From Candidatus Falkowbacteria bacterium RIFOXYD12_FULL_34_57 (GTDB lineage Bacteria; Patescibacteriota; Patescibacteriia; Patescibacteriales; UBA12075), in the NCBI GenBank assembly GCA_001780285.1, contig MFGN01000006.1, forward strand, positions 1 to 63,241: DNA of 63,241 nt. The letters are read 5' to 3'. Positions 1-63,241 of this stretch are shown here, piece after piece. Position numbers and translations under genes: made by a program. How positions within the stretch are numbered: position 1 is the first letter of the stretch; every line of letters starts with the position of its first letter. Under the pieces are notes generated by a model, which saw nothing but the letters and a program-made list of their open reading frames with translations, had not been told where the DNA came from and made no database searches.

Positions 1-1677
1 GCAACAAGCGTTCGCGTTCTGGCATCCACAATCCGCATCTTGCGCCACATTACATCCAGCAGGACAATTTCCGTTGCATCCGTCAGGAACGCAGCCTGGA
101 GGACAATCCGGATCCAGGGCTCCGCAAGATATACCACAACAACCATCTCCCCCAAGACAGCCACAATCAGGATCACTAGCTACATCACAACCAATTGGGG
201 CACATACTCCGTTACAAGTATTATCACAGCAAAAAGTATTAAATGGCCCGCATACCCATGCACCCGCGCATCCGCAATTAGCCGCGCCACCACAACCCTC
301 CACCAAATTTCCGGCACCATTACAATACCAGGGAGCTCCACTTATAACAGAACAACTATTTCTGGCAGTCCCATCGCTACAAGCGCAAATCGGATTTATT
401 GCACAATCTGAATCATTACAGTTTATATTACCATCACAGTCATTGTCATAAATATCATTACAACTTGTTTCGTTGACCTCGTAGTTTAAAAATGGCACGG
501 TAATAGTAACCAGGGCTCCGTCAAGCTGGCAATCAGCATCGCACATATCCGCCATGGGCCAATCTGCGCCCTGATCGCCATCATTATCTTCGCTCAATAA
601 ATCGTTACACTGATTACAGTCTCCGGGCTCTAATATATTGGGCCATTCTCGTTCATTATCAGTACTACAAAGCCCGCTACAACCCGAATCTGCCATATCT
701 ATGTCGCCATCGCAATCATTATCATTTCCATCCCCACAGAAAAAAGACTCTGCAGCCTCATAAGGATTGCCCTCGCCTCCATCATCACCACAACAACTAA
801 AATTTCCTACTCTGGCCGCATTATAATCATAAAAAACTGGGCAAAGAAAAGAACAATTCTCCTCATTCATCCCTACGCCATCATCATTCGTTCCATTACA
901 ATTATTATCATAACCGTCACAAATTTCGAGATTACCAGGAAAACAATTTGCACCGCAAGAAAATATATTATCATCACAATCAACGGGGAAAGCATCTAAA
1001 GCACCGGGAGCACCGGGAGCACAAGTGTCATATCCGTCAATATCCAAATCTACACAATTACAATCACCAGGACAAAGCAATGCGTTCTCTCCGATTATTA
1101 AATCACAAAAACCATTTCCACAACAAGCATTAGTTGCTATAGCATTACAATCCAGCACACAAGAAGAGCATTCACCAATAGCTGTATTACACCCCCCAAC
1201 CCCGCAACATCCAACATTACCCATGCAATCAGCCGGACAAGTAACACATTCATTACAGGTTAAATCACAAAAACCATTAGGGCAGGTCACGGGGCACGCA
1301 CCACAATCCCCTGGACAATTGTTGCAGTCTTCCCCTGGTTCGCAAATAATATTATTATTACAAGCGCCCACTATGACGCAAAACGGCGAACCCACGCAGT
1401 CCGCATCATTACAGTCAGCCAAGCCATCACAATCATCATCGAAGGCATTAAAACAGAGTTCGGGAACACCAAAAGTAACCAGCGGATTAAAATCATCGCA
1501 ATCAAGTGCTGGAAAATCACAAACAGCAGACGCCGGACTGCCGTATCCATCGCCGTCAAAGTCTAAACAAACATCTTCACAAGCAGCAAAAACCAAACCA
1601 CTTATAAAAACAACACTAAACACTAAAACGAAAAAGGTGGTGAGTAATTTAAATTTATTAAATTTTTCTTTCTTCAT
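1..1677 (-). CDS. Cys-rich secreted protein, partial (C-terminus runs off the left edge)
   Basis: Absent from the ORF track because it has no stop inside the window. The reverse complement from the ATG at 1675-1677 reads MKKEKFNKFKLLTTFFVLVFSVVFISGLVFAACEDVCLDFDGDGYGSPASAVCDF...DDDCDG... This is a signal peptide followed by dense Cys and DGDGYG / DCDG motifs (MopE-like putative metal-binding motif). The frame is still open and Cys-rich at nt 1-60 (...AGCNVAQDADCGCQNANACC). Plus-strand ORFs 40..411, 74..451 and 1025..1690 are antisense shadows. Confidence 0.8.
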   Translation of the reverse strand, partial: MKKEKFNKFKLLTTFFVLVFSVVFISGLVFAACEDVCLDFDGDGYGSPASAVCDFPALDCDDFNPLVTFGVPELCFNAFDDDCDGLADCNDADCVGSPFCVIVGACNNNIICEPGEDCNNCPGDCGACPVTCPNGFCDLTCNECVTCPADCMGNVGCCGVGGCNTAIGECSSCVLDCNAIATNACCGNGFCDLIIGENALLCPGDCNCVDLDIDGYDTCAPGAPGALDAFPVDCDDNIFSCGANCFPGNLEICDGYDNNCNGTNDDGVGMNEENCSFLCPVFYDYNAARVGNFSCCGDDGGEGNPYEAAESFFCGDGNDNDCDGDIDMADSGCSGLCSTDNEREWPNILEPGDCNQCNDLLSEDNDGDQGADWPMADMCDADCQLDGALVTITVPFLNYEVNETSCNDIYDNDCDGNINCNDSDCAINPICACSDGTARNSCSVISGAPWYCNGAGNLVEGCGGAANCGCAGAWVCGPFNTFCCDNTCNGVCAPIGCDVASDPDCGCLGGDGCCGISCGALDPDCPPGCVPDGCNGNCPAGCNVAQDADCGCQNANACC

Positions 1678-1701
1678 ATTTAAAATATAAATAATAATTT
1701 A

Positions 1702-2583
1702 TCAAACCGAATTTTTTTCGTCTTTTTTCTTCATTATTTTGTATCCTACTACAATAAAACCAACAGCAACGAGTAAAACAATAGAAAATATAATATTTCC
1801 TTGGCTGAATATTTTAGACTTTACAATCACGCAATCTTGCGGGCAATTTTGCTCTGTTTCTTTTCCTGTGCACTTATTATCAACCTGACAAACAGAGGCG
1901 GACTTTATTTTTGCCGGAGCTGCAATTACAGCAAAATCTTTATCAATTTCCTGATTAACAAATCCCTGCTTTTCCAAATTAATTTTTAATGCAAAACTCC
2001 CCTCTTTTGTTGCCTCAAATATTGCTAAATTATTATCAAAAACTATACTCTGATCATCAACAAATGCATTAACACTTATATCACCTGAATTTCCCTCTAA
2101 CCTTATATACACTTTTTCTCCTTGCATAAATACTACTTTCCTTTCCGTACATTCTATATCGGCACATAACAGCGCATCGGCCTCAAACATTTTTTTTGTA
2201 CCGGATACAATAAATTCTTTTTCGTTTTTTATAACAGTTGTTTTATTTTGATCCATTACTTCTGCTTGCGCCCTGTATATTCCCTCCGGCATGGCCTCGC
2301 CGATTGTCATGGCGCACTCCAGCTTTTCACTTTTTTCTCCTGGTTTTAGATTAATCTCTATCATGGTGGGCATGGGGGGCATCTCATTGTTTGATGCCTC
2401 TATGCTACAAAACAATACCCCCACAACCTCCTGGGTATAGGTATTAATAAATTCAGTTTTCATAATTATTTTATCTCCGGGAAAATATTCTGTCTTGTTT
2501 AAATTAATTTCTAAAGGACTTGCCGCACCCGCATAAAAGAGTGGAAAAAATGCAAAGAATATAAATACTAATGTCTTTTTCAT
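1702..2583 (-). CDS. Secreted, C-terminally membrane-anchored hypothetical protein
   Basis: 293-aa ORF. N-terminal signal peptide MKKTLVFIFFAFFPLFYAGAAS. Short Cys knot (CQVDNKCTGKETEQNCPQDC) followed by a C-terminal TM helix IIFSIVLLVAVGFIVVGY and a basic tail. Confidence 0.7.
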   Translation of the reverse strand: MKKTLVFIFFAFFPLFYAGAASPLEINLNKTEYFPGDKIIMKTEFINTYTQEVVGVLFCSIEASNNEMPPMPTMIEINLKPGEKSEKLECAMTIGEAMPEGIYRAQAEVMDQNKTTVIKNEKEFIVSGTKKMFEADALLCADIECTERKVVFMQGEKVYIRLEGNSGDISVNAFVDDQSIVFDNNLAIFEATKEGSFALKINLEKQGFVNQEIDKDFAVIAAPAKIKSASVCQVDNKCTGKETEQNCPQDCVIVKSKIFSQGNIIFSIVLLVAVGFIVVGYKIMKKKDEKNSV

Positions 2584-2625
2584 ATTAAGTTTATTTAAAA
2601 ATTAAAATTAATTACCAAATATTAA

Positions 2626-5600
2626 TTACCAAGTAACAGCTTTAAATTTGGGCTGTAAGGTCGGATCTCCCATAAGAATATAATCATTGTCCCAACAATT
2701 ACCGGCGACACGAAGCTTCAAAAACATTTCTCCTGTAGTCAGGTTCGCATCTTCTCCTAAATATTTGATTCCATTGGTGATTATATTGCCACTAGAAGTC
2801 CAGGCTATGCCTACTGCACCAACATAGCCAAGCGCCCCCCTTCTAATCATATGCGCGCCAAAATTTCTATTGGTATATTGCCAATAATCATTAGTCAAAC
2901 AGGCGGTTCCGATAGAAACCGTCATATCAAGCCAGGGAATATTATTATAATCCATGGTTTGATACCAAGCATATGGACTACCATGATCAGCAAAACTAAT
3001 ATAGTTTTTATTTTTATAAACACTATATGGTGGATTTTTACTTTGCGTGCAATTAGCCAAGCTATCTTCTGTGTAACAGCTAGCGTTATAACCCGAAGCT
3101 GTTAACTTGTCCCGAATTTCTTTGGAGTAATTACTACAATAAGCAAAAGAGTGCCCCACAGACACACTGCTCCAATTAGCGCCGTAAATTTTATTTCTTA
3201 AATAGTCATAATTAATGCTGCGCGCAATATGAGCAGAAGCATCAGCTACGGATATACCATATATTCTTCCGGTATTTATTTGGACATCCACATTATCAAG
3301 AGAACCATATACCCAGTCCCGGGGTGCTCTATGTTGCCAAGAACCAGTACACTGATCATCGTAAACAGAATCCGGCAGGGCTCTGGGGGTAGCGATAATA
3401 GTTAAAAAATCCGGCGGATTGACAAAAAAATTATTTATAGCATAAGCAGCGTCCGTGTCAGCCTGTGCGGCATTTGCCGTAATCACGGCGCTGGCACTGC
3501 AGGAAGTATTGGTTCCCGAATCTCCTAAATCAGAAAAGGTTATCACCTCTTCTTTGGCAGCTGCTAAAAAGGGAGCGGCCAAAGACATTTTGGTATACAT
3601 ATCCGCTATAGCTGTACCCTTTTCTGTTGTATAGGATTGAGAATATTTTATAGTTAAATCATTTGGATTAACCAGTATTAATTTATTACTATTTGAGGTT
3701 CCTGAATACCACTTTTGCAACTCTTCTATGGTGTAATCAACCTGACAGGAAGCATTATTATTAATATAGGCTTGAGTCGGACCATCCAGGGTGCCAACCG
3801 TATATATTGTTTTACCGTTAATTATTCCTTGATAACTCGCTAAATTAGAATTATTCACAAAAATTATCGGGCTATTGTGTTCCGATGCGAGTACGCTGGC
3901 GATCAATCCTGATTTATAATCATTATAGTCCACCACCACCAAAGTATTATAACCAGTCCAATAACTAAAATAATCGCTGGCATTAATATTGTTAATATTT
4001 ACAGCATTCATTCCGGCTCCAACGGGTTTGGATGCTACTAATAAATTGTTTATAGCGGCCAAAGTGGTGCCCACAGTGGTTAAATGATCGGGTTCATATT
4101 GCTGCATGAAGTGAATACTGGAATCCACATCAAAATTACCAACCTCTTTATGATAAATAAGGGACGGATAAGCATGAATCGTGTTTCCGTCTTTCCATGT
4201 GGTAACCGGCACCATAGCTAAAACATCGCGCCAATTTTCATCAGCAATAAAAAATACTTCTTTCGCGCTATATTGGGCATTGTTTTTAGTATTGCTTATC
4301 GCGCATCCGCCGTTAATAGTGATATTCACAGAAGTATTAACAGTCGCGTTCACGGCATCTTTAACTGTAAAAGTAATCACATGGCTTCCGACCGATAAAT
4401 CATTTTTAAATAATTTATCCCCCGTGCCAAGCGCTCCGTCTATATTAGAATTCCATGAATAATTATATGGCACTACTCCGCCCGTAGCCGAACCAAACAA
4501 AGCCACCACCTCGTCAATACGTTTAAAAACACTATTGGGGGCTGGCGAATTAATTACTGGTAAAACAGGAGACGGCGATGTGATGGTTAAATTAATACTG
4601 GCGCTACCCGTATTTCCCTTGGCATCAATTGTAGTCATGGTTATAAAATGACTCCCAACTGAAAGATTATTGACATTAAAATTTTTCTCCGTGCTAATAT
4701 CCCCATCTAAACTAGAGCTCCATTTAAAGGTATGCGGCCAAACACCCCATTTAAGAACATTTGACACAAAAGATACATCATCCCCTTGTTGAAAAGTGCT
4801 GTTATTCGCAGGGGAATTAATTACAACATCAATTGGGACAAATGGGATTATTTGAAGATAATTAGTTTTAGAAACACTTGCATTGTTAGAGTCTGTCACC
4901 GTAAGAGTAATTGCGTGCACCCCCAAAGATAAATCATCTTTTTGAAAACTGTCCCAATTATCTATTTTAGGGCCAGAAGCATTCAACACTCCAGCTTTGT
5001 CAGATTTCCACAAGTATGAAAATGGAGCTGTACCCCCATCAACGCTTGCACTAAACCAAACAGTAAACATTTCTTCCATATTCTGACCATTGTGTGGACC
5101 CATATTTGCAATTATAAAATCAGATATTTTAAATGTTTCAGTATCTGTAACCACATTACTGGCACTATCGGTTACTGTTAGCGTAACTTGATGATCTCCA
5201 AGTGTCCAAGACGACACATCAACACTGGACCATTGATCTGTAGCAAAATCCCCTTCTAAATTAGAATTCCACTTGAAAATATAAGGGGTGGCTCCGCCAC
5301 TAACCTGAACACCGAAATTAGCAGGCCTGGTTGGGTCCCTGGCAAACTCCGTTTGCCAAGTATCAATATTGGCTATAAGAGTACCTGCCGGTAAAATATT
5401 TATTTGGATATTATCGGAATTTGCTTGACTGGCAGAGTCTGTAACGGTGGCGGTGATTATATGCGTTCCAATGGTCCACAAAGACACATCCTGCCACGGC
5501 CATTGATTAGTAGAAAAATCTCCTTCCAGATTAGAATTCCAGTTAAATGTATAAGGAGGTGTCCCACCTAAAACCAAAGCTTCAAAACTAACACCACCAA

Positions 5601-8223
5601 CACCTCCACCAGCCACATCATATCCGTCATCAGGTCTTTTTATTTCAACTTGCAAGCATAATTGATTTTCAATTGGTTTATTTAATGTTGTCCCGCAGTT
5701 ATTATTATCGGTACAAATCCTGCTTTGTGTACCGCCCACACAAGCAGAAAACGGAGTACATGTCCAATTTTCCACACAAACACAACCATTGTCCGCCACA
5801 CCATCACAATCCTCATCCAATCCATTTCCGCATATTTCCGCCTTTGGTGTTATTTCCCCGGCACATATCGGACTCCATGCTCCGGACACGCAAGTCTGGG
5901 TACCCTGTTGGCACTCTCCAACATTTGATCCACAATTTTGAGTAGTACCGTTTATGCAAACAGATGTATCTGCACAATTACACAACACGTATTTATCATC
6001 ACTGCACATACTAAAATTACTGGTATTGCGTATCCAGTTGTTAACCGAATTTGAATTCCCCTGTGTGCCAAAATAAGGATTTCCAACAGTACAATTCCCC
6101 GTACCATTAAATCCCCAATTATTACACTGATAACTCCAAAATAACCCCGTACAACCGCCAGTAGCTGCCGCGTCTGGGGTTATAGATCCGTCATTCTGGG
6201 ATCCTGTCCAAAAATTACCTGGTGTATTACCTAACCCCGTTGCGACATTTATCAATAAAGAGTTGTCCAAAATATCATTCCAATTCTTGGCAAATTTTCT
6301 ATATATTCCGTCACTCGAATTAAACATATAGATTCCGTCCGTATTGCTATAGCCATAATTTGTGGGCATATCCCTAATCTCATCACTGGCATTCGTAGAA
6401 ACAAATGCATGAAAATTTCCATTACAGCCTAAACCAGTGGGTTTATTGTTTTCACAAAAATTATCTACCCCAGATCTTCCCCCAAAGTTGGCATTATGGG
6501 TTATACTAGCTTTATACATTATAGTGGGGTTAGTATCTGGTATGTCATCCATGCTGCCATATTCTTCATTTGATATACACGAACACAACAAAGGTTTACT
6601 ATCACTGCACATACTAAAATTACTGGTATTGCGTATCCAGTTGTTAACCGAATTTGAATTCCCCTGTGTGCCAAAATAAGGATTTCCAACAGTACAATCT
6701 CCAATACCGTTAAATGTCCAATTATTACACTGATAACTCCAAAATAACCCCGTACAACTACCAACTGCTGCTGCGTCTGGGGTTATAGATCCGTCATTCT
6801 GGGATCCTGTCCAAAAATTACCGGCAAAAACACCAAGCCCTGTTGCCGGACTAGCCAAAATTGAACCATCAAGCATATCCGCCCAATTAGAGGCGAACAA
6901 CGTAAAATTATTCGTATTTTTATTATACCAATACAACTCCGCATCTATGGGATAGGTATAATTTGTAGGCATATCCCTGATCTCATCACTGGCATTTGTA
7001 GAAATAAATGCATGAATATTATTACATGTTAATTCTGATGGCTTATTACTTTGACAAAAAGAATCAGCCCCGCTTCTTCCACCCACATTCCCTATTGTGG
7101 TTGAAGTTTTATAAAAAACAATACCATGCGCACCAGATAAAGTAACCACCTTATTAATCCATATTGGTCCCGGAGGATTTGGTTCTGACCCCATGTTGGC
7201 ACTAGCATCTATCACATGAAGGCCATACCAAAAAATTCCAGAAGAAGGTGTGTCGGATAAAGTTCCCGTATAAGATAAACCGGATATATTTGACTGAGAA
7301 ACATTAACCCAAACTCCTGGTACCCCCAAATTATCCGGAGCTACCCAAAGTTCAACTTTATTAAGATTTACATTATCTGTTACGGAAAAACTAGCTGTAG
7401 ATATATTGGTAGCACTATTAAACGAAACACTAAAAGAGGTTACAATTGGATCAATAACATCGACACATCCCTCGTCGGACGTGCCATCACAATCCTCATC
7501 CAATCCATTTCCACATATTTCCGCCTTTGGTGTTATTTCCCCGGCGCATATCGGACTCCATGCTCCGGACACGCAAGTCTTGGTACCCTGTTGGCACTCT
7601 CCAACATTTGATCCGCAATTTTGAGTAGTACCGTTTATGCACACAGGACAATCAACTGCGCAAGTAGCATTGGTTTCTGCGGCATTACATGTTCCATCTC
7701 CGCAGCATCCACCGACACCGCAATCCGGATCTTTTGCTATAGAACAATTAATATTGGAACAAGTATTATTGCATGCTCCGTCGCAACAGAATGTAAATGC
7801 CGGACCACATACCCATGTCCCGGCACATCCGCAAAGTCCGCAATTTTCTATTAAATTTCCGCTATTATTGCAATACCACGGTTTTCCTGTATTTACTGAA
7901 CACTGATTATATGGCGTGTTATCCGCGCAAGTTGGCGACGGCGAAACTCCTCCACAGACACCGCCTGCGCACATCTGACCGGTTAAACTGCAATCCTGCA
8001 AGAGACACCAGTCATTATAATTATCACCATCGCATCCGGGACCCAGGGTACATGCCATCACATTATTTCCTTCGCATTTATTCGGTTCAGTCATATTACA
8101 TTCATGATAACAGCAATCTGTAGCAGCTTCTGTCTTTGGTGTACAAAAATAGCCCAGAAGCATAATCGTTGTTAAAACCGGGATACTGATTAAAAAAATT
8201 GATGATTTTTTAAGATAGTACAT
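2626..8223 (-). CDS. Giant (1865 aa) multidomain surface protein. Order: N-terminal anchor, Cys-rich module, MopE-like CxGxDEDCDG modules, 2x endostatin/DUF1554-like domains, 5x Ig/PKD-like repeats, C-terminal clan-CD (C25 gingipain-like) peptidase domain
   Basis: Single uninterrupted ORF. The module CINGTTQNCGSNVGECQQGT.TCVSGAWSPICAGEITPKAEICGNGLDEDCDG occurs twice. The block GGRSG.D.FC..NKP...C....HAF(I/V)STNASDEIRDMPTNY...FWTGSQNDGSITPDAA..G.CTGLFWSYQCNNW.FNG.G.CTVGNPYFGTQGNSNSVNNWIRNTSNFSMCSD occurs twice and resembles endostatin/DUF1554. Five repeats have the form GG..PY.F.W.S.L.GD...H.IT.TVTD. The C-terminus carries YISFADHGSPYAW (His codon 2983-2985) and VSIGTACLTNDYW (Cys codon 2899-2901), then GALGYVGAVG and LMGDPTLQP. 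This is the His-Gly / Ala-Cys dyad pattern of clan CD peptidases. Confidence 0.85.
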   Translation of the reverse strand: MYYLKKSSIFLISIPVLTTIMLLGYFCTPKTEAATDCCYHECNMTEPNKCEGNNVMACTLGPGCDGDNYNDWCLLQDCSLTGQMCAGGVCGGVSPSPTCADNTPYNQCSVNTGKPWYCNNSGNLIENCGLCGCAGTWVCGPAFTFCCDGACNNTCSNINCSIAKDPDCGVGGCCGDGTCNAAETNATCAVDCPVCINGTTQNCGSNVGECQQGTKTCVSGAWSPICAGEITPKAEICGNGLDEDCDGTSDEGCVDVIDPIVTSFSVSFNSATNISTASFSVTDNVNLNKVELWVAPDNLGVPGVWVNVSQSNISGLSYTGTLSDTPSSGIFWYGLHVIDASANMGSEPNPPGPIWINKVVTLSGAHGIVFYKTSTTIGNVGGRSGADSFCQSNKPSELTCNNIHAFISTNASDEIRDMPTNYTYPIDAELYWYNKNTNNFTLFASNWADMLDGSILASPATGLGVFAGNFWTGSQNDGSITPDAAAVGSCTGLFWSYQCNNWTFNGIGDCTVGNPYFGTQGNSNSVNNWIRNTSNFSMCSDSKPLLCSCISNEEYGSMDDIPDTNPTIMYKASITHNANFGGRSGVDNFCENNKPTGLGCNGNFHAFVSTNASDEIRDMPTNYGYSNTDGIYMFNSSDGIYRKFAKNWNDILDNSLLINVATGLGNTPGNFWTGSQNDGSITPDAAATGGCTGLFWSYQCNNWGFNGTGNCTVGNPYFGTQGNSNSVNNWIRNTSNFSMCSDDKYVLCNCADTSVCINGTTQNCGSNVGECQQGTQTCVSGAWSPICAGEITPKAEICGNGLDEDCDGVADNGCVCVENWTCTPFSACVGGTQSRICTDNNNCGTTLNKPIENQLCLQVEIKRPDDGYDVAGGGVGGVSFEALVLGGTPPYTFNWNSNLEGDFSTNQWPWQDVSLWTIGTHIITATVTDSASQANSDNIQINILPAGTLIANIDTWQTEFARDPTRPANFGVQVSGGATPYIFKWNSNLEGDFATDQWSSVDVSSWTLGDHQVTLTVTDSASNVVTDTETFKISDFIIANMGPHNGQNMEEMFTVWFSASVDGGTAPFSYLWKSDKAGVLNASGPKIDNWDSFQKDDLSLGVHAITLTVTDSNNASVSKTNYLQIIPFVPIDVVINSPANNSTFQQGDDVSFVSNVLKWGVWPHTFKWSSSLDGDISTEKNFNVNNLSVGSHFITMTTIDAKGNTGSASINLTITSPSPVLPVINSPAPNSVFKRIDEVVALFGSATGGVVPYNYSWNSNIDGALGTGDKLFKNDLSVGSHVITFTVKDAVNATVNTSVNITINGGCAISNTKNNAQYSAKEVFFIADENWRDVLAMVPVTTWKDGNTIHAYPSLIYHKEVGNFDVDSSIHFMQQYEPDHLTTVGTTLAAINNLLVASKPVGAGMNAVNINNINASDYFSYWTGYNTLVVVDYNDYKSGLIASVLASEHNSPIIFVNNSNLASYQGIINGKTIYTVGTLDGPTQAYINNNASCQVDYTIEELQKWYSGTSNSNKLILVNPNDLTIKYSQSYTTEKGTAIADMYTKMSLAAPFLAAAKEEVITFSDLGDSGTNTSCSASAVITANAAQADTDAAYAINNFFVNPPDFLTIIATPRALPDSVYDDQCTGSWQHRAPRDWVYGSLDNVDVQINTGRIYGISVADASAHIARSINYDYLRNKIYGANWSSVSVGHSFAYCSNYSKEIRDKLTASGYNASCYTEDSLANCTQSKNPPYSVYKNKNYISFADHGSPYAWYQTMDYNNIPWLDMTVSIGTACLTNDYWQYTNRNFGAHMIRRGALGYVGAVGIAWTSSGNIITNGIKYLGEDANLTTGEMFLKLRVAGNCWDNDYILMGDPTLQPKFKAVTW
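5801..5958. repeat. Intragenic direct repeat, copy 1 (partner 7484..7641)
   Basis: 158 nt with 4 mismatches to 7484..7641 by eye. Encodes the duplicated MopE-like module. Confidence 0.9.
5998..6229. repeat. Intragenic direct repeat, copy 1 (partner 6601..6832)
   Basis: 232 nt, near-identical to 6601..6832 (atcactgcacatactaaaattactggtattgcgtatccagttgttaaccg...). Lower-identity similarity continues about 200 nt further on both copies. Encodes the C-terminal part of the duplicated endostatin-like domain. Confidence 0.9.
6601..6832. repeat. Intragenic direct repeat, copy 2 (partner 5998..6229)
   Basis: See partner. Confidence 0.9.
7484..7641. repeat. Intragenic direct repeat, copy 2 (partner 5801..5958)
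   Basis: See partner. ccatcacaatcctcatccaatccatttcc...gagtagtaccgtttatgca is shared. Confidence 0.9.
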
Positions 8224-8297
8224 AATAATAATATTTAAAAAATTAACGATTTTAATACGACAATAAAAATCTTAAACATTTTTAATATTTTAAAATC

Positions 8298-9914
8298 CTA
8301 CAACAAGCTTATGCCTGTCATTTCTTTTGGTTTTTCTAATTTTAAAAGCTTTAATATTGTGGGTGCAACATCGGAAAGAATTCCCTGTGGCTGCACCAAG
8401 CTTAAATCACTGCCCACAGAATCCTGCCAACCAAAAGTACGACCTCGATATTCGTTGCCAATCAAAATAAAAGGAACGGGGTTGGATGTGTGTTCTTTGT
8501 CCATTTGTCCGCTTTGCATATTAAACATAATTTCTGCATTTCCATGATCAGCGGTAATTATTGCCACTCCGCCCTTAAACAAAACACTATCAACAACCCT
8601 TTTTATTTCTCCGTCCAATGTTTCTATGGCCCTAATGGTGGCATCAATGTTGCCGGTATGCCCCACCATGTCAGCGTTGGCGTAATTTATTAAAATAAAA
8701 TCATAAATCTCGTCATCTATCACATCCAAAACTCTTTTTGTTACCTCCAGGGCTGACATTTCCGGCTTTTGGTCATAGCTAGATACATGAGGGGAGGGAA
8801 CGAGTATATGATCTTCATTTTTCATTTTTTCTTCTATGCCTCCATTAAAAAAATAAGTGACATGGGCATATTTTTCCGTCTCCGCAATTCTTAATTGTTT
8901 TAAATTTGCTTCAGAAATTATGGCACCCAAGGAATTGCGCGCATCATCCGGCAAAAAAGCTATTTCTACCGGCAGCCCCTTTTCATATTCAGTAAAACAA
9001 ACAAAAACTAAATTATTTAAAAATCTCGGCCTATCAAATTTATCAAAATCAGAAGAAACAAAGGCTTTGGTTATTTGCCTTGCCCTGTCTGGACGAAAAT
9101 TATAAAACACAACTGAATCATTATCAGAAATTCTCATATCCTCTCCGCATTCCTGAATAATTGTCGGTTTAAACTCTTCGTCAAAAATTTTATTTTTATA
9201 ACTATCCTCCAGAGCCAAAACAGGATCACTACTTTCCTCCCCTATACCCTCAGTCATAGCCAAATAAGATGTCGCTATACGATCCCAGTTGTTGTTTCTA
9301 TCCATGGCATAGAAACGCCCCGAAATAGTAGCAATCTTCCCAACCCCATATCTGGAGATGCTTTTTTGAATTCCTTTTACGAAATTAATTCCGGCGTTAT
9401 AAGTAGTATCTCTACCATCCAAAATAACATGCACACAAACCTTAGACAAATTATTCTTTTGAGCTAAGAGCAATAAAGCATATAAATGATCAATGGATGA
9501 GTGTACCCCCCCATTAGAGGCAAGCCCCATGATATGAAATTTAGAATTATTTTTTTTGGCATGCTCCACTGCCTTCATTAAAGCTGGATTCTTATAAAAA
9601 CTGTTATCGCTAATTGATTTATTAATTTTTGGTAAATTTTGATAAACAATTCTTCCTAGTCCCAAATTCAAATGTCCCACCTCACTATTCCCCCCCTCTC
9701 CCCAAGGCAAGCCGACAGCCTCCCCTGATGCGCGCAATGTCATAGATGGGTACTCTGCTATTAAATTATTAATATTGGGTGTCTTGGATCTGGTTATGGA
9801 GTTACCAGCGTAATGCTCACAGATTCCCCACCCATCCAGAATAATCAAAACAATGGGTCTTGGGATTTTATTATCTTTATTATCTAAACTAACATCTATC
9901 TTTTTATTTTCCAT
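8298..9914 (-). CDS. gpmI: 2,3-bisphosphoglycerate-independent phosphoglycerate mutase, copy 1
   Basis: 538 aa. Has the iPGM signature motifs ILDGWG, GGNSEVGHLNLGLGR (phospho-Ser), NADMVGHTGN, ITADHGNAE and EHTSNPVPF. Confidence 0.93.
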   Translation of the reverse strand: MENKKIDVSLDNKDNKIPRPIVLIILDGWGICEHYAGNSITRSKTPNINNLIAEYPSMTLRASGEAVGLPWGEGGNSEVGHLNLGLGRIVYQNLPKINKSISDNSFYKNPALMKAVEHAKKNNSKFHIMGLASNGGVHSSIDHLYALLLLAQKNNLSKVCVHVILDGRDTTYNAGINFVKGIQKSISRYGVGKIATISGRFYAMDRNNNWDRIATSYLAMTEGIGEESSDPVLALEDSYKNKIFDEEFKPTIIQECGEDMRISDNDSVVFYNFRPDRARQITKAFVSSDFDKFDRPRFLNNLVFVCFTEYEKGLPVEIAFLPDDARNSLGAIISEANLKQLRIAETEKYAHVTYFFNGGIEEKMKNEDHILVPSPHVSSYDQKPEMSALEVTKRVLDVIDDEIYDFILINYANADMVGHTGNIDATIRAIETLDGEIKRVVDSVLFKGGVAIITADHGNAEIMFNMQSGQMDKEHTSNPVPFILIGNEYRGRTFGWQDSVGSDLSLVQPQGILSDVAPTILKLLKLEKPKEMTGISLL

Positions 9915-9948
9915 AATTTTTTCTTACAAACTCATAAACCGTGGACGG

Positions 9949-11541
9949 TTATGAATTGCGGATAATCAAAGATTTTCCGCTCATACTTTCAGGTTTTTCT
10001 CTTCTTAATAAGTCTAGAATCGTAGGAGAAATATCGGAGAGAGAGCCATTATTCATTAACTTTATTTTATTCTTTAACTTTTTATTAATGATTATAAATG
10101 GTACTGGGTTTGATGTGTGTTCGGTAAAAATTTCTCCAGTTTTTATATTTATCATTTGATCAATATTGCCATGGTCGGCTGTAATAATAATGGTCCCATT
10201 AACTTTTAGGTAGGCCTCAACAATATCACGAACACATTTATCAATTATTTCACAGCACCCTATTCCGGCTTTTAGGTTTCCAGTATGACCCACCATGTCA
10301 GGGCAAGCAAAATTTATAACAGTAAAATCATACTTCCAGAATATTTTCTTCTTAAAATGAATATTTTGTATTATGCTTTTTACTAATTTTTCCGAACTCA
10401 TACCGGGTGTCATATCGTAAGATCTTACATCCGGAGAAGGAATCATTAATTGTTTCTCACCAGCTACTGTTCCGGCATAGCCCCCATTAAAAAAATAAGT
10501 AACATGGGCATATTTCTCCGTTTCTGCAATATATAATTGTCTAAGATCGGATAATTCCATGGGAAGTGTCTCATCTATATCCACAGAAGGATAGGCTGTT
10601 AAAATCTCATCTAAATCAGGACCAAAGTCGGTCATGGCCACAAAATATAAATGCTCTAATCTTTTAGAGCGCTTAAAGGCTTTTTCGTTCATTTTATTAA
10701 ACCGATTTTGCACAAAAACCTTAGCAAGCTGCCGGCTACGATCAGATCTGAGATTAAAAAATATTACACTATCATTATCTTCAATTCTGGTATTCTTTCC
10801 ATTTTCACTTTCTATAATATATGGCTCAATAAATTCATCACTTTCCCCCCGATTATAAGCTTCAGTAATAGCAGTAGTTGCACTTTCTGCTTTGCGGCCC
10901 TTCCCAAAAACAAGGGCATCAAAAGCCTTTTTTGTTTTTTTCCAATCCTTTTTCCTGTCCATAGCATAAAAACGGCCCATAAGTGTTGCGATTTTAAAAC
11001 CATTGATATTGCTTTTCTCAAATTCTTCTATTAATTTAAGTGAGGAATATTTCGGTGAATCACGCCCATCTGTAAACAGATGCAAAAAAACTTCTTTTAT
11101 TCCTCTTTTTTTAAACAATTTTAATAGAGCGACTAAATGCTTGGGGTCGCTATGTGGGCTTCTGCCATTAGAGAGCATACCCATCACGTGTATTTTAGAA
11201 TTCATTTTTTTAACATGGCGAATCGCCCCTAAAAAAGCCGAATTTTTAAAAAATGTTCCATTATCAATTTCATCGCTAATACGCACCATGTCTTGCTTAA
11301 TTACTCGACCAGCACCAATGTTTACATGGCCGGCTTCACTGTTTCCGGATTGCCACCTAGGAAGTCCCACATATCTACCGTGTGCATGTAGTTTGGTGGA
11401 TGGGTATTTCTTTGTAAGTCCGTTAATTGTCGGGATTTTAGCCAAAGTAATAGCATTGCCCACATTTGGCTTATCAATACCCCAACCGTCCAAAATAATT
11501 AAAATCAACGGAATATTTTCTATCTTCTTTGCTTTTTTCAT
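9949..11541 (-). CDS. gpmI: 2,3-bisphosphoglycerate-independent phosphoglycerate mutase, divergent tandem copy 2
   Basis: The track ORF 9949..11562 begins at a TTG. The ATG at 11539-11541 (MKKAKKIENIPLILIILDGWG) is the likelier start. Motifs ILDGWG, SGNSEAGHVNIGAGR, CPDMVGHTGN, ITADHGNID and EHTSNPVPF are all intact. Confidence 0.9.
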   Translation of the reverse strand: MKKAKKIENIPLILIILDGWGIDKPNVGNAITLAKIPTINGLTKKYPSTKLHAHGRYVGLPRWQSGNSEAGHVNIGAGRVIKQDMVRISDEIDNGTFFKNSAFLGAIRHVKKMNSKIHVMGMLSNGRSPHSDPKHLVALLKLFKKRGIKEVFLHLFTDGRDSPKYSSLKLIEEFEKSNINGFKIATLMGRFYAMDRKKDWKKTKKAFDALVFGKGRKAESATTAITEAYNRGESDEFIEPYIIESENGKNTRIEDNDSVIFFNLRSDRSRQLAKVFVQNRFNKMNEKAFKRSKRLEHLYFVAMTDFGPDLDEILTAYPSVDIDETLPMELSDLRQLYIAETEKYAHVTYFFNGGYAGTVAGEKQLMIPSPDVRSYDMTPGMSSEKLVKSIIQNIHFKKKIFWKYDFTVINFACPDMVGHTGNLKAGIGCCEIIDKCVRDIVEAYLKVNGTIIITADHGNIDQMINIKTGEIFTEHTSNPVPFIIINKKLKNKIKLMNNGSLSDISPTILDLLRREKPESMSGKSLIIRNS

Positions 11542-11623
11542 ATTACTAGTAACGATTAACAATTAACCCCTATTATTGGACCGCAATTATTTGAGGCGGT
11601 AATGAGGAAAATAATTAACTAGT

Positions 11624-12883
11624 TTATTTTATTATTTCCTCCTCTATTTCCATTAAACGATTATATTTAGCGAGTCTTTCTCCGCGAGAAAGCGATCCGG
11701 CTTTTATATAATCAGCGCCGACAGCCACGGATAAATCAGCGATAAAATCATCGCATGTCTCCCCGCTTCGATGTGATGCCATAACTTTATAATTATGTTT
11801 TTGCGCCAATTTTATACACTCTACGGTTTCAGTTAATGTTCCCACTTGATTTGGTTTTATAAGAATCGCATTAGCTGCTTTTTCTTTTAATCCAATGCGT
11901 AATCTATCTAAATTGGTTACAAATAAATCATCTCCTATTAAAAGCATTTCGCTTCCCAATTCCTTGTTTAATTCTCTCCACCCATCCCAATCATCCTCTG
12001 AAAGGCCATCCTCTATGGATATAATCGGAAATTTCCTAAACCACTCATAATAAAGATCAATTAGGGTGTGGCTGGAAAATACAGCCTTATCTAATTTAAA
12101 AATATATTTTTTAGTTTCTTTGTTATAAAGTTCAGATGACCCCACATCTGTACCCAGACCAATATCCTCCCCGGGCTTGTATCCGGCGTTTACAATGGCG
12201 GCTATTATCAGTTCTACTGCCTGAATACTGGAATAAATATTTGGCGCATACCCGCCCTCATTTCCCACATCCGTATCAAATCCGGCCTCACGCAGGACAT
12301 GTCCTAATTCATGAAAAATTTCCGAACCCATGCGCACCTTCTCTGAAAATTTTATGTCCTTTAAAGGCAAAATCATAAATTCTTGAAAATCCAAATTGGT
12401 ATCAGCGTGTTTTCCGCCGTTAAAAATATTAAAAGAGGGGGTTGGTATCTTATTTGGTTTTTTAAATTTATATATATTGGCAATATAGGCATACAACTCT
12501 TCGTTCTGATTTATTGCTGCTGCTCTAGCACATGCCAATGAAACAGAAAGAATCGCATTTGCCCCTAATTTCTTTTTGTTTTTAGTACCGTCTAATTTTA
12601 TCATTTCCTTATCAATTTTTTCTTGGTTTGCAACGGAAACACCTTTTAACTTTTCAAAAATTTTAGTATTTACATTTTCCACTGCCCGCAAAACACCCTT
12701 TCCATTATAACGCTTCTTGTCTCCATCTCGAAGTTCCCACGCTTCATGCATTCCCGTAGAAGCCCCAGATGGCACACTTGCCTTAGTAATAACACCATTA
12801 GTCAAAATAATTTTTGTTTCTATCGTGGGGTTTCCCCGAGAATCCAAAATTTCTCTTGCCTTAATTTGTTTTATTTTACTCAT
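11624..12883 (-). CDS. eno: Enolase
   Basis: 419 aa. Starts MSKIKQIKAREILDSRGNPTIETKI. Also has SGASTGMHEA, DDLFVTN, KPNQVGTLTET and SHRSGET. Confidence 0.96.
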   Translation of the reverse strand: MSKIKQIKAREILDSRGNPTIETKIILTNGVITKASVPSGASTGMHEAWELRDGDKKRYNGKGVLRAVENVNTKIFEKLKGVSVANQEKIDKEMIKLDGTKNKKKLGANAILSVSLACARAAAINQNEELYAYIANIYKFKKPNKIPTPSFNIFNGGKHADTNLDFQEFMILPLKDIKFSEKVRMGSEIFHELGHVLREAGFDTDVGNEGGYAPNIYSSIQAVELIIAAIVNAGYKPGEDIGLGTDVGSSELYNKETKKYIFKLDKAVFSSHTLIDLYYEWFRKFPIISIEDGLSEDDWDGWRELNKELGSEMLLIGDDLFVTNLDRLRIGLKEKAANAILIKPNQVGTLTETVECIKLAQKHNYKVMASHRSGETCDDFIADLSVAVGADYIKAGSLSRGERLAKYNRLMEIEEEIIK

Positions 12884-12930
12884 AGATAAAAAATTTAAAA
12901 AATGATAACACGCTTGAATGTTAACATAAA

Positions 12931-13482
12931 TTAAAATGCTATTATTTTTATAATATCGTCACTATTATATTGCCCATCTCCCACGCCATCGGGACCATAA
13001 GAACCGACAACAACCACATTGTGGCATCCTCCGCCCCCATTACACGGTTCATTGCTGGCATTAACACTGTAATCTGTATCAAAAAAATATTCATTTCCCC
13101 AAGAATCTAAAGGTACTTGCGCCATATATGGTCCAGACCAATTTGGAAAATTACCATCCGTTGCCTCAAGCCCTGCTCGAGGATCAGATAATCCATAAGC
13201 GCAGCCGTCGCTGCAAATTTCATTGCCGGCGGGACAACCTCCTGGTCGATCAGTACACACCACCTCAAAGGGCTGTAAACCGGGCCAATAACCCGTATCA
13301 TTCGCCATAACCCCCATGGCGCGAAAAATTGTATCCACCTCATGTTCGGCTTTAGCAATTTTTGATTTTGTTTGAGCTACCCTTACGCCAACTACGGCCA
13401 TCGTGGTTAAAAGTCCAATAATCGCAATAGTGACCAATAACTCAACCAAAGAGAAACCTTTCTGTAATTTTATAAATTTCAT
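12931..13482 (-). CDS. Type IV pilin-like / GspG-like pseudopilin
   Basis: The N-terminus MKFIKLQKGFSLVELLVTIAIIGLL has a prepilin peptidase site (KG|FSLVE) and a hydrophobic helix. The C-terminal part has DSWGNEYFFD...GSYGPDG..DG...SDDI, which resembles GspG/PulG. Confidence 0.8.
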   Translation of the reverse strand: MKFIKLQKGFSLVELLVTIAIIGLLTTMAVVGVRVAQTKSKIAKAEHEVDTIFRAMGVMANDTGYWPGLQPFEVVCTDRPGGCPAGNEICSDGCAYGLSDPRAGLEATDGNFPNWSGPYMAQVPLDSWGNEYFFDTDYSVNASNEPCNGGGGCHNVVVVGSYGPDGVGDGQYNSDDIIKIIAF

Positions 13483-13492
13483 AAGTTTTTTA

Positions 13493-14125
13493 CTATTTAT
13501 AATTAAAACTGCATTTATTATTAATGCATTTACAATTTAATCCAGCTGAGGGATCCCACAGAGAAGCATCACAAGTTTTTTTTAATTTTGAAATTATATT
13601 TTCATTGTTTTGATTTTGGTTGGCACAAAACATCTGGCAGCTATTGGTGGAAATATATTTACTACAATCAATATCCGTGTCACACCTAAAATCAAGCTTA
13701 TCGGTTGGTTCAATTTTTGGTAATTTTGATAAACCCAGAACACCGGGGCAATCGGCAAAATCACACTCCGGAGGAATACGATTCACGATAGAGCCATCTG
13801 TGCATACCCTCATATCCATACGACACTGATATTTTTCTTTAAAAACTTTCACAAAATCCAAAGAACTAGCCTGATCATCGGCATAATAAAAATAATAGCC
13901 TAAAGCGGCGCACACCACCGCAAAAAATATTACCACCAAGACTCCGGAGGTGGAATATATTTTATTAAAAAATTTTCCCTTAGCCCGAAGCTTTTCTATT
14001 CTTTTCTCAAAACTATCAACATCTTTTATGCCGGGTTCTTTTTGTAAAACTGAAACAATGGGCCCAGTAGCCTTGTTAATACTTTCTAAAATATCACCTT
14101 GTTTATGTTTTTTTTCTTTTAACAT
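13493..14125 (-). CDS. Single-pass membrane protein with Cys-rich ectodomain (hypothetical)
   Basis: 210 aa with one TM helix (GVLVVIFFAVVCAALGYYFYY) followed by 12 Cys. It is 10 nt upstream of the pseudopilin gene on the same strand. Confidence 0.6.
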   Translation of the reverse strand: MLKEKKHKQGDILESINKATGPIVSVLQKEPGIKDVDSFEKRIEKLRAKGKFFNKIYSTSGVLVVIFFAVVCAALGYYFYYADDQASSLDFVKVFKEKYQCRMDMRVCTDGSIVNRIPPECDFADCPGVLGLSKLPKIEPTDKLDFRCDTDIDCSKYISTNSCQMFCANQNQNNENIISKLKKTCDASLWDPSAGLNCKCINNKCSFNYK

Positions 14126-14236
14126 GTAAAATAAATCTTAAAACTAAAAATAATTTCTATCAATATTTTAAATTTTAGCTGTTATTCTTAGCTTTTCACT
14201 CTTAATTTTTAGTTTTTATAGAAATGTATAAAATAA

Positions 14237-15406
14237 TTATCTGGTTACTATTTTTCTAAGTCCCGGCATTTTTTTCTTTCCCAAGAAAGCCAGGCTCGCT
14301 CCTCCGCCGGTTGATGCCCAATCTACAGCGTCAATCATTTTGGTTTTTTGCAAAGCCTCAATGGTTTCTCCTCCACCCACCACCCCAAAAGCTTTTCCGC
14401 GCGATCTGCCGGCAATCACATTAGCCATCGCCATAGTGCCGTGGTGGAAACCATTTTCCTCAAATAATCCCATTGGCCCGTTCCAAATAATTGTATTAGC
14501 TTTTTTTATAATATCGCTAAAAAGCTTTATGGTCTTTGGGCCAATGTCATAAATATAATCTCCTTTGTTTATATTTATAAGATCTTTCGCTACCGGGTTC
14601 TTGGCGCCCTTAACAGCGCTGATTACCACATCTACGGGCAGGACAATTTTTTTGTTTTTAAACTTTTGAGCAAATTTCAAACTCTCTTTATCGGTCAACG
14701 ACTTTCCAATTTCAAAATCATGAATGCGAAAAAAATTATTAGCGAGCGCTCCTCCGACCAATATCTTGTCCGCTTTTCTGTAAAAAGCCTTAATTAAAGG
14801 AACTTTGGTTTTTATCTTATTTCCCCCAATTACTAATACAAAGGGTTTTTTAGCATCAAAAACCTTGCTTAAATTCAAAACCTCTTTTTCAAGCAAAAGA
14901 CCAGCAAAGGCTGGCAAGTATTTTTGAATAGCGGACAGTGATGCATGGGCTCTATGAGATACGCCAAAAGCATCATTTACATAAACATCTCCGAGCTTGG
15001 CTAAATTTTTGGCTAAATTTTTGCTATTTTTTTCCTCTCCCGGCTCAAATCTAATATTTTCAAATGCCACAATGTCGCCGTTTTTCATATAACTCGCAAC
15101 GCTACCGCCCTCAAAACCGGAAATATTTTTTATAATTTTTATATCCCTACACAACTCCTCCTCTAAAATATCTATTACCGGTCTAATTGATAAATCCTTC
15201 TTAAATTTTCCCTCGGGCCGGCCCAGGTGAGTAATTAAAATAATCTTACATTTTTTTTCAAGCAAAAATTCAATAGTGGGAAGCTGTCTTTTAATCTTGT
15301 AATCATTCAAGACTACCCCATTCTTGATTGGCACATTAAAATCAACTCTCAATACCACCCTTTTTCCCTCAATATTTTTAGCTTGTTTTATAGACTTTAC
15401 TTTCAT
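14237..15406 (-). CDS. pgk: Phosphoglycerate kinase
   Basis: 389 aa. Has RVDFNVP, ILITHLGRP, NDAFGVSHRAHAS, WNGPMGLFE and STGGGASL. Confidence 0.96.
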   Translation of the reverse strand: MKVKSIKQAKNIEGKRVVLRVDFNVPIKNGVVLNDYKIKRQLPTIEFLLEKKCKIILITHLGRPEGKFKKDLSIRPVIDILEEELCRDIKIIKNISGFEGGSVASYMKNGDIVAFENIRFEPGEEKNSKNLAKNLAKLGDVYVNDAFGVSHRAHASLSAIQKYLPAFAGLLLEKEVLNLSKVFDAKKPFVLVIGGNKIKTKVPLIKAFYRKADKILVGGALANNFFRIHDFEIGKSLTDKESLKFAQKFKNKKIVLPVDVVISAVKGAKNPVAKDLININKGDYIYDIGPKTIKLFSDIIKKANTIIWNGPMGLFEENGFHHGTMAMANVIAGRSRGKAFGVVGGGETIEALQKTKMIDAVDWASTGGGASLAFLGKKKMPGLRKIVTR

Positions 15407-15604
15407 AAAAATAACAAATATTTACCTTTATAATAAAAACATATTTTATACACATTTCCTATATATTATACCACATATAAACATCAAAAACAAAATCATT
15501 CTTTAAAAATCATTGACAAAAAATATAAACTATGTTAATTTTTGAAATATAATAAAAATAACATCGGCTCATTAACAAAATAATTTTAAAAAAGGGGGGA
15601 AATT

Positions 15605-17077
15605 ATGATTTTTGGGTTATTTGCAACATCTTTTATTTTTATTTTTTTTATGGGGTTTTTACTGGTAATTATGGGCCCTAATAATTTTTTTCAATTTTTG
15701 AGACAAATTCTTAAAGATAAAAAATGTATTGCTGTAATCATTCTTCTGTTCTTTTTTCTAACTCTTGGATTCAGGGCTGTAAAACTAAATGAGGAGGAAA
15801 AAGCAACACAACTCACCGTTCAAAAAACTGAAAAAACCATGATTAGTGATCCAAAACTGTTGACTTCCGCCACGGAAGAAAAAAAAATAGAACCCCCAAA
15901 GACCGATAAAATCGAGGGAGGGAAACCAATCGCATCAACTACAGAGACAAGTAATGGGGCGGTATCATTAATCGGCAAAAAAATTGCCGGCACCCATCCA
16001 TTAAAAACCTTATCCAATCATAATAATGTTGCTTTTTCCTATTTTCAAAACTCGGATGTTCCAAATTGTAGATACACCACCCAACACACCATAGTTGAGT
16101 TTTCCTGGCGAAAAGAAGGTGAAATTCATTATCTGCCCGTATCCAAATTTAAGATTATAGAAAAAAAAGACGGTCCAAGTGTTCCGGTAGCTAAATTCAG
16201 ATGGAAAGTCCGGGGAGAAGAGGGTGTTGATAAAGACATACCTAAAATAATGGAAGAAAATATTATTTATATAGAGATTACCGGACAATCTGGCTTTTGG
16301 CCTTTTGATCGTCAATACGCCGAAAACATTGAGGTGCTGAGCAGTAAAATCAGCCAAAAGTTAAAGGGGATGCGCACCCTAGAGCCTCTGAGGAACAGTT
16401 CAAACACAATTCTATCCAGCAACACATATTTCGATAGTTTTGGACGCGATAAAAACTTGATAAATGCTTATAGCAAGATACGATTTAATACTACTTTCGA
16501 AAACGGCATCACGCAGTTTTGTGTCATACCCTGCGGCAAACTAAAGGTTAAAATAGTAGACAATATCGCAACTCCGGTATTTAGGTCAAGGTGGGCGGTA
16601 CTAACCGGAGAAGGAAGCACCGAAAAACCTATTACTAAAATATTAGAAGAAAATATTATTTTCTTTGAAGTTATCTGTACCCGCGATCAATGGCCGTTTC
16701 GCTATATCCCAAACGGAAAGTATAAAAAATTAACCGGGGAGATCAATGTTTTACTTTCTCAAAATTATTATTTAGAACAAATAAACCCAAACCAAGAAAA
16801 TACGATTAATCCTCTCCAAAAATATTTTGACTCCGAAGAAGAAATGGTGAAATTTGTTCTAAAATTTGAAGAAAAAATAAAGTTTGAACTAAGGTTTCCG
16901 CTTAGTAAATTCCAGGTTGAATTCACAGAAGATAAGCATTCACCAATTATAGGATTTAATTTTAAAGAACACAAAGAAAACTGTACCATTAAAAAATCAC
17001 TTATAGAAAAAGATTGTTTTAAAAAGAATATGGATAGTATTAAAATAATCTGCAACAAAAAGGACTGGCCTTTCTAG
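15605..17077 (+). CDS. Membrane-anchored hypothetical protein with three internal repeats ending in WPF
   Basis: 490 aa. GGGGG at 15594-15598 precedes the ATG. Two N-terminal TM helices. Repeated blocks are KIMEENIIYIEITGQSGFWPFDRQY, KILEENIIFFEVICTRDQWPFRYIP and DSIKIICNKKDWPF*. A TTGACA-17-TAATTT promoter-like site lies at about 15519-15547. Confidence 0.7.
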   Translation: MIFGLFATSFIFIFFMGFLLVIMGPNNFFQFLRQILKDKKCIAVIILLFFFLTLGFRAVKLNEEEKATQLTVQKTEKTMISDPKLLTSATEEKKIEPPKTDKIEGGKPIASTTETSNGAVSLIGKKIAGTHPLKTLSNHNNVAFSYFQNSDVPNCRYTTQHTIVEFSWRKEGEIHYLPVSKFKIIEKKDGPSVPVAKFRWKVRGEEGVDKDIPKIMEENIIYIEITGQSGFWPFDRQYAENIEVLSSKISQKLKGMRTLEPLRNSSNTILSSNTYFDSFGRDKNLINAYSKIRFNTTFENGITQFCVIPCGKLKVKIVDNIATPVFRSRWAVLTGEGSTEKPITKILEENIIFFEVICTRDQWPFRYIPNGKYKKLTGEINVLLSQNYYLEQINPNQENTINPLQKYFDSEEEMVKFVLKFEEKIKFELRFPLSKFQVEFTEDKHSPIIGFNFKEHKENCTIKKSLIEKDCFKKNMDSIKIICNKKDWPF

Positions 17078-17093
17078 GTATATCAAAAACAAA

Positions 17094-17118
17094 AAACGGG
17101 AAAAATTCCCGTTTTTTT
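17094..17118 (+). terminator. Intrinsic terminator after 15605..17077
   Basis: aaaacgggaaaaattcccgttttttt. Confidence 0.8.
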
Positions 17119-17140
17119 ATTATAGCAAAATATAGATTTA

Positions 17141-17167
17141 AAAAGAGGTGTGTTTTTACACCTCTTT
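17141..17167 (-). terminator. Intrinsic terminator after rseP
   Basis: Minus strand: agaggtgtaaaaacacacctct followed by ttttt. Confidence 0.7.
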
Positions 17168-17176
17168 ATCTTAGTT

Positions 17177-18232
17177 TTAAAAAAAGAAATTCAGAAAATC
17201 ATTTCCAACCGTAAAAACCATCAAGGCAACCAATAACAATACTCCCGCCACATTCAAACACTTTTCAATGGTTTTATTTACCGGTCTGCTGATTACTCCC
17301 TCTATTGTGTAAATCAGCAAATGTCCGCCATCAAGAGCGGGAATAGGAAAAAGGTTAATAACCCCCAAACAAACACTAATAATAGCTATAAACCACAGAA
17401 ATGACTTAAGTCCATATTTGGCTGTTTCAGCAGATGCTTTTGCAATCATAATCGGTCCACCCAAGTTATCCCTAGCAGATAATTCTCCAGTAACCATTTT
17501 TTTAATGCCAAGGAGATTTAATTTACCAACTTCATATGTGTCTTTAATTCCGGATTGAACTGATGATATAATCCCTAAGCGAACTGTCTCAACTTTAAAA
17601 ACAACCCCCATAACCTTCATATCCATTTCTTTCCCAGTAATATTTTTACCTTTAACAATTTGTGGATTGATTCGCAAAATCAAACTTTCTTTATTCCTTT
17701 CTACTAAAACATCAATATCACCTTTGGCGCTATGCAGCTCTAATCTAATATCGTTAAAGGTGGAAATATTATTATCATTTATTTTTAAAATCCTATCTCC
17801 AATCTGCATGCCAACATCTTTTGCTGGACTATTTTCCGTAAATTCTACCACTATCGGATAAAAAACCTGTCTTTCAGAAGTCATATTGAGCCCAGAAAAT
17901 ATCACAATTGCCAATAAAAAATTAAATGTAACTCCCATAGCTACAATAATAAATTTTTTCCATAATTTCTGATAAACAAAAGACACGGCTATTTCTTCTT
18001 CGCTGCATATAAAGTTTGAGTCTTCTCCAAACATTTTTACATATCCGCCAAGCGGAACAAGAGAAAGACGGTACTCTGTTTCTCCAATTCTTTTCTTGAG
18101 TAATGCGGGACCAAAGCCAATCGAAAAAGCTTCTACTCTAACCCCAAATTTTTTAGCTGCTAAAAAGTGCCCCATTTCATGAACAAAAACCAAAACACCG
18201 ATAACAATAATAAAATAAAACATTGCGTCCAT
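17177..18232 (-). CDS. rseP: Site-2 (RIP) zinc metalloprotease, M50 family
   Basis: 351 aa. Has the HEMGH motif (VFVHEMGHFLAAKKFGV), a central PDZ-like segment and NLFPIPALDGGH. It is polytopic. Confidence 0.9.
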   Translation of the reverse strand: MDAMFYFIIVIGVLVFVHEMGHFLAAKKFGVRVEAFSIGFGPALLKKRIGETEYRLSLVPLGGYVKMFGEDSNFICSEEEIAVSFVYQKLWKKFIIVAMGVTFNFLLAIVIFSGLNMTSERQVFYPIVVEFTENSPAKDVGMQIGDRILKINDNNISTFNDIRLELHSAKGDIDVLVERNKESLILRINPQIVKGKNITGKEMDMKVMGVVFKVETVRLGIISSVQSGIKDTYEVGKLNLLGIKKMVTGELSARDNLGGPIMIAKASAETAKYGLKSFLWFIAIISVCLGVINLFPIPALDGGHLLIYTIEGVISRPVNKTIEKCLNVAGVLLLVALMVFTVGNDFLNFFF

Positions 18233-18441
18233 TTCAAATCTCCTTGTTTTTATTAATCTTTATTGTAAATGTACTTGTTTTAATTTTAGATATTATCACA
18301 AAAAACAATATATGTCAAACCAAAAAATTATTTTTGTGCTATAATATGAATTGGGACTTATACGTTTAAAAACTTTATATTTACCACAAACAACCCCTTG
18401 CTCCCCCTAAAAATTTTTAAATAACATATTTAATATTAAAT

Positions 18442-19026
18442 ATGAAGAATACAAAACAAATCATCCTCGCTTCCAGCTCTCCGAGGCGCAGACAACTTTT
18501 AACTCAGGTTGGCCTAAAATTCAAAGTTGCAAAAAGCAATTATGAAGAAGATATGTCTCAAAAGATGAAACCAGCACAAATGGTAAAAACATTTTCTCTT
18601 GGCAAGGCGCGTGATGTAGCCCAAAGATATAAAAATGCCATTATTGTCGGTTCTGATACTATTGTCGTTTATAATAATAAAAAACTAGGAAAACCCAAAT
18701 CCCCCGCCGAAGCTAAAAAGATGCTAAAAATGCTCTCCAATAAAGCCCATACTGTCTTGACCGGGATTACTGTCATCAATTCTAAAACCGGTAAAACTAT
18801 TACCGATTATGAAGCCACTAAAGTATATTTTAAAAAATTAACTCCTTCTGAGATTAATAACTATGTAAAATCGGGTGAACCATTAGACAAAGCCGGTTCA
18901 TACGGAATTCAGGAACTAGGCGCTACTATTATCAAAAAAATAGACGGGGATTATTTTACAGTAGTCGGATTGCCATTAGTTAAATTGACTAAGATATTAA
19001 AAAAATTTGGAATAAAAGTGTTGTAA
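18442..19026 (+). CDS. maf: Maf-like nucleoside triphosphate pyrophosphatase
   Basis: 194 aa. Has IILASSSPRRRQLL, GSDTIV and KAGSYGIQ. An extended -10 (tgcTATAAT) lies at about 18337-18345. Confidence 0.9.
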   Translation: MKNTKQIILASSSPRRRQLLTQVGLKFKVAKSNYEEDMSQKMKPAQMVKTFSLGKARDVAQRYKNAIIVGSDTIVVYNNKKLGKPKSPAEAKKMLKMLSNKAHTVLTGITVINSKTGKTITDYEATKVYFKKLTPSEINNYVKSGEPLDKAGSYGIQELGATIIKKIDGDYFTVVGLPLVKLTKILKKFGIKVL

Positions 19027-19072
19027 ATATTCTCTATTTTTTCGGAATATCATTCTTTCTAAAATAAATTTT

Positions 19073-20845
19073 TTATAATTTGCTATTAATCTTTTCCAAT
19101 ATTTCTTTGATAAACTCATCTTTCCCAATCTCCCGTATATCCTCCGCTCCCCTATCCCGGACATTCAATTTTTCTGATTCCATTTCCCTGTCTCCAATTA
19201 CCAGCATATATGGCACTTTTTCTGCAACTGCCTTGCGTATTTTATTTCCCACTGTTTCATCCGAAAAATCAACCTCCACTCTAATGCCGGCCCCCATTAA
19301 TTCTTGTGCTTGTTTAGTGCAATATTCAACATGTTTAGCGCTCACTGCGACTAATTTTACTTGCACAGGTGAAAGCCAAACAGGAAAAGCTCCGGCATAG
19401 TGTTCAATTAAGTAAGCAAGGGTTCTTTCATAACAGCCAAGAGAGGTGCGGTGAATAACCACCGGCTCTGCCTCTTTTCCGTTACTATCTGTATATTTAA
19501 GGCCAAATCTGCCGGACATGGCAAAGTCAACCTGTACCGTAATAATCGTGTCCTCCTTGCCATTTACATTTTTGTACTGAACATCCAGCTTTGGTCCATA
19601 AAAAGCAGCTTCTCCGTCAGCTTCTGTGTATTCCACCCCCGCTTTATCTAATATTTTTTTCATGGATTCCTGGGTTTTATTCCATGCTTCGGGATTGTTT
19701 ACATATTTTCCTTTTTTATTTTCTCTATCCCACTTAGAAAAACGGTAAGTATAGTTATTTAATCCAAGAGTTTTTAATATATATTCAATCAAATTCAAAA
19801 CTCCTAAAATTTCTTCTTCCACTTGATCTGCCCGGCATATCAAATGCCCCTCAGAGATAGTAAACTGCCTGACACGAATCAGCCCAGACAGCTCGCCGGA
19901 TAGCTCATTTCTAAAAAGTGTAGAAGTTTCAGAATATCTAATCGGCAATTCCTTGTAGGATCTTGGCTTAGCTTGAAAAATACAAAACTGATGAGGGCAG
20001 GTCATGGGACGCAGGGCATAAGGACTTTCGTCCGCCTCTGTAATAAACATATCATCCTTGTAGTGCGCCCAATGTCCGCTTATTTCATAAAGCTGTTTTG
20101 ACCCAAGACTGGAAGTATAAGTTTTTTGATATCCTCTTTTTCTTTCTTCATCTTCCACCCAGCGCTCTAAAATTTGTCTAATAATGGCTCCCTTTGGTGC
20201 AAAAAGAGGTAATCCCTTTCCAACTCTTTCATCAATGTAAAACAAATCTAACTCCCTACCCAATTTTCGATGATCTCTTTTTTCCGCCTCTGTCTGTACT
20301 GTTAAATAATATTCTAGTTTTTCTTTAGTTTCAAAAGCAACTCCATAAATTCTGGTTAACATTTTATTTTTTTCATCCCCTCGCCAATAAGCTCCGGCTA
20401 TTTTTGTTAGTTTAAAAACATCCAATTTTATTTTACCCGTAGAACCCAAATGCTTACCGATGCACAGATCACCAAAATTACCGCTCCAATAATAAGAAAC
20501 GTTCTTTTTTCCATCTTTCTTTAAATCTTCCAAAATATCTATTTTATAATTTGCTTTTCTCTCTTTTTCAAATTCTATTGCTTTCTCAATTCCCAACTCT
20601 CGTTTTTCAAATTCTAAATTCTGCTTGATTATATGTTTCATTTTTTTCTCAATTTTTTTCAAGTCATCTTCTCCGATTTTTACATCCCCAAAATCAAAAT
20701 CATAATAAAATCCGTTTTCAATTGCCGGACCAATAGCAAATTTAACATCCGGCCACAACTCTTGAACAGCGGCCGCTAAAACATGGGCGCATGAATGCCT
20801 CATAATTTCTAGTTCTTCATTTAATTTTTCTTCTTTAGTTAACAT
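19073..20845 (-). CDS. thrS: Threonine--tRNA ligase lacking the N-terminal TGS domain
   Basis: 590 aa. The editing-domain motif HSCAHVLAAA is already at residue 17. DLCIGKHL, class II catalytic core and a C-terminal anticodon-binding domain are present. Confidence 0.93.
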   Translation of the reverse strand: MLTKEEKLNEELEIMRHSCAHVLAAAVQELWPDVKFAIGPAIENGFYYDFDFGDVKIGEDDLKKIEKKMKHIIKQNLEFEKRELGIEKAIEFEKERKANYKIDILEDLKKDGKKNVSYYWSGNFGDLCIGKHLGSTGKIKLDVFKLTKIAGAYWRGDEKNKMLTRIYGVAFETKEKLEYYLTVQTEAEKRDHRKLGRELDLFYIDERVGKGLPLFAPKGAIIRQILERWVEDEERKRGYQKTYTSSLGSKQLYEISGHWAHYKDDMFITEADESPYALRPMTCPHQFCIFQAKPRSYKELPIRYSETSTLFRNELSGELSGLIRVRQFTISEGHLICRADQVEEEILGVLNLIEYILKTLGLNNYTYRFSKWDRENKKGKYVNNPEAWNKTQESMKKILDKAGVEYTEADGEAAFYGPKLDVQYKNVNGKEDTIITVQVDFAMSGRFGLKYTDSNGKEAEPVVIHRTSLGCYERTLAYLIEHYAGAFPVWLSPVQVKLVAVSAKHVEYCTKQAQELMGAGIRVEVDFSDETVGNKIRKAVAEKVPYMLVIGDREMESEKLNVRDRGAEDIREIGKDEFIKEILEKINSKL

Positions 20846-20869
20846 AAATTTAAATTATTATTAATTATT

Positions 20870-21070
20870 AAAAAATCCCGTCCCAGTGTATAAAAAATAT
20901 TTTATACACTGGGACGGGATTTATAATCTCGCGGTTCCACCCAGTTTCCCGCTTAAAATAATAAGCGGACTCTTTTATAAATTTTATTAGTTTAGTTTCA
21001 ATTTTTATATTGAAATCCCAATTTGGGACCGTGGTTGGTAGTCACGGCAATCACCCTTAAAATTTATTAT
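20870..21070 (-). promoter_or_regulatory. T-box riboswitch leader (Thr specifier) of thrS
   Basis: All on the minus strand. The T-box sequence AAACUGGGUGGAACCGCGA (20929-20947) matches the consensus AAnnnGGGUGGnACCGCG. Immediately 3' is a 21-bp terminator hairpin (20875-20920) plus U6. The terminator 5' arm UCCCGU can alternatively pair with GCGGGA just 5' of the T-box, forming an antiterminator. Hairpin CCGUG-ACUACCAAC-CACGG (21029-21047) displays the ACC (Thr) codon followed by A. Confidence 0.8.
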
Positions 21071-21076
21071 ATCTTA

Positions 21077-21105
21077 TATATATCTCATTTTTAAAAATTT
21101 GTCAA
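21077..21105 (-). promoter_or_regulatory. Sigma70-like promoter of the thrS leader
   Basis: Minus strand: TTGACA (21100-21105), 17 nt, TATATA (21077-21082). Confidence 0.6.
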
Positions 21106-21142
21106 TCATCAAAAATTCGCATAATTAAAATTCGCATTATTT

Positions 21143-22927
21143 TTACTTTTTGATTTCTATATCTATCTTATCAACTAATTTTGGTACTTTTTTAATAAAC
21201 TTAGGATAAAATTCTATCTCAAACCCGGCAATCTCCGGCATATCTCCCAGGTAAGTTTCTAACTGTTCTTTATTTAAACCCAATATTTTTTCAACATCTA
21301 TAATGTTTGAATCTCCCTTTAAACTTATCTTTCCCTCAAAAGCAGCATTGACTGAGGCAACTCCGGCTGAATTATTATAGTTATCCAAAGAATAAATAAT
21401 ATTATTTTCATCAAAATTGAGTAACTCTTTGTTTTCCGGCAAAGAAGAAATAAATTTGTTTTTAGCAAGCTTTGAAGCTGTTTCATCGTCAAAAGCCACA
21501 ACCATCACATCGGCCTTCATGGAAATATTAAAACTATCTTTTTCTTCATTTATCTTTCCATCTGCGTTGCTCTTTATGGATTGTTCATCAATTTTAAAAA
21601 TCACCTGATCATAATCTTTATAAATATCGTTTACTTTTGATTTTACAGAAGATAGGAGCTGTTGTTTTAAATCCATTTCACCTTTTTCAATATCGGTTTC
21701 GTCTATATATTTTTTTACTTTTTGACGATAAACAATATCTGTATTGTTTTTGGCGTAAATTTTGTCCTGAAGTCCTGCCCAAAGTCCAGGAATAGTAAAA
21801 GTGGTTGGACCAGTAGCCATCTCCGGTTTGGCCTCATCGGCATAAATCTCCACATCTTTCAAACCGCCAACTGGAACATTTACGGTTTCTTTTAATCTGA
21901 ATAGTTTACCATCAGAAGAAATTAGTCTAGTGGTAGCCACCAATGGCTGATTTTTATTATAATCATTAATAATATCTATTTTGCCAACTACCTCTTTGCC
22001 GATAACATTTGAACCGGATGCTTGATATTCTTTTTTATCTTCTATCGTAATTTGGCGGACAATGCCCGGAACACCCATGGCAGAAACCGAATCTGCATTT
22101 TCGGAGTCATAAATATCAAAAATCAAATTATTACTAACTCTTTCTTGATTTGGAATCAGGGTAATTGTAACCCTAGTAAAAGAAAAATAAAATATTACTG
22201 CTAGCAGCACAACCGTAAGCACAACAAAGCTTAAAGCGATCTTGCGATACATGCCCACCGAACGACCACCACCCAAATTATCTATAATAGCTTCTTCAAT
22301 TTTTTCAATATTCTCTTTTTCCTTTTTTTCCGTTAACATTTCTTGTTTTTGACTGCGCGGGGCTAAAATACTTTTCATTTCATCACCCCTTAATACCAAC
22401 TCTTCTTTTTTATCATCATTATGAACCATGATTCTGTCTTTATTTTTACTCCTTAAAAAATTATTATTCATTTTTTCTTCTTCTTGATTTTTCTTTTCTT
22501 CGGCTAAAACTTTTTCTCGGTCAGCTTTTATACCCTCAATCTTTTCCATAGTAATCAATGGTTCGTCTGTTTTAATTTCTGGAATTAGTTCTTTTTTTGG
22601 TTCTTTTTCAATCTTTATTTCTTCTTTTGCTTTTTTAACTATTGGCTCGTTAATGTTTTTTTTAATAACTGTGGATGGAATTTTATTTACCGTTCTCTTT
22701 TTTGTTTTTTTTGCAAACACTTTTTTAACTGGAGATTTCTTCAATTTGCTTTTTGTTTTTTGAGGAATATTAACTTTAACAGATTTCCGAGTTACCGGCT
22801 TCACTGTTTTCTTTTTAGCGCTTATCTTTTTATTGGTGGCTATTTTTTTTACAACCCCTTTTTCAACCTCTGCTTCTACACTCTGAACATTGGGGGTCTT
22901 AGAAGTGTTTTTTTTCTCCACAGACAT
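21143..22927 (-). CDS. Hypothetical membrane-anchored protein with Lys-rich N-terminal region
   Basis: The track ORF is 21143..22951. The ATG at 22927 (MSVEKKNTSK) is likelier. About 230 aa of K/E-rich low complexity are followed by one TM helix (IALSFVVLTVVLLAVIFYF) and a domain of about 340 aa. Confidence 0.65.
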   Translation of the reverse strand: MSVEKKNTSKTPNVQSVEAEVEKGVVKKIATNKKISAKKKTVKPVTRKSVKVNIPQKTKSKLKKSPVKKVFAKKTKKRTVNKIPSTVIKKNINEPIVKKAKEEIKIEKEPKKELIPEIKTDEPLITMEKIEGIKADREKVLAEEKKNQEEEKMNNNFLRSKNKDRIMVHNDDKKEELVLRGDEMKSILAPRSQKQEMLTEKKEKENIEKIEEAIIDNLGGGRSVGMYRKIALSFVVLTVVLLAVIFYFSFTRVTITLIPNQERVSNNLIFDIYDSENADSVSAMGVPGIVRQITIEDKKEYQASGSNVIGKEVVGKIDIINDYNKNQPLVATTRLISSDGKLFRLKETVNVPVGGLKDVEIYADEAKPEMATGPTTFTIPGLWAGLQDKIYAKNNTDIVYRQKVKKYIDETDIEKGEMDLKQQLLSSVKSKVNDIYKDYDQVIFKIDEQSIKSNADGKINEEKDSFNISMKADVMVVAFDDETASKLAKNKFISSLPENKELLNFDENNIIYSLDNYNNSAGVASVNAAFEGKISLKGDSNIIDVEKILGLNKEQLETYLGDMPEIAGFEIEFYPKFIKKVPKLVDKIDIEIKK

Positions 22928-23124
22928 AATATAAAATAAAATTAATTTCAAAAAGTATATAATCTATTCATATTAATACTATAACAAAATTTCTATTTTT
23001 TGTCTAATAAACAAAAAAGGTAAAAAAAAATAACCCTAAAACATATTCCCATAATTCTACCAAAAATAAAAAAGCCGCTAATCATAAAATTAACGATTTC
23101 TCAACACAAAAGCATTTTAATGTT

Positions 23125-26100
23125 TTATTCCTCTTTTATGGTTATTACTCCCCGAAAATCTTCTGTTAACTTTTTTATTAATTCCATGTCATTATTTACT
23201 TGGTATGCCGTTTTGATAATCCGTGATTTACCATCCACGGTTATCCTGAAAAGAACCATATCCCCTCCTGGATACTGTATAAATACACCTTTTAATCTTT
23301 CTAGTATTTCCTGATTTGCTTCTTGATTAAAAATAATTCTCAGGGGATTTGTTACATTTTTTGAGGTTATACTTTGAGAATTTTGATTTTTAAATCTGGC
23401 AACTATGCGTTCTGCCTTCTCTAATATGAGTTCTTCAACAGTATTTGCCAAAACCTTAATTTCATTATCCTTATTAGATATCTTTCCGTTGATAATTACA
23501 AATTTTCCCTCTTTCCATACTTCACTATCCCGATCCAAGAGACGAGGAAAAACCAAAATTTCAGTATTATTATATTCATCTTCAATTTTTACAAAAAGCA
23601 TTGCCTTGTTGGTGCGAGTAATAATTTTTTTAACCGTAGTAATGATTCCAGCAATATTTACCTGATGCTCAATGTATTTATGCAATCGGTGTAATGAAAT
23701 AGTATGATCTTCCGTGTACTTTCTAAAATCAGAAAAGGGGTGTTCTGTAATATAAAGACCTAAAAGCTCCTTCTCCCAGGTCAATTTTACCTGCCTGTTG
23801 GCCGGGTCATAATAATCCATTTTAACCATATTCCTTATATTGAGCTCTGGCACATCTGCAAACAAGCTCTCTTGTTTGCTGCTTATAGACCTTACTACTT
23901 CCTTGTTGTAGCTTATCATGTTTTCCACATTCCCAAGCATGTGCCCCCTTTCACCAAAACTGTCAAAACCACCACTTTTAATCAAACTTTCCAGAGATTT
24001 CTTGTTCAAATCTTTATCAGTTATCCGCTCTAATAAATCATTCAAATCCTTATAAGGACCTCCGCTTTTTCTTTCTTCTATTAAAACTTTAGAAATATTT
24101 TCTCCAATATTCTTAACTGCGTGCAAACCAAAACGAATAGTTTTGGTATCTTCGTCTTTTTTAGCGGTTTGGTTTTTTTCCGTACCAGAAGTAACCACCG
24201 TAAAAGTTTCAAAAGACTGGTTCACATCCGGCGGCATAACCTCAATTCCCATACGACGGCATTCTTCAATTTCGATTGCGATTCTATCTATATTTTGCTG
24301 ATCCGCAGTCAAAAGAGCTGCCATAAACTCGGTCGGCCAATGCGCCTTGAGATATGCGGTCTGATAACCAATTAATGCATAACACGCGGCATGAGAACGA
24401 TTAAAACCATAACCAGCAAATGGTTCGATAAATGAAAATATTTTTTCGGCTAAATCTTTAGAAATATTATTATTCACGCACCCATCTATAAATTTCTTTT
24501 TTTGTTTAGCAAGAAGCGACACTATTTTCTTGCCCATAGCCTTTCTTAAAACATCAGCTTCACCTTTGGTAAATCCGGCTAAATCCCTGGATATTTGCAT
24601 AACTTGCTCTTGATAAATAGCCACGCCATAAGTTTTTTTAAGTATTGGTTCCAATTTTGGGTGCAGATATGTCAATTTTTTAGTACCATTTTTACCACCA
24701 ATATAATCTGGTATCCACTCCATTGGTCCCGGCCTATAAAGCGCAACCATAGCGATAATATCTTCAAACTCCGTTGATTTTAGCTCTCGCAAATATCTCT
24801 TCATTCCACTGGATTCAAATTGAAAAACTCCGGTAGTTTCCCCTTTTTGAAATAATTCATATGTTTCCTTATTGTCCAGGGGAATCTTATTAATATCTAT
24901 TTCTATTCCGCGGGTTTTTTTAATAATTTTAATAGCAGACTCGATGATAGTTAAATTCTTAAGACCTAAAAAATCCATTTTTAAAAGACCCAAATCTTCT
25001 ACTGGGTGCAAGGAATATTGCGATACAATTGTTTTGTCGCCAGAAGATGCGAACTGCACCGGCACATTCTCGGTTAGCTGATCTTTTGTAATCAAAACTC
25101 CGCAAGCATGAGTAGAAGAGTGCCTGGCAACACCCTCAAGTCTCAATGCATGATCAATTACCCTTTTGGCCTCCGGCTCCTTTTTGTACATTGAGCTGAA
25201 TTCGTCCACCGTATCTAGTGCTTCTTGGATACTGGTAAACATGGGAATTGCTTTGGAAAGTTTGTCGCAATACTCATAAGGCACACCCAGCGCCCTACCC
25301 ACATCCTTTACCGCAGCGCGCGCGGCCATGGTGCCGAAAGTGATAATTTGCGCGACATGATCTTTACCGTATTTCTCCTCTACATAGGATATTACTTCAT
25401 CTCGACGAATATCAGCAAAATCTAAATCAATATCGGGCATAGAAACTCGATCGGGATTTAAAAAACGTTCAAAAAGCAAATCATATTCAATGGGGTCCAG
25501 ATTGGTAATACCGGTCAAATAGCACACCAGGGACCCGGCAGCGCTGCCGCGACCGGGACCAACCACTATCTTTCGATTTTTAGCCCAATTCACAAAATCA
25601 GCTACAATCAAAAAATAAGAAGGCCACCCCATTTTATCAATTACCGATAATTCATAATCCATTCTCTCTTTATATTGCACATCTATCTGTTCGTATGTTT
25701 TGCCAAATCTTTTTACCATTCCATCTTCGCACAATTTACGAAAGTAACTACTTTCAGTAAACCCGCTTGGTACTTCAAAATAGGGCAATTGCACATTTCC
25801 AAGTTCAATCTCCACATCGCACATATCGGCAATTTTTATTGAATTTTCTATTGCTTCCGGCACATCCATAAAACTTTCTATCATCTCTGCGGTAGGTCTC
25901 ACAGAAAAATCACTTTCCATCATGTTCATTCTATCTTTATCATCCACCTTTTTTTTGTTTTGCAAGCACAAGAGTATATCCTGTGAATCAGCATCTTCTT
26001 TTTTTAAATAATGAGAATCATTGGTGGCAACCAAAGGAACATTGAGCTCGCGAGAAAATTCAATTAATTTTTCATTAACCAAATCCTGCCCTCTTAAATT

Positions 26101-26640
26101 CGGGTGGTGCTGAATTTCTAAATAAAAATTATTCTGCCCGAATAAATTATTATATTCAAGTATTCGCGTTCTCGCCTGATCCAATTTATTAGAGCGAATC
26201 AAAACCGGAATCTCGCCACCCAAACAGGCTGTACAGGCAATCAAACCATTGTGGTGTTTTTGCAAAACCTCCCAATCAATTCTTGGCTTATAATAAAAAC
26301 CCTCCAAATGAGCAATGGAGACAAGTTTGATTAAATTTTTATAACCGATATTGTTTTTAGCCAAGAGTAAAAGATGATAACTCCTTCGTTCATCATCTCG
26401 ACTAACTTTATCATGTCTGGATCCTGGCGCAAGATATGTTTCTACGCCAATAATCGGCTTGATTCCCGCCTTCTTACATTTTTCATAAAACTCAATAACG
26501 CCATACATGGTGCCATGATCGGAAATAGCCACAGCCGGAGAACCCTGTTCCTTGGCGAAATCAATCAACTCATCCAATTTGGTCAAGCCGTCTAATAAAG
26601 AATAATGGGTATGCACATGCAAATGCACAAATTTCTGCAT
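23125..26640 (-). CDS. dnaE: DNA polymerase III alpha subunit
   Basis: 1171 aa. PHP domain begins MQKFVHLHVHTHYSLLDG. Also has the polymerase core (GRGSAAGSLV, PDIDLDF) and a C-terminal OB region. Confidence 0.96.
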   Translation of the reverse strand: MQKFVHLHVHTHYSLLDGLTKLDELIDFAKEQGSPAVAISDHGTMYGVIEFYEKCKKAGIKPIIGVETYLAPGSRHDKVSRDDERRSYHLLLLAKNNIGYKNLIKLVSIAHLEGFYYKPRIDWEVLQKHHNGLIACTACLGGEIPVLIRSNKLDQARTRILEYNNLFGQNNFYLEIQHHPNLRGQDLVNEKLIEFSRELNVPLVATNDSHYLKKEDADSQDILLCLQNKKKVDDKDRMNMMESDFSVRPTAEMIESFMDVPEAIENSIKIADMCDVEIELGNVQLPYFEVPSGFTESSYFRKLCEDGMVKRFGKTYEQIDVQYKERMDYELSVIDKMGWPSYFLIVADFVNWAKNRKIVVGPGRGSAAGSLVCYLTGITNLDPIEYDLLFERFLNPDRVSMPDIDLDFADIRRDEVISYVEEKYGKDHVAQIITFGTMAARAAVKDVGRALGVPYEYCDKLSKAIPMFTSIQEALDTVDEFSSMYKKEPEAKRVIDHALRLEGVARHSSTHACGVLITKDQLTENVPVQFASSGDKTIVSQYSLHPVEDLGLLKMDFLGLKNLTIIESAIKIIKKTRGIEIDINKIPLDNKETYELFQKGETTGVFQFESSGMKRYLRELKSTEFEDIIAMVALYRPGPMEWIPDYIGGKNGTKKLTYLHPKLEPILKKTYGVAIYQEQVMQISRDLAGFTKGEADVLRKAMGKKIVSLLAKQKKKFIDGCVNNNISKDLAEKIFSFIEPFAGYGFNRSHAACYALIGYQTAYLKAHWPTEFMAALLTADQQNIDRIAIEIEECRRMGIEVMPPDVNQSFETFTVVTSGTEKNQTAKKDEDTKTIRFGLHAVKNIGENISKVLIEERKSGGPYKDLNDLLERITDKDLNKKSLESLIKSGGFDSFGERGHMLGNVENMISYNKEVVRSISSKQESLFADVPELNIRNMVKMDYYDPANRQVKLTWEKELLGLYITEHPFSDFRKYTEDHTISLHRLHKYIEHQVNIAGIITTVKKIITRTNKAMLFVKIEDEYNNTEILVFPRLLDRDSEVWKEGKFVIINGKISNKDNEIKVLANTVEELILEKAERIVARFKNQNSQSITSKNVTNPLRIIFNQEANQEILERLKGVFIQYPGGDMVLFRITVDGKSRIIKTAYQVNNDMELIKKLTEDFRGVITIKEE

Positions 26641-26729
26641 ATATATTCAATTAACATGCAACAATCAACATGCAATAATTAACTTATTATTAATATGTTA
26701 ATAATAATACAATTAGTCCCGATTTTCAA

Positions 26730-26758
26730 TTGACAAAAATTATTAAACATGCTAATCT
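26730..26758 (+). promoter_or_regulatory. Sigma70-like promoter
   Basis: TTGACA (26730-26735), 17 nt, TAATCT (26753-26758). It reads into the palindrome cluster at 26796-26877. Confidence 0.5.
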
Positions 26759-26795
26759 CTACTATTCTTTAACAATTTTCATTCTCCTCCACACT

Positions 26796-26877
26796 TGTCA
26801 TTCTGAATTCGATTCAGAATCCACACAATAAAACACAATCAAAATTCCATAGATTCTGAATCAGGTTCAGAATGACA
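26796..26877 (+). other. Pair of related palindromes (four ATTCTGAA/TTCAGAAT arms)
   Basis: ATTCTGAAT-tcg-ATTCAGAAT lies at 26800-26820 and ATTCTGAA-tcagg-TTCAGAAT at 26853-26873. The outer flanks tgtc...gaca are also complementary. Confidence 0.7.
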
Positions 26878-26973
26878 CAAAATTTCTATTAAGATGCTGT
26901 CTGTTTTATTTCTTAAGAAAAAAAACGAAAACAAATGCGAAAATTAATCACGCAAAAATAGGGGGTAAAAATT

Positions 26974-27129
26974 ATGAAAAAATTTTGGGAATTTATTAAA
27001 AAATGGATAAAAAGATATTATGTATATATTATACCTATAATAATCGGTATTTTGGCACCAAACCTTTTCTTTAAAATTGAGAACGGTTCACACTTTATGG
27101 TCTTATTATTTTCCCTAATATCACATTAA
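26974..27129 (+). CDS. Possible small (51 aa) membrane protein
   Basis: The ATG is preceded by tagggggtaaaaatt. Sequence is MKKFWEFIKKWIKRYYVYIIPIIIGILAPNLFFKIENGSHFMVLLFSLISH. It is below the ORF-track cutoff. A terminator at 27227-27254 follows. Confidence 0.35.
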   Translation: MKKFWEFIKKWIKRYYVYIIPIIIGILAPNLFFKIENGSHFMVLLFSLISH

Positions 27130-27226
27130 CAGTAGAAATTTTTATTTTTTTTATATTGCGTCAAATAAAGAATGCGAAAGAAAAGAAACCACTATCAGAT
27201 AAATAAAAAACGATCAAGACTCACGC

Positions 27227-27254
27227 AACCATCGATAAAATATCGATGGTTTTT
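27227..27254 (+). terminator. Intrinsic terminator
   Basis: aaccatcgataaaatatcgatggtt followed by ttt. Confidence 0.6.
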
Positions 27255-27258
27255 AAAT

Positions 27259-27287
27259 TTGACAATCACTTTTTTTTCTGCCAAAAT
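27259..27287 (+). promoter_or_regulatory. Promoter of the methyltransferase gene
   Basis: TTGACA (27259-27264), 17 nt, CAAAAT (27282-27287). AGGGAGG lies 5 nt before the ATG at 27371. Confidence 0.5.
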
Positions 27288-27370
27288 ACAAGCAAATCGT
27301 TGTTTAACAACCAAAACACAAAACGAAATCCGCCGTCGCTTGATAGTTATGGCGAGACAAGGGAGGAAAA

Positions 27371-28348
27371 ATGACTGAGCACACAAAGTTGGAAAAACTC
27401 GTATTTGCGCATCCAAGATGGAAAGCACTATCCACTATTGCCAAAAAACAAATAGAGGATATTAACAAATCCTCAAAAAATGAACTTAAAAAAACCAAAG
27501 AAAAAAAAGCGCTAGCACAAGTTCTAAAAAAACAAAGACAAGAAATATTAGATAGTATTTGCGAAGAAATTGTTGCGCAGCTTAGCGATCAGGAATTAAT
27601 GCAAAGCGTTCTGGATATTTACAGCCAAACCGTGGAAGAATACACTCAAAATCCGCATACTCAATACATTACCGATGATCTGGCCAAATTCATGCTTGAC
27701 CCGCGAATCCATAATAATGCGCGCGTTTTGGATATTGGCTGCGGACCCGGCAGGGACAGCTTTTTTATGTTCTATAATCACTTAAAATTCCGCGAAATAT
27801 TTATGGAAAGAAAAGACGGTGAAGGTAAAACAACTTTGGAAAAATTCGGCGTACCGCGCAAAAAATTCAAAACTATCGGCATAGACGGTTCTCCGGAAAT
27901 GATAAAAATTGCAAATAAAAAAGCCGCTTTGCTCCGAATAAGATTTTCCACCACGGATCAGCCGTTTTTTATCTGTAAAGATATTCATAATATTAAATTT
28001 AATTATCCAACCGAATTCGATGCTGTCTGGGCTTGTGCTTCCCTTTTTACCCACACACCGCGCAACTTAATAGAACCGGCAATTGAATCTATTGTTAATT
28101 TAATGAAAACAAACGGAATTTTCTTTTTGAGCTATACACATGGCGCCAATAAACCCTATAACAAATTATTACTCTCTTCTACTGGAAGAATAAAATGGTT
28201 TTCTCAGCCCAACCCCGAAGAAATCGTAAGTATTGCCCAAAAATACGGCTTAATCCAAATTGAAGATTCAAAATTCGATGATTACCGAAAAGGAAAAGAT
28301 ATTAAAAAAGACATGTTCGTTTCCCACTTTTTCCAAAAAACAAGATAA
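27371..28348 (+). CDS. Class I SAM-dependent methyltransferase
   Basis: 325 aa. Motif I is VLDIGCGPGRDS, followed by IGIDGS and an acidic loop. The N-terminal ~90 aa are K/E-rich and helical. Confidence 0.8.
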   Translation: MTEHTKLEKLVFAHPRWKALSTIAKKQIEDINKSSKNELKKTKEKKALAQVLKKQRQEILDSICEEIVAQLSDQELMQSVLDIYSQTVEEYTQNPHTQYITDDLAKFMLDPRIHNNARVLDIGCGPGRDSFFMFYNHLKFREIFMERKDGEGKTTLEKFGVPRKKFKTIGIDGSPEMIKIANKKAALLRIRFSTTDQPFFICKDIHNIKFNYPTEFDAVWACASLFTHTPRNLIEPAIESIVNLMKTNGIFFLSYTHGANKPYNKLLLSSTGRIKWFSQPNPEEIVSIAQKYGLIQIEDSKFDDYRKGKDIKKDMFVSHFFQKTR

Positions 28349-28356
28349 CAAAAATC

Positions 28357-28385
28357 AAAAAACCGTCTTACAAAAGACGGTTTTT
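28357..28385. terminator. Bidirectional terminator between convergent genes
   Basis: aaaaaccgtcttacaaaagacggttttt. Confidence 0.8.
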
Positions 28386-28413
28386 AAAATAATGCTATGT
28401 TGCTTGCCACTTG

Positions 28414-29289
28414 TTACTTATTATTAACTTTACTCATAATTTCTCTTAATTCATCATCTGAATAAAAGTGAATAATGATCTGACCGGCTCCCTTAGCTTT
28501 TCTTTTCACCTCTGCTTTAGCGCCGAAAAATTCCCTGAGAGCAAATTCCTTGTCTTTGTCCTGGTAATTGATCTGAATTTTGGCGCGCTTTGTACCGCCC
28601 ATTTGGCGGGCTTCTCCGCTAGTATCCTGAACCGACAAACCGCCATGCAATATTTTTCTAAAAAGACTCATTTGTTTAGTTTCTGAATCTAAGCCGATTA
28701 AATATTTAGCGTGTCCTTCTGTAATTTTTCCCTCTATCAATGCTAGTTTAATTTCTGCCGGAAGCCCAAGCATTCGGATGGTGTTAGCCACGGATGACCT
28801 GGATTTACCCATTTGTTTAGCCACTTCGTCTTGGGTTAACTGAAATTTATCCATTAATTCTTTATATGCCCCCCCCAAATCAATCGGATTCAAGTTTTCT
28901 CTTTGGATATTTTCAATTAAGGCTACTTCTAGCTTTTCCTTATCATCTGCATCTCGCACAATTACCGGTAATTTAGTAAGTCCGGCCATTTTTGAGGCGC
29001 GCAAACGGCGCTCTCCGGCAATCAATTCATATTTATTCCCTTTGCGGCTAACGATCAAGGGTTGAATTACGCCATATTCCTTAATTGATGCCACTAATTC
29101 ATCCAGCCTGGCATCTACAAATCTCTTTCGAGGTTGCAAGGGGTTGGTTTCAATATCACTAATACTCACTCTAAAAATCTTATTTTTATCATCACTAGAT
29201 ACTGCCATGTTGCCATTTTGCACAGGAACTGATTGTTTATTTGGAATCAGAGACCCGAGCCCCCTCCCTAATCCACTATTGTTATTCAT
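28414..29289 (-). CDS. parB: Chromosome partitioning protein ParB/Spo0J
   Basis: 291 aa. Has NPLQPR, LIAGERRLRAS and an HTH region (QDEVAKQMGKSRSSVANTIRML). Confidence 0.93.
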   Translation of the reverse strand: MNNNSGLGRGLGSLIPNKQSVPVQNGNMAVSSDDKNKIFRVSISDIETNPLQPRKRFVDARLDELVASIKEYGVIQPLIVSRKGNKYELIAGERRLRASKMAGLTKLPVIVRDADDKEKLEVALIENIQRENLNPIDLGGAYKELMDKFQLTQDEVAKQMGKSRSSVANTIRMLGLPAEIKLALIEGKITEGHAKYLIGLDSETKQMSLFRKILHGGLSVQDTSGEARQMGGTKRAKIQINYQDKDKEFALREFFGAKAEVKRKAKGAGQIIIHFYSDDELREIMSKVNNK

Positions 29290-29419
29290 ATATTTTTATA
29301 ATTAAAATTAATTAATTTAATAAACAACAAATCACAAATATTAAATTCTAAATAAATCTCAAAAATCAAATCTTAAATTCAAAACTTATGTATGTAGAAC
29401 TTACGCATTTGGACGTAAA

Positions 29420-29434
29420 AGATGTCGAACATCT
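29420..29434. promoter_or_regulatory. 15-bp palindrome AGATGT-cga-ACATCT (candidate operator / parS-like site)
   Basis: Perfect palindrome in the parB-parA spacer. A second copy lies at 29506-29520. Confidence 0.4.
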
Positions 29435-29505
29435 GCGAATTTTGTTTAATATTTATACTTAATTCATTTCTACGCGCTAATATTAAAATTTAAAGTGATA
29501 TGCGT

Positions 29506-29520
29506 AGATGTCCGACATCT
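29506..29520. promoter_or_regulatory. 15-bp palindrome AGATGT-ccg-ACATCT (second copy)
   Basis: Same arms as 29420-29434. Flanked by ATGCGTA, which is complementary to TACGCAT at 29402-29408. Confidence 0.4.
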
Positions 29521-29625
29521 CAATGAATGAAAAACAAGGTCAAACGCGCAAATCCTGGTATGTTTGAAATTTTGGTAATTGTAATTTTGAATTTATTTGT
29601 TATTTGTGATTTAATATTTGTAATT

Positions 29626-30399
29626 TTAACTTGTTTCTTCTTCTAATCCTATTATTTCTTGAGCCAATTTATTATATGCTTTTCCCCCTTTTGATCTTGG
29701 ATCATAATGAAGTATTGACCGCCCGAAAGAAGGCGCCTCTGCAAGCCTGACAGCCCTCGGAATAACAGAACGAAACACTCTATTTGGAAAATATCGATAA
29801 AGTTCGGTCATTACCGAACCGGAAAGCTTGTTTCTTTTATCAAACATGGTAATTACCGCGCCCATAATCCCCAGACTCGGCTTTAAACCGTTTTGTACCA
29901 ACGAAATAGTTTCAAGCAATTGACTAAGGCCCTCTAGAGCATAATACTCGCTTTGAATCGGAATCAATATCTCGTCTGCGGCCACCAAACTATTTACTGT
30001 AATAAGCCCGAGAGACGGCGGACCGTCAACTATGATATAATCATACTCATCCCTAATGTCTTCCAATACTTTTTGCAAACGAAACTCTCTATCCTCCATG
30101 TTAACAAGCTCAATTCCTGCTCCGGCCAAAGCAATAGTAGAAGGCGCTACAGAAAAACGATCCTGCAGGGTGTGTTTAATTATTGAATAAATAGGTTTTT
30201 GACCAATAATAGCTTCATATATTCCATATGGCAAATTTTTGTGATCAATCCCGATTCCAGAGGTAGCATTGGCTTGTGGATCCACATCTACAAGGAGAAC
30301 ATCTTTCCCATGATGCGCCAAATAAGACCCTAAATTTACGGCCGTAGTGGTTTTTCCCACCCCCCCTTTTTGATTAACAATAGAAATTATTTTTCCCAT
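29626..30399 (-). CDS. parA: Chromosome partitioning ATPase ParA/Soj
   Basis: The track ORF starts at TTG 30408. The ATG at 30399 gives MGKIISIVNQKGGVGKTTTAVNL (deviant Walker A). DVDPQANAT and DGPPSLG are present. Confidence 0.93.
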   Translation of the reverse strand: MGKIISIVNQKGGVGKTTTAVNLGSYLAHHGKDVLLVDVDPQANATSGIGIDHKNLPYGIYEAIIGQKPIYSIIKHTLQDRFSVAPSTIALAGAGIELVNMEDREFRLQKVLEDIRDEYDYIIVDGPPSLGLITVNSLVAADEILIPIQSEYYALEGLSQLLETISLVQNGLKPSLGIMGAVITMFDKRNKLSGSVMTELYRYFPNRVFRSVIPRAVRLAEAPSFGRSILHYDPRSKGGKAYNKLAQEIIGLEEETS

Positions 30400-30538
30400 A
30401 CGATGCAATAAAAAATTAAAAGTTTATAAAGTTGAAAGTTTATAATAAATAGAAATTTTGAAAAAATTTTTTCTAGGTTTTTAACTTTACGGACTTTCTA
30501 CTTTTAACTAATACTAATTATAACCCAAAAAATAACCT

Positions 30539-30567
30539 TTGACAATTTTTAAAATATACGCTAATAT
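30539..30567 (+). promoter_or_regulatory. Promoter of the tRNA-Leu gene
   Basis: TTGACA (30539-30544), 17 nt, TAATAT (30562-30567). Confidence 0.6.
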
Positions 30568-30588
30568 AATTTTAAGAAATACTGATAA

Positions 30589-30630
30589 ATGTGGGGTCGG
30601 ACCACTATTTTAGGAGTCCGACCCCCACAT
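30589..30630 (+). other. GC-rich 14-bp perfect hairpin in the tRNA-Leu leader
   Basis: atgtggggtcggac-cactattttagga-gtccgacccccacat. Confidence 0.8.
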
Positions 30631-30642
30631 TTACTTAAATTA

Positions 30643-30724
30643 GCCGATGTGGTGAAACTGGTAAACACGCACGACTCAAACTCGTGTGCCTCACGGCTTG
30701 TGGGTCCGAGTCCCACCATCGGCA
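30643..30724 (+). tRNA. tRNA-Leu (anticodon CAA), type II, no encoded CCA
   Basis: Acceptor stem GCCGATG/CATCGGC with discriminator A. D stem GTG/CAC. Anticodon stem CACGA/TCGTG with loop CTCAAAC. Variable arm GCC-TCAC-GGC. T stem GTGGG/CCCAC with loop TCCGAGT. Confidence 0.85.
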
Positions 30725-30727
30725 CAA

Positions 30728-30760
30728 TAAAAACAACTGGCTTTTGCCGGTTGTTTTTAT
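30728..30760 (+). terminator. Intrinsic terminator after tRNA-Leu
   Basis: aaaaacaactggcttttgccggttgttttt. Confidence 0.8.
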
Positions 30761-30982
30761 TGTAATGATGACTGGGTAAAAACCCGCCATGAGCAATATG
30801 AAGCATAGTAGAATATATTCAAAAGCCACAACCTAAATAAACAGTAAAAGATAACCACATGATCGGGATGTCCGCCATATGTGTGTACACACCATCTTTA
30901 TTCACATTGACATTCTTAATAAAACATGTTAACATAATTCAATATTTTAAATAAGATTTCTTTAACAAAAGGGAGAGATATA

Positions 30983-31330
30983 ATGAACAAATTTTTTACT
31001 AAGTGGAAAGCCTTTTTTTGCGGAAGCGATGATTTGACCCACGAGGAAGTAAAAAGATATTTCAATTTTACTTTAAGCAATTTAAGCAGTATTCTAATTA
31101 TCATCAGTCTTATCATTATTCTTAATTCTTTTTTAGCCGCTCTTTTTTTAGGGCTTGGTATTTATCTGGTAATCTTTACTATTTTCAGCAATGAATATTA
31201 CAATTTTATGATATTTTATTCTTTGCGATCTATTGAAAAAAACACCCTCAATACTGATAAAAAAATAAACGCTTTACAAAAAGCAATTGCCAGAAAAAAC
31301 AGAAGGAATAGCTTTAGAAAAAGAAGGTAA
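30983..31330 (+). CDS. Small membrane protein (hypothetical)
   Basis: 115 aa. TTGACA-17-TAACAT at about 30909-30937 and GGGAGAG precede the ATG. Two TM helices and a basic tail. Confidence 0.6.
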   Translation: MNKFFTKWKAFFCGSDDLTHEEVKRYFNFTLSNLSSILIIISLIIILNSFLAALFLGLGIYLVIFTIFSNEYYNFMIFYSLRSIEKNTLNTDKKINALQKAIARKNRRNSFRKRR

Positions 31331-31338
31331 AACAATCT

Positions 31339-31367
31339 AAATCAGTGAAAAAATTCACTGATTTTTT
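31339..31367 (+). terminator. Intrinsic terminator
   Basis: aatcagtgaaaaaattcactgatt followed by tttt. Confidence 0.8.
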
Positions 31368-31423
31368 ATTTTAAAACACTAAACCATTAAGGATTATTAA
31401 AAATTGGAAATTAAAAACAAGAA

Positions 31424-31612
31424 AAGCCTGAAAGGCTTTTTGAAGTCTCCGCCTGAGGCGGACACAGCGCCTTTCCATGCCCGCCTCAGGCGGGGGCGTG
31501 GTGAATAATGGAATAATAATAAAAAAATAATCCCCCTTCGGGAGATCCCCCACAAGATGAAGCCATATAACAGATATGGGGTTAGGGGGAAAATTCCTAT
31601 ACGATTAAAAAA
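31424..31612. repeat. Intergenic GC-hairpin repeat element, copy A
   Basis: aaaagcctgaaaggctttttgaagtctccgcctgaggcggacacagcgcctttccatgcccgcctcaggcgggggcgtggtgaataatggaat...aatcccccttcgggagatcccccacaagatgaagccatataacagatatggggttagggggaaaattcctatacgat. Almost identical to 53768..53987. Confidence 0.9.
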
Positions 31613-31690
31613 TTATCTAAAGTGTGGTATAATATATATAATTAGAAACCAAAAACCTAGAATCGCTTTGCAATATTTTTTTAAAAAATT

Positions 31691-32263
31691 ATGCCAACCA
31701 CAGACAAACAACTTATCACCGAAAAACAAGCTTTAGATATTTTTTTCAATCTTTTGAACAGCTCGTATTCTGAACTTTTTTATGATTTTAACAAACACCT
31801 AGATCAGTTTCACGACCTTGATATTCAAAATGAAAAAATTGCTAAAATGTCTTTTTTACTAATGCTGGCCGTATTGGAAATAGAGTGTACCCGCAATATC
31901 CATTCTGAGCAGCTTGCTAATAAAATGTATCATTATTTCTTGGAAAATATTCTAAAAACGCTTGAAGATAAATTTAATGAAATTCAGGCGGAGAGATACC
32001 GGGATATTATTCATAATGAGCTGGCGGACTACAAGCAAAAATATCACGAATCGCTGGAGCACAATAAACGAAACCCTTGCTATAGTCTTCTGGAAAATGT
32101 CATTGATAAACATCTACATATCTGTTTTGAAAACCACACCAGTAAAATCTACCTTGAAAACACCAACACCATAAATCCTATCATTACCAAGCTATCAAGT
32201 GATTTTCTAACTGATTCTATTTATATTTCTAAAAAAATATTTACAGAATATGAGGTGGGTTAA
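31691..32263 (+). CDS. Hypothetical protein (190 aa, helical)
   Basis: ORF with an extended -10 (tgtggTATAAT, about 31634-31644) upstream. No recognisable motifs. Confidence 0.55.
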   Translation: MPTTDKQLITEKQALDIFFNLLNSSYSELFYDFNKHLDQFHDLDIQNEKIAKMSFLLMLAVLEIECTRNIHSEQLANKMYHYFLENILKTLEDKFNEIQAERYRDIIHNELADYKQKYHESLEHNKRNPCYSLLENVIDKHLHICFENHTSKIYLENTNTINPIITKLSSDFLTDSIYISKKIFTEYEVG

Positions 32264-32295
32264 CCAAAAATACATGAGCCAATAAAAGATATAAT

Positions 32296-32331
32296 AAAAA
32301 ACGCATCAATTTATTTACTGATGCGTTTTTT
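32296..32331. terminator. Bidirectional terminator between convergent genes
   Basis: aaaaaacgcatcaatttatttactgatgcgtttttt. Confidence 0.8.
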
Positions 32332-32350
32332 AAAGTCTAAAATTATATTA

Positions 32351-33481
32351 TCATTCAACTTTTTTCCAAAAAATAAAATACAAATAAGCGCCGCCGGCAA
32401 CCAGAAACAATATCTTCAAGTTAGCCGCGAAAACAATCGCTAAGGAAAAAACTATTACCCGAGCAATCGCTACCGGTATTTCGCGGAACGCGAAAAAAAC
32501 AGTGGCTTTTTCCTTTTGCGAAATTCTATAAAAGAAAGAATAATAAGGCACTGAAAATACTACATAAAATATTCCGGAAAAAAATGTCAAAATATAAAAA
32601 GCCGGCTCATTGTCAAAAATAAACCTGAAAACCCAAACCATGGCTATGAAAACTACGCTATAACGCATCATGCTTGATTTATCTTTCTTATCGGATAGTT
32701 TACCGATTGCAAAAGTAAAAAAAGCCGAACTGAGCGCTAATAAAGTACCGATCATACCAACGGACGCCACATTGATCAAGCTGACATAAACAAAAATCGG
32801 CCAAATTACGCCCTCTATTTCTTCGCCGATATTGCTAAAAATCTCTGCCTTAAAAAATTTTCTATATTTTTTATAAAGATTAATCCCCTCTCCAAATTTA
32901 AATTCATATTTTATGCCCGGAATCTGAGTATACAAAATCGGAATAAAATCAATTGCAAATAAAATAATAGCGGTTAAATATAAAACTTTAAAATTTGAAT
33001 TTAAAATAATCAACCCTCCGATCAAGGGTCCAAACATGGCGACAACTTGCGGAATAGCCAATAATTTACCTGTTTCCCTTCCCAATTTCCGCTCCTGTGC
33101 AAACCCGGAAAACAAAACATGCAGAGGGATAAAATAAAAAGCGGCCTGCAAGCCGTCTATAAAAGCCAAAATATACAAAGGAAAATTAATATCTTGCAAA
33201 TAATATAAAATACCTAAAAACAATAACAAAATCGGAAAACGAATAATAAATATTTTTTTAATGCTAATAAACTTTTCCAAAAATATAACTAAAAAAGCCC
33301 CCAAACAAATTACCGAATTCTGAATAATGTAATAAACAAAAACCTGCGGCAAAGAAAAACCCAATTTCAAAAAATAAATCGGGATAAAAATACCTATCAA
33401 TGACCACCCCAAACCCTCAATTGAATTCATCACATGCAGCCTGAGCATGTTTTGTTTCAGATTTAAAAATTTTATCAGCAT
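32351..33481 (-). CDS. Polytopic membrane transporter, MFS-like
   Basis: 376 aa with about 10-12 predicted TM helices. Its ATG overlaps the stop of the upstream GH130 C-terminal frame (TTATGCTGA). Confidence 0.6.
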   Translation of the reverse strand: MLIKFLNLKQNMLRLHVMNSIEGLGWSLIGIFIPIYFLKLGFSLPQVFVYYIIQNSVICLGAFLVIFLEKFISIKKIFIIRFPILLLFLGILYYLQDINFPLYILAFIDGLQAAFYFIPLHVLFSGFAQERKLGRETGKLLAIPQVVAMFGPLIGGLIILNSNFKVLYLTAIILFAIDFIPILYTQIPGIKYEFKFGEGINLYKKYRKFFKAEIFSNIGEEIEGVIWPIFVYVSLINVASVGMIGTLLALSSAFFTFAIGKLSDKKDKSSMMRYSVVFIAMVWVFRFIFDNEPAFYILTFFSGIFYVVFSVPYYSFFYRISQKEKATVFFAFREIPVAIARVIVFSLAIVFAANLKILFLVAGGAYLYFIFWKKVE

Positions 33482-34529
33482 AAATCTAATAATTTACTTA
33501 AATCGCAAACCGCCGTACAAATAACAGAATCGGCGGCGCCGTAATAAATCCGCAGTTTGTCGCCGACAACCACCGCGCCGCAGCAAAAAACCACATGTGG
33601 CATAATATGTTTCTTTTCCGCCTCTTGTAAATATTTATTCAATTCTTTTTTGTCATTTTCTCCTCTTCTTTTAATCCAATCGGCAAAACATCAACTATGC
33701 CATAGGTTTCATATGATTCCCTGGGACTAAAAACCGGCTTATCCGATCTATACAAAATTTTCCTGGGATTTTTCGCGTCCAATAAAAGCACTCCGATTTG
33801 GTAACAATTTTTACGGTTAACGCCATGATAAAGAACAAGCCACCCCTTTTTGGTTTTAATTGGCGGCGGACCCATTTCTACAAATACATTATCAAAATAA
33901 TCCCCTTTTCTTGGCGTCAAAAATGGTTTTTGATCACCCGTCCATTTTATTCCATTATCAGAAGCTGCGAACCAAATTCTCTGTTCCCCAAATAACATCA
34001 AAAAACCACCATTAATCTTCTCGGGAAATATTCCACCAGACTTTGACCATTCAACATCTCTTGACCTAATAAATGGTTCTCCTTTTTCGTTGAATTCTAT
34101 ATAGACACCGCCGGCTTTTTCAAAACTCCAATCACAAAAAGCAGGTCCATATTTATTCCATTTTTTCAAATCCCTGGATATGGCTATGCTCAACCTAGGT
34201 GTTATACCATCATAGGCCCCATAAACCATATAGAATATATCTCCTATTTTCGTAATTCGCGGATCTTCTAATCCCCTTTTCTCCCCTTCTTCATCTCCCA
34301 GAAGCAATGGCCCATCATATCTTTGGAAGTTCTCTCCGTCATCAGACACGGCATATCCTATTGCTGATTTCCAATGTTTCCCACCATTCACGGATCGATA
34401 AAATAAATGATACCGACCGCCACAATAAATAACTCCGGGATTATATAATTTTAAACTCTCCCAATCGTGTTTCGGATCGGGCTTTAAAATTGGATTTAAT
34501 CTAGAGCGTATAAATAAATTTTTATTCAT
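33475..34529 (-). pseudogene. GH130-family glycosidase/phosphorylase (DUF377-like) interrupted by a frameshift in an A6 run
   Basis: ORF 33639..34529 (296 aa; NPGVIYCGGRYHLFYRS, IGYAVSDDG, LEDPRITKIGDIFYMVYGAYDG) stops at 33639. A different frame, 33475..about 33650, continues ...ELNKYLQEAEKKHIMPHVVFCCGAVVVGDKLRIYYGAADSVICTAVCDL, which is the conserved GH130 C-terminus. The frames meet at the T6/A6 run 33646-33651. Confidence 0.75.
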
Positions 34530-34541
34530 TTTTTATGTATT

Positions 34542-36812
34542 TTAATTTTCCTCTAATTCCTTTATTTTTTCTTTTAACTCCTTATTATCGGGATTTAGGG
34601 CTGAAACTTTTTTAAAAAAATACAAAGCTTCCTGCTTTTCTCCTGTTTGTTCAAAGCTAAGCCCAAGACCATACAGGGCATTGGCGTGTATTGGAGACAC
34701 GGTTATTACTTGACGAAAACTATTTATTGCCCCTCGAAAGTCTCCCAAATTATAATAAGCTCTTCCTAATTCATAATAAATATCAGCTCTGGAATTATTT
34801 TCGGATAATTCTTCCAAAATCATTAATGCTTCTTTTTCCTGACCGGCGCCGATATAGCTTTTGGCTAGATTAAACTCTGCTTCTAGATAATTACTTTTTA
34901 AACCCTTAGCCTTCTCTAGTATTAAAATAGCTTCTTCGGGATTGTTGTTTATTAGCAGCTTTCCGAGTTCCAACGCTAATACCGGATTACTCGGTTCAAG
35001 TTCGCTCGCTTTTTTAAACATCTGGATTGCAAGCTCCTGATAGGAATAAGAATATTCTCCGATTTGCCTATAAATCATGGCTAGTGTTTCATATGGCACA
35101 ACATAATACGGAGCTAATTCAATGGCGCGGCCGGCAAAAAAAATACTTTTTTTAAAATGACCGCCTGCTAATTCTAAGTCTCTTTTATTATCTTCTTTTT
35201 TAAATTCTCTCAGGGCAATTCCTGCGTGGTATTTGGCTAAATCAGCCGGATAATTATATCTGTAGGTATTTAAAATAATTGCCCTATTCATACTGTCTTC
35301 TGTGTGCATCTGAAAATAAATATCAGCTGCATAATATTTCACAGCGTATCCAAGCAACACGAACCAGGCAAAAAACGAGATTAATATTATTATTTTAATT
35401 ATTGCGTTTTTAACCTTCTCTGATGCGCGCGGCAGGCGTAATTCATAATTCTTTATTTTTAATTGACCGACATTTAATCCAAAGAATAGCCAAAACAAGA
35501 ACAATAAATTAATGTTCACCGAATAAACAAACTGTCCCAAAAACAAAACCAAAAAGGGAATTCCGGTAATAAAAAACAGGCAAATATTATTATTTTTTTT
35601 ATTTCTTAAAAATTTTACCGCCGCATAAATCCAAAAAGTAAAAATAAACAAATATGACAACAAACCAAAAATACCCAAAGATATAAACAAATTCAAAATA
35701 TGTGAAGCGGTCTTGTTGAATCTAATATGCCAAAAGGGGGAATTATTCATCTCGGCATTACGGAGATCTGAAAAAATATATTTAAAATTTTCCAGCCCCA
35801 CACCCAAAAATAAATCCCTGCCTCTCATTTTTTTTGCAATATCCAGGGTGTTACCTATGTCTAATTGTAATTTTTGAGAAACCCGCTCCTTTGTGCTATA
35901 TCCATTTAAATTATAAAAATTAAAAAATATAAACACACAAGATACAAAAAAAAGAGACAAGATTAATATTTTATAACTATTATTCTTAAAAAATATTCTA
36001 AAATTAAAAAATATTTTTTTTGCTTTTTTTAATTCTTTTTCTTTTTGTTCAATTTCCTGTGTCGTTTCGGACCGCAACCCAAATCCCCTTGTTATAAAAT
36101 CAAAAATTAATATTAAAATCAGTCCAAACGAAAAACACCACCATGCCGGCAAAAAATTAATAAAGATTAAAAATAAAAATGAAACCACCAATAATGATTT
36201 CATTAAAAACATTTGCGGGTATTTTTTAAACATCTGCTTGTTTTTACCGCAAATAAAAATAGCAAGCAATAAAATATTAAAAAATACAATCAAAATAGAA
36301 AAATCCTCAAATGACCCTTGAGAAAATTCAAACCACTCCACTAAATACTTACTAATTCCATACAAAATAAAAATAAAAAATATAATAATCAATCCAAAAC
36401 TACTTATCACTATTTTTAATATTTTTTCTACACCCCCCTCTTTTAATTCCCGGGAAATTAAAAAATAAAACAAAACCATAGTAAGCATAGAGGTAAAAGA
36501 TGCCCCAAAATAACCATATGCTCCCCAAAAAGAAGAAAAACGATCTATGCCGAAAATGGTAGAAATAAATGAAAAAAACAGAAAAACCAAAATAAAAAAA
36601 TCCAAAATATTTATTTCTAGTTTAAATTTTTTACCATTATTCTTCAAAAGTAACCACAGAACAAAAACCCAAGGAACCGTTGCAAACAACAAAAAATTCT
36701 TATGAAAATTATCAACTCCTGCCAAACTATTAAAAACCGGCAAAAAAAACAAAGGCAAAAAAAATGCTAATCCATAAATTAGATATTTAATAAATTTTTC
36801 TGAATTTAACAT
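34542..36812 (-). CDS. O-antigen ligase/polymerase-like polytopic membrane protein with C-terminal TPR repeats
   Basis: 756 aa. About 12 TM helices are followed by about 250 aa of TPR-like repeats (AIELAPYYVVPYETLAMIY..., ELEPSNPVLALELGKL..., YYELGRAYYNLGDFRGAINSFRQVI...). Confidence 0.7.
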   Translation of the reverse strand: MLNSEKFIKYLIYGLAFFLPLFFLPVFNSLAGVDNFHKNFLLFATVPWVFVLWLLLKNNGKKFKLEINILDFFILVFLFFSFISTIFGIDRFSSFWGAYGYFGASFTSMLTMVLFYFLISRELKEGGVEKILKIVISSFGLIIIFFIFILYGISKYLVEWFEFSQGSFEDFSILIVFFNILLLAIFICGKNKQMFKKYPQMFLMKSLLVVSFLFLIFINFLPAWWCFSFGLILILIFDFITRGFGLRSETTQEIEQKEKELKKAKKIFFNFRIFFKNNSYKILILSLFFVSCVFIFFNFYNLNGYSTKERVSQKLQLDIGNTLDIAKKMRGRDLFLGVGLENFKYIFSDLRNAEMNNSPFWHIRFNKTASHILNLFISLGIFGLLSYLFIFTFWIYAAVKFLRNKKNNNICLFFITGIPFLVLFLGQFVYSVNINLLFLFWLFFGLNVGQLKIKNYELRLPRASEKVKNAIIKIIILISFFAWFVLLGYAVKYYAADIYFQMHTEDSMNRAIILNTYRYNYPADLAKYHAGIALREFKKEDNKRDLELAGGHFKKSIFFAGRAIELAPYYVVPYETLAMIYRQIGEYSYSYQELAIQMFKKASELEPSNPVLALELGKLLINNNPEEAILILEKAKGLKSNYLEAEFNLAKSYIGAGQEKEALMILEELSENNSRADIYYELGRAYYNLGDFRGAINSFRQVITVSPIHANALYGLGLSFEQTGEKQEALYFFKKVSALNPDNKELKEKIKELEEN

Positions 36813-36825
36813 ATCGCATTAATGA

Positions 36826-36855
36826 CATAGAGACGCGCCGTGGCGCGCCTCTATG
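36826..36855 (-). other. GC-rich hairpin between genes
   Basis: catagagacgcgcc-gtgg-cgcgcctctatg. There is no clear U tract. Confidence 0.5.
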
Positions 36856-36884
36856 AACACATTTTATGTAAAATTTATAAAAAA

Positions 36885-37937
36885 CTATAAATCCGTTTTA
36901 TCCATCTCCCCCGCTCTTTGTTCAAAAATATCTTTAACAAAAACATTTACAGCTGTTGCGACAGGAATAGAAAGAATTGCCCCAACAATACCAGCTACCT
37001 TAAATCCTATCATTAAAACAGCAATACTCACTATTGGGTTTAGTCCTACCACTTTTTGCATCAACTTGGGAACAATAATATTGTTTTCCACTAATTGAAT
37101 AATATAATAAACAATTGCCACAAAAACAGCAAGTGTTGGCGCCTGAGTAAATGACAAAAATATGGCTGGAATAGAAGCAATTATTGGCCCCAAATAAGGC
37201 ACAAATTCTGTTAAGCCAGCAATCAACGCCAAAACCAAGGCATACTTTACATCCAACAAAAGTAAAGCGCAATAAGTAAGCAGGAATATAATTAAAGAAA
37301 GAATAAGTTGGCCACGAAGCCACAATCCAACCTTTTTTTGCATCCTGTTTACAAGTTTCATGATATAAACTTGGTGCTGAGCAGGAGCAACGGACCAAAC
37401 TATTTTTTTCAAAGCATTTTCTTCTACTGTCATATAAAAAGTAATTACCAAAACCAAGAAAAAAGTAAAGATACCTCCAAATATTCCGGAAACCGTAGAA
37501 AAAAATCCACCGGCAGCACCCTGTAAATTATCACTTAAGGATCCAAAACTATTTCTTATCTCATCCAAGAGTCCATGTTTAATAGAATACTCCTTTAATA
37601 TTGAAAAAGCGGAAACTATTTTTTCAAAAATTCTTGGAAAACTTTCTATCAAATCATTAGTCTGCTCTATAATTGGCGGGATAATAAGCCCAACCACCCC
37701 GCCAACAACCGCAAACATCACCAAATAGATAACCAAAATTCCCGCTCCCCGCGGTATCTTTCTTTTTTCCATCCAATCCACCCAGGGGTCAACAGCACTT
37801 GCAAGTATCAAGGAAACAAATAAAATGGCAAGTATTTCTCGAATTAGGTACAAGAAATAAAAAAGAATAAATACTAAAATTATTTTAATAATAGTAAATG
37901 TGGAAATATTAAAAGAGGTGCATTTTTTGTCTTCCAT
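36885..37937 (-). CDS. AI-2E family transporter (PerM/UPF0118-like)
   Basis: 350 aa and 7-8 TM helices. The layout is typical: an N-terminal TM pair, a central soluble loop, and a C-terminal TM bundle with EFVPYLGPII. Confidence 0.75.
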   Translation of the reverse strand: MEDKKCTSFNISTFTIIKIILVFILFYFLYLIREILAILFVSLILASAVDPWVDWMEKRKIPRGAGILVIYLVMFAVVGGVVGLIIPPIIEQTNDLIESFPRIFEKIVSAFSILKEYSIKHGLLDEIRNSFGSLSDNLQGAAGGFFSTVSGIFGGIFTFFLVLVITFYMTVEENALKKIVWSVAPAQHQVYIMKLVNRMQKKVGLWLRGQLILSLIIFLLTYCALLLLDVKYALVLALIAGLTEFVPYLGPIIASIPAIFLSFTQAPTLAVFVAIVYYIIQLVENNIIVPKLMQKVVGLNPIVSIAVLMIGFKVAGIVGAILSIPVATAVNVFVKDIFEQRAGEMDKTDL

Positions 37938-38251
37938 AATATTTTTAGCTTACAAAATTTTAACCTCCAATCCCCGGGGTTCGCCCAAGCACTTTTCGGA
38001 TAATTAAAATCTTAATTATTATTTATAATTATACAATAATTCTAATTATTAAGCAAAATAAAAAATCGGGTTATTACAACCCGAAATTTGATTTAAAAAA
38101 TTACTTTTTTGCTCCTAATCCAGCCCTAATGGATACTTTTTATTTTAAATTCCTGCCCCCCACAATCAAAACAAAAGTTATTTCTATCTATTCTCTGTTT
38201 TGAAGATTTCTTCTTTATATTACAATGCCAATCTCCTTTATTGACAAAAAA

Positions 38252-38518
38252 TTATTTAAAACCCTTTATATCTTCTTCTTTTATTTCCCATTCACACCAC
38301 AACTTAATGTTTACTAGTTCAAACATAGAAAGTTCGGGACAATTTTTTATAATTTGGTCATATACCATTTTATTATCCGGAGGAAATACGCGAATCCCTA
38401 TAAACCCTTCAACTGGCGGCACTTTTTGTTGTCGATTATTTTTACCTCTAAATATCGCTGTATACTTAACCTCAGCAACCATGTTTTTCTGTGTTCCTAT
38501 CCCCTTCTGGTTTTTCAT
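38252..38518 (-). CDS. Small hypothetical protein (88 aa)
   Basis: AAGGAG lies 8 nt before the ATG at 38518. Its TAA stop is followed in frame by 41 more open codons (see findings). A terminator lies at about 38064-38090. Confidence 0.6.
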   Translation of the reverse strand: MKNQKGIGTQKNMVAEVKYTAIFRGKNNRQQKVPPVEGFIGIRVFPPDNKMVYDQIIKNCPELSMFELVNIKLWCEWEIKEEDIKGFK

Positions 38519-38743
38519 GATTTTTTCTCCTTATAAATTTATAATAAAAAGAGCTGATTTGTTAATTAAAATAATTTTCTCAAAACTATATCATAAATTA
38601 ATAAATTTGTCAAACAGATAAAAATTGACATTATGGTTGACATACTTTCATTTTCTGCTAGTATTACTTATGCACCATTCAGGGCGAGAGACAAAAAGTC
38701 TCTGAAAAACAAAAAATATCTATTATTCAAGAGGAGGAAATTA

Positions 38744-39025
38744 ATGAAATTTCGGTTGCAATTTTGGAGTTCTGCAGAACTGGGTATCTTATCAAGAAAA
38801 GATGTTGAAAAATACTGCTTCATACACGCCATCCAAGAGGAAACTGATATAAACAAGCTCAACGAAGAAAATTTTCAAAACAATGAATATACCGAAGCTA
38901 TGACGCTTCAAGAAATTCAACTATTCATAAAAAAAGATCCGGAAAAATATATCGGCCGCGATGCGCAAAAATGCATCGGAGTTTGTCTTGAAGAATGTTA
39001 CGGCGAATTAATCACCTTTGAATAA
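38744..39025 (+). CDS. Small hypothetical protein (93 aa)
   Basis: The track ORF starts at 38633, but AGGAGG at 38732-38737 precedes the ATG at 38744 (MKFRLQFWSS...). TTGACA-16-TAGTAT lies at about 38637-38664. A terminator lies at 39049-39074. Confidence 0.6.
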   Translation: MKFRLQFWSSAELGILSRKDVEKYCFIHAIQEETDINKLNEENFQNNEYTEAMTLQEIQLFIKKDPEKYIGRDAQKCIGVCLEECYGELITFE

Positions 39026-39048
39026 TAAATCAAAATAAAACAAAAAAT

Positions 39049-39074
39049 GCGAAGCAACAATGCTTCGCTTTTAT
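39049..39074 (+). terminator. Intrinsic terminator
   Basis: gcgaagcaacaatgcttcgc followed by ttttatttt. Confidence 0.8.
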
Positions 39075-39154
39075 TTTTATTTCCAACAATAAAATACGAA
39101 CATTCTTTTAAAAATAAACGACTTGGCTATAAACTTATTTAAACTAACAATATA

Positions 39155-39186
39155 AAAAATCCGATTAAAAATTAATCGGATTTTTT
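39155..39186 (-). terminator. Intrinsic terminator after groEL
   Basis: aaaaaatccgattaaaaattaatcggatttttt. Confidence 0.8.
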
Positions 39187-39251
39187 ATATTTTAGGCTCT
39201 TATCTATTCGCAATTCGCATTATTAGTATAATCGCATATTAGCATCACGCC

Positions 39252-40928
<1,677 letters not shown>

Positions 40929-41031
40929 TCAAAGTGCAAAATGCAAAACTAAAAACTTAAAAGTCGCTTATGCGGTATATAGTCTTACATATTTACCTTC
41001 GGGTTTATTTTAATTAAAATTAAATTTTTAA

Positions 41032-41319
41032 TTATCCTAAAATTGCGAGGATATCGCTTTCGCTTATTATTAAAAGCTCTTCACCGTCAACCTTGATTTC
41101 ATCCGGTGAATATTTTTTGAACATTACAATGTCTCCTTTTTTGACGCTCATTGGCGCTTTTTGTCCGTTGTCCAAAACCTTGCCATCACCCACAGCAATT
41201 ACTTCTCCTCTCTCCGGTCTTTCTTTGTCTATTGTATCTGGCAAAATAATTCCCGATGCTGTAACATTGTCTTCTATGATGGGTTTTACCACCACATTAG
41301 AATGAATTGGTTTTATCAT
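41032..41319 (-). CDS. groES: Co-chaperonin GroES
   Basis: 95 aa: MIKPIHSNVVVKPIIEDNVTASGIILPDT...GEVIAVGDG. Confidence 0.95.
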   Translation of the reverse strand: MIKPIHSNVVVKPIIEDNVTASGIILPDTIDKERPERGEVIAVGDGKVLDNGQKAPMSVKKGDIVMFKKYSPDEIKVDGEELLIISESDILAILG

Positions 41320-41392
41320 AAATAGATTTATCCATCACTAGAAATATTAATAAAATAATATTCTCTAATGATAGAAAATAATTAATTATAGA

Positions 41393-41419
41393 TTAGCACT
41401 CTCAAGTTCAAAGTGCTAA
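41393..41419. promoter_or_regulatory. CIRCE element (HrcA operator)
   Basis: TTAGCACTC-tcaagttca-AAGTGCTAA against the consensus TTAGCACTC-N9-GAGTGCTAA, with one mismatch. It lies between the promoter and groES. Confidence 0.85.
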
Positions 41420-41436
41420 AATCTCTCTGTTATAGT

Positions 41437-41465
41437 ATTTTACCCTTCACAAAAAATATTGTCAA
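41437..41465 (-). promoter_or_regulatory. groESL promoter
   Basis: Minus strand: TTGACA (41460-41465), 17 nt, TAAAAT (41437-41442). Confidence 0.65.
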
Positions 41466-41489
41466 GTTAACTAATATTAGCAAAAATTT

Positions 41490-41519
41490 AAAAACCAACC
41501 AAAGAGTTTGGTTGGTTTT
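41490..41519 (-). terminator. Intrinsic terminator after the V-ATPase operon
   Basis: Minus strand: aaaaccaaccaaactctttggttggttttt. Confidence 0.8.
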
Positions 41520-41595
41520 CATTACTTTTAACTTTTTAAATCACAATAGAAAATAATAAAAATTTGATTCACATCCAAAATAAACTTTCTCTCAA

Positions 41596-42231
41596 TTAAA
41601 CCGCTTCTTCCTGCGCTTCCATTTCATTTTTGATAATCATCGTAGTAATAATCGTAGACCTTTCCTGTTCATTTAACTTGGAGGTAATATATTTAAAGGT
41701 TTCCGCCATATCCGGAATAAAAACATACTCTAGGGCATTTACTCTTCTTCTGGTCTTCTCAATTTCAGCTGCCATCAATTTTGCGGAATGCTCTTTTTCC
41801 GCCAAATTCACCAAATCCTTTAAGGTATCGGAAAATATTTTTAAAGAAGTGTCTAGTTCTCCACTGGTAGTAGCAAGGCTATAAGAAAGAAAATCTCCCT
41901 CTTCCTTGTAAGTAAATCGAGGCACATTAACACTCATTACATTTTTAGTATCCGCTTCTAGTCTTATTTTTTTAGACGGCACCGCAAAAGCTTCTTCAAT
42001 TTCTTCCTTGTTCATATCGGCTCCGGCAAATAAAAAAGCTTTGAATCCCAAGGCTAGCTTGTCCTCTACTGATTCTCGTAAGGTTTTTACTTCCCTGATA
42101 ATCGCCATAAACTCTTTCATGAGGCCATCGCGCTTCTCTTTTAGTAATTTATGCCCACGCTTCGCAGTAACAAGCTTCTTTTTCAACTTAATCAACTCCA
42201 TTCTGGTGGGATTTATTTTTAATATAGCCAT
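41596..42231 (-). CDS. ntpD: V/A-type ATPase subunit D
   Basis: 211 aa. Starts MAILKINPTRMELIKLKKKL..A.RGHKLLKEKRD. Coiled-coil central stalk. Last gene of the operon. Confidence 0.9.
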   Translation of the reverse strand: MAILKINPTRMELIKLKKKLVTAKRGHKLLKEKRDGLMKEFMAIIREVKTLRESVEDKLALGFKAFLFAGADMNKEEIEEAFAVPSKKIRLEADTKNVMSVNVPRFTYKEEGDFLSYSLATTSGELDTSLKIFSDTLKDLVNLAEKEHSAKLMAAEIEKTRRRVNALEYVFIPDMAETFKYITSKLNEQERSTIITTMIIKNEMEAQEEAV

Positions 42232-42289
42232 ATTTTATTCAGGCAATAGCAGTAAGCAACGGATAATATTTATTGTTGCTTACTACTTG

Positions 42290-43669
42290 TTACTTGCTTT
42301 TTGGTAAATATTTCTCAATTTGTTTTTCTTTTAATCTCTTTAATTCTTCTCTTGGCAAGATGGTTAAAAGTTTCCATGCTCTGTCTAATGTGTCTTTTTC
42401 TAATTCACGATTTTCAGCAATTCCTTGTCTAATATATGTATTTTCAAATTCATCTGCAAAGTGCGAATATTTTTTGTCAGCATCAGAAAGAGCCGCTTCA
42501 CCCAAAATGACAGCGAGTTCTTTAGCCTCTTTTCCACGAGCATAGGCAGAAAAAAGCTGATTGGCTAAATCTCCATGATCTTCTCTGGTTTTTTTACCCC
42601 AAACCTTTTGCGCCAAGCGAGAAAGTGATGGCAGCACATCTACCGGCGGATAAATACCCCTTCTGTGTAACTCCCTAGAAAGGATAATCTGTCCTTCAGT
42701 AATATAACCTGTCAAATCAGGAATTGGATGAGTTTTATCATCTTCAGGCATAGTAAGTACGGGAATTTGAGTAATAGAACCCTTCTTGCCCTTAATGCGA
42801 CCGGCTCTTTCATAAAGGGTGGAAAGGTCGGTATACAGATATCCTGGGTAACCACGCCTTCCTGGAATTTCTTTTCTGGCAGCTGATACTTCGCGCAAAG
42901 CCTCACAATAGTTGGTTAAATCAGTTAATATCACCAAAACATGCATATCCTTTTCAAATGCCAAATACTCGGCTGTGGTCAGAGCCATTCTTGGCAAAGT
43001 AATTCTTTCTACCACCGGATCATTAGCTAAATTCATATACAAAACAGATCTTTCAATTGCTCCTGTTTCTTTAAATTGATTAATAAAATATTCCGCTTCT
43101 TCAAATGTAATACCCATCGCACCAAAGACTACTGCAAACTCTGAATCTGAATCATCTTTTACTCTTGCCTGTCTTGCGATTTGAGCGGCTACTTCCGAGT
43201 GGGGCAAACCAGCCCCAGAAAAAATAGGCAACTTTTGTCCGCGTACCAAAATATTCATTCCATCTATAGAGGAAATTCCGGTCTGAATAAAGTCATTGGG
43301 GAAATCTCTGGAGTAAGGATTAATTGGCGCACCATTAATATCAACTTCTTTTTCAGCAATAATATCCGGACCCCCATCTTTTACTCTACCAGCACCGGTA
43401 AAAATACGACCAAGCATGTCCGGAGATACGGCAATAGTCATGGTTTTACCTAAAAATTTTGCCTTACTTTTTTTCAAATTAATTCCACGGCTCTCTTCAA
43501 ACATTTGCACTACCGCTTTTTCCTCATCCACCTCCAAAACTCTCCCTAAACGGATTTCTCCATTTGGTAATTCTATCTCAACTATTTCTTCGTATTTTAC
43601 ATCCCTAACCTTATCTACAATCATGAGTGGTCCCGCAACTTCTTTGATTGTTTTATATTCTTTTTGCAT
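42290..43669 (-). CDS. ntpB: V/A-type ATPase subunit B
   Basis: 459 aa. Has [39 protein letters not shown] and [12 protein letters not shown]. Confidence 0.95.
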
Positions 43670-43692
43670 AAATTTATTTTAATATATAATTA

Positions 43693-45435
43693 TTAGCCGT
43701 AAAGCTTTCTAATTTCACTTTTTACATTATCAATCAGTTCTTCATATAAACTATTATCCTTGAGCCATTTACATTTAATAACCTCTGTTTTTATTGGCAG
43801 GTTAACCAAATCATTTAGCTTAATTTCCCTATCCAGAGCCCTTTTTGCTTCTTTGTGAAAAGTTATTATGGACCTTAATATGTAATATTGTTTTTTCAGT
43901 GATGTATAGGTATCTTCATCGTCAAAAGCATTCTGGTGTAAAAAATCTTCACGCAAAGATTTTGTAGTATTCAAAACTAATTGTTCTCTGGCAGACAAAG
44001 CGTCAACTCCCACTAAACGAACAATTTCTTCAAGCCTTGCTTCTTCCTGAAGTAGGTTCATGGCTTCATTTCTAATTTCCGGCCAATCTTCTCCGGCCTC
44101 TCTGCGCATATAATCCAAAACATCATTTTCATATAAAGAGTAACTGTTAAGCCAATTTATTGCCGGAAAGTGGCGTTTAAATGCTAACTTGTCATCAAGT
44201 CCCCAAAAAACCTTTGCTACCCGCAAAGTATTTTGTGTTACCGGTTCAGATAAATCCCCACCCGGAGGCGAAACAGCTCCCACTACAGTAAGCGCCCCTT
44301 CTCGACTCTCCGATCCCAAACACTTTACTTTTCCTGCTCTTTCATAGAATGCGGCCGTCTTAGAGCCCAAATAAGCAGGATATCCCTCTTCCCCGGGCAT
44401 TTCTCCTAGGCGTCCCGATATTTCCCTTAAGGCCTCTGCCCATCTAGATGTGGAATCTGCCATCAAGGCCACTCTGTATCCCATGTCACGAAAATATTCA
44501 GCAATTGTTATTCCGGTATAAATAGATGCTTCGCGGGCTGCCACTGGCATATTAGAAGTATTGGCGATTAAAACAGTTCTTTCCATTAATGGCTTTCCCG
44601 TTTTTGGGTCTTCAAGTTCTGGAAACTCTAAAAGCACATCGGTCATTTCATTTCCACGCTCTCCGCATCCAATAAAAATAACTATCTCGGTGTCAGACCA
44701 TTTAGCAAGTTGGTGCTGCACCACTGTCTTACCAGCCCCAAATGGTCCGGGTACACACGCTGTACCACCCTGCACCACAGGAAAAAAAGTATCAATCACT
44801 CTTTGTCCGGTAATCATTGGCTCTCTTGGAGCTAATTTATTTTTTGTTGGTCTTGGGGCTCTAATTGGCCAAATTTGTAACATACAAATCTTTTTTCCAC
44901 CAACTTCAGCCACAATCTCTTCGATAGTAAATTCTCCGGCCTTAATATTATTAATTGTACCGCTAATTCCTGGTGGCACCATTATTTTATGCACAACTAA
45001 ACTGGTCTCCTGAACTGTTCCAATAATATCACCCTCCTCTACCTTATCCCCATTTTTTACAATCGGTTCAAATTTCCATTTTTTTGCGCGATCAAGACCA
45101 GGAACACTGATTCCTCTGGTAATAAACGGACCAGCAGCTTCTTCTAAAAGCCTTAAGGGCCTTTGAATTCCATCATAAAAATTAGTAAGAAGCCCTGGGC
45201 CAAGTTCTACTGAAAGTGAATGACCCTCCAAATAAACAGGTTCTCCTGGTCCAATACCAGAAGTATCTTCATATACCTGTATAGAGGCCTTATCTCCCCT
45301 CATTTCAATAATTTCTCCAATAAGTTTATGTTCGCTTACCTTTACCACATCATAAATATTAGCATCTTCCATTCCTTTTGCTACAATCAACGGACCGGAG
45401 ACTTTAACAATTGTTCCATGTTTTATATTTGTCAT
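43693..45435 (-). CDS. ntpA: V/A-type ATPase catalytic subunit A
   Basis: 580 aa. Walker A is [11 protein letters not shown]. Has the non-homologous insert typical of A subunits, plus [16 protein letters not shown]. Confidence 0.96.
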
Positions 45436-45585
45436 ATTTTTATTAAAATTTTTAATTTTTATAATTTTTAATTTTTAAATAAAATATTAAATTATAATTT
45501 TTAAACCATTCCATAAAACAACTTATTTTGTTTTTAAAAAATTAAAACATTATTTATAAAATTAAAAATTACAAAATTATAAAAA

Positions 45586-45918
45586 TTATTTAAGAATATC
45601 CGAACCAACTGCCTGCTCTACTATCTTTTTCAAATTCTTAAGCGCCACACCAGAGCTCCCCTTCGGTGATGGTACTGAAACGATAGCTGGCAGGGCGCGT
45701 GAGTAATATTCATCTAAAACTTTTTCTAATTTTTCTGCCCAATCTTCTGTAATAAAAACAATGGCATAATTTCCGCTATCCAAAATCTTTACAGCTTGTT
45801 CCTTGGCATTATTATCATTTAACCCAAAAACATCAATCCCCAGACTGCTAAATCCAAGAATGGCATTGTGATTTCCAATTATTGCAATTTTATACTCTTT
45901 CATATGAAATTTAGTCAT
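45586..45918 (-). CDS. V/A-type ATPase subunit F
   Basis: 110 aa (possibly starting at MKEYKIAIIG, 45903). Has IAIIGNHNAILGFSSLGIDVF and occupies the expected position between C and A. Confidence 0.85.
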   Translation of the reverse strand: MTKFHMKEYKIAIIGNHNAILGFSSLGIDVFGLNDNNAKEQAVKILDSGNYAIVFITEDWAEKLEKVLDEYYSRALPAIVSVPSPKGSSGVALKNLKKIVEQAVGSDILK

Positions 45919-45987
45919 CCGCTTAAGGCGGACCAGTTCTTTATTGTTTTTATTGTAAATTAAAGAGTCAAAAATCTATAAAATCAA

Positions 45988-46980
45988 TTAATATAAATTT
46001 CGCACCCTTTCTTTTATTTCTTCTCCTTTAATATTATTAATTTTTCCGGCCATAATAATCTGGATGTTGTGAATAGCGTTTACTTTTGCTAAAAAATAAG
46101 CCACCAAAACAAAAGGACCCTCTTTCTTAATGTGCGACTCTTGCAGCAATGCCACTATATGGTTATCCATCCCTTTTTCAAAACGCCAAAAATCACCTGA
46201 TTCTAAAAAAATATTTAAACTATTCTTTATTTGTAAATTAATAAATAAATCACTGATATCGTTTACCATTTCATGTAGACCCTTTTTGTATGCTCTGAGT
46301 AAATTGTTTTCATTACCGCCGACAATCGTATCTTTGCGCACATCATCCACGGGGCGATCTAATAATTTACTTCGAAGAACCAGCTTAATATTAGCAATAT
46401 CGATTTTTATTTTTATAAAGTCTATTAAATCTCTGTCTTTCATCTTAATAGCCTTATTTAAAATAAATTCAAAGTATTTTTTATCAAAATAAGCATCAAT
46501 TATTTGTGGTGTATTATTTTTTTCAAAAATTTCACAAGCATCTTTTATGATATCGCCATATTCGGGTGGTATATCGCTTGACGCCCCCTTGTTCAAAATA
46601 ACATTATAAAATTTTTCTTTTCCAATCATCCCCAGAGAGCTTAAATCTTCAATCTTTATATCTTTCCCGGCATACTTTGTCTTGAAAATAATTTTCAAAT
46701 TATTAAAATCATAAGGAGCTAACATTAAATCCAACACCCGCTTGTCTGGTGCGATAGATGACACAAAATCTCTCACCTGCCCCAAGTCATGAGCTAAAAC
46801 TTCTTCGTATTGCTCTGGATTGTCCACATCTAAAAGTTCATCAGCATAACTGAGGTCGTTAAAAATTTTAAAGCTCTTGTCGGCACTAGGAGCATCTATC
46901 ATTCTCTCCATATCATTATAATCAAATAATTTTTTTTCTACCTCCCTAATGGCTCCGGTTGGAAATAAGTATGAATTCAT
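45988..46980 (-). CDS. ntpC: V/A-type ATPase subunit C (d-like)
   Basis: The track ORF extends to 47034 and overlaps subunit E. The ATG at 46980 ([19 protein letters not shown]) avoids the overlap. All-helical, about 330 aa, in the expected position. Confidence 0.8.
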
Positions 46981-47005
46981 AAAATTAATAAAAATTTTGA
47001 ATTTA

Positions 47006-47575
47006 TTATTCAAAAAGACGCTTTGCAATTTCAACGCTAAATTCTTTTTTACTGGTGTTTATATAATTTTCTATGGTGTTATTAACTTCAACAATTTTAG
47101 AGGACAAAATAAAACCATCTTCCCCTTTTGGTAAATTTTTATCAGAAATTTTGTATGACAATCCCGCCTTTTGTATAGCTTTTTTTATCAAATCTTTTTT
47201 AGATGAGGAGGTAATAATTTCTGCATCTTCTACCATGTCAGTACTCTGAAGCATTTTAACCATCAAATTTATGAATTCTTCATCGTTCAACTTCAACAAT
47301 TTTTCTTTTGCAGTTTCAAAAACCTGATCAATAAGTTCTTGTTTAACGGTTAGAAGAATATTCTTCTTTAACATTCTTTCCTTAAACTCTGTTTGTTCTT
47401 GTATTTTCAATGCTCTTTCTTTACTTCTATCTTTTATAATTTGAATAGCGTTCACGATTTGCTGGTTTTTTTCTGCTAAAATTTTGTCCAATTCTTTTTG
47501 GCCATCACCTATAATATTCTCGGCTTTTTTATTAGCATCTGATAATATTTTGTTTGTAATATCGGTTAAAGACAT
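47006..47575 (-). CDS. ntpE: V/A-type ATPase subunit E
   Basis: 189 aa. N-terminal coiled coil ([13 protein letters not shown]...) plus a globular C-terminus. Confidence 0.85.
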
Positions 47576-47632
47576 AATATTGATTTATTGCGATTCTAAA
47601 TTACGAATTTCGAAATTTATTAAGATATTTAA

Positions 47633-48103
47633 CTATCCCACATTAATTCCGTTTAAAATTAATAAGCTTGTAAGCAATCCGAACACAGCATAAGTTTCTA
47701 CCATAGCGGCATAAATTACACCCTTGCCGACTTGGTCTGGTCTTTTAGCGAGTAAATAACAACCACTGGCACAAACTTTTCCCTGAAAAATTCCAGAAAA
47801 AAATCCAGTAAAGGCTATTGGTGTGCAAGCAAAAAATATTTGCCATCCAACATTTATATCAATCATTATAACCGATCCCAATAAACCAACTTTGGTCATA
47901 ACTAAAATTGCGGTTAAAAGACCATAGATTCCTTGGGTGCCAGGTAAGGCCTGCAGCAACAAAGTTTTACCAAATTTTTCAGGGTCTTCAGAAATTACTC
48001 CCGCTGCAGCTTGACCCGCAGTTCCAATACCATGTGCCGACCCAATACCGGACAATATAACGGCAAGAGCGGCACCTGAAATAGCAATTGCTAATCCTAA
48101 CAT
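47633..48103 (-). CDS. ntpK: V/A-type ATPase proteolipid subunit K (4-TM, duplicated hairpin)
   Basis: 156 aa. Has LSGIGSAHGIGTAG, LLLQALPGTQGIYG, FFSGIFQGKV and YAAMVETYAVFGL. Very close in pattern to Enterococcus hirae NtpK. Confidence 0.93.
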   Translation of the reverse strand: MLGLAIAISGAALAVILSGIGSAHGIGTAGQAAAGVISEDPEKFGKTLLLQALPGTQGIYGLLTAILVMTKVGLLGSVIMIDINVGWQIFFACTPIAFTGFFSGIFQGKVCASGCYLLAKRPDQVGKGVIYAAMVETYAVFGLLTSLLILNGINVG

Positions 48104-48154
48104 AGTTTTTTTATTAATGTGGAAATATATTTTTTATAATTCCAAATTAATCAA

Positions 48155-50143
48155 TTATTTTTTAATTAAATTAATATATTTATTTTCCCTAATAAAGGGG
48201 TGAAAAATTCGTCCCCCTCCTTCAAAAAATGTTTTAAAAAATTCAACATATTGCAAACGACCAGAGTGCACAAAAGCACCAACTAAACTAATTACCAAAT
48301 TCATAAGATGCCCACCAATCAAGACTAAAACCATGAGCAGCCAACCAATATAAGGAATCTTGTCATAGACCATTGCACCTACAATATTAACAACCATCCC
48401 AATAATACCAGTAGCAAGCCCCAGAGCTAATAAACGAGAATAGGACAAAATATCCGACACATATCCAGAAATCCCAAAATAAAGTTGGGTTAACCCCCCA
48501 AAAATTTTCATTATGGGGTTTTTGCTTTTTCCCTGAGTTAATACAACTAAAATAATTGCTGAAATTACGGCATATAAAGCTGCCTGATTCACACTTGGTG
48601 GCAACACTCCCTTTATGGTTGCTATCCAAAAACCAATAGTTAATAAAAAATAAATCCATACCCCAGAAGTCAAAAGTCCATCTTTTACTTCTCCTTGTTT
48701 TATCTTACAACTCAGGCTAATAAAATTTCCAAATACTAAATGAATATAACCCAACAATATTGAAAGTGCCAATATGGTTAGGGGATCTTTTACTGGATCT
48801 ACTTGCCTGATTGCAATCAGTGGTTTAGCGAGCCAAGCCAAGCTTTCTGGTAGATCATCCAAAACCACGCCGAACCAACCGCCAGTTAACCCCCCCGCTA
48901 TAAATGTTACTATACCGCCAAAAAATAATACTTGTAGTAATTTTTTTGTACCTCCGGTAAATTTAAAAAATTTCAAAAATATAAATGAACAAATCGTTAA
49001 AATAATTCCGTATCCCGCATCAGTTAAACAAAGACCAAAAAAAATGATAAAAAAACCAGCCAAAAATGGTGTTGGATCCACTTCGCCATACCTGGGGAAA
49101 CCATAAATACTTGTAACAAACTCAAATGGTGTCACAAGTTTGGAATTTTTCATAATAATCGGCACCGGTTCATCTTCTTTTATTTTTAGTTCTATGATAT
49201 CAAAAAAATCAGTAATTTTTTGTATTCCTTTCTTAAGTTCCGATAATTCAGTGTTTTTTATCCAACCCAAAACAGAAAAGGTGTTTTCCGTAAACTCAAA
49301 ATTTTCTTGAATATTTTCTTGTTTTAATTGCCAGGTTAAAAAATCAAAAATAATTTGTAAATTTTCAAAATGTTTATTGGCAATTTCCTGCACCTCGCTT
49401 TTTATTTTCCCTATTTCCGTTTCAACACCCTCTATTTCTTTATCTATTTCATCAATTCTCTCCCTAACAGAAATATTTCCCAGGGGCGATTCAATTAACT
49501 TAAAACTATTATTATTTAAAAAATTAAAAAATCTTCTTTCGTATTCTTTAATAAAAATAATATAAACAAAAGAACAAGAATCATTTTGCTCAACACGGGT
49601 GATGTTAATTTTTGTAAATTTTTTATTTATCTTATTGCAAAACTCATCATATTTATCATTAGCAATGCTTCCCAAAACCACTTTTACATTTTTTGTCTCT
49701 ATATCATTTTCGGTCAATGGTAAATTTTTCCATGGTAATAATTTTTTCTTTTCCTCGTTTAATTTTATAATTAAACTCTTTAAGGTATTAAATCCTTGCC
49801 CACAATCCTCAATTTTTTCGCAAACTTCAAAATATTTAAAATCATTTTGAAGCTTAAAAATTTCATCTAAATAGATATTTTTCTTCTCTTGGTTAATTTT
49901 TTCAGTTAAGGTTCGCGTATCCTGATGATATGAAGACAAAAAGTCAAGAGCATAAGTAATTTTGGATAATTTATATTCAGTATTAGTTGCTTCATCATTC
50001 CGTCTCTCCCGCACCAAAATTGCTGAAGCATCTTTGGCGGGCAATATTTCCATAAATCCTCTATCAAATAAAAACTCAAGGATTTCTTTCTTTGAATCAT
50101 TATGGGCAATAATGTTAATTTTTTTAATTTTAGCTACGGACAT
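48155..50143 (-). CDS. ntpI: V/A-type ATPase subunit I (a-like)
   Basis: 662 aa. Soluble N-terminal half plus a C-terminal half of about 7-8 TM helices, with YSRLLALGLATG (conserved Arg). Confidence 0.9.
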   Translation of the reverse strand: MSVAKIKKINIIAHNDSKKEILEFLFDRGFMEILPAKDASAILVRERRNDEATNTEYKLSKITYALDFLSSYHQDTRTLTEKINQEKKNIYLDEIFKLQNDFKYFEVCEKIEDCGQGFNTLKSLIIKLNEEKKKLLPWKNLPLTENDIETKNVKVVLGSIANDKYDEFCNKINKKFTKINITRVEQNDSCSFVYIIFIKEYERRFFNFLNNNSFKLIESPLGNISVRERIDEIDKEIEGVETEIGKIKSEVQEIANKHFENLQIIFDFLTWQLKQENIQENFEFTENTFSVLGWIKNTELSELKKGIQKITDFFDIIELKIKEDEPVPIIMKNSKLVTPFEFVTSIYGFPRYGEVDPTPFLAGFFIIFFGLCLTDAGYGIILTICSFIFLKFFKFTGGTKKLLQVLFFGGIVTFIAGGLTGGWFGVVLDDLPESLAWLAKPLIAIRQVDPVKDPLTILALSILLGYIHLVFGNFISLSCKIKQGEVKDGLLTSGVWIYFLLTIGFWIATIKGVLPPSVNQAALYAVISAIILVVLTQGKSKNPIMKIFGGLTQLYFGISGYVSDILSYSRLLALGLATGIIGMVVNIVGAMVYDKIPYIGWLLMVLVLIGGHLMNLVISLVGAFVHSGRLQYVEFFKTFFEGGGRIFHPFIRENKYINLIKK

Positions 50144-50146
50144 TGT

Positions 50147-50458
50147 TTATAGGCTAATTAATTTTTCAACTAAAAATTCGGAGACCTTCCTGATTCTGCT
50201 CTCTGATTCCTGTTTTATCTTTTGTGTTTCACGAAGCACTTTCTGTTCGACATCAATAATATATTTATCCATCTTAACAGACAGATCTAAAAGATATTTT
50301 TCTGTTTCTTGGTTGGCTTTTTCAACCCTACTTTTAAGTTCATCTTCTTTCTTTTTTATTAAATCATTTATTTCATCTCTACTTTTTTCTTCGGCTTTTG
50401 CAATAATTCTTTCCGCTTCTTTCTCATGTTTTTTTATCTCTTTAATTGGGTTATCCAT
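50147..50458 (-). CDS. V/A-type ATPase peripheral-stalk subunit (G/H-like)
   Basis: 103-aa K/E-rich coiled coil. It is the first gene of the operon and ends 4 nt before subunit I. Confidence 0.65.
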   Translation of the reverse strand: MDNPIKEIKKHEKEAERIIAKAEEKSRDEINDLIKKKEDELKSRVEKANQETEKYLLDLSVKMDKYIIDVEQKVLRETQKIKQESESRIRKVSEFLVEKLISL

Positions 50459-50633
50459 AAAAATTAATCTTAGTTTTTAGAAACAAAAAGGCTCCTTTGG
50501 ATGGAGTTCTTTTTTAATCATCTTTATTATTTATCAGATCAGCAAAAAAGTCAAGTCCCCATTTTTTTGAAAATGGAGTACATTAGGACACAAAATACAA
50601 ATAAATTTTTTATAATACAAAGCTGAAAACAAA

Positions 50634-51473
50634 CTAAATATTAAAAAATTTTCTGGCATTTTTTGTGGTTATTTCCGCTATTTTTTCTTGAGATAAATTT
50701 TTTATTTCCGCAATGCGTTTTGCAACATATTTTACATATATTGGCTCATTTTTTTGTCCCCTGTGGGGCTCTGGGGTCATAAAAGGACAATCGGTTTCAA
50801 TCATAAATTTATTGCTTGGAAGCTTTCGAATCAGATCATCCCATTGCTGACTAAAAGTAATAAGACCAGTAAAAGAGATTATAAAACCCAGACTGAAATA
50901 CTGCCAAGCCAGATCCTCATCACCAGAAAAACAGTGCATAACCCCCCATGGCTTATCCACAGATATCAAATCCCTATATTCTTTTTTAAATTCTTTTAAA
51001 ATTTCAATCATATCATCATGGGCTTGTCTACAATGAACAATAACCGGCAAATCTGCCCGACGCGCCAATAATAATTGTTCCCAAAAAACTTTTTTTTGAG
51101 TTTCTTTTATATGCGCGGCATCATGACCAATATCCATATGATAATAATCCAAACCTATCTCCCCAATAGCTACCACCTTCTGAAAACTAGATAATTTTTC
51201 ATATATATCATAATTAAACTCCTCTCCTCTGGTTTGAAAATCATAATCCCTAGACTCGGCGCGAAACGAAAAAATATGCATCGGATGCAAACCCACAGCT
51301 ACATAAACTCCTTTTTCATATTTATTGGCATAATCCAGAGCGCGTTTTGATGTTTTATAGTCAGCACCAACCACAATCATCCAAGTCTGCTCCGAAAGCG
51401 AATTCTGGATGACCTTATCTGCGTCATCTTTAAAATTATTAAAATTTATATGTGAGTGAGTATCTATATACAT
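50634..51473 (-). CDS. tatD: TatD-family metal-dependent hydrolase
   Basis: Start taken at MYIDTHSHINF (ATG 51473). EIGLDYY, VIVHCRQAHDD, GVMHCFSG and ETDCPFM are present. The 27-codon upstream extension in the track covers a conserved noncoding motif. Confidence 0.9.
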   Translation of the reverse strand: MYIDTHSHINFNNFKDDADKVIQNSLSEQTWMIVVGADYKTSKRALDYANKYEKGVYVAVGLHPMHIFSFRAESRDYDFQTRGEEFNYDIYEKLSSFQKVVAIGEIGLDYYHMDIGHDAAHIKETQKKVFWEQLLLARRADLPVIVHCRQAHDDMIEILKEFKKEYRDLISVDKPWGVMHCFSGDEDLAWQYFSLGFIISFTGLITFSQQWDDLIRKLPSNKFMIETDCPFMTPEPHRGQKNEPIYVKYVAKRIAEIKNLSQEKIAEITTKNARKFFNI

Positions 51474-51741
51474 AAACTTCAAACTTAAAACTAAAAACGC
51501 AAAATACAAGGTTAAAGAATCGCTTATGCGACATTTATAATAAATTGAAATCACAAATCACAAACATCAAATCTCCAATAAGCACAAAAATTCAAATCTA
51601 AAATCATAAACATTAGATTTTATTATTTTATATTTTGGTTTTCTGAATTTGAAATTTAATTTTTGTTATTTATAAATTGTTGGATATTTTTTCAGCGAGG
51701 CCGTAAAACCTCGCTGAAAAACATAATTCTAAATTTTGTTT

Positions 51742-51909
51742 TTATTGTATCTCTTCTTCTTTTTCTTTTTCTTCTTCCATACCGGTTTCATCCGCTGATT
51801 CCGGCGTTTCTGTTTGTTCTACTGATCCTGTTTCCTGCTCTGTTGGCTGCTCCGGTTGTTCACCCCCACCCATGCCGAGCATTTTTTTGATAGTGTCTAA
51901 TAATCCCAT
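51742..51909 (-). CDS. Possible small acidic protein (55 aa)
   Basis: Below the track cutoff. Sequence is MGLLDTIKKMLGMGGGEQPEQPTEQETGSVEQTETPESADETGMEEEKEKEEEIQ. It is followed on the minus strand by a strong terminator (51686-51721, ttcagcgagg-ttttacgg-cctcgctgaa). Confidence 0.4.
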   Translation of the reverse strand: MGLLDTIKKMLGMGGGEQPEQPTEQETGSVEQTETPESADETGMEEEKEKEEEIQ

Positions 51910-51989
51910 AAATTTAAATCGTTAATTTATAAGTAATATTATTAATTATATTATCATTTTACAAAAAAAATAAATTTTTAGCAAATTTT

Positions 51990-52511
51990 TTATATCAAAC
52001 TCTTGAGCATTTTCAACATTTCCGGCAACAAGGGCAGAAGCAGATTATTTATTTTCAGAAAATAAGGAGTTAATTCTGAATTTATCAGCCATCTGCCGAA
52101 TATGCTTTCAATAAATGTATAACGAGAAGCAACATAAAGAACCAGCCCGATAGACAATGAGCCTATAAGCGCTCCTAATATCCCTCCACCAAGACGATTA
52201 AATGATTTTAAAAAAGGAATAATCGACAAAATATTAAAAGTACGGTCTATAAAGAAAAATCCAATACCCACTACATGATGAATAAATGAAAAAAGAATGA
52301 CAAAAACCAGTACTTTGCCCAAATTATCAAATCCTATAAACAAGCCGTCTATCATGCCATAAACAGCCAGATAATAACGGCTGGCGATTACCGCTCCGAT
52401 GATAAGTCCTATCAGGGATCCGACGGTGCGAATCAGGCCGAAAAACAATCCGTAAAAAACAAAACCGGATAAAATAATTAATAATACGACGTCTATAATT
52501 GGAACCATCAT
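51990..52511 (-). CDS. cvpA: CvpA-family membrane protein
   Basis: 173 aa and 4 TM helices. Starts MMVPIIDVVLLIILSGFVFYGLFFGLIRT, which is typical of colicin V production protein family members. Confidence 0.75.
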   Translation of the reverse strand: MMVPIIDVVLLIILSGFVFYGLFFGLIRTVGSLIGLIIGAVIASRYYLAVYGMIDGLFIGFDNLGKVLVFVILFSFIHHVVGIGFFFIDRTFNILSIIPFLKSFNRLGGGILGALIGSLSIGLVLYVASRYTFIESIFGRWLINSELTPYFLKINNLLLPLLPEMLKMLKSLI

Positions 52512-52592
52512 ATATTTTTATTTAATTAGTTATACTATTATTATAGCAAATTTTAACTAAAAAAAACAGGGAAATTTTACCCTGTTTATTTT

Positions 52593-53024
52593 TTATTTTT
52601 TTTTATTGGCTCTTTCCAGATCTTTATGGGTATTTTTTAAAGTCAATCCATAATGCACAGCCAAAAGAACATTGCCGTATGTTTTTCCCGGGGCTACTTC
52701 CAGTTTATGGGCGTTGGCTAATACAATATTTTTCTCTGGCATAAATTTTTGTGCCATTCTGGCTCCGCCCATGTCCCAATGACTGCCCGTAGAGGCAGAA
52801 TTCCACCAAACATGTATCTCGTCAGCCCAGATAATATCATCTTCATGCTCTTCTACAATCCGCATGCCAAATTCATCATTCTGATTAGTATCGCGATAAG
52901 GAAGGCGGACATCATGTCCCTGATTTTCCAGTCCGGCAACATAAGCATCAATCTCTGATTTTTCTTCATCCTTTAAACCACGAACCGAACAAATAATATA
53001 AATCTTTTTTTTCGACAGAACCAC
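52593..53024 (-). CDS. Nucleoside 2-deoxyribosyltransferase-like small Rossmann protein (tentative)
   Basis: 143 aa. Has KIYIICSVRG...E...I..ADEIHVWWNSASTGSHWDMGGA, which resembles NDT/DUF4406-type folds. The acidic residue is D rather than E. Confidence 0.35.
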   Translation of the reverse strand: MVLSKKKIYIICSVRGLKDEEKSEIDAYVAGLENQGHDVRLPYRDTNQNDEFGMRIVEEHEDDIIWADEIHVWWNSASTGSHWDMGGARMAQKFMPEKNIVLANAHKLEVAPGKTYGNVLLAVHYGLTLKNTHKDLERANKKK

Positions 53025-53037
53025 CTCCTGTTATAAA

Positions 53038-53649
53038 TTATTGTTCTATTTTGTCCAGTATTTTTTCGGCTATTTTTTTTATCTCGCCAATGTTCATTTT
53101 ATTAATTATTTTTTTCGTATCGTTTTCGGAAAACTTAAATTTTGAATCATAAAACTTCTTCCATAACAACCAATGATAAAGAAAAACCTCCAAAAAAATA
53201 ATATCAATATTTACATTTAAAACAAAATTCTTGAATAGGTCTCTGCTTTTCTTGTTAACCCACCGATCAACAATTTTTATCTTGTCCATAAAGCTTAAAA
53301 TATTTTCACATTCCGGAGTAAGGCTTTTCGTGTCAGAAAACAGAAATTCTTTATTATTCATTAATCTGTCCGCTTTGTAGCTGATTATTATCAAATCATC
53401 ATCGCTAAGCTGATCAAAAATTTTATCCATATAATCATCATATTTTATGGGATCTATTTGGGGATGCTTATTTCTTAAATAAGCAAAGATAACAATTTCC
53501 GCCAAAATCAGCTGATAGTTAATATTAATCTCTTTGTCCGCATAACAGATTTCCCCCTCATCATCCCTTCCCAGCCATGAAAAAACAATATTATAATCTA
53601 TATTTTCCAAAAAGTTTAATATTTCTGTTCCCAGTTTAGTTTTAATCAT
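53038..53649 (-). CDS. Hypothetical protein (203 aa)
   Basis: AAGGAG lies 9 nt before the ATG. It ends 13 nt upstream of 52593..53024. No recognisable motif. Confidence 0.55.
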   Translation of the reverse strand: MIKTKLGTEILNFLENIDYNIVFSWLGRDDEGEICYADKEININYQLILAEIVIFAYLRNKHPQIDPIKYDDYMDKIFDQLSDDDLIIISYKADRLMNNKEFLFSDTKSLTPECENILSFMDKIKIVDRWVNKKSRDLFKNFVLNVNIDIIFLEVFLYHWLLWKKFYDSKFKFSENDTKKIINKMNIGEIKKIAEKILDKIEQ

Positions 53650-53767
53650 CTCAATTTACTCCTTAATTATGTATAAAGTAAATTTCATTGTTAAATAGCC
53701 GCTTTATCTGTAAATATATAAACATATTTTTTTCGAAAAATCAAGAAGAATCAAATATCTTTTAACC

Positions 53768-53987
53768 AAAAAAGCCTGAAAGGCTTTTTGAAGTCTCCGC
53801 CCAAGGCGGACACAGCGCCTTTCCATGGCCGCCCCAGGCGGGGGCGTGGTGAATAATGGAATATCTAATATTAAACACTTTTACCCTTTATAAATAGTAA
53901 AAAATAATCCCCCTTCGGGAGATCCCCCACAAGATGAAGCCATATAACAGATATGGGATTAGGGGGAAAATTCCTATACGATAAAAA
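53768..53987. repeat. Intergenic GC-hairpin repeat element, copy B
   Basis: Near-identical to copy A, with loop substitutions in both GC hairpins and an extra AT-rich block of about 40 nt (53863-53905) that is shared with copy C. Confidence 0.9.
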
Positions 53988-54029
53988 AGAGCCAAACCAA
54001 TGACTCTTTTTATAATATTTATAAAATTA

Positions 54030-55145
54030 TTATCTGGTAGCCCCACTGTAAGTTATTGCTTGCATAGTGTTCCACTCATCGGTGGTCCTCGGTAATTTTC
54101 CAAAAATATCCTTAAAAATCTTTATTCCTTGTCTTTCCGAATTCAAATTTCTATTTTCGGCCTTTTGACGAAGCCCATAAGCCATAACTTTCACGGCCGC
54201 AGCATCATTTGAATTATTCATATCCGGAAAGCGCAAATAAATCTTCTTAAATTGCTCTTTGGCTTTATTTTCCGCTTCTTCGCTAAATCTGCTGGGCCAG
54301 CGTCCATTAGCAATTTTAATTGCATCAGCCAATTCGGTTTCATCTTCCGGTAATTTACCAAAAGCCTCTTTAAATGAATACATCACGGCGGCCCGCTCTC
54401 CCTCTCCAAGCTTCTTGGTATTATCATCCACCCCATAGGTGATAAATTGATTAATAGAATTCTGCATAGCTTCGGTTACAACAGATACGCCGATTAAAAG
54501 TTTTTGCAAATGCTTAATTTGATTTTGTTGTTCCTTAACCAAACTTCTGAGCTCTTTTAGTTCAGACAATATATCATCTAGCTGGCTATTTTTTAATTTT
54601 TCCGCATTTTTTTCTATTTTTTGAATCTGCTCATCTCTCGTACATTCTCCATAATAAGCTTTTTGTATACCCTTGCTATCTAAAACACATTTATTAGAAT
54701 AAGTTTTTCCATCTTTTCCGCATACCGGAGTATAATCCATAGTACAGGCTGTTGAATTATCTCCAATAGCAACTTGGATTTGATTACTATAAATTCCGCA
54801 TTTACCACCCAAGTATTCACAAACACGAACATGATAGACACCGCTGCCTGTAAACGCAGTTACTGTATCGTGATTGTACTCGGGGCTGGAAGAATAGTTA
54901 TACTTATCTCCTTCTCGCAAAGGATAAGTTGGATTTTCATTTTTTGACCAAACCAATTTAAACCCCTGAGATGAATAACCGTCCGCAACCCAGCTGACAT
55001 TCGCGCCATCCGCAGTAATAATAATTGACTTTACACTGTTTGTATCTGTTGCACTAACTCCTTCATTATAATTACCAAGCGCAGGCGATGAACTCAGCAC
55101 AAAAATAAAACAAGCGACTCCTAAAATTTTTTTTAAATTCTTCAT
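54030..55145 (-). CDS. Secreted protein with a Kazal-like domain
   Basis: 371 aa. Signal peptide is [25 protein letters not shown] beta-rich N-domain is followed by [35 protein letters not shown] (Kazal core Y.PVCG.DG.TY.N.C), then a coiled coil and a helical C-domain. Confidence 0.75.
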
Positions 55146-55195
55146 AGTTATTATTTATAATTAATTTATTAACCGCTCAATATCAAATATATTTA

Positions 55196-56278
55196 TTACA
55201 AAGAAATAATAAATTTCTTTAAAATATTATAAAATTTTTCTATCTGAGATATATCCACCCACTCATCTTGACCGTGTATGTTTCCTGAATCAATTTTAGT
55301 CAAAATAACCGGAATATTTTTTTCACAAAAGAATCGCGCATCAGACGCTCCGGTTTCCCTGATGAATTTTATTTTTTTACCCATCTCTTTTTCCGCTGTC
55401 TTCTTATAATCCTGAATATATTTATTTTTCATATCCTGTTCAAAATAAAAACCATTCACTAAAACTTCAAAATTATCCGTAATTTTTTTTATCTTCTGTA
55501 AAACAATTTTTCTTTCTTTTTCATTCGCCAATCTGATATCTAAAAACATCTCCGCATAATCCGGAACCTTGTTGATTGCTCCTCCTCCTGAAATTTTGCC
55601 GATATTCAAGCTGTTTTTCCACTGGTTTTTTTTAATATCCGGAATTTCTTTTTTAATCTGAAAATATATTTTCATTAATTTCTCTACGGCATTATCGCCC
55701 AAAAAGGGCCGAGAGCCATGAGCGGATATGCCCCGAGCCCACACCCTGATATGCATAATACCCTTTTCCGCCATAACCACGGTATCCAAACCGGTTCCTC
55801 CGTCGGGAATAATAGCGCAATTCGAACTATAACCGGCTTTCTTAAGCAAATAACCGATTCCATTCTCACCGCCCACCTCTTCGTCGGTAGTCAGAATGAG
55901 TCCTATATTCGGTTTTTCTTTTACCTTTGAAAAATATTTCATGATCTCTATCATTACGGCACAAGCCGTTTTCATATCGCCCGATCCGCGTCCGCAAAGC
56001 TTATGGCCGATTATTCCGGGACAAAAATCATTTTTTTCAGCCGGCACCACATCCAAATGTCCGTTTAAAAATAATTTTGGATTTTTCGTTTTTTGCAAAG
56101 TAATAATCAAAGAAGGAACATTCTTGTAAATAATTTCCCGGACATAAACATCACACTCGGCAAACTCCTGATAAACAAACTCAATAATTTTCTTTCTAGT
56201 CCGAAAATTATCATGCGTGCTTTCAAATCTAATTAATTTTTTAGTCAAATTTATTATTTGTTTGGTATTTTGATTCAT
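55196..56278 (-). CDS. M20-family metallopeptidase (ArgE/DapE/CPG2-like)
   Basis: 360 aa. Has LNGHLDVVP, GRGSGDMK, LTTDEEVGGENG and GISAHGS. Confidence 0.85.
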   Translation of the reverse strand: MNQNTKQIINLTKKLIRFESTHDNFRTRKKIIEFVYQEFAECDVYVREIIYKNVPSLIITLQKTKNPKLFLNGHLDVVPAEKNDFCPGIIGHKLCGRGSGDMKTACAVMIEIMKYFSKVKEKPNIGLILTTDEEVGGENGIGYLLKKAGYSSNCAIIPDGGTGLDTVVMAEKGIMHIRVWARGISAHGSRPFLGDNAVEKLMKIYFQIKKEIPDIKKNQWKNSLNIGKISGGGAINKVPDYAEMFLDIRLANEKERKIVLQKIKKITDNFEVLVNGFYFEQDMKNKYIQDYKKTAEKEMGKKIKFIRETGASDARFFCEKNIPVILTKIDSGNIHGQDEWVDISQIEKFYNILKKFIISL

Positions 56279-56371
56279 AGTTTTTTAACTTATGGATATT
56301 AGCTTGTTGGTTTATAAAAATAAAAAAACCAGAAGCTAACACCTAAGTTAATCTTATCAAAATTTAAGATT

Positions 56372-56400
56372 AAAAAAAAGGGTAAATTATTTTACCCCTT
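56372..56400 (-). terminator. Intrinsic terminator after ATP-grasp 1
   Basis: Minus strand: aaggggtaaaataatttaccc followed by tttttttt. Confidence 0.8.
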
Positions 56401-56406
56401 ATTTTT

Positions 56407-57555
56407 TTAAATCATTTTTTGAATAGCTTTTTTATAATATTCTATTTCATCTTTTTCTTGAGCAACAATTAATATCCCGATAGTGCCATTGATTGCGCAA
56501 CCCCAGTTAAAAACGACCAGCCCGCTCTTGCGCTTCGGATCATACTCTAAAGATCGGTCAAAATTCCAATCATTCAAATTGGTAAAATCCACATCATAAC
56601 CGCGTCCATGCCAGAATTTAGCGCCCAGTCTTTGAGCTATAAAAAACGGATAAGAAGCGCCGGTAAAACGAGGATTGCATTCCAAAAGCTGATACTGATT
56701 ATTATCGTAATTATCCTTTACAACCACCATATCAATTCCAAAGTGTCCCTTCATGCCGCATTCAAACATATATTGAGCCAAAACATCCGTAACATTTCTG
56801 GGATCATATTCAATCGGACCATAATTTCCTTTGTGCACGTCTCCTTTTAAAATCTGCGCCGTAGTGGCTACAAAATACAATTGTCCGCCTGTTACCCGAT
56901 ACTGAGAACTGATAAAACAATCCGAATCTGCTTTTTCCTGAATCTGGAACCTGACTCCGGGCTTTATTTTAGCCAATTGTTCGGCCAATTCCAAAAAATG
57001 CGCGCATTTATGCACCCCCATTCCGGAAACCGATCTGGAAAGCTTAAAATAACAAGGAAAGGGAAAAACATGCAAATCATTGATTTCTTCCACGGAGTTA
57101 AACAAAAAAGTTTTCGGCGTAGGCAATCCTAATTCCCGGGACTTTTTGATAAAAAAATTTTTTTCATTCATTCTGTCGGCAATACTAAACCATTTTTCAT
57201 CCGGACGAATACCATGAATTTTTTCGCCGAAATAAAATACGGAAAAATCATAATCACCATAATCCTTCAAAACATCAAAATCCTTGTCCCAAATAATATT
57301 TTCCGAACATTTTAAACCGATGCGGCGGAAATGATCCCTGACCCAATCATAATTCGGTTTTAAAATCGGAGAAAACTGAATAATATCTTCCCTGTGGGAT
57401 ATTCCCAAAACCCTGCCGGAATAAGCATCCAAACCGGAAACCTTATCAAGCTCTTCTTCTGTGGAGCAACCCCGAAGATCATGATTAATAATAACCGGCC
57501 TTCTTGAAATATCCCCCTCTTTTTGATTCCCGCAACACTCTCTAATCTTAATCAT
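56407..57555 (-). CDS. ATP-grasp fold ligase, paralog 1 (substrate unknown)
   Basis: 382 aa. Has CYFKLSRSVSGMGVHKC (Lys plus Gly-rich loop), RFQIQEK and the ECNPRFTGASYP (E-x-N Mg site). GGAGG lies 9 nt before the ATG. Clearly paralogous to 57961..59148. Confidence 0.8.
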   Translation of the reverse strand: MIKIRECCGNQKEGDISRRPVIINHDLRGCSTEEELDKVSGLDAYSGRVLGISHREDIIQFSPILKPNYDWVRDHFRRIGLKCSENIIWDKDFDVLKDYGDYDFSVFYFGEKIHGIRPDEKWFSIADRMNEKNFFIKKSRELGLPTPKTFLFNSVEEINDLHVFPFPCYFKLSRSVSGMGVHKCAHFLELAEQLAKIKPGVRFQIQEKADSDCFISSQYRVTGGQLYFVATTAQILKGDVHKGNYGPIEYDPRNVTDVLAQYMFECGMKGHFGIDMVVVKDNYDNNQYQLLECNPRFTGASYPFFIAQRLGAKFWHGRGYDVDFTNLNDWNFDRSLEYDPKRKSGLVVFNWGCAINGTIGILIVAQEKDEIEYYKKAIQKMI

Positions 57556-57803
57556 TTACTTTTTCCTCCTTTTGTTGGTATTTTTAGTTAAATTTATAAA
57601 ACTTATATATTAAGCTACTATTTTAAAAGAACAAAAAAACCGATTGCTTTTAAACAATCGGTTTTGGTATTTGAATTTTTAATTCACTAATTTACATAAC
57701 CAAAACCGATCCAACTAACAGTTGAATCAAAATAATAATTAAATTCTGGTTGAATATATTTTTCATATTGGATTTATTATAACACAGCCATAAAAAAAAT
57801 CAA
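57556..57803 (-). promoter_or_regulatory. Promoter plus leader-ORF transcription attenuator L1 (Ile/Leu-rich)
   Basis: TTGATT (57798-57803), 16 nt, TGtTATAAT (57776-57781), 9 nt, ATG. S0 is AACCAGAA (57744-57751). S1 is AUCGGUUUUGGU (57699-57710). S2 is ACCAAAACCGAUUG (57655-57670). The terminator is 57633-57665 with U7. Confidence 0.7.
57692..57766 (-). CDS. Leader ORF L1 (24 aa)
   Basis: MKNIFNQNLIIILIQLLVGSVLVM. Its stop codon directly follows segment S1. Confidence 0.5.
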   Translation of the reverse strand: MKNIFNQNLIIILIQLLVGSVLVM

Positions 57804-57827
57804 GAGGCATCTGTTTTTGATGCCTCT
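57803..57827. terminator. Hairpin terminator after ATP-grasp 2 / element C
   Basis: agaggcatc-tgttttt-gatgcctct with T/A runs on both sides. Confidence 0.7.
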
Positions 57828-57838
57828 TTTATCTTTTT

Positions 57839-57965
57839 CAAGAAAAGCCTGAAAGAATTTTTGATGTCCGCCTCAGGCGAAAGCGTAATGAATAACAAAA
57901 TATTTAATGTTAAACATTTTTTTACTTGATAAATAGTAAAAAATAGAAATTTCTATACGATTAAA
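57839..57965. repeat. Intergenic repeat element, decayed copy C
   Basis: Reads aagaaaagcctgaaagaatttttgatgtccgcctcaggcgaaagcgtaatgaataa...taaacatttttttacttgataaatagtaaaaaata...tttctatacgattaaa. It retains the ends and the AT-rich block of copy B. It lacks one GC hairpin and the whole CCCCC/GGGGG module. Its end overlaps the stop codon of ATP-grasp 2. Confidence 0.8.
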
Positions 57966-59148
57966 TTAATTTTTCAAATTTTTCCTTAATCCGCAATATT
58001 TCCTCCTCGTTATTTCCGAGAAAAACCACGCCGATGCTGCCATAGAGGACACTTCCCCAGTTAATAACCACCACTCCGTTCTTTTTAGTCCGATCATAAG
58101 CCAACTCGCTCAAATCCAAAAAATCCAAACTGCTATGATTAATATCATAAGACATACTGTTCCAATTTCTGGCACCAAGGCGTCTGGCTACCAAAAGCGG
58201 GTATGAAGCACCGGTATATCTAGGATTACATTCCAACATTTTATACTGATTACCGTTATTAGTTTTAATTACGGCCACATCTATACCAAAATAACCGCGC
58301 ATTCCATTCTTATACATATAATTTGCTACCGGATCGGTAATTGGGCGCAAATCATACGACACCGGCCCCCGATTTCCCTTATAAATAGCGCCGTCCAGAA
58401 TCTGTTCGGTGGTAGCCACAAAACTCAGCCCCGCATCAGAGATATAATATTGCGCGCTGGCAAAAACATCTGTTCCGGCATCTTCCTGAATCTGAAAACG
58501 GCAACCATCCTTCACATTTTCTAAATATCGACAAACCTCATCCATGCTTTTTACTGTCTCTGAGCCCATACCGGAAATAGATTTAGATAGTTTCAACCAT
58601 TGTTTTTTGGAAAAATCAATATTTGCATTATCTAATTCTGCACGAGAATTAAAACAAGTGGTTTTCGGAATAGCTAAACCTAGTTTTTGGCACAAAATTA
58701 TAAAATCATTTTTTTCATTCATTTCTTTAACAATTTGATGCCAAGAATCGTTTGGTATAGACTCATGAGCTTTATCACCGAAGAAAAAAACAGATAACCC
58801 ATAATCACGAAAATTCTTAAGCAAATTGCCGGTAGTTACAAAACTATCATTCCATATTATACTTCCGGCAACTTCCAGACCCACTTCCCGATAATGGCTG
58901 CTTATCCATGGATATAAGCCTTTTAAAGCTTGATTAAACTGTACAACATCTTCTTTGTGCGTAATGCAAAAAACTCTGCTGGCATGACCGCGCACGCCAA
59001 GCTTTTCGGATAATTCTTCTGAATCAGCATACTCATTAGACTCTTTTGATACTTCCCTGATAGGGTAATCACCGACTGCGTCAGTAACTTCATGGTTGAT
59101 AACCATTCCAATCTCTCCGTCCGTCCTGTGGTTTAATACTTCACTCAT
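57961..59148 (-). CDS. ATP-grasp fold ligase, paralog 2 (substrate unknown)
   Basis: The track ORF starts at GTG 59151. The ATG at 59148 (MSEVLNH) lies 6 nt after AAGGAG. Has WLKLSKSISGMGSETV, RFQIQED and ECNPRYTGASYP. Confidence 0.8.
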   Translation of the reverse strand: MSEVLNHRTDGEIGMVINHEVTDAVGDYPIREVSKESNEYADSEELSEKLGVRGHASRVFCITHKEDVVQFNQALKGLYPWISSHYREVGLEVAGSIIWNDSFVTTGNLLKNFRDYGLSVFFFGDKAHESIPNDSWHQIVKEMNEKNDFIILCQKLGLAIPKTTCFNSRAELDNANIDFSKKQWLKLSKSISGMGSETVKSMDEVCRYLENVKDGCRFQIQEDAGTDVFASAQYYISDAGLSFVATTEQILDGAIYKGNRGPVSYDLRPITDPVANYMYKNGMRGYFGIDVAVIKTNNGNQYKMLECNPRYTGASYPLLVARRLGARNWNSMSYDINHSSLDFLDLSELAYDRTKKNGVVVINWGSVLYGSIGVVFLGNNEEEILRIKEKFEKLI

Positions 59149-59405
59149 CACTTTCTCCTTTTTTGAAAAATTAAATTGATAATATATTACTAAAAAATTT
59201 CAAGGAACAAAAAATATAACTAAAAAACCGATTCTTTTCAAATCGGTTTTTTGTATGTCATTTAAAATTTTAATTTAAATTTTTGCACACACCAAAACCG
59301 ATCTGCTAAAAAAGTAGAAAAAGAAAAATGAATAGGTTTTGGTGATTAAATTTTTCATAAATTTATTATTATATACATGATAGCAAAAAATATAACAAAA
59401 GTCAA
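59149..59405 (-). promoter_or_regulatory. Promoter plus leader-ORF transcription attenuator L2 (Phe-rich)
   Basis: TTGACT (59400-59405), 17 nt, TATCAT. A TATAAT (59368-59373) lies 9 nt before the ATG. S0 is CACCAAAACC (59335-59344). S1 lies within 59286-59304. S2 is 59241-59257. The terminator is 59222-59250 with U6. Confidence 0.75.
59275..59358 (-). CDS. Leader ORF L2 (27 aa)
   Basis: MKNLITKTYSFFFFYFFSRSVLVCAKI. Confidence 0.55.
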   Translation of the reverse strand: MKNLITKTYSFFFFYFFSRSVLVCAKI

Positions 59406-59443
59406 TAGTTTTTGATTACTTTTTATATGTTTTTGCTAATATT

Positions 59444-59473
59444 AAAAAACTCGCCTTATTTATAAAGCGAGTT
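59444..59473 (-). terminator. Intrinsic terminator after 59488..59862
   Basis: Minus strand: aactcgc-tttataaataag-gcgagtt followed by ttttt. Confidence 0.7.
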
Positions 59474-59487
59474 ATTTCTGAAAAAAA

Positions 59488-59862
59488 TTATTTATGAAGA
59501 GAAACAATTTCCTCTCCAATGGTTGTAAAATTGGCATCCAGCCATTCCGGAAGCCTTTCGTTTAATTCCCGGATGCATTCTTCTTTTTCCAAATCTTGAT
59601 GTTTTTTATAAATTTCCCAAAATATCTTAAGGCCTGTGTGAGTATTACTGATAATTCTTATAGCTACCTCTTGGTTTGGAACAATATTTTTTTCTTCATG
59701 ATCCACACAGGAAAATTTTACAACATATTTATCGTTTAAGCTGATAAACCCGGATTGCAATAAAAATCTATCCACATCTTTTAACTTAAGTTTTTCAAAA
59801 AGCCTCTCAAACATAGCGACTTTCATCAATTTTTCTGTCATTACCTTCTTCTTTTCTGTCAT
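59488..59862 (-). CDS. Hypothetical protein (124 aa)
   Basis: AGGAGG precedes the ATG. The start region contains an 18-nt direct repeat (59831-59848 and 59852-59869) that duplicates the SD-like GAAGG plus ATGACAGAAAA. Confidence 0.55.
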   Translation of the reverse strand: MTEKKKVMTEKLMKVAMFERLFEKLKLKDVDRFLLQSGFISLNDKYVVKFSCVDHEEKNIVPNQEVAIRIISNTHTGLKIFWEIYKKHQDLEKEECIRELNERLPEWLDANFTTIGEEIVSLHK

Positions 59863-59889
59863 TACCTTCCTCCTTTTAATTTTCTGTAT

Positions 59890-60351
59890 TTATTTCCAAA
59901 ATATTTGAACGTGTAAATTCTTGATGCCGTGTTCGTGTTTTCTGCAAACCCCCCTGATACCCAAAAGATTGTTCTGAATAGCCCCGGAAAAACCGGGAAA
60001 ATTTTTCAAATCTCCGCTTTCCAGCAAAGCCCTCTCTTCTTCTTTAAGACGCCTGCTGGTCTCAATCCGGATAAAAAAACCATTTTTTTCTTCTTTTTCT
60101 TTCTGTGATGCCAGCACATATATGGGCGTACCGGCCGGAGTTTCAAGATAGGGATTCAGGAAACAATCCCATTCTTCCCTCATGCATCGAAAAAGACCGC
60201 TGATATTTTTTAATAAATCATTCAAAAATTCATCCGGCAAATACCGATACTGGCTGCGCATATCATCTACATAATCTGCAATCTTTCCCTTCAATCCATT
60301 ATCCTGATACTCAGGAATACTGATTATTTTAATAAATGCCTGTTCTGCCAT
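59890..60351 (-). CDS. Hypothetical protein (153 aa)
   Basis: TAGGAGG lies 5 nt before the ATG. No recognisable motif. Confidence 0.55.
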   Translation of the reverse strand: MAEQAFIKIISIPEYQDNGLKGKIADYVDDMRSQYRYLPDEFLNDLLKNISGLFRCMREEWDCFLNPYLETPAGTPIYVLASQKEKEEKNGFFIRIETSRRLKEEERALLESGDLKNFPGFSGAIQNNLLGIRGVCRKHEHGIKNLHVQIFWK

Positions 60352-60444
60352 TTCTACCTCCTATGGTTAATAATTAAGTTAATGTACAAATAAAAATATA
60401 TAAAAAACTTTAAAAACAAAGTTCAAAATATGTTAGCACAAAAA

Positions 60445-62016
60445 TTAAATTGTGTCAAGTCTGGGAAAAAGCGAATCCCCGGGCTGTGCCTTTGTATCAC
60501 TTTTTAATAAGCCAAATTTAATATTATCTTCCAAATTCTTGGAAATCTCTTCATGAAAATCAAGCCCCAGTCTTGTTATTATTTTTTCGGATACTTCCGG
60601 CATAAAAGGAAAAAGCATCAGGGCCACATGCCTCAATCTCTCTAAAATATTATACATAATAATACCAGTATCTTTATTTCCTTCCTTAATCATTACCCAT
60701 GGCTGATGCTCGGTAATATAGCCGTCTAAATATTTTTGTTCATTCATAACCACTTCCAATGCCTTGTCAATTTCAATATTTTTCATATGATTTTTATAAT
60801 CTTTCCAATTCTTATTAATGTCTTTATTTAATATGCGTCCGCCCCATTTTTTTAATTTTTCTTCAGTATCCGGCCTTTCAACGCATACGGGAATACTTAA
60901 ACCAGCCAGGCGCATTTTGTCTGCCAAGGTTATAGAACGCGCAACTAAATTACCAATACCATTAGCTAAATCAGCATTGAACTTCTCATTGAATTTTTCC
61001 CAAGAAATATCACCATCGCGACCAAAAGTAGCAGCGCTCATTAGCAGGTAACGCGTACCATCCACGCCGTATTTTTGTACCAAATCTCCAGGCGCAATTA
61101 CATTACCGATGGATTTACTCATTTTCTGCCCGTCCACCAAAAAATAACCGTGCACGAAATATTTTTTAGGTAAAGGAATTTCCAATGCCAAAAGCATTGC
61201 TGGCCAGATGCTGGCATGTACCCGCAAAATATCTTTAGCCATTAATTGCACATCAGCAGGCCACATCTCCGGTACTTTCTTCGGATCTCCGGTCCAGCCG
61301 ATTCCGGTTAGGTAGTTCAAAAACGCCTCCATCCACACATAGGCCGTATGTTCTCTGTCCCACGGAAGCTCTATTCCCCACTTTATATTCTTGCGAGAGC
61401 AAGCAATATCCGCAAGACCATTATTTTTATAAAAACTCAATACTTCATTTTTGCGGGTTTTGGGACGAATCTTAAATTCATCGCCCTCAATTTTTTTAAG
61501 AAGCTCGTCTTGAAAAGCGGAAAGTTTGAACATATAACAATCTTCTTTCATTTCCTCCGGCTCCGTGCCATGATCCGGGCACTTGCCGTCTACCAAATCT
61601 TTCTCGGTTTTATACTGTTCACAACCGACACAATAGAGCCCCTTATACTCTCCTTTGTAAATAAAACCTTTATCATACAAATGCTGCAAAGCTTTTTGTG
61701 AAGCTTTTATATGGCGCTTATCAGTTGTGCGAATAAAACCATCATTGGTAATAGCCAAATTATCCCAGACTAACTCAAATTTGGCGACAAGCTCATCTGT
61801 AAACTCCTGCGGAGATTTTCCTGCCCTTTTGGCATACTCAGCTATTTTAGCTCCATGCTCATCCGTCCCTGTCAGAAAAAATGTCTTATCTCCAACCATC
61901 CGGTGAAAACGCGCTAAAACATCAGCAGCGAGAGTAGTGTAAGTACTGCCAATATGCGGATCAGCGTTTGCATAATATATCGGAGTGACTACATAAAATT
62001 TATTTTTTGAACTCAT
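60445..62016 (-). CDS. metG: Methionine--tRNA ligase (short form, no C-terminal tRNA-binding appendix)
   Basis: 523 aa. Has ADPHIGSTYT (HIGH), a CVGCEQY...CPDHG zinc knuckle and KMSKS. Its own TTGCAT-17-TACTAT promoter lies at about 62040-62068. Confidence 0.93.
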   Translation of the reverse strand: MSSKNKFYVVTPIYYANADPHIGSTYTTLAADVLARFHRMVGDKTFFLTGTDEHGAKIAEYAKRAGKSPQEFTDELVAKFELVWDNLAITNDGFIRTTDKRHIKASQKALQHLYDKGFIYKGEYKGLYCVGCEQYKTEKDLVDGKCPDHGTEPEEMKEDCYMFKLSAFQDELLKKIEGDEFKIRPKTRKNEVLSFYKNNGLADIACSRKNIKWGIELPWDREHTAYVWMEAFLNYLTGIGWTGDPKKVPEMWPADVQLMAKDILRVHASIWPAMLLALEIPLPKKYFVHGYFLVDGQKMSKSIGNVIAPGDLVQKYGVDGTRYLLMSAATFGRDGDISWEKFNEKFNADLANGIGNLVARSITLADKMRLAGLSIPVCVERPDTEEKLKKWGGRILNKDINKNWKDYKNHMKNIEIDKALEVVMNEQKYLDGYITEHQPWVMIKEGNKDTGIIMYNILERLRHVALMLFPFMPEVSEKIITRLGLDFHEEISKNLEDNIKFGLLKSDTKAQPGDSLFPRLDTI

Positions 62017-62094
62017 ATTTTTATTAAATTTATTGCTTAATTAACTACTTTAATAGTATCTAAAAAACCAAATCAATGCAAATAATAGATAGAT

Positions 62095-62119
62095 AAGACC
62101 CGACACTTTGTCGGGTCTT
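62095..62119 (-). terminator. Hairpin after the 62-aa gene
   Basis: aagacccgaca-ctt-tgtcgggtctt. The U tract is weak. Confidence 0.55.
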
Positions 62120-62127
62120 GGCACGTT

Positions 62128-62316
62128 CTACTCTACAAAGAATATAATTTTTGATTCTTCTCCCCTTTTGATTTCTTTAATTTGATATATAGGCACAAAC
62201 ATCCGAATCGGTCTTTCTGCATTTCCTGCATTATACCCTTTAGCTTTTTCATAGTTTTTTAATTTCGTAAATTCTTCTGCGGAAAAAAATACCTCTACTG
62301 TTGCATACTGCGTCAT
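62128..62316 (-). CDS. Small hypothetical protein (62 aa) controlled by attenuator L3
   Basis: GGAGG lies 8 nt before the ATG. Sequence is MTQYATVEVFFSAEEFTKLKNYEKAKGYNAGNAERPIRMFVPIYQIKEIKRGEESKIIFFVE. Confidence 0.6.
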   Translation of the reverse strand: MTQYATVEVFFSAEEFTKLKNYEKAKGYNAGNAERPIRMFVPIYQIKEIKRGEESKIIFFVE

Positions 62317-62543
62317 TTTTTTGCCTCCTTTTTGGGTTATTAAAGAACTATTGATTAAAAATTAAAAAAACCGATTATTTTTTAAATAATCGGTTTTTAT
62401 ATATGTAATTTTAATTTTGATATCAAATATTTTTACACATTAAAACCGACCTGTTTTAACCAAAACAGGTGCATGTATGAATAGATTCTTGTGTAAATAT
62501 TTTTCATATATTAAATACTAGCAAAGAAAAAAATATCAGTCAA
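62317..62543 (-). promoter_or_regulatory. Promoter plus leader-ORF transcription attenuator L3 (Tyr/aromatic-rich)
   Basis: TTGACT (62538-62543), 17 nt, TAGTAT (62515-62520), 7 nt, ATG. S0 is UUUACACA (62490-62497). S1 is UCGGUUUUAAUGUGUA. S2 is UACAUAUAUAAAAACCGAUUAU. The terminator is 62364-62398 with U7. Confidence 0.65.
62433..62507 (-). CDS. Leader ORF L3 (24 aa)
   Basis: MKNIYTRIYSYMHLFWLKQVGFNV. Confidence 0.45.
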   Translation of the reverse strand: MKNIYTRIYSYMHLFWLKQVGFNV

Positions 62544-62557
62544 GAAGTGACTGGTTT

Positions 62558-62977
62558 GTGGCGAGTTTGTTATATATTATGATCGCCTTAATTATTTTAA
62601 TAGTTACAATTATAGCTACATATATTTTAATATTTTCTTCTTGGTTATTTGACAGTTTTACTGTAGTTAATTTTTGGTGGGGCTTAGGAGCAATTATTTC
62701 TATGATACTTATTTCAGATGTACTAACTAAAATTTTAGCCTTTCTAATTGTTTATTACGAAAAACCTAAAATAACAAGAAATGCAATTAGATTACTAACG
62801 AGTAGTAAATCAATAAAAGAGCTAGAAAATAATATTGAGAAAGTAAAAGAACAAATATTCAATTCGGTTTTTGCAGAAAAAGGTTGCAATTTTTTTAACT
62901 CTTCTCGTCTTTTAGATGAAGAAAGTATTAATTCAGCAATAAGAAAAACGGCAAAAAAACTTGAATGTAATAATTAA
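62558..62977 (+). CDS. Small membrane protein (hypothetical)
   Basis: 139 aa from GTG 62558 (alternative ATG at 62579). Two or three TM helices followed by a helical tail. Confidence 0.5.
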   Translation: MASLLYIMIALIILIVTIIATYILIFSSWLFDSFTVVNFWWGLGAIISMILISDVLTKILAFLIVYYEKPKITRNAIRLLTSSKSIKELENNIEKVKEQIFNSVFAEKGCNFFNSSRLLDEESINSAIRKTAKKLECNN

Positions 62978-63069
62978 ATTAATTATAAATTTTTGCTTTA
63001 AATATAAATTTAGAGCTTTTATTTTATCAAAAAAGTTCCAATGACGTCCCACTATCTTCGCTAAATAAT

Positions 63070-63095
63070 AAAAACCGTTCAAAGACGGTTTTTTA
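63070..63095. terminator. Hairpin terminator
   Basis: aaaaaccgt-tcaaaga-cggtttttt. Confidence 0.7.
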
Positions 63096-63100
63096 TCTTG

Positions 63101-63184
63101 CGGAGAGTGTGGGATTCGAACCCACGTAGGCGTTAACCTACCCGCTTTCCAAGCGGGCGCCATAGGCCTCTAGGCGAACTCTCC
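63101..63184 (-). tRNA. tRNA-Ser (anticodon GGA), type II, no encoded CCA
   Basis: Minus strand: GGAGAGT-TC-GCC-TAGAGGCCTAT-GGC-G-CCCGC-TTGGAAA-GCGGG-TAGGTTAACGCCTAC-GTGGG-TTCGAAT-CCCAC-ACTCTCC-G. Confidence 0.9.
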
Positions 63185-63241
63185 TAATTTATATTATTCC
63201 TAATCTTTTAAATAATTTCTCTTTTTCTTGATTATGATTTT

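Follow-up and report, generated by a model that had tools for sequence, protein, structure and literature searches.

A predicted leaderless leader-peptide attenuator in front of a 62-codon gene in a Patescibacteria genome

Which gene is controlled by the leader element L3, and which signal does it read? L3 is located on the minus strand of the window, i.e. the whole stretch of 63,241 nucleotides analysed here, upstream of a short gene for a 62 amino acid protein and, beyond it, of metG. The original prediction described L3 as the third member of a family of attenuators whose regulated cargo appeared to be the tiny protein alone. The features of the locus are listed in Table 1.

Table 1. Features of the L3 locus, given in window positions.
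Feature	Position	Strand	Description
L3 attenuator	62543-62364	minus	promoter, 24-codon ORF, four pairing segments and U7 terminator
L3 promoter	62515..62543	minus	-35 TTGACT (62543-62538), 17-nt spacer, extended -10 TGcTAGTAT, -10 at 62520-62515
L3 leader ORF	62433..62507	minus	24 codons plus TAA: MKNIYTRIYSYMHLFWLKQVGFNV
Segment S0	62484..62503	minus	AAAAUAUUUACACAAGAAUC; codons 2-8; partner of S1; predicted anti-antiterminator
Internal hairpin	62449..62470	minus	ACCUGUUUU-GGUU-AAAACAGGU, then CGGUUUUAAU; 9 bp, -9.4 kcal/mol, terminator-like
Segment S1	62425..62450	minus	GUCGGUUUUAAUGUGUAAAAAUAUUU; last six leader codons and stop; partner of S0 or S2
Segment S2	62384..62408	minus	UUACAUAUAUAAAAACCGAUUAUUU; antiterminator 3' arm and terminator 5' arm
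Segment S3	62364..62380	minus	AAAUAAUCGG plus 7 U (62370-62364); intrinsic terminator of the attenuator
GTTCTTTAA box	62340..62348	minus	conserved, just 3' of the terminator
Cargo gene	62128..62328	minus	GGAGG (62328-62324) 7 nt 5' of ATG (62316); 62-aa ORF MTQYATVEVFFSAEEFTKLKNYEKAKGYNAGNAERPIRMFVPIYQIKEIKRGEESKIIFFVE
GC-rich hairpin	62095..62119	minus	AAGACCCGAC-AAAGU-GUCGGGUCUU, 8 nt 3' of the stop codon; tail AUCUAUCUAUUAUUU
Candidate metG promoter	62053..62081	minus	TTGCAT-17-TACTAT; 7/12 consensus, below scan threshold, read from sequence
metG, methionyl-tRNA synthetase	60445..62016	minus	523 aa; no obvious Shine-Dalgarno; possible secondary recipient of read-through

The L3 promoter matches nine of twelve consensus positions and carries in addition the TG of an extended -10. 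As the leader ATG follows the -10 by only 7 nt and has no Shine-Dalgarno sequence, the predicted transcript is leaderless or nearly so. The leader ORF encodes Tyr5, Tyr9 and Tyr11, then Met12, His13, Phe15 and Trp16. Promoter, distance to the ATG, leader ORF and the internal hairpin with its GGUU loop were all found as originally described; the hairpin is specific to L3 and is a possible pause hairpin for RNA polymerase. The complementarity claimed between the 5' end and the stop codon region exists, not as a perfect 15-mer but as 8 bp, a 2-nt bulge and 5-6 bp. The whole S0:S1 helix has about 19 pairs and a duplex energy of -14.6 kcal/mol (z = -2.4), which becomes -17.7 kcal/mol with the internal hairpin. 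The proposed pairing of S1 with S2 was recovered as an antiterminator of -14.9 kcal/mol, and the S2:S3 terminator (-14.2 kcal/mol) has the expected U7, its stem at 62398-62366 counting 15 pairs, A-U pairs included, instead of the proposed 12. The energies of these alternative helices (S0:S1 with the internal hairpin, S1:S2 and S2:S3) are balanced, and the whole leader folds better than shuffled sequence (z = -5.6; none of 200 shuffles as good). Equilibrium folding favours the terminator in every case, and therefore the switch must be kinetic.

Transcription would start at the A of the AUG or directly beside it, where a ribosome would begin the 24-codon leader. With plentiful aromatic aminoacyl-tRNAs the ribosome would reach the UAA and cover S1, and with no ribosome loaded S0 would pair with S1; whether S1 is covered or paired with S0, S2 would be free for S3 and the polymerase would stop at U7. 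A ribosome stalled at codons 5-12, at Tyr5, Tyr9 or Tyr11 or else at the Thr, Arg, Ile, Ser and Met codons, would mask S0 and free S1, which could then pair with S2, block the terminator and let transcription go on. The first and main regulated cargo would, from the sequence evidence, be the 62-aa gene with its Shine-Dalgarno sequence; most read-through transcripts would probably end at the hairpin at 62119-62095, and a basal promoter of its own is probable for metG, although some transcription may spill over into it. Transcription start, 3' ends and amino acid response of L3 are all deduced from the DNA sequence, and we give a chance of somewhat over one half, about 55%, to L3 being a classical four-segment, ribosome-mediated attenuator on a leaderless mRNA, with the 62-aa gene as main cargo and metG mostly separate.

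Codons 5-12 hold three Tyr codons without a tandem run, so the likely signal would be a shortage of aromatic, chiefly tyrosyl, tRNA. Phe15 and Trp16 are outside the stall window that masks S0. The codon signal of L3 is the weakest among the aromatic leaders, its Tyr codons not being adjacent, while clear runs are found in other members of the family (FFFF, IIILI, NNNNNN). The nearest leader peptides in relatives are of the aromatic type, namely MKNIQTKTYFSFFFSFWAF, 5' of a prephenate dehydratase gene, and MNNLHRNSYMTAYFWFF. Two relatives have Phe-rich or aromatic leaders 5' of genes for prephenate dehydratase (PF00800, E = 7e-43 and 2e-52), a tie between the codons of the leader and the function of its cargo. 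Searching this genome by tblastn with the proteins of the two relatives detected no prephenate dehydratase.

A covariance model, R1, was built from relatives on ten seed sequences. L3 matches it at 50.3 bits (E = 1.3e-6, model positions 1-80), a score which is partly circular because L3 was one of the ten seeds; the match of new members from other genomes is not circular. A scan of 316 genomes from the same order yielded about forty credible members, which are spread over many of its families. Over 29 sequences the S1:S2 helix was 90.3% paired, with five pairs changed on both sides, in an alignment not fitted to this helix; its covariation score was reached by none of 500 shuffles, and slid controls were at most 60% paired. 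The S2:S3 helix was paired in 98.6% of cells over the family, with eight pairs changed on both sides and a covariation score likewise reached by 0/500 shuffles. A AUUUACAAAC-like S0 motif and the S0:S1 pairing recur in most members (z = -2 to -5).

The layout is shared as well. None of 35 family leaders has a Shine-Dalgarno-like motif 5' of its ATG, and in 31 of the 35 a -10-like hexamer lies 3-13 nt 5' of it, the distance from -10 to ATG being mostly 6-9 nt and most commonly 7 nt. A GTTC[CT]TT sequence, corresponding to the GTTCTTTAA box of L3, is present within 40 nt 3' of the terminator in 20/35 members, compared to 0.9% of random 46-nt windows; the box fits the motif TTNTTT, which we take to be that of the NusG-dependent pause sites of B. 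subtilis. L3 has several features of the attenuator class, namely a short and presumably translated ORF at the predicted 5' end of the transcript, an S0:S1 pairing overlapping this ORF in the manner of a 1:2 helix, mutually exclusive antiterminator and terminator helices with covariation, and a U-run intrinsic terminator between leader and cargo (62398-62364). With its full-length match to R1 and a leader ORF whose end is in S1 or directly behind it, L3 agrees with the R1 family, and the original view of L3 as its third representative in this genome is borne out by the common S0/S1/S2/S3 logic and leaderless layout.

The family is detectable only with the covariance model and not by pattern search. 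An exact or one-mismatch search for the UCGGUUUU...AAAACCGA...UCGGUUUU core in the 25 genomes of the family gave only chance matches outside this genome. At the Rfam gathering threshold the window yielded nothing but two tRNAs, and none of the Rfam leader families (Phe_leader, Trp_leader, His_leader, Leu_leader, Thr_leader and others) matched positions 62000-62600 at E up to 10. A full-text literature search found no paper on leader-peptide attenuation in Patescibacteria. Judged by these sequence comparisons, L3 is a genuine member of a widespread and apparently undescribed family of what we take to be amino-acid-sensing transcription switches in tiny Patescibacteria genomes.

Membership in the family leaves room for L3 being a duplicated and decaying leader of the L1 type, without useful sensing, which acts as a constitutive leaky terminator or insulator ahead of a recently acquired, phage-like small gene. 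The exact UCGGUUUU / AAAACCGAUU / AAUCGGUUUUUU core is identical in all three leaders of this genome, which suggests duplication within it; of the three, L3 scores lowest with the model (50 compared to 62-63 bits) and has the fewest aromatic codons, its S1 is read in a frame different from that of L1 and L2, and relatives lack both the 62-aa gene and the divergent 139-aa ORF. However, the four segments, ORF, stop codon position, promoter and GTTCTTT box of L3 are all intact, the same reading frame, ending xGF[ND]V-stop, is used by the distant member G266, and the leader of G254 is of a similar mixed Tyr-Met-Phe-Trp type. The E. coli trp leader, moreover, functions with two regulatory codons. 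We consider decay improbable.

The short ORFs could also be the functional products themselves, as type-I-toxin-like peptides or peptide-coding small RNAs, with a terminator that merely ends their transcript and an unrelated gene downstream. The family leader peptides are indeed hydrophobic and 23-34 aa long, and in Sinorhizobium meliloti both the trpL attenuator RNA and the leader peptide work in trans (PMC6614838, PMC7298713). Conservation is nevertheless found at the RNA level (S0-S3) and across two reading frames, while the peptides vary freely except for runs of a single amino acid type; where the cargo pathway is known the runs fit it, as do the Phe leaders before prephenate dehydratase, and most members have a Shine-Dalgarno-led gene on the same strand 25-80 nt downstream. 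This makes a peptide function of the leaders very improbable.

As an attenuator, L3 resembles the enterobacterial systems (trpL, pheL-pheA, hisL, leuL, thrL, ilvL/ivbL and pheM-pheST) in its short ORF with sensing codons, its four segments forming 1:2, 2:3 and 3:4 helices, the stop codon, at which a terminating ribosome would block segment 2, and the intrinsic terminator 5' of the cargo. The Phe-rich leaders before prephenate dehydratase in relatives are the family's match to pheL-pheA. In distinction to the enterobacterial attenuators, L3 resembles none of the Rfam leader families in sequence or by model, its leader ORF is without Shine-Dalgarno and starts 7 nt past the -10, hence the predicted leaderless mRNA, its host belongs to the Patescibacteria (Candidatus Falkowbacteria-like), its cargo is a 62-aa protein of no known function and not a biosynthetic enzyme, and its regulatory codons are scattered Tyr codons without a run.

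Leaderless sensory ORFs are described in mycobacteria, where the translation speed of leaderless polycysteine short ORFs, several per genome and together forming a ribosome-directed regulon, is a measure of how well one amino acid is supplied (Canestrari et al., bioRxiv 10.1101/834739). L3 would be comparable in its sensory ORF, predicted to be leaderless, and in the occurrence of several such ORFs per genome, but differs in amino acid, lineage and sequences. It differs also in the read-out, which in place of the unmasking of a ribosome binding site would be the intrinsic terminator with U7; in the 33 nt between U-run and Shine-Dalgarno no complement to the GGAGG of the cargo was seen by eye. 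The translation-dependent attenuator of ilvBNC in Corynebacterium glutamicum, discussed together with leaderless initiation, has terminator, antiterminator and anti-antiterminator hairpins, and its 5' hairpin also blocks the start codon (PMC11857589). The same three hairpins are predicted in L3, whereas ilvBNC senses branched-chain amino acids, has a biosynthetic cargo, belongs to Actinobacteria and has no sequence relationship to L3.

Judged from its sequence, the 62-aa ORF very probably represents a real gene. Its coding score of 0.31 bits/codon, compared to a mean of 0.28 for real genes, is reached by 0.2% of spurious ORFs, and its GGAGG and gene-like codon usage agree with the original placing of an SD-led gene first downstream of the terminator. 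The same genome carries a 70-aa paralogue with 38% identity (G000:C1:11488-11700). The profile search and structure prediction proposed at the outset gave a match to PHROG 21023 (E = 6.9e-7, residues 3-59 to profile positions 3-59 of 70) and an AF2 model with a pLDDT of 73.9 and beta-alpha-beta-beta-beta topology. Proteins of PHROG 21023 and 21744, such as the 72-aa WCS70065.1 of Bacillus phage vB_BsuM-Goe27, align over nearly the full length, although the similarity is remote (about 36-42% identity over 45-55 residues) and the genes are phage genes with no known function, while the 62-aa gene is chromosomal and behind an attenuator; hhalign gave 91.5% probability for the Bacillus phage protein. 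The protein is aromatic-rich, ten of its 62 residues (16%) being Phe or Tyr, and has no known link to tyrosine as the sensed amino acid.

Conservation of the ORF, on which the original prediction relied, is found in part: a paralogue and remote phage relatives exist, but none of the 316 genomes of the order has an orthologue, the sole match being at chance level (E about 0.01, with internal stop codons). Pfam and NCBIfam gave no match, a search of 5.8 billion proteins and phmmer against 1.84 billion representatives each returned only the protein itself, and Foldseek with the model against PDB found nothing at E <=0.001. Just one further contig with the gene was found, in a JGI metagenome; it is identical and so offers no strain variation for comparison. 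The protein may best be described as a small alpha/beta protein of a sparse family with one paralogue here and distant phage relatives. Since neither a copy of the tRNA-Ser 3' end nor any other att-like repeat was found flanking the region and the GC of the gene (0.32) is inside the genome's range, an integrated element is not supported.

BLASTP was negative for the 62-aa ORF as remnant of an ATP-grasp gene and as kin of the 153-, 124- and 151-aa neighbours or of other tiny cargo proteins, and both origins were rejected. A LysW-like carrier role, suggested by the C-terminal Glu and the adjoining ATP-grasp and M20 genes, was dropped because the protein has no Cys; LysW carries a Cys4 zinc-finger motif.

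Attenuators followed by a tiny ORF are present in at least eight related genomes, and in four cases the tiny ORF has its own U-run terminator (G061, 62 aa; G266, 48 aa; G271, 71 aa; G084, 63 aa). The 45-aa ORFs of G023/G024 differ in two synonymous changes plus one in-frame indel. Ten other tiny cargo proteins had no match to PHROG profiles below 1e-3.

Whether the tiny protein is the only cargo depends on what happens past its stop codon. The GC-rich hairpin claimed for this place exists and is strong (-16.9 kcal/mol), albeit without a U-run, its longest T-run being 2 and its tail U-rich (9/15); its role may be that of a weak terminator or of an intercistronic hairpin. L3 might accordingly control an operon, read-through passing this hairpin into metG as well as the genes for 153 and 124 aa, and would then be at least partly an aminoacyl-tRNA synthetase attenuator comparable to that of E. 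coli, where pheM precedes pheST. In favour of an operon, 82% of the strong 3' hairpins of this genome (n = 144) have a T-run of at least 4, 53% of the U-less ones have a co-directional gene less than about 200 nt behind them compared to 30% of the others (19 cases only), metG starts just 78 nt past the hairpin, Met12 falls inside the effective stall window, and the promoter scan listed no promoter of at least 9/12 between the 62-aa ORF and metG. The separate metG promoter originally proposed can be read in the sequence, but it is the 7/12 candidate of Table 1, unlisted by the scan. Against an operon, the leader has one internal Met codon, the hairpin is strong with a U-rich tail, and metG is a single-copy and presumably essential aminoacyl-tRNA synthetase gene, which therefore should not depend on a transcript made only in starvation. 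G023/G024 keep the metG/ATP-grasp/M20 synteny, and metG there stands alone, without leader, and has a -10-like box near its ATG; among the 24 family genomes holding metG none has an R1 match next to it. We regard the operon as unlikely and spill-over of L3 read-through into metG as possible. Of the claim that the tiny protein alone is regulated, the real first gene, the recurrence of tiny-ORF units and the metG genes of two relatives without leader RNA are in support, while the hairpin without T-run and the weak metG promoter are not.

Leader-peptide attenuation is a textbook mechanism; in L3 the sensor would precede not an enzyme but a micro-protein that has relatives in phages, in a layout which recurs in related genomes. 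As the search of this tiny genome detected no prephenate dehydratase, the target of the sensor in such cells is a testable question. For annotators, 'terminators that terminate nothing' and unannotated 24-codon ORFs can be regulatory units, and the three switches of about 150 nt each, with their small cargo genes, offer an entry point to the study of starvation responses in uncultivated bacteria. Tentatively, Patescibacteria may keep a portable leaderless sensor of charged tRNA as a socket for exchangeable micro-protein genes, some of them phage-derived. If so, amino acid hunger would switch on fast-evolving tiny effectors rather than biosynthesis, with the host cell, phages or the translation machinery as their possible targets.

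The third leader attenuator of the window, L3, was examined element by element, and every element that the original prediction listed is present: the promoter TTGACT-17-TAGTAT, which also carries a TG extension, the 7 nt between the -10 box and the leader ATG with no Shine-Dalgarno sequence, a leader ORF encoding MKNIYTRIYSYMHLFWLKQVGFNV, the internal hairpin and the pairing segments S1 and S2. The S2:S3 terminator followed by U7 is also found, but its stem has 15 pairs and not 12, and the proposed complementarity between the 5' end and the stop codon region (the S0:S1 anti-antiterminator) exists as an imperfect, though longer, helix. The 153-nt leader folds with -34.6 kcal/mol, compared with -17.3 (sd 3.1) for shuffled sequences (z = -5.6). 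In its predicted mechanism L3 is a classical four-segment attenuator, and it belongs to none of the Rfam leader families. Its three helices have similar energies, -17.7 kcal/mol for S0:S1 with the internal hairpin, -14.9 for the S1:S2 antiterminator and -14.2 for S2:S3, so the decision must be kinetic, as in the classical attenuators. The internal hairpin, which is specific to L3 and has CGGUUUUAAU after it, may act as a pause site.

Coordinates of L3 and of the other features discussed (window numbering unless a locus, genome or contig is named)
Feature	Position	Strand	Remark
tRNA-Ser	63184-63100	minus	first in minus-strand order, before L3
139-aa membrane ORF	62558-62977	plus	divergent; between tRNA-Ser and L3
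Hairpin CAGTCA-CTTCT-TGACTG, then ATATTTTTTT	62537-62553	minus	6 bp; overlaps L3 -35
L3	62543-62364	minus	
L3 leader ATG	62507	minus	
L3 internal hairpin	62470-62449	minus	
L3 S2:S3 terminator	62398-62366	minus	U7 after
GTTC[CT]TT box, L3	62340-62348		approximate
62-aa ORF	62316-62128	minus	directly after L3
Tandem duplication, 124-aa ORF	59831-59872		21 nt
GTTC[CT]TT box, L1	59195-59205		approximate
GTTC[CT]TT box, L2	57622-57632		approximate
Repeat element	~53770-53990		
70-aa paralogue	C1:11488-11700		contig C1 of the same genome
Tandem attenuators, L047 (G023)	4534-5022		between metG and ATP-grasp operon
Tandem attenuators, L048 (G024)	2939-3426		between metG and ATP-grasp operon
L086 and L019 (Asn-rich leaders)	G065:C2 132073-135000		

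The assignment of L3 as third member of the attenuator family holds, with 50.3 bits (E = 1.3e-6) and all family features. Alignment of L1, L2 and L3 gives a mean column identity of 75% with the common core UCGGUUUU / AAAACCGAUU / AAUCGGUUUUUU, of which the host genome (1.6 Mb, 34% G+C, estimated completeness 96.6%, with the window as its contig C6) has only these three copies. In other genera, leaders 5' of ATP-grasp homologues have different stems and the same logic, each folding into S0:S1 and S2:S3 at full length and into S1:S2 when truncated before S3. A covariance model was built on ten S1-to-S3 segments, L3 among them, which makes the score of L3 partly circular. It was searched against 316 genomes of the order; inspection of 44 hits left about 35-40 credible members, each with a promoter, a U-run terminator and an ORF of 23-34 codons whose end lies within S1 or shortly behind it. 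Across the 29 sequences aligned to the model, pairing in the terminator reaches 98.6%, with both sides changed in 8 of 10 pairs. For the antiterminator, which played no part in fitting the alignment, the figure is 90.3%, with five pairs changed on both sides; none of 500 shuffles matched the covariation observed there, and the pairing breaks down if the partner is shifted. Most members show significant S0:S1 pairing, with a recurrent motif AUUUACAAAC in codons 3-8. The S1 reading frame of L3 differs from that of L1 and L2 and recurs in a distant member in G266 (peptide ends ...AGFDV-stop and ...VGFNV-stop).

None of 35 leaders has an SD-like motif at its start codon, and in 31 a -10-like hexamer ends 3-13 nt 5' of the ATG, most commonly at 7 nt; the mRNAs of the family therefore appear, from these sequence features, to be leaderless, or almost so, when translated. 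In this the family resembles the ilvBNC attenuator of C. glutamicum (PMC11857589) and the polycysteine short ORFs of mycobacteria, which act on translation and not on termination (10.1101/834739). No publication on attenuation by leader peptides in Patescibacteria turned up in a literature search. In 20 of 35 members a conserved box, GTTC[CT]TT(AAA), lies 3-25 nt 3' of the attenuator terminator, against 0.9% of random windows. It includes TTNTTT, the motif of NusG-dependent pause sites in B. subtilis.

Runs of a single class of amino acid mark the leaders: Phe/Tyr/Trp in some, Ile/Leu or Asn in others. In G021, of the same family as the host, a FFFSGFFFF leader precedes a prephenate dehydratase gene, and in G078 YFSFFFSFWAF does (PF00800, E = 7e-43 and 2e-52). 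This is the arrangement of pheL-pheA, and it links leader codon content to cargo. When the ribosome footprint was taken to extend 15 nt back and 12 nt forward from the A-site codon, stalling on L3 at codons up to about 12 masked S0 and freed S1, and stalling at codons 15-16 allowed S0:S1 to re-form. The effective stall window is thus Y-T-R-I-Y-S-Y-M, which makes tyrosine the best candidate signal under this model. L1, with FFFFYFF, gives a stronger signal than L3; the leader peptides nearest to that of L3 are of aromatic types (G078, G254). Two loci, L086 and L019, have Asn-rich leaders (NDNNNGN and GNNN) followed by a Mqo/DAO-type FAD oxidoreductase gene and then the ATP-grasp ligase gene, which suggests an asparagine-type version of the attenuator.

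The 62-aa ORF after L3 has GGAGG 7 nt 5' of its ATG and a codon usage score of 0.31 bits per codon, against a mean of 0.28 for 62-codon pieces of long genes; only 0.2% of spurious ORFs of similar length (n = 517) score 0.31 or more. The protein has no match in Pfam or NCBIfam, nothing above chance in the 316 genomes and only itself among 5.8 billion proteins and 1.84 billion representatives. The PHROGs library gave phrog_21023 (E = 6.9e-7, residues 3-59); ten other tiny cargo proteins, run as a control, had no PHROG hit below 1e-3. A tblastn search of the host genome turned up a 70-aa paralogue (38-39% identity) with its own SD (AAGGGGGG) and terminator and no attenuator, and a profile of both matched a protein of 72 aa from Bacillus phage vB_BsuM-Goe27 with 91.5% probability. 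Single-sequence AlphaFold predicted a beta-alpha-beta-beta-beta topology (pLDDT 73.9) with no significant PDB neighbour. Codon usage, paralogue and phage matches together indicate that the ORF is a genuine gene, from a sparse family with links to phages. Directly 3' of the paralogue is a further copy of a repeat element of the window.

Tiny attenuator cargo is also found in relatives, with no relation to the 62-aa protein: 62 aa with its own terminator (G061), 61 and 48 aa (G266), 52 aa (G183), 71 aa conserved between G253 and G271, a 63-aa zinc ribbon (G084), 68 aa (G047) and 57 aa (G081). The 52-aa (L075) and 48-aa (L084, G266:C22) proteins, both behind Phe-rich leaders, have a common C-terminal motif LL[DE]YYR...C, and the 61-aa protein (G266:C6) also ends in Cys; the three may form a conserved micro-protein family. 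The commonest cargo in the large genus g80 is a 270-300-aa family without Pfam match (L062, L063, L067, L068, L074, L079), and genus g42 has a second family without assigned function, of about 500 aa (L059, L085). In G023 and G024, just downstream of metG, leader A, an SD and a 45-aa ORF are followed by leader B, a 151-aa ORF, the ATP-grasp gene and the M20 gene. The 45-aa ORF is Lys/Glu-rich; between the two species it differs at two synonymous positions and by a single in-frame indel of 3 nt. No obvious promoter or terminator separates leaders A and B, which may gate a single transcript in two stages, each with its own amino acid.

On the minus strand of the window the 62-aa ORF is followed by a hairpin, metG (methionyl-tRNA synthetase), 153-aa and 124-aa ORFs and a terminator, then by L1 and L2, each with an ATP-grasp gene of its own, and by genes for an M20 peptidase and a Kazal-domain protein. 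The 124-aa ORF carries a perfect-register tandem duplication (95% identity) over its ribosome-binding region and start, giving two in-frame copies of GGTAATGACAGAAAA (MTEKKKVMTEK...). The divergent membrane ORF (G+C 0.255, GC3 0.157) is under the 5th percentile of the genome; no homologue of it lies beside metG in relatives, and its promoter, if it has one, would be antisense to the L3 leader. The hairpin overlapping the L3 -35 box, terminator-like in a scan, may insulate L3 against antisense or upstream transcription.

The predicted hairpin and metG promoter bear on whether the L3 unit stops before metG. The hairpin (-16.9 kcal/mol, 8 nt 3' of the 62-aa stop codon) exists with a U-rich tail but without a U-run: its longest T-run is 2, whereas 82% of 144 strong 3' hairpins of this genome have at least 4, and 53% of the U-less hairpins (only 19 cases) have a co-directional gene within 200 nt downstream, compared with 30% of the others. 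Directly after it a -35/-10 pair has the correct spacing, but it agrees with the consensus at only 7 of 12 positions and is absent from the promoter scan list. These weaknesses speak for substantial co-transcription of metG from L3, which we consider unlikely. Besides the hairpin and the -35/-10 pair, it speaks for a stop that metG lacks a leader in both G023 and G024 and is a single-copy aminoacyl-tRNA synthetase gene, presumably essential, whose expression ought not to rest on a transcript made only during starvation. The first cargo is a real, phage-related micro-protein and may not be the only one; we put at roughly 55% the probability that L3 regulates mainly the tiny gene. L3 itself is a bona fide attenuator, probably functional, of a probably aromatic, Tyr-biased type and with a predicted leaderless start.
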